IMG/VR virus record: IMGVR_UViG_2531839234_000021 | Length of the DNA: 4,566 nucleotides | Reading direction: 5' to 3' (one strand) | Source: a virus | Taxonomy: Duplodnaviria; Heunggongvirae; Uroviricota; Caudoviricetes | Part shown: piece by piece, positions 1 through 4,566 of the stretch | Position numbering within the stretch: the stretch's first letter is position 1 | How the letters are laid out: every line of letters begins with the position of its first letter | Position numbers and translations under genes: made by a program | The notes under the pieces: generated by a model | What the model saw: the letters and a program-made list of their open reading frames with translations, nothing else | Told to the model about the DNA's origin: nothing | Database searches by the model: none

Positions 1-23
1 ATACCGCCAAACGTCACCAGAAA
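1..23 (-). ncRNA. dicF: DicF small RNA, 5' portion only; the rest lies beyond the left edge of the window
   Basis: The reverse complement of 1-23 reads TTTCTGGTGACGTTTGGCGGTAT, which matches my recollection of the 5' end of the 53-nt E. coli DicF sRNA. It is on the same strand as, and downstream of, the repressor-side operon, as in the Qin dicA-ydfABC-dicF-dicB arrangement. Recalled from memory, not searched. Confidence 0.5.
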
Positions 24-363
24 ATTGATAACAGAGGGCGTTGCAGCGGGGTTGTCACTTAAGCGTATGGTCAACCTGACAACCCGGTGTCCTCAACGGG
101 GAAGGAATAACCCCGCCATACTTACCGCCGCGCCATTTCGCGGATTGCCACAACCGGAAGCGCACGGTCGACGAAAATTTAACGACAGGCTATCTATGAA
201 CCAGCTACCTCGCCGTGCGCTTTCGCGTTATGGTCTGACTTTTCAGGGAAATATCCTTTCAGTAAACTGTCAGTGCCGGATGCTCACCCGTGTCCGGCGC
301 ACGCACTCCACCTCACCCGTGGAGAACTACTTAATTACCAACCTTAGCTTCGTTGGTTAGCTA
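24..363 (-). other. Structured untranslated region between the 72-aa gene and dicF; probable processing substrate
   Basis: No minus-strand ORF with a ribosome-binding site. GC-rich with several inverted repeats: GTTGTCA 51-57 / TGACAAC 77-83, GCCGGA / TCCGGC near 274-300, ACCAAC 337-342 / GTTGGT 352-357. Confidence 0.35.
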
Positions 364-582
364 TTAACGCGGGTATGTAATCATTCTGGCAATGCTTAAT
401 GCCGCTGCTTTTTCCAGATTGGTGATATCCTGCTCCAGAGCGGACAGATTTTCAGCCTGCTTAGCCCTGGCTTCATTGGCCCATTTCAGGTCCTGCACCG
501 CCTTAATTTTCTGGTGCATCCACTCATAAAGTTCATCATCGGTATAGTCTGGCGCGATGATGACGGGGTCTCGTTTCTGCAT
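364..582 (-). CDS. Small hypothetical protein, 72 aa, in the ydfC position of a DicA-type early-left operon
   Basis: Complete ORF with ATG at 582-580 preceded by a strong Shine-Dalgarno AAGGAG (complement of 588-593) at 5-nt spacing. Same strand as the repressor and dicF. Length equals that recalled for K-12 YdfC, but the sequence itself is not recognised. Confidence 0.65.
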   Translation of the reverse strand: MQKRDPVIIAPDYTDDELYEWMHQKIKAVQDLKWANEARAKQAENLSALEQDITNLEKAAALSIARMITYPR

Positions 583-654
583 GTCGGCTCCTTGTGGTTA
601 GCGTTGCCTGCTTTTTAACCACGTCAGGCGAGGTGGTATCCTCTGAGGGGTCTG

Positions 655-954
655 TTACTCGAGAGGAAATTGGTTATGAATACAATCAAGTTTTCTTGCC
701 CAGAATGTGGTGGCTAAGTCTTTGACACATCCTTTAAGCCGCAGGGCTCTGACAGTTTCGCGGGAGCCATCTGCAAAAATTGTGGTCACCTTGTAACTGA
801 AGATGAGTCCTCGCAGTTCGATGACGAAATCGTTGACAATATCTTCGGTGCACTCACCAGAGACTTTCTGAAGTAAAGGCGCATACCGCTTAGTTACCGC
901 TCTGATAACTCTTACCTGTCCGGCAATGGCGCTGATATCAATATAAAGCGCCAT
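655..954 (-). CDS. Hypothetical 99-aa ORF; alternative interpretation of the same DNA as the plus-strand zinc-ribbon ORF, possibly a shadow ORF
   Basis: Open frame with ATG at 954-952 but no convincing Shine-Dalgarno. The start codon sits inside the 926-954 hairpin stem. It uses several rare Arg and Gly codons (CGA, AGA, CGG, GGA). It is in exact codon register with the opposite-strand zinc-ribbon frame. No recognisable motif. Confidence 0.25.
   Translation of the reverse strand: MALYIDISAIAGQVRVIRAVTKRYAPLLQKVSGECTEDIVNDFVIELRGLIFSYKVTTIFADGSRETVRALRLKGCVKDLATTFWARKLDCIHNQFPLE
676..876 (+). pseudogene. Small zinc-ribbon protein ORF (two CxxC knuckles) interrupted by an in-frame TAA at 715-717
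   Basis: Strong RBS GAGAGGAAA (661-669) 6 nt before ATG 676. The frame reads MNTIKFSCPECGG-stop-VFDTSFKPQGSDSFAGAICKNCGHLVTEDESSQFDDEIVDNIFGALTRDFLK-stop. CPECGG and CKNCGH form a classic zinc-ribbon pair. A hairpin plus T-rich tract follows at 926-963. Codon usage looks more E. coli-like than the antisense ORF. Confidence 0.4.
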
Positions 955-963
955 CGCTGTTTC
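926..963 (+). terminator. Candidate intrinsic terminator downstream of the zinc-ribbon ORF
   Basis: Perfect 8-bp inverted repeat ATGGCGCT (926-933) / AGCGCCAT (947-954) with a 13-nt loop, followed by a T-rich stretch (TGTTTCTTT). Confidence 0.3.
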
Positions 964-1089
964 TTTGCTGATCCCTGGACGCCTTCCATTCTGATGTTTG
1001 ACTCGCCCACTGAGAAATCCTCTGCTTCCCCTTAACGCCGGGTAGCGGAACTGTTTGCTGAGAACACCGTGCGGTGTCTTGATGAGTAG

Positions 1090-1119
1090 AATTTAGAATA
1101 GCCTAAGAGTTATGGTCAA
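1090..1119 (-). promoter_or_regulatory. Putative early-left (PL-like) promoter with overlapping operator sites
   Basis: On the minus strand: -35 TTGACC (complement of 1114-1119), 18-bp spacer, -10 TAAATT (complement of 1090-1095). A TTAG-N6-CTAA operator-like site lies at 1093-1106 and an imperfect copy (GTAG-N6-CTAA) at 1129-1142. Confidence 0.35.
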
Positions 1120-1155
1120 GCTTTTTGTGTAGAAAAACCTAAGCTTCTTGATGTA

Positions 1156-1185
1156 AAAAACACAAGTATTTGAAAGTTTGTGCTT
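1156..1185 (-). terminator. Weak candidate terminator after the repressor gene
   Basis: 5-bp stem CACAA (1161-1165) / TTGTG (1178-1182) with a 12-nt loop, flanked by A6 on one side and T5 on the other, so a U-tract follows on either strand. The stem is short and AT-rich. Confidence 0.2.
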
Positions 1186-1218
1186 TTTATTACAGAGAGT
1201 TGCGAAAAAAAGGGGGGG

Positions 1219-1626
1219 TTATTTATTTGCGCTTCTTTTGCGAGCTTTGAGTAGTTCTTCAAAAAGTTTGTTGAAATTCTCAACTCGAGCACGCATCTCT
1301 GACAACAGAGCCTTTTGCTCTGACTCAGGCAGTGCGTCGAACAGTTGAAGCAACTCTTTTTGATCTTCTGTCAGATTGACTGGCTGATTATCTGGGATCG
1401 GTTCGCCTGGTTGCTTATCTTCATCTCCAAAAAGAAGCCAAGTCGGCGAGCACTGAAGCGCCTGGCTCAGTGCGAATAATCTCTTCCCCGCTGGCTGTGT
1501 TTCATCTCTTTCCCATTGAGAAATTGTTACGTGAGCCACTTTGACCAGCTTACCTAATGCGGCCTGAGACAGTTTTAATTTTTTTCGCCTGTATAAGAGG
1601 CGAGCACCGAAGGTTTCGTTTTTCAT
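1219..1626 (-). CDS. dicA: Prophage repressor, XRE-family HTH with a C-terminal helical domain and no S24 peptidase domain (DicA-like, 135 aa)
   Basis: Complete ORF. N-terminal HTH signature (LSQAALGKLVKVAHVTISQWERDETQP). Divergent from a Cro-like gene across an operator-rich intergenic region. Length and architecture match E. coli DicA as I recall it. On the same strand as dicF. Confidence 0.85.
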   Translation of the reverse strand: MKNETFGARLLYRRKKLKLSQAALGKLVKVAHVTISQWERDETQPAGKRLFALSQALQCSPTWLLFGDEDKQPGEPIPDNQPVNLTEDQKELLQLFDALPESEQKALLSEMRARVENFNKLFEELLKARKRSANK

Positions 1627-1702
1627 ATTAGGTAATTCTAATTTTTCTTGACTTAGGTTTCTCTACGATCTAGTTTCCTTAGGAAAATCTAAGGGTTTCG
1701 AT
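1627..1702. promoter_or_regulatory. Divergent promoter/operator region between the repressor and cro-like genes
   Basis: Three TTAG-N6-CTAA-type sites at 1628-1641 (ATTAGgtaattCTAAT), 1653-1666 (TTAGgtttctCTAc) and 1679-1692 (CCTTAGgaaaatCTAAGG), spaced 25-26 bp apart. Rightward promoter: -35 TTGACT 1648-1653, 17-bp spacer, -10 TAGTTT 1671-1676. Leftward -10 TAGAAT is the complement of 1635-1640. Cro RBS AAGGG at 1691-1695. Confidence 0.6.
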
Positions 1703-1930
1703 ATGTTGAAAATTGATGCTATAGCGTTTTTTGGCAGCAAAACAAAGCTTGCCAATGTCGCAGGAGTTAGGCTGGCAAGCGTTGCTGCATGGGGGGAACT
1801 GGTTCCTGAAGGTCGCGCGATGCGCCTGCAAGAGGCATCCGGCGGGGAACTTCAGTACGACCCCAAAGTTTATGACGAATATCGTAAGGCAAAGCGGGCG
1901 GGGCGGTTGAACAATGAAAATCACCACTGA
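1703..1930 (+). CDS. cro: Cro-like repressor of the P22 Cro family (DicC-like), 75 aa
   Basis: Complete ORF with RBS AAGGG 7 nt upstream. Sequence (FFGSKTKLANVAGVRLASVAAWGELVPEGRAMRLQEASGGELQYD) resembles P22 Cro as recalled (HFGTQRAVAKALGISDAAVSQWKEVIPEKDAYRLEIVTAGALKYQ). Divergent from the repressor gene. Confidence 0.85.
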   Translation: MLKIDAIAFFGSKTKLANVAGVRLASVAAWGELVPEGRAMRLQEASGGELQYDPKVYDEYRKAKRAGRLNNENHH

Positions 1931-2465
1931 ACAGGTTTGTGAGGCTCTGGATACCTGGGTATGCCGACCAGGAATGACACAGGAGCAGGCGACGATATTA
2001 ATCACGGAAGCATTCTGGGCTCTGAAAGAACGCCCGAACATCGATGTTCAACGCGTCACGTTTAATGATGGCGAGGTTGATCAACGGGCGCTGGGCGTTA
2101 ACCGGGTGAAGATATTCGAACGCTGGAAAGCTATCGACACCAGAGATAAGCGTGACAAATTCACGGCGCTGATTCCGGCAATTATGGAGGCTATCCGGAT
2201 CAGCGATTTCAGGTTGTATTGTGAAATTACTGACGGAAAAAGCATTACGTACATGATCGCCGGGTTAAACAAAGAATATGGCGATGTGGTGGAGTCCGGG
2301 CTGCTTTTTGCGGATCCAGTTGTTGTGGAACGTGAGACTGACGAGCTTATAGAAAAAGCTATTGCTTTCAAGCACGCGTATCGTCAGCAATACCAATATT
2401 ACTTTGCAGATAAACAAATGTCTGCCAGGGGGGCGTATGAGTATCGATGCACTACGATGGGCTAA
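1914..2465 (+). CDS. cII-position regulator, YdaT-like protein, 183 aa
   Basis: Complete ORF overlapping the cro stop by 17 nt and overlapped by the next gene's start. Position between cro and the replication initiator. The family assignment to YdaT/DUF1019 is from memory and tentative. Confidence 0.75.
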   Translation: MKITTEQVCEALDTWVCRPGMTQEQATILITEAFWALKERPNIDVQRVTFNDGEVDQRALGVNRVKIFERWKAIDTRDKRDKFTALIPAIMEAIRISDFRLYCEITDGKSITYMIAGLNKEYGDVVESGLLFADPVVVERETDELIEKAIAFKHAYRQQYQYYFADKQMSARGAYEYRCTTMG

Positions 2466-3477
2466 AAAGGTGAAAACCGGCAGTTCATCCAGTAAGTCAG
2501 TATTGACCTGGCTTGCTGATATGTGCGGTGCCGATTTGTGTGCATACCCGTCTGTATCTGCACTGGCAGAAGTAACGGAACTGAACAAAAAGACTGTGCA
2601 GGACAGCTTACGACACCTGATGGAGATTGGGTTAATTGTTGATACCGGTGAGAGAAAAGGCAGAACAAAGCAAATTGTGGTGTACCGACTTATCGGTGTA
2701 GAAGAAAGTGTTGCCGAGCCTGAATACACCCAAAAACGGGAGTCTTTAAAGGTGGGTAAAATTGGTGCTGTTAATAAAAACAGTACCGAAAATGGTTATG
2801 TTTCAGCACAAAACAGACCCAAAAACAGAACTCTTAGCTGCATGGAAAATAACCAAAGACACCCAAATTTTCCATCAAAGACACCCAAAAACGGATCACG
2901 GAACCCAAAGGAACCCAAAGATCTAAACCCCACACATAACGCACGCGAGAGTGCTCCGACCAGTGAGCAGGAAGTTTTGTCGTTACAGGCAGCCCCCCCT
3001 GTATTCCTGTATGGCCTGAGCGAACCCATCGGAAAATTCCCGATGAGCGATAGCTGGTATCCGTCACGGGATTTTCGACGACGGGCTGCGTTGTGGGGGA
3101 TGGCTTTGCCGGAGACAGAATTTACACCTGCTGAACTTGCCGCCTTCCGGGACTACTGGGCAGCGGAGGGGAAAGTGTTTACGCAGATTCAGTGGGAGCA
3201 GAAATTCGCCCGTCACGTAAATCACGTCAGGGCGCAGGTTAAACCAGTCAGCAAAGGGGTAAACCATGCAGCAGCACCAGGTGGCACCGCATCACGGGCA
3301 GTTCAGGAAATTCGGGCAGCACGTGAGCAGTGGGAACGTGAAAACGGATTTATCAGCGACGGAAACGGCCTGGAAGCTGTGGGAACTCATGGGGGAGGTT
3401 TATTCGAACCGCTGGACCCAGAAGAACGGGGCCGCACCTTCGAAGCTCTGGATTGCACAGATTGGCGCGATGACTGA
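2437..3477 (+). CDS. Replication initiator, lambda O-like: N-terminal HTH DNA-binding domain, low-complexity linker encoded by iterons, C-terminal domain
   Basis: The long ORF begins at 2362, but the likely start is ATG 2437 preceded by a G-rich Shine-Dalgarno (GGGGGG 2428-2433). The N-terminus (MSIDALRWAKK...SVSALAEVTELNKKTVQDSLRHLMEIGLIV) looks like a phage replication-initiator HTH. Iteron-like repeats lie in the middle of the gene. It is immediately followed by a P-like gene. Confidence 0.8.
   Translation: MSIDALRWAKKVKTGSSSSKSVLTWLADMCGADLCAYPSVSALAEVTELNKKTVQDSLRHLMEIGLIVDTGERKGRTKQIVVYRLIGVEESVAEPEYTQKRESLKVGKIGAVNKNSTENGYVSAQNRPKNRTLSCMENNQRHPNFPSKTPKNGSRNPKEPKDLNPTHNARESAPTSEQEVLSLQAAPPVFLYGLSEPIGKFPMSDSWYPSRDFRRRAALWGMALPETEFTPAELAAFRDYWAAEGKVFTQIQWEQKFARHVNHVRAQVKPVSKGVNHAAAPGGTASRAVQEIRAAREQWERENGFISDGNGLEAVGTHGGGLFEPLDPEERGRTFEALDCTDWRDD
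2804..2935. repeat. Iteron-like direct repeats (core ACCCAAA); candidate prophage origin of replication inside the initiator gene
   Basis: AGACCCAAAAA 2815-2825; AGACACCCAAA 2857-2867 and 2879-2889 (22-bp period); GAACCCAAAG 2901-2910 and 2911-2920 (tandem, 10-bp period); degenerate copies AACCAAAG 2851-2858 and AAACCCCACAC 2925-2935. An AT-rich stretch lies just upstream (~2745-2815). Confidence 0.5.
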
Positions 3478-3931
3478 GCAGCAAATCCGGCAGGTCTGCC
3501 GCCAGTGCATGGACCGCTGCCGGGCGGGTGAAACATGGCCTCCGGACCTGGCTGAGTTTGTGGCGTTGATTTCGGAGAGCGGGGCAAATCCATTTGGCCT
3601 GACGGTGGATGCTGTGATGGAGGAGTACCGTCGCTGGAGGAATGAATCCTGGCGGTACGACGGGAGTGATAAATACCCGTGGCCTCAGCCTGTGCTGTAC
3701 CACATTTGCCTCGAGATGCGTTCAAAGGGGATTGAGCGCCAGATGACCGAAGGGGAGTTAAAACGGCTTGCAGAAAGGCAGCTGACGAAATGGGCAAAGC
3801 ATGTTGGTAATGGCCTCAGTGTTCCGCCAGTCCGGCGACAACTGGCAGCACCCAAACGCCCGCCAGGGCCAACGCCAATTGAATTGCTGAAACAGGAATA
3901 TGAGCGCCGGAAGGCGGCCGGTTTTGTCTGA
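3266..3931 (+). CDS. Replication protein P-like (DnaB helicase loader), 221 aa if it starts at 3266
   Basis: Complete ORF. RBS AAAGGGG 6 nt before ATG 3266. The C-terminal two-thirds align by eye with lambda P as recalled (EFVALI ~ QFVAWC; [44 protein letters not shown] ~ YPWKSNAHYWLVTNLYQNMRANALTDAELRRKAADELVHMTARI). The start is uncertain; an alternative is ATG 3470. Confidence 0.8.
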
Positions 3932-3965
3932 GTTGAGAAGTAATTTTTACCGGGAGGAAAATTTA

Positions 3966-4566
3966 ATGGAAACCGTTTTTGACGCACTGAAAGCACTGAA
4001 AAAAGCCTCGTCGCACGAGATTGCAGCCCGTCTTGAAATCAGCCGTGACGATGCTGTTACCGAACTCTGGAAGCTGAAGCGTCGTGGCGAAGCTGATAAC
4101 AAGGGGTCGATGTGGTGGCTGACGAGTGAGGCAACTGAAGCGGCCCCAAAAACCACTGCAGAGATGCTGATTAACGCGATTGAACAGCATGGTCCTCAGT
4201 CGGCTGACGAACTGGCGTTAATGTTCGGGATTACCTCCCGCCGGGCGAATTCATCACTGGCGATGGCTGTCAGCAAAGGTCGTCTGATTCGCGTAAATCA
4301 GGACGGTAAATATCGTTACTGCATACCGGGCGATAATTTACCGGCAGAGCCGAAAGCTGCATCGGTAACGGAAACCGATGGTAAAGCCTTTCCTCAGCCG
4401 GCAGGTGTTGCGTTACCAGTCCGGGAAGCGGAAACACAGGAAGAAATTAAAACTGAAAGTGTGGCGGTCACAGTGCAGTCACAGTCGTCGTTCATCAGAA
4501 AGCATCCGGATGGTCTGATTTTACCATCGCTGCATGTGGCTAACCGCGAGCTGCGCCGGGCAAAAG
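3966..4566 (+). CDS. Hypothetical protein with two tandem winged-helix-like segments (possibly DUF1627-like); 3' end beyond the window
   Basis: Not in the supplied ORF track because it has no stop inside the window. Strong RBS GGGAGG (3952-3957) 8 nt before ATG 3966. My translation is an open frame to the window end: [55 protein letters not shown]... followed by a second similar segment [54 protein letters not shown]. Confidence 0.75.

Follow-up and report, generated by a model that had tools for sequence, protein, structure and literature searches.

RESULTS

The locus and its relatives

The sequence analysed here, called the window throughout, is a stretch of 4,566 nt from a Caudoviricetes virus (IMG/VR record IMGVR_UViG_2531839234_000021). 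Its left part carries a leftward operon (Table 1). A candidate promoter lies just downstream of the gene for a DicA-like repressor, the placement that dicBp has in the Qin prophage. It is followed by an open reading frame (ORF) of 99 aa, a homologue of ydfC, a leader and, at the left edge, the first nucleotides of the small RNA DicF. The 99-aa ORF has no Pfam match and is annotated as a hypothetical protein in strain 350. The window also holds genes for YdaT-family, DnaT-domain O-like, lambda-P-like and DUF1627 proteins. We considered and rejected an internal promoter for dicF: a consensus scan of the minus strand from 24 to 1089 found no promoter-like site, and published work on the locus also gives no evidence for one (PMC10448788). 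Half-sites of the CCTAAG/CTTAGG type are repeated at 1085-1200 and at 1627-1700, flanking the DicA-like repressor gene; these clusters are probably the operators OL and OR.

Table 1. Features in the window, in window coordinates; the two arms of a helix are separated by a slash
Feature	Position	Strand	Basis
First 23 nt of the DicF sRNA, seed region included; terminator hairpin beyond the window edge	1..23	-	K-12 identity; RF00039
Unpaired AU-rich linker GCCCUCUGUUAUCAAU, ending at the RNase E site AAU↓UUU (between 24 and 23)	24..39	-	folds; published RNase E dependence
Conserved four-helix pseudoknotted RNA domain, ~115 nt, inside the 190-nt DicF precursor	40..154	-	covariance model; covariation
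Domain closing helix P0	154-147/47-40	-	
Domain helix H1	143-139/132-128	-	
Domain helix P2	127-124/88-85	-	
Domain helix P2b, set off from P2 by an internal loop	115-111/101-97	-	
Domain helix H3 (the 51-83 stem noted earlier)	83-77/57-51	-	
Domain pseudoknot, P2/P2b internal loop (GUAUGG) with H3 loop (CCAUAC)	121-116/70-65	-	
Long interrupted hairpin, probable RNase III substrate	148..233	-	MFE; z; pair table
Proximal leader after the ydfC stop codon, several small hairpins	234..363	-	fold
ydfC homologue, last protein-coding gene before the leader	364..582	-	ORF; ydfC annotation in relatives; phrog_1744
99-aa ORF of the leftward operon, in the place of ydfA and ydfB of Qin	655..954	-	phrog_21318
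Candidate PL/dicBp-type promoter, TTGACC-18-TAAATT	1119-1090	-	consensus scan only
DicA-like (CI-type) repressor	1219..1626	-	63% identity to K-12 DicA over 131 aa; Pfam HTH_3
DicC-like Cro	1703..1930	+	83% identity to K-12 DicC; Pfam P22_Cro

The first 1200 nt of the window have matches in 4347 of 5426 complete Escherichia coli genomes and in 45 phage records. Phage Tritos has, in this order, integrase, excisionase, exonuclease VIII, ydfD, dicB, DicF (annotated), spacer and ydfC. A prophage of strain 350 (PPompW type, adjoining ompW) has the same gene order. A first-pass annotation of the window had proposed that the left operon runs on into a cell-division-inhibition module with dicF and probably dicB. 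dicB is seen in the context of DicF in relatives only, and dicF-dicB-ydfD stands at that place in all close relatives, as proposed. The same annotation took the element for a more complete relative of Qin, and the gene content agrees: the DicA-like (63%) and DicC-like (83%) regulators are there, together with the YdaT, O-like, P-like and DUF1627 genes. The same module is found in phage records deposited as complete genomes, for example Tritos and PPompW, and a functional temperate phage with dicB, dicF and dicAC, mEp460_ev081, appears in a 2023 paper (PMC10448788).

In prophages of the O157-type PPompW group, 634 bp that the window lacks are inserted between ydfC and the leader, at about 337/338 (5340-5975 in locus L003). 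Two ORFs lie in this insertion, one of 135 aa in the direction of the operon and one of 77 aa in the opposite direction.

The 5' end of DicF and the ydfC-dicF spacer

Read from 23 to 1, the minus strand of the window is TTTCTGGTGACGTTTGGCGGTAT. The sequence agrees with K-12 dicF (NC_000913.3, from 1649382) at each of the first 23 nt. An Rfam scan of the whole window at E ≤ 10 matched the DicF family, RF00039, at 22..1 on the same strand; the match is truncated at its 3' end and scores 25 bits (E-value 0.026) over the first 22 of the 52 model positions. The 22 model positions that fall within the window align without gaps, 21 of them identical to the consensus, and include the 5' single-stranded region UUUCUGGUGACGUUUGG and the start of the terminator stem. 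The score lies below the gathering score of 48 bits, presumably only because the window edge cuts off the 3' end. Full dicF copies collinear with the window score 76.7 bits (K-12) and 72.5 bits (phage Tritos). The first-pass annotation had assigned these 23 nt to the 5' end of DicF, to be checked against Rfam and K-12; both bear out the sequence and its coordinates.

The DicF copy of O157 PPompW falls under the RF00039 threshold, and its 3' half is divergent. Where PPompW differs, the last DicF bases in the window have the K-12 base (GGCGGTAT versus GGCGGCAT). The 3' half of DicF, the terminator and dicB of the element studied here lie outside the window, and its DicF variant is seen only through the first 23 nt.

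The position of the ydfC homologue makes the spacer exactly 24-363, or 340 nt. In K-12 MG1655, ydfC ends at 1649041 and dicF occupies 1649382-1649434, so that the spacer is likewise 340 nt. Through the spacer and the start of DicF the window aligns without gaps, at ~98% identity, with K-12, phage Tritos and an O157-like strain. Judged by sequence comparison, the agreement with K-12 cannot be put down to chance.

The minus strand of 1-363 folds with -136.1 kcal/mol (z = -3.0 against shuffled sequences), in keeping with the earlier description of a leader rich in stem-loops. Its proximal part, 234..363, is ~81-83% conserved in phages phiSTEC1589 and PhiR5_2. A 9-nt sequence, CTCACCCGT on the plus strand, occurs there twice, at 283-291 and 312-320 (29 nt apart), in neighbouring small hairpins. 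Its transcribed-strand copy ACGGGUGAG forms the loop and part of one arm in each of two adjacent hairpins, and both copies are retained in phiSTEC1589 and PhiR5_2. A hairpin at 238-276 on the minus strand was dropped as unsupported, since substitutions in phiSTEC1589 break one pair without compensation. The other Rfam matches (rli48, rydB, snoRNA and astro_FSE) have E > 1, lie within coding sequence and were likewise set aside.

Processing of the DicF precursor

dicF lies in a long untranslated region 3' of ydfC. The 5' end of DicF is made by RNase E, whereas its 3' end arises either from intrinsic termination, which gives 53 nt, or from RNase III cleavage, which gives 72 nt (PMC5069750; PMC9438474). 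Ragunathan et al. (2023, PMC10448788) showed that in K-12 a 190-nt and a 53-nt DicF species both exist. The longer species depends on RNase III and accumulates on RNase E inactivation and in stationary phase; the 53-nt species depends on RNase E. Primer extension in that study put the RNase III cut between nucleotides 813 and 814, with no internal promoter found. Read-through transcripts into dicB exist, and much K-12 transcription ends at the DicF terminator (PMC10448788).

Where do these cuts fall in the window? The two species differ by 137 nt (190 - 53), which places the RNase III cut 137 nt upstream of DicF +1, between K-12 positions 1649244 and 1649245. This junction corresponds to 813/814 if the transcript starts at 1648432, 76 nt before ydfA, a start site that we infer. 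Taken together, the fragment size and this numbering origin would put the cut at about window 161/160 by gap-free homology.

The minus strand of 145-237, folded alone, forms a long interrupted hairpin with an MFE of -37.4 kcal/mol (z = -3.7), in which 233-210 pairs with 171-148 through ~23 pairs. The putative cut at 161/160 falls in the 3' arm, inside a 10-bp perfect duplex (222-213 with 158-167). The cut that yields the 190-nt species would thus be surrounded by a double-stranded helix of about two turns, as is expected of an RNase III substrate, and the hairpin is the probable substrate of this enzyme. The RNase E site, AUCAAU↓UUUCUGG (between 24 and 23), lies within the sole extended unpaired stretch (24-39) between the domain described below and the DicF hairpin. 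RNase E prefers to cleave at RN↓WUU, a preference that AAU↓UUU at 24/23 presumably satisfies. Both nuclease steps were mapped in K-12 and would carry over to the element in the window through the ~98% identity.

The first-pass annotation had proposed a 7-bp stem at 51-83 as a determinant of RNase III or RNase E processing, to be compared with published cleavage maps. These maps, transferred to the window, place the cuts at about 161/160 (RNase III) and at 24/23 (RNase E) and speak against both parts of the proposal. A stem of 7 bp is too short for RNase III, and the mapped cut is ~100 nt upstream of this one; RNase E cleaves within the AU-rich linker, which is unpaired. The stem itself is real: 83-77 pairs with 57-51, and 5 of the 7 pairs are compensatory in relatives. 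The ydfC-dicF arrangement and its processing are already known, having been described in 1990 and re-examined and confirmed in 2023.

A conserved pseudoknotted RNA domain

In a sensitive search of phage genomes, window positions 32-154 were found to be conserved alone in phages otherwise unlike the leader. They contain a four-helix RNA domain with a pseudoknot (Table 1), the existence of which is well supported. A covariance model of the domain matches the window at 157..37 with 148.6 bits and finds exactly one copy per phage, on the transcribed strand only. Because the structure includes G-U pairs, it is specific to the sense strand.

In the model-based alignment of 47 distinct sequences, the structure comprises 35 pairs in six helices, and 95.8% of the cells are paired. 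Both partners have changed in 15 of the 35 pairs, against a mean of 5.0 in shuffles and with none of 500 shuffles reaching 15, a count made on an alignment fitted to the model, among related sequences, with most pseudoknot bases fixed by the search patterns. When the partners are slid by 1-3 columns, pairing drops to 30-57% and at most five pairs show two-sided changes. Compensation is plain in two cases: in H3, Izhakiella has GUAACCA/UGGUUAC in place of GUUGUCA/UGACAAC, and in the pseudoknot P1 has GCAUGG/CCAUGC. An independent run of RNAalifold also yields H1, P2, P2b, H3 and part of P0. Folded alone, the domain has an MFE that does not stand out against shuffled sequence (z = -1.36); what supports the domain is covariation.

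At E ≤ 10, window 24-363 has no match to any Rfam family. Neither Rfam nor the accessible literature, a coverage that stops short of the older dicF and P1 papers, holds a description of the domain, or of dicF in connection with a pseudoknot, antitermination or putL. The cloverleaf-like shape of the domain also suggested a tRNA- or tmRNA-like RNA, a reading we rejected when ARAGORN returned 0 genes in the window. By eye, the motif GGCGGUA is found both in the domain and in the 5' arm of the terminator in the Qin and cdtI types, and not in P1/P7; it suggested that the two might compete in the manner of a riboswitch, a reading that was set aside.

Distribution and genomic context

Identity of the domain to the window copy is 88-90% in cdtI, Ayreon, 2H10 and Stx2c phages, 85% in pPE4, 83% in Salmonella phage F1055, 82% in P7 and 78% in P1. 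Pattern scans found it in at least 120 viral contigs. When one genome per species was scanned, 18 of 23 pattern matches proved genuine, two of them from a single species. The genuine copies come from Escherichia species, Shigella, Citrobacter, Trabulsiella, Erwinia tracheiphila, Izhakiella and Serratia symbiotica.

What accompanies the domain in these genomes? An intrinsic terminator, a stable hairpin followed by a T-run, lies 3' of it in all 70 distinct downstream sequences, 60-107 nt past the end of the search pattern. This is the DicF terminator in the Qin types, and different terminators occupy the place in the cdtI types and in P1/P7. The stretch between domain and terminator is variable, and the DicF seed is missing in cdtI, 2H10 and P1/P7. 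The conserved unit is therefore the domain with a terminator, not DicF. The domain is always found in repressor-controlled early operons, ~290 nt from the annotated PL in Ayreon and ~45 nt from the C1-controlled promoter Pban in P1 and P7, where it precedes tRNA genes, tciABC and ban.

Three further observations concern individual records. The annotated 'dicF-like region' of P1 (2442-2609 in locus L004; 1491-1612 in the P7 locus, L009) consists of the 3' half of the domain and a different terminator, and in both phages the domain sits between Pban and the genes for tRNA-Asn and tRNA-Thr. Pattern matches also turned up in contigs of Gram-positive gut metagenome-assembled genomes (MAGs), L185, L190 and L192 (Veillonella, Clostridia and Collinsella). 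The covariance model finds near-identical enterobacterial copies in L184, L185 and L192, with L190 unconfirmed, and the Gram-positive contigs with the domain are most likely mis-binned Escherichia prophage DNA. Finally, phage vB_Apl-pPE4 (L005), whose recorded host is Actinobacillus pleuropneumoniae, has a copy of the domain with 85% identity and, in addition, genes for DicA, YdaT, Kil and exonuclease VIII. These genes are typical of enterobacterial lambdoid phages, and the host assignment may be doubtful.

The N gene and a variant lacking the domain

phiSTEC1589 and PhiR5_2, two phages that encode N, share the leader and have a terminator like that of DicF, but in place of the domain they carry a short loop, GUUGUG-AAUA-ACAAC. 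In this variant the ~90-nt core of the domain gives way to a 4-nt loop between the P0 arms, upstream of the DicF-like terminator and kil. It was seen in phiSTEC1589-Stx1c and PhiR5_2 (L132 2265-2900, L133 2250-2900) and in 38 viral contigs (L136-L173).

Three N proteins served as tblastn queries against the 3.5 kb upstream of each locus. N homologues turned up at none of 109 loci with the domain, as against 29 of 35 loci of the domain-less variant, which had several N types; the comparison is to be read with the variant having been collected by one exact 26-nt pattern, the N queries having come partly from the same loci, and N being hard to detect. The proteins encoded between repressor and domain gave no N-like PHROG match, in a comparison where a control N protein matches phrog_271, and the window ORFs 364-582 and 655-954 have no N-like PHROG or Pfam match. 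The link between the domain and the absence of N is correlative, and is confounded by linkage of modules and by the difficulty of detecting N.

DISCUSSION

We read the minus strand of window 1-363 as the distal untranslated part of a DicA-repressed, dicBF-type early-left operon of a Qin-like lambdoid prophage, in which the spacer is the precursor of DicF. We give this reading a probability of about 0.9. An untranslated DicF region that follows ydfC, in an operon with a DicA-like repressor, is found within the window itself.

Expression would proceed as follows. A polycistronic transcript would start at the PL-type promoter near window 1100. RNase III would cut the long helix 148-233 at about 161/160 and leave a 190-nt intermediate ending at the intrinsic terminator of DicF, outside the window. 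This intermediate would consist almost wholly of the four-helix pseudoknotted domain (154-40), followed by DicF. RNase E would then cut the single-stranded AAU↓UUU at 24/23 and release the 53-nt, Hfq-binding DicF, while polymerases that pass the DicF terminator would express dicB and ydfD. Since the 5' arm of P0 and the base of the RNase III helix share positions 154-148, only one of the two pairings can form at a time, and cleavage by RNase III should leave the domain free to fold.

Much of this scheme follows from the known biology of Qin. The conserved, covarying pseudoknotted domain, with its association with a terminator and with the absence of N, is the sole point that goes beyond the accessible literature. 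What does the domain do?

One proposal, which we take seriously while giving it somewhat less than even odds, is that the domain is a maturation and stability module of an sRNA precursor. It would be a folded RNA shielded from Rho and from nucleases, open at the RNase E site alone, and would control how fast DicF is set free; the 190-nt RNA might in addition act in trans by itself. Cleavage by RNase III produces a 5' monophosphate, which stimulates RNase E and would favour its entry here. From the domain to the terminator hairpin, the RNase E site is indeed the one long stretch without pairing, and the base of the RNase III helix competes with P0 for 154-148, so that the cut would free the domain. 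The 190-nt species also accumulates in stationary phase and on RNase E inactivation (PMC10448788). However, cdtI, 2H10, Ayreon and P1/P7 keep the domain although they lack the RNase III helix and have either no DicF seed or a different one. The conserved role of the domain therefore cannot be specific to DicF maturation. Phages with N, moreover, make a DicF-like RNA without the domain.

A second proposal makes the domain a cis-acting processive antiterminator RNA, put-like yet unrelated to put, that would let polymerase read through DicF-type and later terminators in phages that lack N. We consider this rather unlikely, and a role in maturation or stability is at least as likely as one in antitermination; the two could coexist. 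The constant presence of a terminator 3' of the domain (70 of 70 distinct downstream sequences) is what such a function would predict, as is the position of the domain early in repressor-controlled operons, close to PL in Ayreon (~290 nt) and to Pban in P1/P7 (~45 nt). The distribution of N (0 of 109 loci with the domain, 29 of 35 of the domain-less variant) and the want of an N-like PHROG match among the proteins from repressor to domain point the same way, and read-through transcripts into dicB are known (PMC10448788). Yet the association with N may simply be linkage of mosaic modules, and much K-12 transcription does end at the DicF terminator (PMC10448788). There is one copy per phage, in the leftward operon only, whereas HK022 has put in both early operons, and the domain has neither sequence nor model similarity to HK022 putL or putR. 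Homology to put was discarded on these grounds: BLAST gave no similarity, and the covariance model had no match in HK022 24000-32500 at E < 7.

A broader form of this second proposal is that the domain represents an uncatalogued class of phage cis-regulatory RNA, a protein-independent antiterminator or terminator-control element that would replace N in many lambdoid phages and in the ban operon of P1/P7, with DicF as one of several passengers lying between the domain and its terminator. We consider this form, too, rather unlikely.

The last alternative, that the leader encodes a small protein, can be dismissed as highly improbable. Two ORFs exist mechanically, one of 111 aa at 25-360 on the plus strand and one of 36 aa at 55-165 on the minus strand, and hypothetical proteins are annotated on the opposite strand over the same spot in cdtI, Ayreon, 2H10 and pPE4. 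However, both ORFs are interrupted by indels of 1, 4 and 5 nt among close homologues, which means that neither strand codes for protein in the leader; the substitutions obey the rules of base pairing rather than those of codons; nothing is annotated at the spot in K-12 RefSeq; and the region has been described as untranslated (PMC5069750). The first-pass annotation, which saw no convincing ORF in 24-363, was right on this point. The opposite-strand hypothetical proteins over the RNA domain (L006 2124-2579, L135 2885-3079, L011 2385-2579 and L005 2401-2607, all on the plus strand) are, given the frame-breaking indels among homologues, probably mis-annotations.

The question of function matters because the domain is more widespread than DicF itself, is always followed by a terminator and never occurred with N in our sample. 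If it controls read-through, it would be the second RNA-only antitermination system after put, and would account for the expression of dicB, kil-type and recombination genes in lambdoid phages without N. If it only shapes sRNA maturation, it would still be a candidate for a new Rfam family, and several 'hypothetical protein' annotations would be corrected.

Comparison with known systems

The closest known system is the dicBF operon of Qin in K-12. The two share the ydfC gene, the gap-free 340-nt spacer at ~98% identity, an identical nt 1-23 of DicF, DicA-like and DicC-like regulators and leftward transcription. They differ in that an unrelated 99-aa ORF replaces ydfA and ydfB in the window, the repressor is just 63% identical to DicA, and the O/P-type replication genes present in the window have been lost from Qin.

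Over its full length the window is best matched by the PPompW/Sp10-type prophage of O157:H7 and by Tritos and vB_EcoS-813R8 (96-97% over 4.5 kb, with the same gene order), all of which have int-xis-exo-ydfD-dicB-dicF on the left. In contrast to O157 PPompW, with its 634-bp insertion and divergent 3' half of DicF, the window lacks the insertion and is K-12-like at its last DicF bases.

The 'dicF-like region' in the ban leader of P1 has the same arrangement of domain and terminator (91.6 bits with the covariance model), directly downstream of a repressor-controlled promoter. The similarity lies in the domain, however, and does not extend to DicF proper: P1 has no DicF seed, uses another terminator and carries tRNA genes, tciABC and ban downstream in the place of dicB.

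HK022 putL and putR are alike in kind, being structured RNAs in the early operons of N-less lambdoid phages, upstream of terminators that must be read through. They differ in build and in number: put is ~70 nt long with two stem-loops and lies downstream of both PL and PR, whereas the domain is ~115 nt long, with a four-way junction and a pseudoknot, and occurs singly, in the leftward or the ban operon only.

Follow-up and report, generated by a model that had tools for sequence, protein, structure and literature searches.

Curated NCBIfam protein family NF047912, named after ECs_2282 of Escherichia coli O157:H7 Sakai (e.g., WP_001092153.1, the accession under which RefSeq annotates an intact paralogue), is described as zinc binding, although this property is putative even for the family as a whole. 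The window, i.e., the whole stretch of 4,566 nucleotides analyzed here, is part of a lambdoid (dicBF-type) prophage of E. coli O157:H7, and one of its plus-strand ORFs resembles NF047912 in its length of 66 amino acids, in the CxxC...CxxCGH pattern, and in its site beside ydfC in the prophage early region. When an in-frame stop codon is read through, the translation is 98 to 100% identical to annotated members of the family. The window copy differs from them in being a pseudogene, with a stop at codon 14 and no uninterrupted ~66-aa ORF.

Lar (restriction alleviation), YnfU, and Ogr/Delta are also small, have a four-cysteine ribbon, and come from prophage early regions, but all sequence matches to them were below threshold, and no membership can be claimed. 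The read-through protein scored 15.7 bits against the Lar model TIGR03655 (cutoff, 39.6) and 11.4 bits against YnfU (cutoff, 36), and the match of the zinc ribbon to the Lar-like PHROG 6422 (E = 0.0098) was outscored by PHROGs of unknown function.

The zinc-ribbon ORF lies antisense within a longer ORF, and antisense overlapping pairs have been reported in bacteria, including nog1, asa, ano, and pop of EHEC and olg1 and olg2 of Pseudomonas aeruginosa (PMC9927249, PMC5960689, PMC7103648, PMC8850804). In those pairs, as here, a long ORF fully overlaps another coding sequence in the same-register antisense (shadow-ORF) frame, and purifying selection serves as an argument for function. The window pair differs in that the embedded partner appears to be the older gene and has a broad family, in that the two ORFs are conserved jointly in phages of several genera, and in that the containing ORF has a nonoverlapping segment suited to a clean test of selection. 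The published pairs have expression or phenotype evidence, whereas the window pair is known from sequence alone.

In prophage Qin, the dicBF operon (ydfA-ydfB-ydfC-dicF-dicB-ydfD) is under DicA/DicC control (PMC5069750). The window resembles Qin in its repressor type, in ydfC, in DicF and dicB downstream, and in a repressor-controlled leftward promoter, and it differs in the promoter-proximal slot, where a 99-aa ORF and the antisense zinc-ribbon gene take the place of ydfA and ydfB. The repressor (positions 1219 to 1626, minus strand; 135 aa in the ORF list) is annotated in RefSeq as a "helix-turn-helix domain-containing protein," and it resembles DicA in sequence. A promoter scan identified a leftward sigma-70-like promoter, TTGACC-18-TAAATT (1090 to 1119, minus strand), which would drive the operon minus ORF-ydfC-dicF-dicB and is flanked by operator-like palindromes of the pattern TTAG-N6-CTAA (1093 to 1106 and 1129 to 1142). 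Three further sites lie in the repressor/cro intergenic region (1628 to 1692), giving five matches in the window against 1.2 expected. The next gene in the leftward operon is ydfC (364 to 582, minus strand; RefSeq annotation), and DicF was found at the window edge. Between the minus-strand ORF and ydfC, an inverted repeat, GCCTG-N14-CAGGC (606 to 629), is kept across lineages (as GCCGGG/CCCGGC in lineage L093); its fold stability was no greater than that of shuffled sequences.

We consider it fairly likely that two genes are nested antisense to each other here, heading a dicBF-type operon under repressor control, and that the zinc-ribbon partner is dead in this lineage. The comparisons below suggest that each strand of the DNA at this prophage site probably encodes a protein of its own.

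Plus-strand zinc-ribbon gene

The zinc-ribbon gene (676 to 876, plus strand; 66 codons) starts with ATG at 676 to 678. The strong ribosome binding site described in the first-pass annotation was confirmed: the start is preceded by GAGAGGAAA, with AGGA at 664 to 667 and an 8-nt spacer, the Shine-Dalgarno (SD) region being GAGAGGAA (661 to 668, plus strand), and AGGA or AGGT is kept before the ATG in all lineages. The CPECGG knuckle noted there occupies codons 8 to 13 and is followed by the in-frame TAA at 715 to 717, by 52 sense codons that include CKNCGH and an acidic tail, and by the terminal TAA at 874 to 876. The codon listing agreed that ATG, GTG, and TTG are all absent in frame after the first TAA.

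With Glu at position 14, the read-through translation matched NF047912 above its cutoff (57.3 bits; cutoff, 37; E = 1e-15; model positions 1 to 56 of 60). The family includes at least 77 cluster representatives at E <= 1e-3, ~66 aa long. The two CxxC knuckles of the window's plus frame contain C8, C11, C33, and C36, and these four cysteines are invariant in 30 aligned family members at ~30% identity. Because a curated family is matched above its cutoff and the four cysteines are invariant, chance cannot plausibly explain the zinc-ribbon motif. Relatives at ~30% identity sit in unrelated contexts that lack the minus-strand gene. We conclude that this ORF is a genuine small phage gene for a zinc-ribbon protein and that a single stop codon has inactivated it in the window.

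The AF2 model of the zinc ribbon was poor (pLDDT, 52). All Pfam zinc-ribbon models remained under their gathering scores for the plus protein, PDB sequence profiles matched no more than generic ribbons, and a profile scan of genome contigs with the plus alignment returned spurious matches only. Among PADLOC defense profiles, the best zinc-ribbon match (E = 0.0019) was below significance and the minus protein had no match, and membership of known anti-phage defense systems was rejected for this reason. The first-pass annotation had named a moron, exclusion, or anti-repressor gene as typical of this site; profile searches with both proteins yielded no family match backing any of these functions.

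The sequence TG-G-TATCCT (634 to 642, plus strand) is a candidate extended -10 element for the gene, proposed from its conservation: GGTGGTATC(C/T)T is kept in the E. coli clade and in lineages L006, L104, L105, L108, and L093. A consensus scan missed this element because the scan requires a -35 element.

The hairpin and T-tract that had been noticed after the gene were also confirmed. A conserved 8-bp hairpin (926 to 954) is formed by the arms ATGGCGCT (926 to 933) and AGCGCCAT (947 to 954), and CGCTGTTTCTTTG follows the arms. Its predicted fold has an energy of -19.2 kcal/mol (z of about -2.9 on both strands), 81% of cells are paired versus 28 to 60% in slid controls, and four pairs have changed on both sides. 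On the plus RNA, the hairpin follows the zinc-ribbon gene at its 3' side; on the minus RNA, the start codon of the opposite ORF falls within the hairpin. A T-rich tract, TGTTTCTTTG (958 to 968, plus strand), may be a weak terminator tail; in other lineages, the T-runs begin 3 to 8 nt past the stem, are interrupted, and are not canonical. A terminator consensus scan made no call because the loop is 13 nt long. A canonical rho-independent terminator at 926 to 968 was rejected on account of this loop and the delayed T-runs, although the stem is stable.

Enclosing minus-strand ORF

The 99-aa ORF on the opposite strand (655 to 954, minus strand; WP_001240336.1) is intact in the window, encloses the entire zinc-ribbon gene in antisense, and is the first, promoter-proximal gene of the leftward operon. 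Its frame is uninterrupted in all 89 close sequences as well as in each divergent lineage, and phages of E. coli, Citrobacter, Klebsiella, and Enterobacter have conserved the two ORFs jointly. The protein matches PHROG 21318 from end to end (E = 4.6e-67; residues 1 to 99 on profile positions 1 to 99 of 99), a match that is not independent evidence, as that family is the same ORF. The minus-protein family reaches down to 34% identity, with the conserved motif M-T-L-x-[VIL]-[DN]-x-[ST]-[AVI]...Q...P-L-L. The AF2 model is moderate, with a defined topology (pLDDT, 68), and a Foldseek search with it against BFVD and PDB found nothing significant.

The alternative that survives best is that the zinc-ribbon gene alone is real, the minus ORF being a shadow ORF and positions 877 to 954 being conserved as a 3' untranslated region and terminator hairpin. 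We regard this as unlikely, though it deserves serious consideration. Chance would account in part for an open antisense frame in this register, for which it is enough that TTA, CTA, and TCA codons are absent; these are rare plus codons, so open shadows are common, and distant GC-rich members of the family that clearly have no minus gene also keep the same-register antisense frame open. The annotation itself points the same way, as the RefSeq call switches strand when the plus ORF is broken: whichever ORF is intact is annotated, TAA copies being labelled "hypothetical protein" and intact copies as the ECs_2282 family. The start region in the E. coli clade also fits a shadow ORF. As the first-pass annotation had stated, the ATG (952 to 954) is buried in a hairpin arm and the ribosome binding site is poor, the upstream sequence aaagaaacagcg being a poor SD. 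Outside the E. coli clade, however, SD and ATG are clear at the conserved position in four of five lineages (weaker in the fifth, L107). The ORF also always follows the direction of the flanking operon, in three different genomic contexts, both early left and early right.

The N terminus of the minus protein argues further against a shadow ORF. It is gapless, with zero indels at 50 to 60% nucleotide identity, and conservation stops abruptly upstream, the boundary falling exactly at the Met. The homology of the L093 N terminus rests only on the MAFFT alignment, because pairwise BLASTP against the others found no match. Upstream-extended versions of 118, 137, and 146 aa, present in some records, were rejected, since 955 to 1011 lacks a coding signal in any frame and conservation ends at the Met; the 1-bp deletions that the window carries near positions 1003 and 1040 therefore fall in the leader and not in the gene.

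The cleanest evidence of protein-coding selection comes from the 25 N-terminal codons of the minus ORF that do not overlap the zinc-ribbon gene (877 to 951, minus strand). Conservation as an untranslated region or hairpin predicts no signal confined to a single frame, but in permutation tests, only frame -0 was significant (z = 2.8 to 5.0 in 8 of 10 deep pairs), the other five frames giving no signal, and the frame -0 signal was still present when the test was limited to the 16 codons that lie beyond the hairpin. Omega of the minus frame in this segment was 0.09 to 0.47. Synonymous rates also exceeded nonsynonymous rates in independent sister pairs, both for transitions (0.197 versus 0.093; p = 0.0055) and for transversions (0.107 versus 0.020; p = 8e-6), a second result against the shadow ORF. 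Half of the minus-only segment overlaps the conserved hairpin. The covariation in that hairpin shows that part of the segment is constrained at the RNA level, and this counts for the shadow-ORF explanation.

Inside the overlap, the plus frame dominates the constraint, and minus-frame constraint is weak. The plus frame had an omega of 0.09 to 0.28, the polymorphic sites of the plus ORF were distributed 8:3:20 over codon positions 1:2:3, and transitions had occurred at 15 of 63 plus-synonymous but 5 of 63 plus-nonsynonymous sites; plus-synonymous/minus-nonsynonymous (S+N-) changes exceeded N+S- changes (p of about 0.02), indicating plus-frame purifying selection. At deep divergence, the codon-position counts (26:12:33) were ambiguous, and class-rate and permutation tests were therefore used instead. 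The minus frame inside the overlap had an omega of 0.45 to 1.7 and conditional z values of about 0 to 2.5, and the S+N- rate was 0.6 to 0.8 of the neutral proxy, a difference that was not significant. In a 27-nt core of the overlap, synonymous change was almost nil, with a single substitution (L006). At the population level, plus-synonymous/minus-nonsynonymous transitions in the overlap occurred at the flank rate, and minus-frame constraint was not visible; this, together with a minus omega of ~1 or above in close pairs, is what a shadow ORF would show.

Weighing these results, we find that the minus ORF also looks like a genuine protein-coding gene. The first-pass annotation had preferred the plus-strand gene and left the minus ORF as a spurious competitor, a judgment that its frame-specific N-terminal conservation, its uninterrupted frame, and its conserved SD and ATG do not bear out. 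The plus frame, for its part, is under purifying selection and is intact in all divergent lineages. That annotation had offered three mutually exclusive readings, namely, an inactivated zinc-ribbon gene, a sequencing error, or a real minus ORF over a spurious plus frame. The inactivation stands and the exclusivity does not; as both frames look genuine, the choice was a false dichotomy.

Nonsense allele of the zinc-ribbon gene

Phages 640R1 and Evi have the sense codon GAA (Glu14) where the window has TAA at codon 14 (715 to 717, plus strand), and so do 68 of 89 related sequences. The TAA allele was present in 20 of the 89, and the plus ORF was broken in 21 and intact in 68. Among complete E. 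coli genomes, 516 carry the TAA allele and 851 the GAA allele. The gene was thus inactivated by a point mutation, G>T, as had been proposed; that this happened "recently" is doubtful, since the TAA allele is spread over O157:H7, O111:H8, O103, and other backgrounds. The same substitution changes the minus codon TTC (Phe80) to TTA (Leu), giving F80L at a position that is invariant within the minus-protein family (alignments A6 and A7).

It is very improbable that the TAA arose as an error of assembly or sequencing or that it is bypassed by read-through or reinitiation, the zinc-ribbon protein still being made. Apart from the stop, the plus ORF shows no damage and matches intact alleles exactly, and a published bulk screen lists a 35-codon embedded ORF with a noncanonical start downstream of the stop, both of which would fit bypass. 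However, the identical TAA is shared by 516 independent complete genomes and is therefore a real nonsense allele, which excludes the sequencing error hiding an intact 66-aa protein that had been suggested. TAA is, moreover, the stop codon at which E. coli terminates translation most efficiently, a canonical in-frame start is absent downstream, and a product lacking the first CxxC knuckle would be unable to form a four-cysteine site. The only literature mention of the locus is a bulk BLASTp table. Table S12 of Zehentner et al. (2020) was rejected as Ribo-seq support, as the methods show a BLASTp search of all embedded ORFs, and the EHEC expression tables consulted have no entry for the locus; no sign of transcription, translation, or a protein product turned up for either ORF.

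Least credible of all is that the minus ORF alone is real and the zinc-ribbon frame a chance by-product, for although the minus frame is never broken (versus 21 of 89 sequences and 516 genomes for the plus frame) and its protein has the better AF2 score (68 versus 52), this explanation is effectively refuted by the breadth of the zinc-ribbon family, with its above-cutoff match, its invariant cysteines, and its distant members lacking a minus gene, and by the plus frame being the one under the strongest purifying selection in the overlap.

Model and significance of the probable nested pair

The zinc-ribbon gene has its own SD, a conserved extended -10-like element upstream, and a conserved hairpin downstream, and under the nested-pair reading, the two genes would be transcribed convergently. 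Convergent transcription would imply that their expression alternates. In the lysogen, where the repressor silences the leftward promoter, the zinc-ribbon gene would be expressed; derepression would switch on the minus gene, with leftward transcription then running antisense across the zinc-ribbon gene. The plus transcript would end at the shared hairpin, which on the minus mRNA would sequester the start codon. We infer both the zinc-ribbon promoter and this alternation from features of the DNA itself.

A fuller version of the model, which we advance tentatively and rate a little below even, is that the pair is long-lived and coevolved across enterobacterial lambdoid phages, that both genes are translated, that convergent transcription and a bifunctional hairpin make their lysogenic and lytic expression mutually exclusive, and that the minus gene arose by overprinting. 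The minus gene would have been overprinted on an older zinc-ribbon gene because distant zinc-ribbon family members occur without it.

Few convincing antisense overlapping pairs are known from bacteria and phages, and those are disputed. The present locus is an unusually clean comparative case, combining a broad, independent family of the embedded gene with frame-specific selection in the nonoverlapping part of the containing gene, and natural knockouts of one partner are present in 516 genomes. At present, the same DNA receives gene labels on opposite strands in RefSeq depending on one nucleotide, and PHROGs keeps the minus ORF as a separate family; recognizing the pair would allow consistent annotation of thousands of E. 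coli prophage copies. The pair heads the repressor-controlled dicBF operon and adjoins the immunity switch, and a strand-alternating pair in this position could belong to the lysogeny/lysis program of EHEC prophages.

Zinc-ribbon gene and its internal stop codon

The plus-strand ORF starts with an ATG at 676, with GAGAGGAAA just upstream, and encodes CPECGG before a TAA at 715 to 717; beyond this stop, the frame encodes CKNCGH and an acidic tail with no further stop until the TAA at 874 to 876, and it contains no canonical in-frame start codon. The first-pass annotation had described these features and preferred an inactivated plus-strand zinc-ribbon gene, and both the description and the preference held. 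With Glu put back at codon 14, the protein matched NCBIfam NF047912 ("ECs_2282 family putative zinc-binding protein") at 57.3 bits (cutoff, 37), and codon 14 proved to be a sense codon, GAA, in the related phages 640R1 and Evi, both of which have an unbroken 66-aa ORF. When 1.84 billion representatives were searched with a profile, 77 family clusters emerged at an E value of ≤1e-3, nearly all of 60 to 75 aa and aligned across most of their length. In an alignment of 30 members (~30% identity), the four cysteines are the sole invariant columns, and the common core is G-A-x-C-x-x-C-G-H-x-x-T-E-D-D. The zinc-ribbon gene is thus real, belongs to an already curated family, and is a pseudogene in the window.

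Among 89 related sequences, the plus ORF is intact in 68, carries the same TAA in 20, and has an independent nonsense codon at position 43 in 1. Complete Escherichia coli genomes were searched with 55-mers centered on position 715, with the variant base in every seed word; 516 genomes, O157:H7, O111:H8, and O103 among them, carried the TAA allele, and 851 carried the GAA allele, which excludes the earlier suggestion of a sequencing error hiding an intact 66-aa protein. Both alleles often occur together in one O157:H7 genome, in separate prophages. The mutation producing the TAA has a second effect: in the protein encoded on the minus strand, Phe80, which is invariant, becomes Leu.

RefSeq annotates the intact copy on the plus strand (WP_001092153.1, "ECs_2282 family") and, on the TAA copy, the antisense ORF in place of the zinc-ribbon ORF; occasionally, the antisense ORF is annotated despite an intact plus ORF. 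The strand chosen by RefSeq/PGAP on near-identical DNA follows the state of codon 14 (NZ_AP018488.1, 2126507 to 2126707 versus 2027857 to 2027911), and NZ_CP173466.1 (4374274 to 4374573) is a further locus in this inconsistency, which is systematic and concerns >1,300 genomes. We found no expression data for either ORF. In the literature, the locus surfaced once: Table S12 of Zehentner et al. 2020 (bioRxiv 10.1101/2020.11.18.388249), which reports BLASTp results obtained in bulk for every embedded ORF rather than Ribo-seq data, has an embedded EDL933 ORF (1848616 to 1848723, plus strand) matching ECs_2282 residues 32 to 66. This interval lies inside WP_001240336.1 and is the same TAA-bearing copy as that in the window.

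Antisense ORF as a probable second gene

The 99-aa minus-strand ORF (655 to 954; WP_001240336.1), which contains the whole zinc-ribbon gene, had been read as an alternative to that gene. This either/or view was not sustained, as the minus ORF is probably also a gene. In this antisense register, the two frames have codon position 2 in common, and antisense stops need the rare plus-strand codons TTA, CTA, or TCA. The minus frame is open in all 89 close sequences and in every divergent lineage examined, i.e., in Citrobacter amalonaticus (L004), Klebsiella variicola (L005), C. freundii (L006 to L008), K. michiganensis (L104), and metagenomic or viral contigs (L100, L102, L103, and L105 to L109).

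The N-terminal 25 to 26 codons (877 to 954) lie outside the zinc-ribbon ORF and align without gaps at 50 to 75% nucleotide identity; directly upstream of the Met, identity falls to the random level, and stops are present in L005 and L104. In a permutation test in which the observed substitutions were re-placed on the same bases and BLOSUM62 similarity was scored in all six frames, the minus ORF frame gave z values of 2.8 to 5.0 (p ≤ 0.002) in eight of the ten deep comparisons; the other five frames gave nothing consistent. The signal was kept in the 16 codons without the hairpin (z = 3.2 to 4.4); positions 955 to 1011, an N-terminal extension in some records, had no coding signal in this test. 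The Nei-Gojobori omega of the minus frame in the N-terminal segment was 0.09 to 0.47. In five phylogenetically independent sister pairs, minus-frame changes per possible site were 0.197 synonymous and 0.093 nonsynonymous for transitions (p = 0.0055) and 0.107 and 0.020, respectively, for transversions (p = 8e-6).

The start codon in the window (ATG, 952 to 954) is buried in a hairpin arm and has a poor Shine-Dalgarno (SD) sequence, as the first-pass annotation had stated. Outside the E. coli clade, four lineages out of five have a clear SD sequence 3 to 6 nt ahead of an ATG located two codons before a conserved "TL" (GGAG in L004, GGAGAGG in L005, GGAGG/AGGA in L006, and AGAGG in L104); that of the fifth, L107 (AGGAAG), is weaker. 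A profile search extended the minus protein family down to 34% identity, with members of 94 to 126 aa in Enterobacter and metagenomes and the conserved motif M-T-L-x-[VIL]-[DN]-x-[ST]-[AVI]...Q...P-L-L. The never-broken frame, constant orientation relative to the operon, frame-specific N-terminal selection, SD sequences, and family depth all oppose the expectation for a shadow ORF.

Residues opposite the four Cys codons remain Ala/Thr, as is required wherever the zinc-ribbon gene is kept. A divergent metagenomic family member (P0120 in alignment A7) has Ser opposite zinc-ribbon Cys33, which makes Cys impossible at that point of the zinc-ribbon frame; judged from the protein alone, this lineage has an intact minus ORF and a zinc-ribbon partner from which a ligand has probably been lost. 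AlphaFold2 predicted a helix-helix-helix-beta-hairpin-helix fold for the minus protein (pLDDT, 68) and gave a pLDDT of 52 for the zinc ribbon, but these models are weak evidence, as both alignments are shallow and zinc is absent from the models. Foldseek returned no significant matches for the minus-protein model; Lar, YnfU, and Pfam ribbon models were all below threshold for the zinc-ribbon protein; and for the two proteins, PADLOC gave no family match and a PDB search generic ribbons at most. Neither protein has an informative relative, and no family match favors the moron, exclusion, or anti-repressor role suggested earlier.

Selection in the overlap and conserved elements

Within the 198-nt overlap, close E. 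coli phages have 17 synonymous and 14 nonsynonymous changes in the plus frame and 7 and 24, respectively, in the minus frame, with segregating sites distributed 8:3:20 over plus codon positions 1, 2, and 3. Transitions occurred at 15 of 63 possible plus-synonymous sites versus 5 of 63 plus-nonsynonymous/minus-synonymous sites, and plus-frame omega in divergent lineages was 0.09 to 0.28. Selection tests thus favor the plus frame, which dominates the overlap. Minus-frame omega was ~1 or higher in close pairs and 0.45 to 0.87 at depth, the rate of plus-synonymous/minus-nonsynonymous change in sister pairs was 0.6 to 0.8 of the neutral proxy (not significant), and tests conditional on the plus protein reached z values of only 0 to 2.5. 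In the conditional test, 30 to 84% of simulated sequences in several pairs gained an antisense stop that is absent in reality. A 27-nt core (781 to 807; TGT GGT CAC CTT GTA ACT GAA GAT GAG) has a single synonymous substitution, in L006, at an overall divergence of ~25% and is more conserved than the zinc-ribbon protein alone demands. Combined, the overlap tests hint at dual constraint, short of proof.

For distant zinc-ribbon members, the context is an ordinary same-strand operon or something else, and what lies antisense is a GC-rich shadow frame (L097 to L099). The zinc-ribbon family is therefore broader and of greater age than the minus gene, whose origin we infer to be overprinting in a lineage of enterobacterial phages. 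In the L093/L094 lineage (44% identical), a 104-codon antisense ORF has a Met and an SD sequence; its N terminus aligned in MAFFT and gave no pairwise BLASTP match.

Most lineages retain an inverted repeat (GCCTG-N14-CAGGC, 606 to 629; GCCGGG/CCCGGC in distant lineage L093) in the spacer that separates the minus ORF stop codon from the ydfC start codon. The repeat overlaps the putative zinc-ribbon promoter in its -35/spacer region, is predicted to fold no more stably than shuffled sequences, and may serve as a binding site for a protein or as an RNA element. The plus-strand element GG-TG-G-TATC(C/T)T (634 to 642), ~35 nt before the zinc-ribbon ATG and likewise conserved in most lineages, looks like an extended -10 promoter; the consensus scan missed it because a good -35 element is absent.

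The hairpin and T-rich stretch noted earlier beyond the zinc-ribbon gene were confirmed as an 8-bp stem (926 to 933 with 947 to 954; -19.2 kcal/mol, z = -2.9). The hairpin is conserved in 11 lineages (81% of cells paired versus 28 to 60% in slid controls), four pairs have changed on both sides, and none of 500 shuffles reached its covariation score. With a 13-nt loop and T-runs beginning 3 to 8 nt past the stem, the structure departs from the canonical intrinsic terminator. The minus ORF start codon falls within this hairpin in the minus RNA.

Leftward operon and proposed regulation

Many E. coli O157:H7 genomes contain a lambdoid prophage that matches the 4.6-kb window at 100% identity; the match to "PPompW" phages is 99.7%. 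RefSeq annotates on the minus strand ydfC (364 to 582), the 99-aa hypothetical protein, and an HTH repressor (1219 to 1626), which we take to be DicA-like, and on the plus strand a Cro/CI-type regulator (1703 to 1930) followed by YdaT, DnaT-like, and P-like replication genes. The 5' part of the DicF sRNA (Rfam, 25 bits; minus strand) occupies positions 1 to 22, is cut by the window end, and continues to the left. Since DicF is at the left edge and dicB is next in the genome (RefSeq), the minus-strand genes form a dicBF-type early-left operon.

In the ydfC-dicB spacer, RefSeq places a CDS for a 135-aa "hypothetical protein" (WP_000394552.1; 3375 to 3782 in locus L001) on the same strand as DicF. 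The K-12 equivalent is an untranslated region with dicF, so this CDS may be spurious. The K-12 Qin counterpart operon has the order ydfA-ydfB-ydfC-dicF-dicB and is controlled by DicA/DicC (PMC5069750).

The promoter scan identified a leftward sigma-70-like promoter (TTGACC-18-TAAATT, 1119 to 1090, minus strand). A pattern search located two TTAG-N6-CTAA palindromes flanking it (1093 to 1106 and 1129 to 1142) and three in the repressor/cro intergenic region (1628 to 1641, 1653 to 1666, and 1679 to 1692), i.e., five compared with 1.2 expected by chance; these are probably operators to which the DicA-like repressor would bind. Compared with 640R1 and Evi, the operon leader has two 1-bp deletions in the window (~1003 and ~1040). 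The former frameshifts the GTG start that, in other records, gives the minus ORF a length of 118 aa, leaving an out-of-frame 32-aa ORF (912 to 1010, minus strand); as the N-terminal extension has no coding signal, it probably affects the 5' untranslated region. A mosaic junction lies ~170 nt to the right of the zinc-ribbon stop (~1045), and in paralogous and related prophages, the segment between the module and the repressor varies in its toxin-antitoxin pairs (RelE/RelB, ParE/PaaA2, and HigB/HTH; L091, 4120 to 4591; L003, 3527 to 3718; L102, 1742 to 2220; L103, 1557 to 2221).

The two-ORF module is early-left in the window, L006 to L008, and L094 and early-right, directly downstream of cro (cII-like), in the C. 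amalonaticus and K. variicola prophages (4001 to 4285 in both L004 and L005). In both positions, the minus ORF is codirectional with the surrounding operon and the zinc-ribbon gene is antisense; the module is therefore mobile between operons, with its relative orientation kept.

We propose that two convergent transcription units share this DNA. In the lysogen, the repressor would shut the leftward promoter, and the zinc-ribbon gene could be expressed from its own promoter; upon derepression, leftward transcription would express minus ORF-ydfC-dicF-dicB and run antisense through the zinc-ribbon gene, suppressing it. In the window, the zinc-ribbon partner is dead. Of greater interest than the inactivated zinc-ribbon gene is the opposite strand, where the competing ORF probably represents a second gene; the locus would then be a natural, testable antisense nested gene pair, and the TAA allele a widespread natural knockout of one of its members.

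Follow-up and report, generated by a model that had tools for sequence, protein, structure and literature searches.

TTAG-N6-CTAA palindromes at both lytic promoters of an O157-type prophage are probable operators of a DicA/DicC-type immunity switch

In the Qin prophage of Escherichia coli K-12, the repressor DicA occupies the operator Oc in vivo (TTGTTAGTCATAACTAACAA, a TTAG-N6-CTAA core flanked by TTG and CAA; Yun et al., 2012, PMC3441716). A single A-to-C change in this operator, which converts CTAA to CTCA, abolishes binding, and the dependence of Oc binding on DicA was demonstrated genetically (PMC3441716). Oc overlaps the -10 element of the dicC promoter, the start point of which was mapped by 5'RACE, and DicA bound at Oc both represses dicC and activates dicA (PMC3441716). 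Two other operators, Om and Oa, were predicted from sequence, and as isolated sites they were not bound by DicA in vivo (reported as data not shown); the binding of DicA is antagonised by a Cnu(K9E)-H-NS complex (PMC3441716). Operator sequences are carried by both the dicA-dicC and the dicA-dicBp regions (Ragunathan and Vanderpool, PMC10448788), in an account that cites Bejar et al. (1988) for the DicA operators. DicA has no cleavage site, and control over it is exerted by the antirepressor Rem (PMC10448788).

When the motif was located in the K-12 Qin sequence (locus L002), Oc was found at 2369-2382 and Oa, with a perfect core, at 2419-2432, two bases from the dicA ATG (2435), with a degenerate middle site (at about 2394) lying 25 bp from each of them. 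At dicBp, a perfect core (2915-2928) is placed between the TTGACC -35 and the -10, and a two-mismatch copy lies 35 bp upstream of that core (2880). Since Qin Oa has a perfect core yet is unbound alone, the 4-6-4 core is by itself insufficient.

The sequence analysed here (hereafter the window; 4,566 nucleotides of the viral record IMGVR_UViG_2531839234_000021) is the immunity and replication region of a lambdoid E. coli prophage of the O157 type. Prophages of O157:H7 and related strains match it over its full length at 96-97% identity, and further matches are deposited records of 'PPompW' and Stx2a-converting phages, whose central genes carry the annotations dicA, dicC and ydfC. Annotations in near-identical phages include ydfC and a cell division inhibitor gene, and those in near-identical prophages include rem. 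Of 5,426 complete E. coli genomes, 1,267 contain the 661-bp regulatory stretch or a related sequence, O157:H7 among them. To the right of the DicC-like gene, Pfam matches identify a YdaT-like gene, a DnaT/O-like replication gene and a lambda-P-like replication gene. On the left side of the window there is a ydfC-like open reading frame, and the start of the DicF RNA gene, cut off by the window edge, was the sole match when the whole window was searched against Rfam; because of these two features we consider the leftward operon to be of the dicBF type. Between the left operators and the stop codon of the repressor gene there is a hairpin, possibly the terminator of that gene, whose 3' stem arm is made up of its run of U. 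The leader of the left promoter as a whole did not fold better than shuffled sequences (z = -0.38). One small conserved hairpin with some covariation was seen in it. The coordinates of all these features, together with the occurrence of each palindrome in the related loci described below, are collected in Table 1.

Table 1. Features of the window, their counterparts, and the occurrence of the palindromes in 17 non-redundant DicA-type loci.
Feature	Position	Strand	Sequence or elements	Counterpart or match	Occurrence in 17 loci
DicF small RNA gene, 5' part (first 22 bases) at window edge	1..22	-		Rfam RF00039, 25 bits, E=0.026, truncated	
Left promoter	1090..1119	-	-35 TTGACC 1119..1114, 18-nt spacer, -10 TAAATT 1095..1090	equivalent to Qin dicBp and lambda pL	
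Proximal left site (promoter-proximal)	1093-1106		TTAGAATAGCCTAA, perfect; minus-sense reading TTAGGCTATTCTAA	equivalent to Qin dicBp site, L002 2915-2928	17/17, <=1 mismatch
Distal left site	1129-1142		GTAGAAAAACCTAA, 1 mismatch (starts GTAG); minus-sense reading TTAGGTTTTTCTAC		13/17, <=1 mismatch
Hairpin between repressor stop codon and left operators	1154..1189	-	12-bp stem; -11.2 kcal/mol, z = -3.85		
DicA-like repressor gene, 135 aa	1219..1626	-	N-terminal HTH_3	63% identical to Qin DicA over 131 aa	
ATG-proximal right site, abutting the repressor start codon	1628-1641		TTAGGTAATTCTAA, perfect	equivalent to Qin Oa	perfect in 16/17; always 1-2 nt from ATG
Right promoter, of the dicC-like gene	1648..1676	+	-35 TTGACT 1648-1653, 17-nt spacer, -10 TAGTTT 1671-1676		
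Middle right site	1653-1666		TTAGGTTTCTCTAC, 1 mismatch (ends CTAC)	equivalent to Qin Om	9/17, <=1 mismatch
Cro-proximal right site	1679-1692		TTAGGAAAATCTAA, perfect	equivalent to Qin Oc	17/17, <=1 mismatch
DicC-like Cro gene, 75 aa	1703..1930	+		Pfam P22_Cro 3.2e-13; 83% identical to Qin DicC	

A first-pass annotation, made from the letters of the window alone, had described five sites fitting TTAG-N6-CTAA, three of them between the repressor and cro genes and two at the putative left promoter. The coordinates of all five were correct, as was the spacing of 25-26 bp claimed for the right sites (starts at 1628, 1653 and 1679, giving 25 and 26 bp from start to start, with 36 bp between the two left sites); the middle right site, however, had been listed without its one mismatch (CTAC) being flagged. 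The 6-bp arms ascribed to the third right site were also found, since the cro-proximal palindrome extends to 18 bp, CCTTAGGAAAATCTAAGG, at 1677-1694 (arms CCTTAG and CTAAGG around GAAAAT). Perfect copies of TTAG-N6-CTAA number three in the window against 0.03 expected, a count that none of 200 shuffled sequences reached, and with one mismatch allowed there are five against 1.18 expected (reached by 1 of 200 shuffles), all of them in the two intergenic regions. No sixth site was found in the window at this threshold, and at two mismatches or fewer the count is no higher than background (14, with 16 expected), so that there appears to be no hidden sixth site; nor did the search at two mismatches find a third left operator. 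The expectation of about two copies of the CTTAGG/CCTAAG hexamer, on which the first-pass annotation had relied, was close to the 1.67 that we calculated, but the hexamer is not significantly in excess by itself: there are four copies, and 16 of 200 shuffles reach four. Each of the four, though, forms a half-site of one of the five palindromes.

The distal left and middle right sites are almost one 15-mer, being 93% complementary. Read along the lytic promoter that it overlaps, each of the five window sites has the form TTAGG-N4-TCTA(A/C). We considered the TTAGG-N4-TCTAA asymmetry as a conserved feature and rejected it, as it is not kept at the cro-proximal site in relatives; at the other sites it probably reflects overlapping promoter elements.

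The right promoter was inferred by alignment to the Qin dicC promoter. It scores 8/12, which is under the threshold of the consensus scan, and its weak -10, TAGTTT, is left uncalled by that scan. At the left promoter, the TTGACC -35 and the placement of the operators match those of Qin. The sites had been said to sit precisely over the -35 and -10 elements, and this holds only roughly. The middle right site has a single base in common with the -35 TTGACT (the last of that element) and otherwise fills the spacer, and the cro-proximal site begins 3 bp past the -10 and covers the expected start point. At the left promoter, the proximal site occupies the spacer together with part of the -10; the distal site is placed 10 bp upstream of the -35. 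Some of the bases that flank the cores also have a second function: the GG flank of the 18-bp palindrome probably serves the dicC-like gene as ribosome-binding site (most relatives have CTAAGGAG), and the C preceding the middle site belongs to the -35. Because these flanking bases double as Shine-Dalgarno or -35 sequence, the 6-bp arms are not clean evidence of contact by a protein.

On its minus strand, the ATG-proximal site, which is one base from the repressor ATG (1626), contains TAGAAT (1641..1636), the likely -10 of the repressor promoter, 9 nt before the ATG. This arrangement, with no Shine-Dalgarno sequence, is kept with minor variants in nearly all of the loci. The TAGAAT placed 9 nt before the ATG and the lack of a Shine-Dalgarno sequence lead us to predict that the repressor mRNA is probably leaderless. 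The repressor promoter has a poor -35 position, in keeping with the report that dicA requires activation (PMC3441716).

The comparison across DicA-type loci used 11 loci from species-representative genomes and 80 from viral contigs. The genome loci came from Pantoea, Enterobacter, Erwinia, Escherichia ruysiae, E. albertii, Buttiauxella, Citrobacter and Yersinia, with decayed copies in E. coli and Shigella. When 63 distinct haplotypes of the regulatory DNA were compared, copies of the motif were seen to recur near -66, -40 and -15 relative to the repressor ATG, and two more, 35-36 bp apart, downstream of the stop codon of the same gene. A non-redundant set was then defined at less than 90% repressor identity, and this comprised 17 loci whose repressors are 55-85% identical to that of the window; in every one of them a DicC-like gene lies opposite the repressor gene. 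Among these haplotypes and loci, those taken from genomes represent Escherichia, Pantoea, Enterobacter, Erwinia, Buttiauxella, Citrobacter and Yersinia. Absence of the motif from the orthologous promoters of related prophages had been named by the first-pass annotation as the observation that would count against a shared motif; we found it to be present in all 17 loci, at fixed offsets. Perfect copies number 41 in the 4,998 regulatory positions of these loci and none in their 63,445 other positions. An unbiased tally of all 4-gap-4 inverted repeats with gaps of 0-12 likewise placed TTAG-6-CTAA first, with 41 copies and at least one in each of the 17 loci. The runner-up had 12 copies, and the runners-up were extensions of the motif itself (CTTA-8-TAAG, GTTA-8-TAAC) or reflected the spacing between sites. 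The arms carry 1.2-2.0 bits of information and the six central positions 0.3-1.0 bits, and in the multiple alignment the arms are invariant and the DNA around them drifts. Invariant arms in drifting surroundings are, as a sequence pattern, the signature of a dimeric protein-binding site.

The consensus for the whole family, taken over 80 sites, is TTAGR-N4-YCTAA, with G at position 4 in 84% of them. Within it two classes could be distinguished. In the class of the window (12 loci, helix 2 SQAALGK), 67% of sites have C before the core and 93% have G at position 5; in the Qin class (5 loci, helix 2 TQRE/TQRS), 95% of sites have G before the core, usually as TG, and position 5 is free. As the flank preferences differ between the classes, CTTAGG is best seen as a class-specific half-site and TTAG-N6-CTAA as the family core. 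The covariation of flank and repressor counts as one evolutionary event, because the split between the classes is a single phylogenetic division.

These comparisons bear on how many of the five sites the repressor itself uses. It is possible, though we think it unlikely, that only the cro-proximal (1679-1692) and proximal left (1093-1106) sites are true repressor operators and that the other three are DicC sites, promoter elements or decaying relics. Such a division would agree with the finding that Qin DicA bound Oc and neither Om nor Oa in vivo (Yun et al., PMC3441716), and with the degenerate middle site, carrying three mismatches, of all five Qin-class loci. The -10-like TAGAAT in the ATG-proximal site would moreover be conserved anyway, and the conservation of that site could be owed in part to this embedded element. 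However, the arms of the ATG-proximal site are perfect in 16 of the 17 loci, bases outside TAGAAT included, and the assay in Qin used isolated sites, with cooperative binding outside its scope. The middle and distal left sites are also not what simple relics would look like: in the class of the window each keeps one consensus half and has the variant CTAC as its right half in 10 of 12 loci, while the DNA flanking them diverges. This pattern suggests that the CTAC half-sites are weak sites under selection and not products of decay. Some sites may nevertheless serve only DicC, or only cooperative binding.

It is very improbable that the main ligand of the sites is a different factor that acts at the dic locus (YjdC/DicD or the Cnu-H-NS complex, for example). 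YjdC has been placed at the dic locus by ChIP-qPCR (PMC9283627), and Cnu(K9E)-H-NS affects the binding of DicA as an antagonist (PMC3441716), but the sites accompany the DicA/DicC gene pair from genus to genus, the base that flanks them covaries with the class of the repressor, and in Qin the occupancy of Oc depends genetically on DicA (PMC3441716). Least credible of all is that the palindromes are chance or compositional features of promoter DNA, which is indeed AT-rich here and in which CTTAGG alone is not significantly enriched: motif statistics and comparative counts have effectively refuted this already, with three perfect 8-base gapped palindromes where 0.03 were expected, copies at identical positions in 17 diverged loci (41 perfect against none elsewhere), conserved arms around variable spacers, and a core identical to that of a mutationally tested operator (PMC3441716).

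We therefore return to the reading that the five sites are the operators of the DicA-like/DicC-like pair encoded in the window, forming an immunity switch of the Qin type. That the two proteins share these operators had been proposed in the first-pass annotation, and the core of Qin Oc, the layout of Qin and the conserved offsets make it, in our view, very likely. Much lower confidence attaches to the roles of the individual sites than to their identity as operators, because Om and Oa of Qin were unbound by DicA alone. In the mechanism that we propose, a dimer of the 135-aa repressor would bind each 14-bp TTAGR-N4-YCTAA core through its P22-C2-like helix-turn-helix, with one monomer on each TTAG half-site. 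Judged from their positions, occupancy of the cro-proximal site would block RNA polymerase at the dicC-like promoter, and occupancy of the proximal left site would block the left promoter of the dicBF-type operon. The weaker middle right and distal left sites, which have the same CTAC half, would be auxiliary and be filled cooperatively or at higher protein concentration. The ATG-proximal site, overlapping the repressor -10 and abutting the start codon, would provide autoregulation, and the DicC-like Cro would probably bind there first when the switch flips. Because the repressor has no cleavage domain, induction would be expected to proceed via an antirepressor, as with Rem in Qin, and not by RecA-stimulated cleavage.

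The assignment of the two proteins is supported by their domains. The only Pfam matches of the repressor are to helix-turn-helix families, all in its N-terminal half, and a search of its 135 aa gave no Pfam match to a peptidase S24 or LexA-type cleavage domain. Residues 2-69 align without gaps to the N-terminal domain of P22 C2 (1ADR, 2R1J; E~1e-21), and the DicC-like protein matches the structure of P22 Cro (1RZS) at 6.4e-7. The P22 operator consensus, ATTTAAGATATCTTAAAT, is 18 bp long and consists of two TTAAG half-sites separated by four uncontacted bases, and in the operator complex (2R1J) Val33 of C2 contacts a TpA step (PMC5175364). The P22 and window systems are thus alike in having homologous C2 N-terminal domains and Cro proteins, and a 5-4-5 geometry of two 5-bp half-sites around four central bases. 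They differ in the half-site, which is TTAGR in the DicA family (TTAG or GTAG in all five window sites) and TTAAG in P22, and in the recognition helix, where three residues are exchanged from P22 to the window repressor (S31A, N32H, A34T). Val33, Ser36 and Gln37 are invariant across the DicA family, as is the His at position 32, which is Asn in P22. The proteins differ too in that C2 (216 aa) has a C-terminal LexA-like, RecA-sensitive domain whereas the window repressor has none, a contrast that has likewise been drawn for Qin DicA (PMC10448788). A tentative reading of these differences, one we would not yet favour, is that in the DicA family the P22 C2 fold has naturally acquired a variant specificity, with His32 paired with the change from TTAAG to TTAGR, and that the family is itself split into two immunity specificities set by the base next to the core; in this scheme His32 would, hypothetically, read the G of TTAGR. 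If there were two such specificities, the prophage would be hetero-immune to Qin despite their common core, and the conserved CTAC half-sites would tune the order in which the sites are occupied.

A similar combination of features has been described in the O157:H7 prophage CP-933P, where the PaaR2/YdaS region has four footprinted, evenly spaced 18-bp inverted repeats, the paaR2 mRNA is proven to be leaderless, and the published half-site consensus is GTTTAGTAA (PMC8630535). Made palindromic, this consensus would give a TTAG-N6-CTAA core. CP-933P therefore resembles the window in its lambdoid layout, its inverted repeats and its leaderless repressor mRNA (probable in the window), and differs from it in having four repeats and an unrelated repressor, PaaR2. 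A scan of viral contigs for the CP-933P palindrome, GTTTAGTAANNNCTAAAC, returned more than 120 matches, which gave no sign of an origin in E. coli prophages. TTAG-N6-CTAA is absent from the racR-ydaS intergenic DNA of the Rac prophage; by eye, TTAGG-N5-CCTAA sites, with a spacer one base longer, can be seen there. Nor was any similarity detected between the Rac proteins and the pair in the window. We had considered that the common TTAG core might be dictated by a shared Cro family, and dropped this idea on these grounds.

With lambda OR and OL the window shares a divergent repressor and cro pair with three operators between them, repetition of the same type of operator at a leftward promoter downstream of the repressor gene, and a leaderless repressor mRNA (that of cI in lambda, and probably that of the window repressor). 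The cores of the window are, in contrast, 14 bp long (18 bp when extended) where those of lambda are 17 bp, with 25-26 bp from centre to centre; the left promoter has two sites, even at two mismatches, where lambda has three; and the DNA-binding domains show no sequence relationship at the level tested, with no RecA-sensitive domain in the window repressor. The description of the right operator as tripartite and unlike that of lambda in site geometry is thus borne out as to the difference, but the geometry was already known from P22 and Qin, and the left operator has two sites.

Qin remains the closest match, and the window sites are the direct counterpart of the DicA operators already described there; the identification is sound, and it is not new. 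Besides their related repressor and Cro proteins (Table 1), the two systems have in common the TTAG-N6-CTAA core, a row of three sites at intervals of about 25 bp that ends against the repressor start codon, a pair of sites downstream of the repressor gene that flank a TTGACC -35 at a distance of 35-36 bp from each other, and a dicBF-type operon under the left promoter. They differ in the flank of the core, which is C in the window (C-TTAGG) and G in Qin (TG-TTAG...CTAA-CA), in position 5, a conserved G in the class of the window and free in Qin, and in the middle site, near-consensus in the window and degenerate in Qin. The window module, moreover, adjoins intact replication genes in an O157-type prophage, whereas Qin is decayed. 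No new kind of regulation is revealed by this comparison, which ties the system structurally to P22 C2 and maps the conserved operators of the DicA/DicC switch in a family of prophages. To the Qin model it adds three refinements: a family-wide core, TTAGR-N4-YCTAA, a flanking base that is specific to the class, and a conserved weak CTAC half-site.

The leader of the left operon, a dicBF-type operon read leftward from its own promoter, is recognisably conserved. A near-identical copy of CATCAAGACACCGCACGGTGTTCTCAGCAAACAGTTCCGCTACCCGGCGTTAAGGGG lies upstream of ydfA in Qin, the K-12 cryptic prophage, and its conservation could be recognised in 10 further DicA-type loci. Within the leader, a 4-bp hairpin (CGCC...GGCG) carried a compensatory CG-to-AU change in 3 of 12 sequences, and the whole leader folded no better than its shuffles. 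The first hairpin, ACACCG/CGGTGT, is replaced in relatives by AATCAC/GTGATT, a change that looked compensated when judged by eye. The conserved leader may serve the dicBF operon as a nut-like element, or in processing or termination control. At the window edge the start of the DicF model was matched at 25 bits (E=0.026), the match being truncated there.

Feature coordinates in the window and, for the Rac prophage, in its own locus (L094)
Feature	Position	Strand	Remarks
DicF small RNA, first 22 model positions	1-22	minus	Rfam RF00039 match at window edge
99-aa ORF	655-954	minus	overlaps plus-strand frame 677-720
Frame starting MNTIKFSCPECGG	677-720	plus	zinc-ribbon-like
Transcribed leader of left operon	1010-1078	minus	contains CATCAAGACACCGCACGGTGTTCTCAGCAAACAGTTCCGCTACCCGGCGTTAAGGGG
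AT-rich hairpin, 12-bp stem	1154-1189	minus	between repressor stop codon and left operators
TAGAAT before repressor ATG	within 1624-1641	minus	9 nt upstream of ATG
Repeated palindromes, K-12 racR-ydaS region	L094 620-700 and 1243-1365		intergenic and left-promoter regions

The hairpin behind the repressor gene (-11.2 kcal/mol, z = -3.85), in which the U run makes up the 3' arm of the stem, may end repressor transcription ahead of the left promoter. The zinc-ribbon-like frame meets a stop codon after 13 residues and the 99-aa ORF had no Pfam match; either of these two overlapping frames may be the real one, and one is possibly a pseudogene. The minus-strand hypothetical protein annotated at the same place in near-identical phages is longer (118 aa).

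In two comparison loci, L012 (E. coli ECMA0423) and L013 (Shigella flexneri SFBU0723), the DicA-like genes are frameshifted or interrupted by stops, yet perfect TTAG-N6-CTAA sites are still present at the left promoter; such sites may persist after the repressor is lost, or they may be maintained by one whose gene lies at another place in the genome. The Rac prophage palindromes, TTAGG-N5-CCTAA or ATAGG-N5-CCTAA repeated in both regions, match the half-sites of the window, although their spacer is one base longer, and similarity of RacR and YdaS to the window's proteins was not detectable.

Ahead of the repressor ATG there is no Shine-Dalgarno sequence (1624-1641), and the TAGAAT-ATG arrangement lacking one recurs, sometimes slightly altered, in almost every one of the 17 non-redundant DicA-type loci. 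On this sequence pattern the repressor mRNA is probably leaderless, and would in this respect resemble the leaderless mRNAs of lambda cI and of paaR2 of CP-933P (PMC8630535).

Follow-up and report, generated by a model that had tools for sequence, protein, structure and literature searches.

Overlapping initiator and loader genes in a Rac-like prophage

The window, a stretch of 4,566 nt of viral DNA (IMG/VR record IMGVR_UViG_2531839234_000021), contains a replication module from a lambdoid, Rac-like prophage. Its initiator gene runs into the gene of a lambda P-like helicase loader, and both are read from the same strand:

2437-3477, + strand: initiator frame from the ORF list (346 aa; ATG 2437 is the annotated start, TGA at 3475-3477)
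3037-3237, + strand: DnaT-like single-stranded DNA-binding domain of the initiator (Pfam PF17948, residues 201-267), the final domain recognised ahead of the tail
3266-3931, + strand: lambda-P-like loader ORF from the ORF list (221 aa at full length from ATG 3266)

The coordinates confirm the original prediction of a 212-nt out-of-frame overlap at positions 3266-3477, the loader (P) frame being +1 relative to the initiator frame. We compared three proposed loader starts in a set of 41 homologous loci, each with an initiator gene still in place upstream and together spanning about 20 genera. The arrangement recurs in every one of these loci, with overlaps of 149-227 nt, and is also present in Vibrio phages D75 and 199E37-1. 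Relatives in which the initiator frame ends near position 3266, a possibility raised with the original prediction, are absent from the set: the initiator stop lies 50-122 nt beyond the equivalent of position 3389 (mostly +86, the position varying in distant loci) in all 41 of them. The best 80 IMG/VR loci, whose loaders are at least 97% identical in protein sequence to that of the window, add no diversity and were used solely for spectra of single-nucleotide polymorphisms (SNPs). P-frame stops account for 4.1% of codons in homologous initiator genes, a rate at which the 68 open P codons upstream of position 3470 would occur by chance in a single sequence with a probability of ~0.06. Two loader genes that have no upstream initiator (L033 and L041) were considered as non-overlapping controls and set aside as weak evidence; they are prophage remnants, because the adjoining genes are chromosomal (a TtcA-like gene and a PTS transporter). 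With both frames open, the arrangement kept in diverged relatives and conserved start signals of the downstream gene embedded in the upstream one, sequence comparison indicates that the two genes overlap genuinely, by 212 nt in different frames, as a long and rare co-directional case.

Identity and predicted fold of the loader

The loader scores 59.7 bits against the Pfam family PF06992 (cutoff of 26), with residues 56-188 aligned to profile positions 28-161. The AlphaFold2 model of the protein has a mean pLDDT of 79.6; residues 1-26 fall below 50 and a helix at residues 25-46 is predicted with high confidence. Foldseek places chains of lambda P bound to DnaB highest (9oa1_Z; E value of 3.2e-6 over 216 aligned columns), at a TM-score of no more than 0.45-0.5, a value that flexible links between the domains would explain. 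An above-threshold profile match and a model with the fold of lambda P throughout domains II to IV place the protein, by sequence and predicted structure, among the lambda P-type helicase loaders.

Similarity to lambda P had been judged by eye to reach back to about residue 40, which sequence methods did not reproduce: phmmer against lambda P stops at residue 71, hhalign at residue 85 and the match to the Pfam P model at residue 56. Because lambda P homology could not decide where the loader begins, we used family conservation and fold instead. Conservation in the loader family reaches back to residue ~30, with Trp36 and Trp39 invariant and Met42, Arg49, Trp50, Lys53, Asn54, Gly55, Pro58 and Trp62 near-invariant in the alignment.

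The initiator and its tail

The upstream gene, annotated with identical bounds in LC567818, encodes a YdaU-like initiator with a C-terminal tail of ~75 residues after the DnaT-like domain. The match to PF17948 (DnaT) scores 61 bits (cutoff, 25), whereas the N-terminal HTH_36 match is weak (20.9 bits, under the Pfam cutoff of 25). The NCBIfam DnaT model covers residues 194-278 with a score of 93 against an equivalog cutoff of 201, which makes the initiator a domain relative of DnaT rather than DnaT itself. The original prediction called the protein O-like. Membership of the lambda O family was not borne out, as the window initiator has HTH_36 and DnaT-like domains and no match to Phage_rep_O (PF04492) in a Pfam search at E values up to 0.01; the label therefore holds by position and as a functional analogy only. 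Phage_rep_O is carried (94 bits) by another initiator of the set (L023) with the same tail and loader. The initiator gene also contains three to four direct repeats of the ACACCCAAA type, iteron-like in appearance, at positions 2723-2919.

A comparison of the tail with lambda O detected no similarity, and a protein search with 93 residues of it returned only near-identical fragments. It includes a conserved Gly-Gly followed by x-(His/Asn/Asp)-(Ala/Val), the same nucleotides providing the Shine-Dalgarno sequence and ATG of the loader in the other frame. In the homologous loci, the ~75-residue tail is found behind six kinds of initiator body: HTH_36 plus DnaT, DUF1376 plus DnaT, Phage_rep_O, HTH_36/DnaD_N, DUF1376 alone and a body with no Pfam domain. 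These sequence comparisons show the tail and the loader gene as one unit behind unrelated initiator bodies, so both appear to move as one cassette.

Start signals of the loader gene

Three ATG codons in the P frame were compared as loader starts, the first at position 3266 and two others further downstream:

3253-3260, + strand: loader Shine-Dalgarno sequence AAAGGGGT, within the initiator codons Lys-Gly-Val (AAGGGG at 3254-3259, 6 nt before ATG 3266)
3389-3391, + strand: ATG 3389, Met42 of the long form and the PGAP start in Salmonella, Citrobacter and Klebsiella (180-181 aa)
3470-3477, + strand: ATG 3470, Met69 of the long form, in ATGACTGA; overlaps the initiator TGA at 3475-3477 and is the PGAP/GenBank start in E. 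coli (153 aa)

As originally predicted, the start at position 3266 has a good ribosome-binding site. Each of the 41 loci has an equivalent of this ATG, 5-9 nt past a Shine-Dalgarno sequence whose duplex with the 3' tail of the 16S rRNA has a predicted energy of -7.9 kcal/mol in the window and a mean of -9.5 kcal/mol across the loci, compared to a background of -3.0 kcal/mol. Energies of -6 kcal/mol or lower were obtained at this site in 40 of the 41 loci versus 13% of background positions. Many loci have a P-frame stop codon directly before the ATG. Further, the initiator codon that supplies the AT of this ATG ends in T in each of ten diverged lineages, despite the availability of C-ending synonyms. 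The leader of the loader stays within 29-42 codons in the 41 loci. Based on these sequence signals, ATG 3266 is the best supported of the three starts. Loader forms of 215-223 aa exist in NCBI nr and other sources, and RefSeq holds many loader entries of 177-181 aa. PGAP systematically picks shorter starts for these genes. A scan of the whole window for Rfam families, a search of positions 2900-3600 for internal promoters and terminators, and folding of the RNA around the start (3226-3306; z-score of 0.33) returned no RNA family, no promoter or terminator and no unusual structure, respectively.

Partitioned constraint within the overlap

Substitution patterns divide the overlap into two parts:

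3266-3345, + strand: part 1, with the initiator frame constrained and the P frame encoding a disordered, unconstrained leader (residues 1-27)
3286-3345, + strand: conserved A/R/E/Q-rich initiator segment of 20 residues, probably helical
3356-3477, + strand: part 2, with helices 1-3 of the folded loader domain (motif AWxLWExMGEIYSNRWTxKNG) in the P frame and a Gly-rich acidic tail in the initiator frame

In the first part (3266-3345), the initiator frame has a pooled pN/pS ratio of 0.46, compared to 1.07 for the P frame (non-coding comparison, 1.29), and diversity peaks at third codon positions of the initiator. Close relatives have 12 SNPs here that are synonymous in the initiator and change P versus 2 of the reverse type. 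The balance is inverted over positions 3356-3474, where pN/pS drops to 0.21 in the P frame, equal to the region that encodes P only, and is 1.85 in the initiator frame (non-coding comparison, 2.12); 15 SNPs are synonymous in P and change the initiator versus 3 of the reverse type (Fisher p of 2e-4). P-frame periodicity in per-codon diversity begins at codon ~31, and codons 31-41 are under purifying selection. The synonymous-site analysis proposed with the original prediction gave a mixed answer: suppression across the overlap is present yet weak, synonymous divergence in the dominant frame being only ~20% lower, and each half is constrained in a single frame. Purifying selection was not found to act on both proteins simultaneously within the overlap; rather, the substitution patterns show constraint partitioned between the frames, one per half.

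The last 40 residues of the initiator evolve like non-coding sequence, so a function for them can be inferred only from the open frame and from charge. Every one of the 41 loci keeps the initiator frame open over 27-51 codons. Under synonymous recoding of P over positions 3356-3474, this frame stays open with a probability of 0.04-0.35 in 40 of the 41 loci (0.72 in L043), and the product over ten diverged lineages is 1.6e-9, an estimate that assumes independent lineages and uniform codon usage along the gene. Four one-step changes in this interval would truncate the initiator while leaving the P protein as it is, and none is seen in any locus. One of them, G3361T, is computed to be Thr-synonymous in P and to create a TGA in the initiator frame. 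Among stop-free recodings, the mean net charge of the acidic tail is less negative than the natural one in 10 of 10 lineages. Openness of the leader in the P frame was dropped as evidence: it survives 60-95% of initiator-synonymous recodings (product over ten lineages of 0.055, under the same assumptions), and no initiator-synonymous single change at positions 3266-3345 can make a P-frame stop. As a result, the case for this exact start is built on the conservation of the ATG and of its Shine-Dalgarno sequence, and on three lineages that lack Met42.

Weighing the alternatives

The loader could instead begin at ATG 3389 as a protein of 180 aa, with an overlap of 89 nt and an upstream frame open by chance. 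We consider this improbable, even though Met42 is kept in more than 90% of homologues, many RefSeq entries have about this length, Trp-Glu codons provide a Shine-Dalgarno-like match of moderate strength here in half of the loci (mean of -6.2 kcal/mol), and the open P frame over positions 3266-3345 says little against it. L026 and L029 have CTG at this codon and Vibrio phage D75 has a Leu there, so that in these lineages only the upstream ATG can yield the conserved motif. Moreover, ATG 3389 falls inside the confidently predicted helix of residues 25-46 and downstream of selected codons that include the invariant Trp36 and Trp39, and the ATG upstream of it has a stronger and universally conserved Shine-Dalgarno sequence. 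As a sole start it is thus unlikely; Met42 is probably an internal methionine and possibly a secondary start. Initiation at ATG 3470 by termination-reinitiation, giving 153 aa and an overlap of 8 nt, carries next to no weight with us. The ATGACTGA arrangement noted in the original prediction is there and has the classic geometry of a coupled junction (ATGA or ATGnnTGA type, here ATG 3470/TGA 3475), and this start is the one annotated by PGAP, in Rac-SA53 and in pPE4 and the current RefSeq/GenBank call for E. coli. The start itself was rejected as that of the main product, however, as the conserved sequence and fold of the loader begin ~115 nt further upstream: the Pfam P model matches from residue 56, before Met69, the P frame is under purifying selection over positions 3356-3469, and three confident helices would be lost. 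Nor do the homologues consistently start at the equivalent of 3470 with an unconserved frame before it. The equivalent codon is TTG, CTG, TTC, TGC, TGT or CTC in 10 of the 41 loci, it has no Shine-Dalgarno sequence (mean of -3.9 kcal/mol, near background), and the initiator stop to which it would be coupled shifts between +50 and +122 in distant loci. Coupling at this site may still produce a minor short isoform.

A programmed +1 frameshift would turn the two genes into an initiator-loader fusion and the internal Shine-Dalgarno-like sequence into a frameshift stimulator. The +1 relation of the frames and the conservation of that internal element would suit such a mechanism, and a longer lambda O' product reading into P has been reported in the lambda literature (PMC3640518). 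We rejected it as very improbable on geometry, since a conserved ATG 5-9 nt past the Shine-Dalgarno sequence, often right after a P-frame stop, is the layout of an initiation site; in addition, we noticed no slippery or hungry-codon site that is conserved, and the RNA around the start folds in no unusual way. Unlikely too, though less so than the other alternatives, is that the overlap is real and half of it functionless, the last ~40 residues of the initiator and the first ~27 of the loader being tolerated and the loader starting so far upstream because the linker is the nearest site that fits a Shine-Dalgarno sequence and an ATG. The pN/pS of the non-dominant frame, which cannot be told from that of non-coding sequence in either half, the modest drop in synonymous divergence in the dominant frame and the predicted disorder of the leader are all consistent with this. 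Against it stand the initiator frame kept open in every locus at a very low joint probability under P recoding, the available P-synonymous stops that never appear, the acidity of the tail in excess of recodings in all ten lineages, and the narrow range in which leader length is held.

A possible interaction cassette

The explanation that we favour combines a loader with its own start, a partitioned overlap and a docking-tail cassette, and we give it, as a whole, a probability of about 0.78. The loader would be translated from its own Shine-Dalgarno sequence and ATG 3266, signals that appear to sit immediately after the DnaT-like domain, where the initiator has a permissive linker (Gly-Gly-x-His-Ala). 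As the substitution patterns show, a conserved and probably helical initiator segment is encoded by the first ~80 nt of the overlap, opposite a disordered, freely evolving leader of the loader whose position matches that of domain I of lambda P, its disordered 'lasso' at the N-terminus. Over the last ~120 nt, the first three helices of the folded loader domain lie opposite a flexible acidic end of the initiator, in which individual residues are not conserved and the reading frame is kept open. Most likely, the tail is a loader-docking adaptor, and the overlap would prevent the two interacting genes from being separated when exchange upstream brings in another origin-binding domain.

More tentatively, the overlap may itself be an interaction cassette, a proposal that we consider possible but less likely than not. 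The same ~210 nt would encode both the loader-docking tail, made up of a conserved helix and an acidic end, and the start of the initiator-specific domain of the loader, and recombination therefore could not separate the partners. If so, prophages would be able to place different origin-binding bodies (of the HTH_36, DUF1376 or Phage_rep_O kind, some with a DnaT domain and some lacking it) in front of a fixed tail-plus-loader unit, which would be a structural way of keeping partner specificity in mosaic phage genomes. The portability of the unit extends to at least five initiator architectures. Such an overlap may also persist cheaply when a constrained segment in one frame lies opposite a disordered, unconstrained one in the other. 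T3267C, computed to change the loader ATG to ACG and to be His-synonymous in the initiator, and G3361T each hit one protein and leave the other unchanged, which makes initiator-loader recognition directly testable. There are consequences for annotation as well. The RefSeq 'replication protein P' entries in this loader family appear to be N-terminally truncated, current annotation mostly shortening the loader: the 153-aa form of E. coli loses three helices and the 180-aa form of Salmonella and Klebsiella ~40 residues. Structure prediction, interaction modelling and family models are therefore affected.

Comparison with known systems

As in lambda, the gene of a P-type loader directly follows that of the initiator, the loaders share a fold (Foldseek E value of 3e-6 to 9oa1; PF06992), and the iteron-like repeats within the initiator gene may be comparable to ori-lambda inside O. 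The loader of the window also resembles lambda P in having a disordered N-terminal segment ahead of a compact domain, cf. the disordered domain I (residues 1-29) and the compact domain II that begins at about residue 30 of lambda P (PMC12661323). The two systems differ in that lambda O and P share 4 nt (39582-39585) rather than 212 nt, in the initiator, which in the window is of the HTH_36 plus DnaT-like kind, not Phage_rep_O, with a tail in which no likeness to O was detected, and in the loader sequence, where likeness to P is detectable only from residues 71-85 onward. The phi80 protein gp14 (also 'replication protein 14' in HK639, HK225 and mEp237) is 48-50% identical to loader residues 93-221. 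Genes 15 and 14 of phi80 overlap by 4 nt, however, and neither the N-terminal half of gp14 nor the phi80 initiator is related to its counterpart in the window, differences that fit the presence of an initiator-specific N-terminal region in the loader.

The closest relatives are the ydaU/ydaV pair of Rac-SA53 and the replication genes of the PPompW prophage, with 92-97% DNA identity over the tail and loader and the same open frames. They differ in annotation only, ydaV of Rac-SA53 being called from the equivalent of position 3470 (153 aa) and the PPompW loader from the equivalent of position 3509 (140 aa). The ydaV gene of the Rac prophage of E. coli K-12 presumably encodes a DnaC-type loader, not a P-type one. 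In Vibrio phage D75, the loader ORF likewise starts 212 nt inside an initiator gene (HTH_36/DnaD_N) with a similar tail end, and its product is ~31% identical over residues 1-132, but the C-terminal half of the Vibrio protein is not similar. Helicase loaders of Vibrio phages have been described next to lambda-O-like or DnaD-like genes (VdhL-related) in a paper that mentions no overlap (PMC11087808).

The original prediction that a long overlap of this kind is uncommon agrees with a survey in which none of 715 co-directional prokaryote overlaps longer than 60 bp was judged real, the longest one accepted being holD/rimI at up to 56 bp (PMC2478687). Like the surveyed pairs, the initiator and loader genes lie on one strand and have more than 60 nt in common, read in different frames. 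Gene callers disagree on the downstream start, which was also the usual type of error in that survey. Unlike them, the pair described here is kept at 149-227 nt across many genera, a well supported case in a class for which that survey accepted none, and the comparative evidence favours the long form.

Gene content of the window and coordinates of the overlap

The window comes from a Rac-like lambdoid prophage of E. coli and corresponds to its immunity and replication region. The most similar records belong to PPompW/Stx2a prophages (97% identity), followed by Rac-SA53 (92%). The gene content is as follows:

1219-1626, minus strand: CI/DicA-like repressor
1703-1930: P22-Cro-like gene
1914-2465: YdaT-like gene
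2437-3477: replication initiator, matching HTH_36 weakly and carrying a DnaT-like ssDNA-binding domain
3266-3931 (open frame): lambda-P-family gene, the helicase loader (221 aa)
from 3966: DUF1627 gene

The bounds annotated in LC567818 place same-strand overlaps of 17 nt between the Cro-like and YdaT-like genes (1914-1930) and of 29 nt between the YdaT-like and initiator genes (2437-2465). The initiator gene also carries direct repeats of the ACACCCAAA-type motif at 2723-2919 (three 24-nt and three 14-nt copies), which are placed like the ori iterons within lambda O and, by this analogy, may be the prophage origin.

The initiator stops at TGA 3475-3477 and the P frame begins at ATG 3266, with AAGGGG six bases 5' of the ATG. 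The two genes overlap by 212 nt with the P frame at +1, exactly at the coordinates originally predicted. A further in-frame ATG, at 3470, lies within ATGACTGA. The annotated length of the loader (140, 153, 177-181 or 215-223 aa; WP_000139485.1 and similar) varies with pipeline and genus: it starts at 3470 (153 aa) in E. coli PGAP, Rac-SA53 and pPE4 records, at the equivalent of 3509 (140 aa) in LC567818, and at the equivalent of 3389 (177-181 aa) in PGAP annotations of Salmonella, Citrobacter and Klebsiella. Because forms of 215-223 aa occur in other NCBI and metagenome records, the long ORF is already represented in databases.

A probable loader start well inside the initiator gene

The overlap is real, and the evidence supports the reading favored in the original prediction, in which the loader starts at ATG 3266 rather than at ATG 3470. 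An alignment of 31 loader homologues, down to ~42% identity, revealed near-invariant Met42 (ATG 3389), Arg49, Trp50, Lys53, Asn54, Gly55, Pro58 and Trp62 and, upstream of Met42, a conserved A-W-x-L-W-E motif, all of them encoded upstream of ATG 3470. The Pfam P model matches the loader from residue 56, which is profile position 28. Across 23 aligned loci (63-96% DNA identity), the periodicity of nucleotide diversity changes from the initiator frame to the P frame between P codons 27 and 31 (nt 3344-3358). An AlphaFold2 model of the 221-aa protein has pLDDT <50 at residues 1-26, is confident from about residue 30 and contains helices at 25-46, 48-54 and 60-67; a start at 3470 removes all three, and one at 3389 cuts the first. 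In structural comparison the model matches best, over 216 aligned columns, the lambda P chains of 9oa1, a complex of lambda P with DnaB. Lambda P has a disordered domain I (1-29) and a compact domain II (~30-119), followed by domains III and IV (PMC12661323), a layout that corresponds well to the disordered leader of the loader and its conserved domain from near residue 30.

Start codons were surveyed in 41 loci spanning about 20 genera: 32 genome loci, 8 close relatives and the window itself. For each we identified the loader, the in-frame starts that precede it and the neighboring gene on its 5' side. All 41 carry an ATG 29-42 codons before the Met42 position, and in many of them it immediately follows a stop in the P frame. 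The duplex energy predicted for pairing with the 16S rRNA tail averages -9.5 kcal/mol at this ATG (-6 or lower in 40 of 41 loci), compared with means of -6.2 at Met42, -3.9 at Met69 (ATG 3470) and -3.0 at background positions. The Met69 codon, near background in duplex energy, is not ATG in 10 loci. In place of the Met42 codon, Buttiauxella (L026) and Dryocola (L029) have CTG and Vibrio phage D75 has a Leu codon, so only the upstream ATG can yield the conserved motif in these three. The initiator bears a matching imprint: in an otherwise variable linker of its C-terminal tail, a conserved stretch, Gly-Gly then x-[His/Asn/Asp]-[Ala/Val], is the Shine-Dalgarno (GGAGG) plus ATG read in the initiator frame, and the initiator codon at the ATG position ends in T, not in its C synonym, in 10 of 10 diverged lineages. 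From these sequence patterns we conclude that ATG 3266 is probably the main loader start, with 3389 as a possible secondary one. The RefSeq loaders of E. coli (153 aa) and Salmonella/Klebsiella (~180 aa) appear N-terminally truncated.

Constraint is partitioned between the frames

Pooled Nei-Gojobori pN/pS ratios by segment and frame.
Initiator only, 3037-3264: initiator frame 0.38, P frame 1.29
Overlap part 1, 3266-3345: initiator frame 0.46, P frame 1.07
Overlap part 2, 3356-3474: initiator frame 1.85, P frame 0.21
P only, 3479-3928: initiator frame 2.12, P frame 0.21

Single-nucleotide differences among 22 near-identical haplotypes of close relatives follow the same division. Part 1 has 12 that are synonymous in the initiator and change P against 2 of the reverse kind, and part 2 has 3 against 15 (Fisher's exact p = 2e-4); none of the 22 haplotypes breaks either frame. 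Constraint on the overlap is therefore partitioned rather than doubled, a constrained segment in one frame lying opposite an unconstrained, probably disordered one in the other. The dual-coding overlap originally proposed holds as a long overlap with both frames open, both of them probably translated, but not as a region of double constraint.

A recent read-through at the end of the initiator was a possibility raised with the original prediction. Wherever a surveyed locus has an initiator upstream of the loader, the initiator occupies the same relative frame and stops 50-122 nt past the Met42 position (+86 in most), so the extension is not a recent read-through. When synonymous codons for P were drawn according to the usage of each locus, the initiator remained open over the 27-51 codons concerned in only 4-35% of draws in 40 of 41 loci; L043, at 72%, was the exception. 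Multiplied over 10 lineages whose third codon positions have diverged, the probability is 1.6e-9. Four single-base changes in 3356-3474 of the window would introduce a stop in the initiator while leaving the P protein unaltered; no locus carries any of them. The last ~40 initiator residues (3356-3474) are Gly-rich with a net charge of -8, and in 10 of 10 diverged lineages the tail exceeds in acidity the average stop-free synonymous recoding of P (individual tail fractions, 0.000 to 0.42). All these probabilities are approximate, as they take lineages to be independent and codon usage to be uniform. With the frame kept open and acidic beyond recodings, selection on these residues seems to act on their presence and on charge or composition rather than on a specific sequence.

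A portable tail-plus-loader unit

The tail spans ~75 residues of the form GG-xHA...SRAVQxIRAARExWERE...G..GG.L.EPLD.EER..D..D. and, together with the loader, is present in about 1,250 of 5,426 complete E. coli genomes. In L005, L023-L027, L032, L035, L036 and L045 (Vibrio phage D75), unrelated N-terminal and central initiator domains share this tail, which overlaps the loader gene. The bodies that precede it are:

HTH_36 plus DnaT-like: window
DUF1376 plus DnaT-like: L005
Phage_rep_O: L023
HTH_36/DnaD_N: L024 and Vibrio phage D75
DUF1376 alone: L026 and L027
bodies without a Pfam match

The design is the same in two Vibrio phages. In D75 the loader ORF (1801-2460) overlaps the initiator by 212 nt, and its annotation, a truncated "hypothetical protein", begins only at 2134; in 199E37-1 (L046) the loader (1687-2328) begins 194 nt inside the initiator. 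Decay is evident in several copies, with a frameshifted initiator in L004 (E. coli O157:H7 493/89), a frameshift that fuses the frames in L040 (Leclercia), a truncated loader in L044 and, in L033 and L041, loader genes standing alone beside chromosomal genes.

The gp14 protein of phi80 (L047) resembles the loader only from residue 93 onward, as do "replication protein 14" of HK639, HK225 and mEp237 (all four ~48-50% identical). This suggests that the loader is built from two modules and that its N-terminal half can be exchanged. In phi80 the initiator is different and the junction is 4 nt, as in lambda, in contrast to 212 nt here. The shared tail behind varied bodies and the phi80 contrast fit a loader N-terminal domain matched to the initiator tail. 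The tail would then bind the loader as a docking adaptor, and the overlap would keep the two together through mosaic recombination.

Comparison with known systems

Phages are known to tolerate gene overlaps. The longest co-directional overlap accepted in a survey is 56 bp (PMC2478687), which makes a conserved overlap of 149-227 nt unusual for bacterial-type gene organization. Full-text literature searches returned no description of this overlap, nor does the Vibrio loader paper (PMC11087808) describe it; the VdhL loaders of that study are possible relatives of those in D75 and 199E37-1. An older observation in lambda, an O' product reading into P (PMC3640518), is loosely analogous and no more. 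The module as a whole is an analogue of lambda O/P. The "P-like" label originally given to the loader stands, as it belongs to the P family by sequence and fold, but "O-like" does not: the initiator is outside the lambda O family, and no similarity to lambda O was detected in its tail.

Follow-up and report, generated by a model that had tools for sequence, protein, structure and literature searches.

The window, by which we mean the whole 4,566-nt stretch of DNA analysed, carries an initiator gene followed by a lambda-P-like gene, and the coding features are as follows:

2437..3477, + strand: initiator gene, 346 aa, comprising an N-domain of the HTH_36 winged-helix type, a linker predicted to be disordered, and a C-domain of the DnaT type that would bind ssDNA
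2437..2706, + strand: region coding for the N-terminal DNA-binding domain, aa 1-90 (alignment of 33 homologues; AF2 topology)
3037..3237, + strand: region coding for the DnaT-type ssDNA-binding domain, aa 201-267 (Pfam PF17948, PDB DnaT matches)
3470..3931, + strand: lambda-P-like gene, presumed helicase loader (Pfam Phage_lambda_P PF06992, E 4e-16); likely start ATG 3470, overlapping the initiator stop, annotated start 3509

The C-domain of the initiator was matched by Pfam DnaT PF17948 at aa 201-267 with E 9e-17, and comparison with the DnaT structures 4ou6 and 6aeq in the PDB gave 51-59% identity over ~70 residues, with TM 0.85-0.92. A full-length DnaT was considered and rejected, because the DnaT match was limited to the C-domain (query aa 194-271, corresponding to DnaT chain residues ~82-157). 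In the AF2 model of the full-length initiator the DnaT domain was confident (pLDDT 81-88 at aa 200-267) and the N-domain moderate, and the linker, which is predicted to be disordered, had pLDDT 28-38 at aa 88-194. The N-domain, presumed to be the reader of the iterons described below, showed a winged-helix topology in the model (helix-helix-helix-helix-strand-strand) and aligned with the family profile MS(I/L)DAxxWA...DTGER. Its HTH_36 match was weak, at 20.9 bits, and relatives exceeded the cut-off. Fold matches of this domain were also weak and of a generic winged-helix kind, including the RepA_N plasmid initiators 4pql/5kbj, and no specific initiator family was identified among them.

The preliminary description had called this gene O-like, which is correct by analogy only; by homology the N-domain is HTH_36 and not Phage_rep_O. 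In the Pfam search the window initiator did not match Phage_rep_O PF04492, whereas lambda O and P22 gp18 did (E 1e-36 to 1e-38), and homology to lambda O was rejected as the hhalign comparison of the family profile with the N-domain of lambda O gave a probability of 1.8%. The window initiator had no Pfam match to Rep_3, and none to RepA_N at E <= 0.01. Public annotation names the gene only as 'DnaT-like ssDNA-binding domain-containing protein', and LC567822 as 'phage replication protein'.

The middle of the initiator gene is rich in direct repeats. The heptamer ACCCAAA was found seven times in the window, compared with 0.88 expected from shuffles (maximum 4, and 0/200 shuffles reached 7). Six of these copies, all on the + strand, clustered within 2728-2919 and began at 2728, 2817, 2861, 2883, 2903 and 2913. 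The six or more direct repeats first noticed were therefore real, and their placement in the middle of the initiator gene as linker-coding DNA agreed with the translation of ORF 2437-3477, in which they occupy the middle of the 346 aa and encode ...YTQKRE...QNRPKNRT...KTPKNGSRNPKEPKDLNP. By arithmetic from the ORF start at 2437, the six copies begin at codon positions 0, 2, 1, 2, 1 and 2; copies thus lie in all three frames, which indicated that the repeat belongs to the DNA and not to the protein, and the 10-bp period is likewise not that of a peptide repeat. The perfect tandem 10-bp pair also proved real (2900-2920, period 10, 2.1 copies, 100% match by TRF). The two copies reported 22 bp apart exist as well, but they are 14 nt and not 11 nt long (CAAAGACACCCAAA at 2854 and 2876).

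ACCCAAA with a 10- and 22-bp periodicity had been taken as the functional unit, which the relatives did not bear out. Aligned with the relatives, the putative iterons have CCCAAAAACGG as their conserved core, in a unit of about 18-25 bp, and are spaced 22-44 bp apart in the window. An iteron PWM built from relatives only, with the window left out, detected four window sites, which all fell on the + strand within 2724-2903, with none elsewhere, compared with 0.135 in shuffles. Six iteron positions were recognised in 2724-2903, two perfect, two near-perfect, one CCCAAATTTTCC T-tract variant and one decayed:

2724..2748, + strand: iteron 1, ATACACCCAAAAACGGGAGTCTTTA, core 2729-2739 perfect (PWM 31.5)
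2748..2768, + strand: iteron 2, decayed, AAAGGTGGGTAAAATTGGTGC, aligns with the relatives' AAAGACACCCAAAAACGGTGC, under the PWM threshold
2780..2804, + strand: iteron 3, weak, ACAGTACCGAAAATGGTTATGTTTC, aligns with the relatives' TACCGAAAACGG (PWM 10.2)
2813..2837, + strand: iteron 4, ACAGACCCAAAAACAGAACTCTTAG, one mismatch, CAG for CGG (PWM 23.9)
2857..2875, + strand: iteron 5, variant type, AGACACCCAAATTTTCCAT, aligns with the relatives' ACACCCAATTTTGG or GTACCGTTTTTCCC
2879..2903, + strand: iteron 6, AGACACCCAAAAACGGATCACGGAA, core 2884-2894 perfect (PWM 29.6)
2896..2924, + strand: contracted 12-mer tandem homologue, TCACG GAACCCAAAG GAACCCAAAG ATCT, candidate DNA-unwinding element (TRF; aligns with the relatives' CGGAATCTACCAAGGAACCATAAAGATCT)

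The array begins at 2724, 18 nt past the end of N-domain coding at 2706. An array in this interval had been described correctly, but its start had been set at 2745, which left the best copy, ACACCCAAAAACGGGAGT at 2726-2743, mostly outside. Iteron 1, translated as T-Q-K-R-E, shared 26 identical nt with Edwardsiella phage EPP-1, although the proteins are merely 58% identical. The core of iteron 6 was invariant in 9/9 enterobacterial loci (pairwise identity 1.0). For iteron 4, the commonest E. coli allele, P0030, encodes PKNG at this position, which implies an intact CGG.

An AT-rich stretch immediately upstream of the repeats had also been reported. Such a stretch exists, with a GC of 0.37 in 2750-2849, but it is part of the array itself, flanked by iterons 1 and 4, and by alignment it corresponds to the decayed iterons 2 and 3. 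The 30-mer at 2769-2799 was the 6th least stable in the window. The further claim that the AT-rich element is placed upstream, unlike in lambda, was reversed by the family comparison, in which the conserved element of low stability comes downstream, after the iterons, just as it does in lambda and P22. The tandem 10-bp pair at 2901-2920, previously counted among the iterons, is the homologue of this different, family-wide element, GAAYCTAYCAAT in two to three copies, whose family consensus is (G)ACAC(G/A) GAAYCTAYCAAW GAAYCTAYCAAT. The consensus form of the 12-mer is GAATCTACCAAT.

This 12-mer tandem followed the last iteron in most of the HTH_36 N-domain initiator genes compared, from Enterobacterales to Alphaproteobacteria. 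In the related loci the density of GAAYCY was 23.3 per kb past the last iteron and 0.81 per kb elsewhere, and the reading frame of the block was 2 in 22 loci and 0 in 12. Its mean stability z in the family was +1.3 to +1.6, with a local minimum or z > 1 in 67-83% of 36 loci. Since the block is a local minimum of duplex stability in relatives, it is probably the unwinding element, an assignment based on position, stability and conservation only. In the window, the block at 2896-2924 was mildly unstable (-39.4 to -40.4 kcal/mol, compared with a mean of -42.6 and sd of 3.5, thus ~0.6-0.9 sd), and its 12-mers are contracted to 10-mers, higher in G+C and not AT-rich. The contraction was common to all E. 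coli alleles examined, and it is therefore a lineage feature and not a recent lesion. The lambda right-hand palindrome GAATTCTGGCGAATCCTCTGA was considered as a 12-mer homologue, and the shared part was GAAT(T/C)C only. Within the window no TTWTNCACA DnaA boxes and no Rfam RNA families were found, and 2300-3600 yielded no promoter-like or terminator-like sites.

The family comparison included about 40-42 genome loci found through the N-domain alone, together with 74 viral contigs. Repeat density was determined by a local exact-8-mer scan, which replaced a 10-mer search (<= 2 mismatches) that had yielded mostly composition-driven words. The result showed that the densest direct-repeat window of the ~4.2-kb locus began -60 to +150 nt from the N-domain end in 38/42 loci, and this local direct-repeat scan found no other repeat cluster of comparable density in the related loci. 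N-domains of 70-80% identity kept the repeats in the same order, so homologues with a similar N-domain were not found to lack them; more distant N-domains had different repeats at the same place. The iterons were CCCAAAAACGG in enterics, AGTCCCAACAAYGG in Acinetobacter, CCCCCGAACNNGGTTC in Desulfovibrionaceae, GGGTGTCACCCTGACAC in Roseibium and GAAAAVCATACCGGTAGG (seven copies) in Methylococcaceae. Among nine enterobacterial loci the 11-nt iteron cores were 72-100% identical, compared with 46% for N-domain third codon positions and 60% for inter-iteron spacers. The cores were conserved at all three codon positions, the same motif was translated as PKNG or TQKR (also HPN) inside single genes, and the iteron spacings of relatives (17, 22, 24 and 26 bp) do not keep to multiples of 3. 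Moreover, the relatives' iterons were dyad-symmetric, with 18.0 short inverted repeats per kb compared with 5.4 in the rest of the genes (138 observed, 28 +/- 6 in shuffles), and examples with an A-tract centre are ACACCCAAAAACGGGTGT, GATCCCAAAAACGGGATC and AGTACCAAAAACGGTACT. The window copies keep the A-tract and have no perfect 5-bp dyad arms. With its N-domain profile, its iterons co-linear with those of nine enterobacterial relatives, and then the contracted GAACCCAAAG in two copies, the window has the layout of the family.

A reverse search of 2.9 million viral contigs with a 23-nt 12-mer pattern alone recovered 76 loci. In 62 of them the pattern lay inside an ORF whose N-terminus matched the N-domain HMM, at aa 90-184; two further loci were cut by contig ends, with iterons present, and in 10/76 the same iterons and 12-mers stood in non-coding DNA. 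Megablast of these stand-alone non-coding origin loci against phage and plasmid collections gave no match.

Co-variation of iterons and N-domain, proposed at the outset as a check, was observed: iteron similarity followed N-domain identity with a Spearman correlation of 0.42 (Mantel 0/2000; control region 0.016), though physical linkage and shared descent confound this value. The initiator C-domains were freely swapped among relatives. EPP-1 has the same N-domain and iterons with a different C-domain, Phg_2220_C, while the DnaT C-domain recurs in Rac-SA53 YdaU and in pPE4 beside other N-domains and without such iterons, pPE4 having repeats of its own. The DnaT C-domain was also joined to DUF1376 and other N-domains in E. 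coli prophages. The repeats followed the N-domain lineage, so the role in replicon specificity first suggested for them is likely; judged from these sequences, specificity likely resides in the N-domain and iteron pair, inherited as one module.

The N-domain plus linker/origin module was present at >= 95% identity with an intact ORF in 908/5426 complete E. coli genomes, and the carriers include O157:H7 and other EHEC lineages, where neighbouring Stx2a phages occur. In two E. coli alleles, P0034 and P0036, precisely the 66 bp that separate iterons 4 and 6 are missing, a deletion that recombination of direct repeats would be expected to leave. When viral contigs were searched with one N-domain sequence, the 80 loci returned were all nearly the same E. 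coli prophage locus, without diversity, and the 97-aa N-domain as a protein query returned 29 proteins, mostly truncated or frameshifted. In the nearly identical PPompW prophages the exonuclease gene is frameshifted.

We consider it likely that 2724-2924 of the window is the replication origin of a lambdoid prophage, written into the part of the prophage's own initiator gene that codes for the disordered linker; origin activity is inferred. This agrees with the lambda-like candidate origin of initiator-binding repeats inside the initiator gene that had been suggested from the outset, since the six positions lie in the inter-domain linker part at the 3' edge of the N-domain. By analogy with lambda O and ori-lambda, rightward early transcription would supply the initiator. 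Its winged-helix N-domain would then bind the iterons, probably as dimers, because the relatives' iterons are dyad-symmetric around the A-tract. Strain from the nucleoprotein complex could then open the adjoining tandem block, which in most relatives is the least stable DNA nearby. The DnaT-type C-domain, a known ssDNA-binding fold, may hold the opened strand and/or contact the lambda-P-like protein, thereby recruiting host DnaB. As the linker is predicted to be disordered, it would be able to tolerate a code at the DNA level. Binding, unwinding and origin activity of this segment are proposed by analogy, with an N-domain of no detectable lambda O homology. The window array is degraded relative to its relatives, with two perfect cores only, iteron 2 decayed and iteron 4 carrying a G-to-A change compared with the commonest E. 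coli allele. This particular origin could be weak or inactive, because its contracted, G+C-richer 10-mers are only mildly less stable than the window mean.

The repeats might instead have no function as DNA and simply follow from the low complexity of a Pro/Lys/Asn/Gly linker with a peptide repeat of, for example, the xPKNGxV kind. The predicted disorder of the region is compatible with this, and several relatives have copies in frame, 33 bp apart, that encode (T/E)P(K/E)NGxV. However, the frame analysis largely refuted it, and we regard it as very improbable: single genes read the same core in two or three frames (PKNG, TQKR, HPN), the cores are kept at all three codon positions, and none of the spacings of 10, 17, 20, 22 and 26 bp is divisible by 3. 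Furthermore, iterons and 12-mers are also found together as non-coding DNA in ten viral contigs, and the 12-mer pattern search recovered the initiator family from DNA alone.

That the initiator-binding sites are mainly regulatory (autoregulation, transcriptional roadblock, titration or handcuffing-type copy control), with the true origin elsewhere, appears unlikely to us. Plasmid iterons do have dual roles, as is generally known from Rep_3 replicons, and no strong AT-rich unwinding element adjoins the window array, yet the constant pairing of iterons with a downstream low-stability tandem matches the origin layout of lambda and P22, the stand-alone non-coding copies hold both parts together, and the related loci have no second repeat cluster of comparable density. 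We give about the same low chance to a decaying relic, that is, an origin of this type which no longer fires in a cryptic or passively replicated prophage. Consistent with decay, one of the six iterons is decayed, one is weak and one differs from the majority allele by a point change, 10-mers stand in place of the 12-mers, and the nearly identical PPompW prophages have the frameshifted exonuclease gene. On the other hand, the module is kept at >= 95% identity with an intact ORF in the 908/5426 complete E. coli genomes, the outer pair, iterons 1 and 6, is perfect, the 10-mer contraction is a feature of the lineage, and lambda functions with four iterons. A lambda-like origin inside the initiator gene is thus the reading that we prefer.

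A wider interpretation is more doubtful and is put forward tentatively. The window may represent a large replicon family of Gamma-, Beta- and Alphaproteobacteria and Desulfovibrionaceae with a two-code origin, in which fast-evolving iterons are read by the winged helix and the near-universal GAAYCTAYCAAT tandem varies with neither protein domain. The 12-mer may then be a sequence-specific unwinding or helicase-loading element with an invariant partner, for instance the MS(I/L)DAxxWA N-terminus, itself invariant, or some conserved protein of the host replisome, and satellite-like elements with the origin only and without the initiator gene may borrow the initiator of a helper phage. The invariant 12-mer raises the question of what reads it.

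The 'Eru' literature on Stx-phage replication units mentions HTH_36 proteins and not iterons or an origin, and searches with the motif strings returned unrelated matches only, e.g. papillomavirus E2 sites ACCGAAAACGGT. Literature on Rac oriJ/YdaU and on DnaT with iterons contained nothing on the window origin; subscription journals were thinly covered and an earlier description is possible. The initiator family of this origin is apparently undescribed. A located origin and specificity determinant give testable handles on prophage induction and replication-dependent toxin amplification, as well as on replicon incompatibility of co-resident prophages and minimal-replicon construction. They also suggest an annotation rule, namely that an HTH_36 domain, then iterons, then the GAAYCTAYCAAT tandem mark an origin, which is applicable to many phages of Acinetobacter, Klebsiella, Enterobacter, Edwardsiella and environmental Proteobacteria.

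Among known systems, full-length DnaT consists of an N-terminal PriB-interacting domain and a C-terminal ssDNA-binding domain. The C-domain of E. coli DnaT is homologous to that of the window protein, in which the N-terminal half of DnaT is replaced by a presumed origin-binding winged helix plus linker; DnaT is a restart factor, whereas the window protein is a phage initiator. In RepA_N plasmids of the pSK41 and pAD1 type, the repeats of the origin occupy the variable middle of the repA coding sequence, between a conserved winged-helix DNA-binding N-domain and a host-specific C-domain. Their initiators have weak fold similarity to the window N-domain (4pql/4pta/5kbj, generic winged helix, E about 0.02-0.06), but they belong to Gram-positive plasmids with a different host range, while the window has a phage context. 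The Rep_3 iteron plasmids (pPS10, F, R6K, RK2) also have direct repeats bound by a winged-helix initiator next to a short-tandem-repeat unwinding element, and contact of the Rep_3-type initiator with ssDNA of the unwinding element is proposed in two reports (PMC4081077, PMC10602881). These plasmids, however, have DnaA boxes, a Rep fold of the WH1-WH2 kind and iterons that lie outside rep, whereas in the window the iterons are inside the gene, without DnaA boxes or a Rep_3 match.

The closest likeness is to lambda and P22. The repeat unit had been thought to differ from that of lambda, but the design is the same, lambda having ATCCCTCAAAACGAGGGA iterons plus a CAAATTG variant. In ori-lambda within O and in P22 gene 18, as proposed for the window, the origin is inside the initiator gene, begins directly past the DNA-binding domain at the N-terminus and is translated as a linker, and in both lambda and the window a lambda-P-type gene follows the initiator. 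Lambda has at least four direct iterons, one of them a CAAATTG-type variant, whose internal dyads are centred on CAAAAC(G), and the family is alike; the variation of iteron 5 is of the same kind as that of lambda iteron 3, CCCTCAAATTGGGGG. P22 has a low-stability short tandem repeat 3' of its iterons (ACAAAAGACAATA, two copies), the same layout as in the family, and in lambda/P22 and the family alike the iterons are type-specific and the right-hand part is common across types. They differ in that this right-hand element is the conserved GAAYCTAYCAAT tandem in the family and a 40-bp A/T-rich run in lambda, and in that the window initiator has an HTH_36 N-domain, not Phage_rep_O, and a DnaT-type ssDNA-binding C-domain. 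Origins placed inside initiator genes have been familiar in principle since lambda; here the design is the known one and the initiator family a different one, which does not overturn the current understanding.

The window was identified as the early-right region of a lambdoid prophage with 99.9% identity to EHEC 'PPompW' prophages (LC567822 and its relatives), and the O157:H7 and O55:H7 chromosomes were 100% identical to part of it. The following genes were located.

1219-1626, minus strand: dicA-like repressor
1703-1930, plus strand: P22_Cro/dicC-like gene
1914-2465, plus strand: YdaT-like gene
2437-3477, plus strand: 346-aa 'phage replication protein' (the initiator)
ending at 3931, plus strand: lambda-P-like gene (PF06992)
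3966 onward, plus strand: DUF1627 gene

For the lambda-P-like protein, the Pfam match already began 5' of position 3509, where the gene is annotated to start, and an in-frame ATG at 3470 overlapped the stop codon of the initiator (ATGACTGA; window 3470-3511). This points to a start annotated in the wrong place and to coupled translation of the two genes. CCTAAG/CTTAGG motifs recurred on either side of the dicA-like repressor gene (1084-1175 and 1640-1700); these regions held several of the window's least stable 30-mers, and the former contained a 23-bp tandem repeat at 1118-1161 (AAGCTTCTTGTGTAGAAAAACCT). These are likely to be the OL/OR regions, with the operators and promoters of the immunity module. 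A zinc-ribbon-like ORF at 676-876 on the plus strand (MNTIKFSCPECGG-stop-VFDTSF...ICKNCGH...) carried an in-frame TAA at 715-717 and may be a nonsense-inactivated small gene; on the opposite strand, the public record has a hypothetical CDS at 655-1011.

The analysis established the domain composition of the initiator and, within its gene, a conserved two-part DNA element under DNA-level constraint and linked to the N-domain. The protein comprised an N-terminal winged-helix domain of HTH_36 type (weak in the window copy, above the Pfam cut-off in relatives), a linker of ~100 residues, predicted to be disordered from its AlphaFold pLDDT of 28-38, and a DnaT-type ssDNA-binding C-domain (PF17948, E 9e-17; PDB 4ou6/6aeq, TM 0.85-0.92).

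The direct repeats of the preliminary description were confirmed: ACCCAAA occurred 7 times in 4566 bp (0.88 expected), with six copies at 2728-2919 on one strand, and the two copies 22 bp apart (CAAAGACACCCAAA) lay at 2854 and 2876. The array began at 2724, not at 2745 as first described. Counted from the ATG at 2437, these six copies began at codon positions 0, 2, 1, 2, 1 and 2, so the repeat is a property of the DNA and not of the peptide. ACCCAAA proved to be the left half of a conserved iteron core, CCCAAAAACGG. A weight matrix built from relatives alone found four sites in the window, all on the plus strand within 2724-2903 and none elsewhere (0.135 expected), and alignment with nine enterobacterial loci showed six homologous iteron positions.

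Iteron 1, 2724-2748: perfect core
Iteron 2, about 2748-2768: decayed to GGTGGGTAAAATTGG
Iteron 3, 2780-2804: weak (TACCGAAAATGG)
Iteron 4, 2813-2837: CAG for CGG
Iteron 5, 2857-2875: CCCAAATTTTCC variant
Iteron 6, 2879-2903: perfect core

Across enterobacterial loci the 11-nt iteron cores were 72-100% identical, compared with 46% for third codon positions of the N-domain and 60% for inter-iteron spacers, and the core of iteron 6 was invariant among the aligned loci. At iteron 4 the commonest E. coli allele (P0030; a cluster of 1917 sequences) encodes PKNG, implying an intact CGG, whereas the window encodes PKNR (CAG). The E. coli/Shigella alleles P0034 and P0036 lacked precisely the 66 bp (22 codons) that separate iteron 4 from iteron 6 (window 2818-2894), the outcome that recombination between direct repeats would give.

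A one-genome-per-species scan with the N-domain alignment gave 46 loci, 40 of which were analysed together with the window and Edwardsiella phage EPP-1. N-domain identity was 70-80% in Enterobacterales, about 50% in Acinetobacter, and about 35% in Desulfovibrionaceae, Roseibium and methylotrophs. In 38 of the 42 loci, the densest local direct-repeat cluster of the ~4.2-kb locus started -60 to +150 nt from the N-domain coding end, and the linker DNA of EPP-1 held a more regular array of AAAGACACCCAAAAACGG, co-linear with that of the window.

Lineage-specific repeat units
Enteric: CC(C/G)AAAACGG
Acinetobacter: AGTCCCAACAAYGG
Locus L118: AGTACCAAAAWYGGTACT
Desulfovibrionaceae: CCCCCGAACNNGGTTC
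Roseibium: GGGTGTCACCCTGACAC
Methylococcaceae: GAAAAVCATACCGGTAGG, at least 7 copies

One DNA motif was read in two or three frames inside single genes, and spacings of 17, 22 and 26 bp were common. The full iteron unit was often dyad-symmetric in relatives (ACACCCAAAAACGGGTGT, GATCCCAAAAACGGGATC), with 18.0 short inverted repeats per kb in iteron regions versus 5.4 per kb in the remaining gene sequence. This symmetry suggests dimer binding; in the window copies, perfect dyad symmetry was lost.

Iteron similarity increased with N-domain identity (Spearman 0.42, Mantel 0/2000; control region 0.016), a correlation that alone is no proof because neighbouring DNA is co-inherited. The initiator of EPP-1 was 58% identical over residues 1-163 and carried another C-domain, Phg_2220_C. 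The DnaT C-domain was found without window-type iterons when joined to a DUF1376 N-domain (Rac-SA53 YdaU) or to another N-domain in phage pPE4, whose own repeats precede the junction. N-domain and iterons move as one unit with C-domains swapped, as in EPP-1, a stronger argument than the covariation statistic. In E. coli prophages the DnaT-type C-domain (84-90% identical) was present on at least three other N-terminal architectures (P0056, P0066, P0072 and others), namely DUF1376, T5orf172/MUG113 plus DUF1376, and 'phage replisome organizer', so the junction just before ...DLNPTH... looks like a module-exchange hot spot.

The last iteron was followed in most loci by (G)ACAC(G/A) and then by two or three tandem GAAYCTAYCAAT units (e.g. 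CAGAATCTATCAATAGAATCTACCAATGAATCTACCAAT; GAACCTATCAATGAACCTATCAATGAACC; GAACCTACCATTGAACCTCTCATTGAACC). GAAYCY was 29-fold denser in this 12-mer block than in the rest of the loci (23.3 vs 0.81 per kb). Of the loci, 22 read the first unit in frame 2 (RNLPKNLP...) and 12 read it in frame 0 (ESTNESTN, EPINEPIN), and the block was constant across N-domain lineages and C-domain types. In most loci, no DNA within +/-300 bp was less stable than the first 40 bp of the block (mean z +1.3 to +1.6; among 36 loci, 67-83% had z > 1). At the sequence level, the block is a distinct DNA element, separate from the iterons. In the window, CGGAACCCAAAGGAACCCAAAGATCT aligned with CGGAATCTACCAAGGAACCATAAAGATCT of the closest relatives. 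The tandem 10-bp pair of the preliminary description, at 2900-2920, was indeed perfect, and it is not a pair of iterons but a 12-mer block contracted to 10-mer units; the DNA here was G+C-richer and only mildly unstable. Two GATC (Dam) sites, 2894-2897 and 2920-2923, flank the pair, GATC being not over-represented across the window, and AAAGATCT was conserved here in most enterobacterial relatives.

In the reverse test, the 23-nt pattern GAAYCTAYCAAWGAAYCTAYCAA alone was searched against 2.9 million viral contigs and 76 loci were found. In 62 the pattern lay inside an ORF whose N-terminus matched the N-domain profile, at residues 90-184; two were cut by contig ends with iterons present, ten had the same iterons and 12-mers in non-coding DNA with no HTH_36-type gene within 3.5 kb, and two were unrelated. 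This confirms that the 12-mer block is linked to N-domain initiators. The ten non-coding loci (L139, L159, L162, L163, L164, L166, L168, L172, L192 and L207; e.g. L207 3800-4050, L159 7040-7280) carried palindromic iterons such as GATCCCGTTTTTGGGAT, then GAACCTATCAATGAACCTATCAATGAATC, in AT-rich DNA, and may be satellite-like elements using a helper phage's initiator. Their iterons were similar to the ones at locus L104, of Acinetobacter lwoffii type, and genes of AlpA-like and AAA+HTH type were among the neighbours at L162.

We infer a mechanism in which the winged-helix N-domain, probably dimeric, binds the iterons, the complex would open the adjoining tandem-repeat block, and the DnaT-type domain would stabilise single strands and/or recruit the P-like loader with DnaB. 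The window contained no DnaA box, and the candidate origin region was free of Rfam matches and of promoter-like and terminator-like sites. The chief doubt about the window itself is that its partly decayed array may no longer fire, but both outer iterons (1 and 6) were perfect and the module was intact at ≥95% identity in 908 of 5426 complete E. coli genomes.

Initiator genes that contain their own origin are classical (lambda, P22); other examples are SPP1 gene 38, RepA_N plasmids and repC of repABC plasmids. No description of the candidate window origin was found in the searchable literature, whose coverage is incomplete, and motif-string searches gave nothing relevant; papers classifying Stx-phage replication units name HTH_36 proteins, with origin and iterons absent.

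The layouts of the annotated lambda and P22 origins show the same design. In lambda, the iterons ATCCCTCAAAACGAGGGA, ATCCCCTAAAACGAGGGA, ATCCCTCAAATTGGGGGA and ATCCCTCAAAACAGGGGG follow the N-domain within O, encode the linker (IPQNEGKSPKTRD...) and have an A/T-rich stretch 3' of them; in P22, the gene 18 origin has TCGGTAAAAC-type repeats, then tandem ACAAAAGACAATA x2. Both share with the window family iterons that have dyad symmetry about a CAAAAC centre, among them a variant of CAAATT type, then, still inside the initiator gene, a short tandem repeat of low stability, and a lambda-P-type gene downstream. Two contrasts with lambda drawn earlier did not hold: the repeat unit follows the lambda design, and the unstable element lies downstream of the iterons as in lambda, the modest AT-rich stretch at 2750-2815 corresponding to iterons 2 and 3, both decayed. 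In the P22 origin, the AT-rich part was itself a tandem 13-mer (L208, the P22 locus, 2416-2458), 9/13 identical to the 12-mer block in register ACCAAAGAATCTA, which may reflect chance or a common unwinding-element motif. The C-domain of EPP-1 and Edwardsiella initiators, after the HTH_36 N-domain and origin, begins CCCCCCTAGCCCCCAAGGGGG (L004 2985-3015), closely like CCCCCTTACCCCCTAAAGGGGG following the P22 gene 18 origin (L208 2463-2487), so C-domains appear traded between the two initiator families just 3' of the origin. The families differ in that the window family has an HTH_36 N-domain and lambda O and P22 gp18 belong to Phage_rep_O (profile comparison of the window-family N-domain with lambda O gave no relationship, probability 1.8%), and the window's C-domain, unlike theirs, is DnaT-type. 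The architecture is that of ori-lambda and the logic presumably the same, with a different initiator family; what goes beyond ori-lambda is the family-wide 12-mer tandem, explained by neither protein domain.
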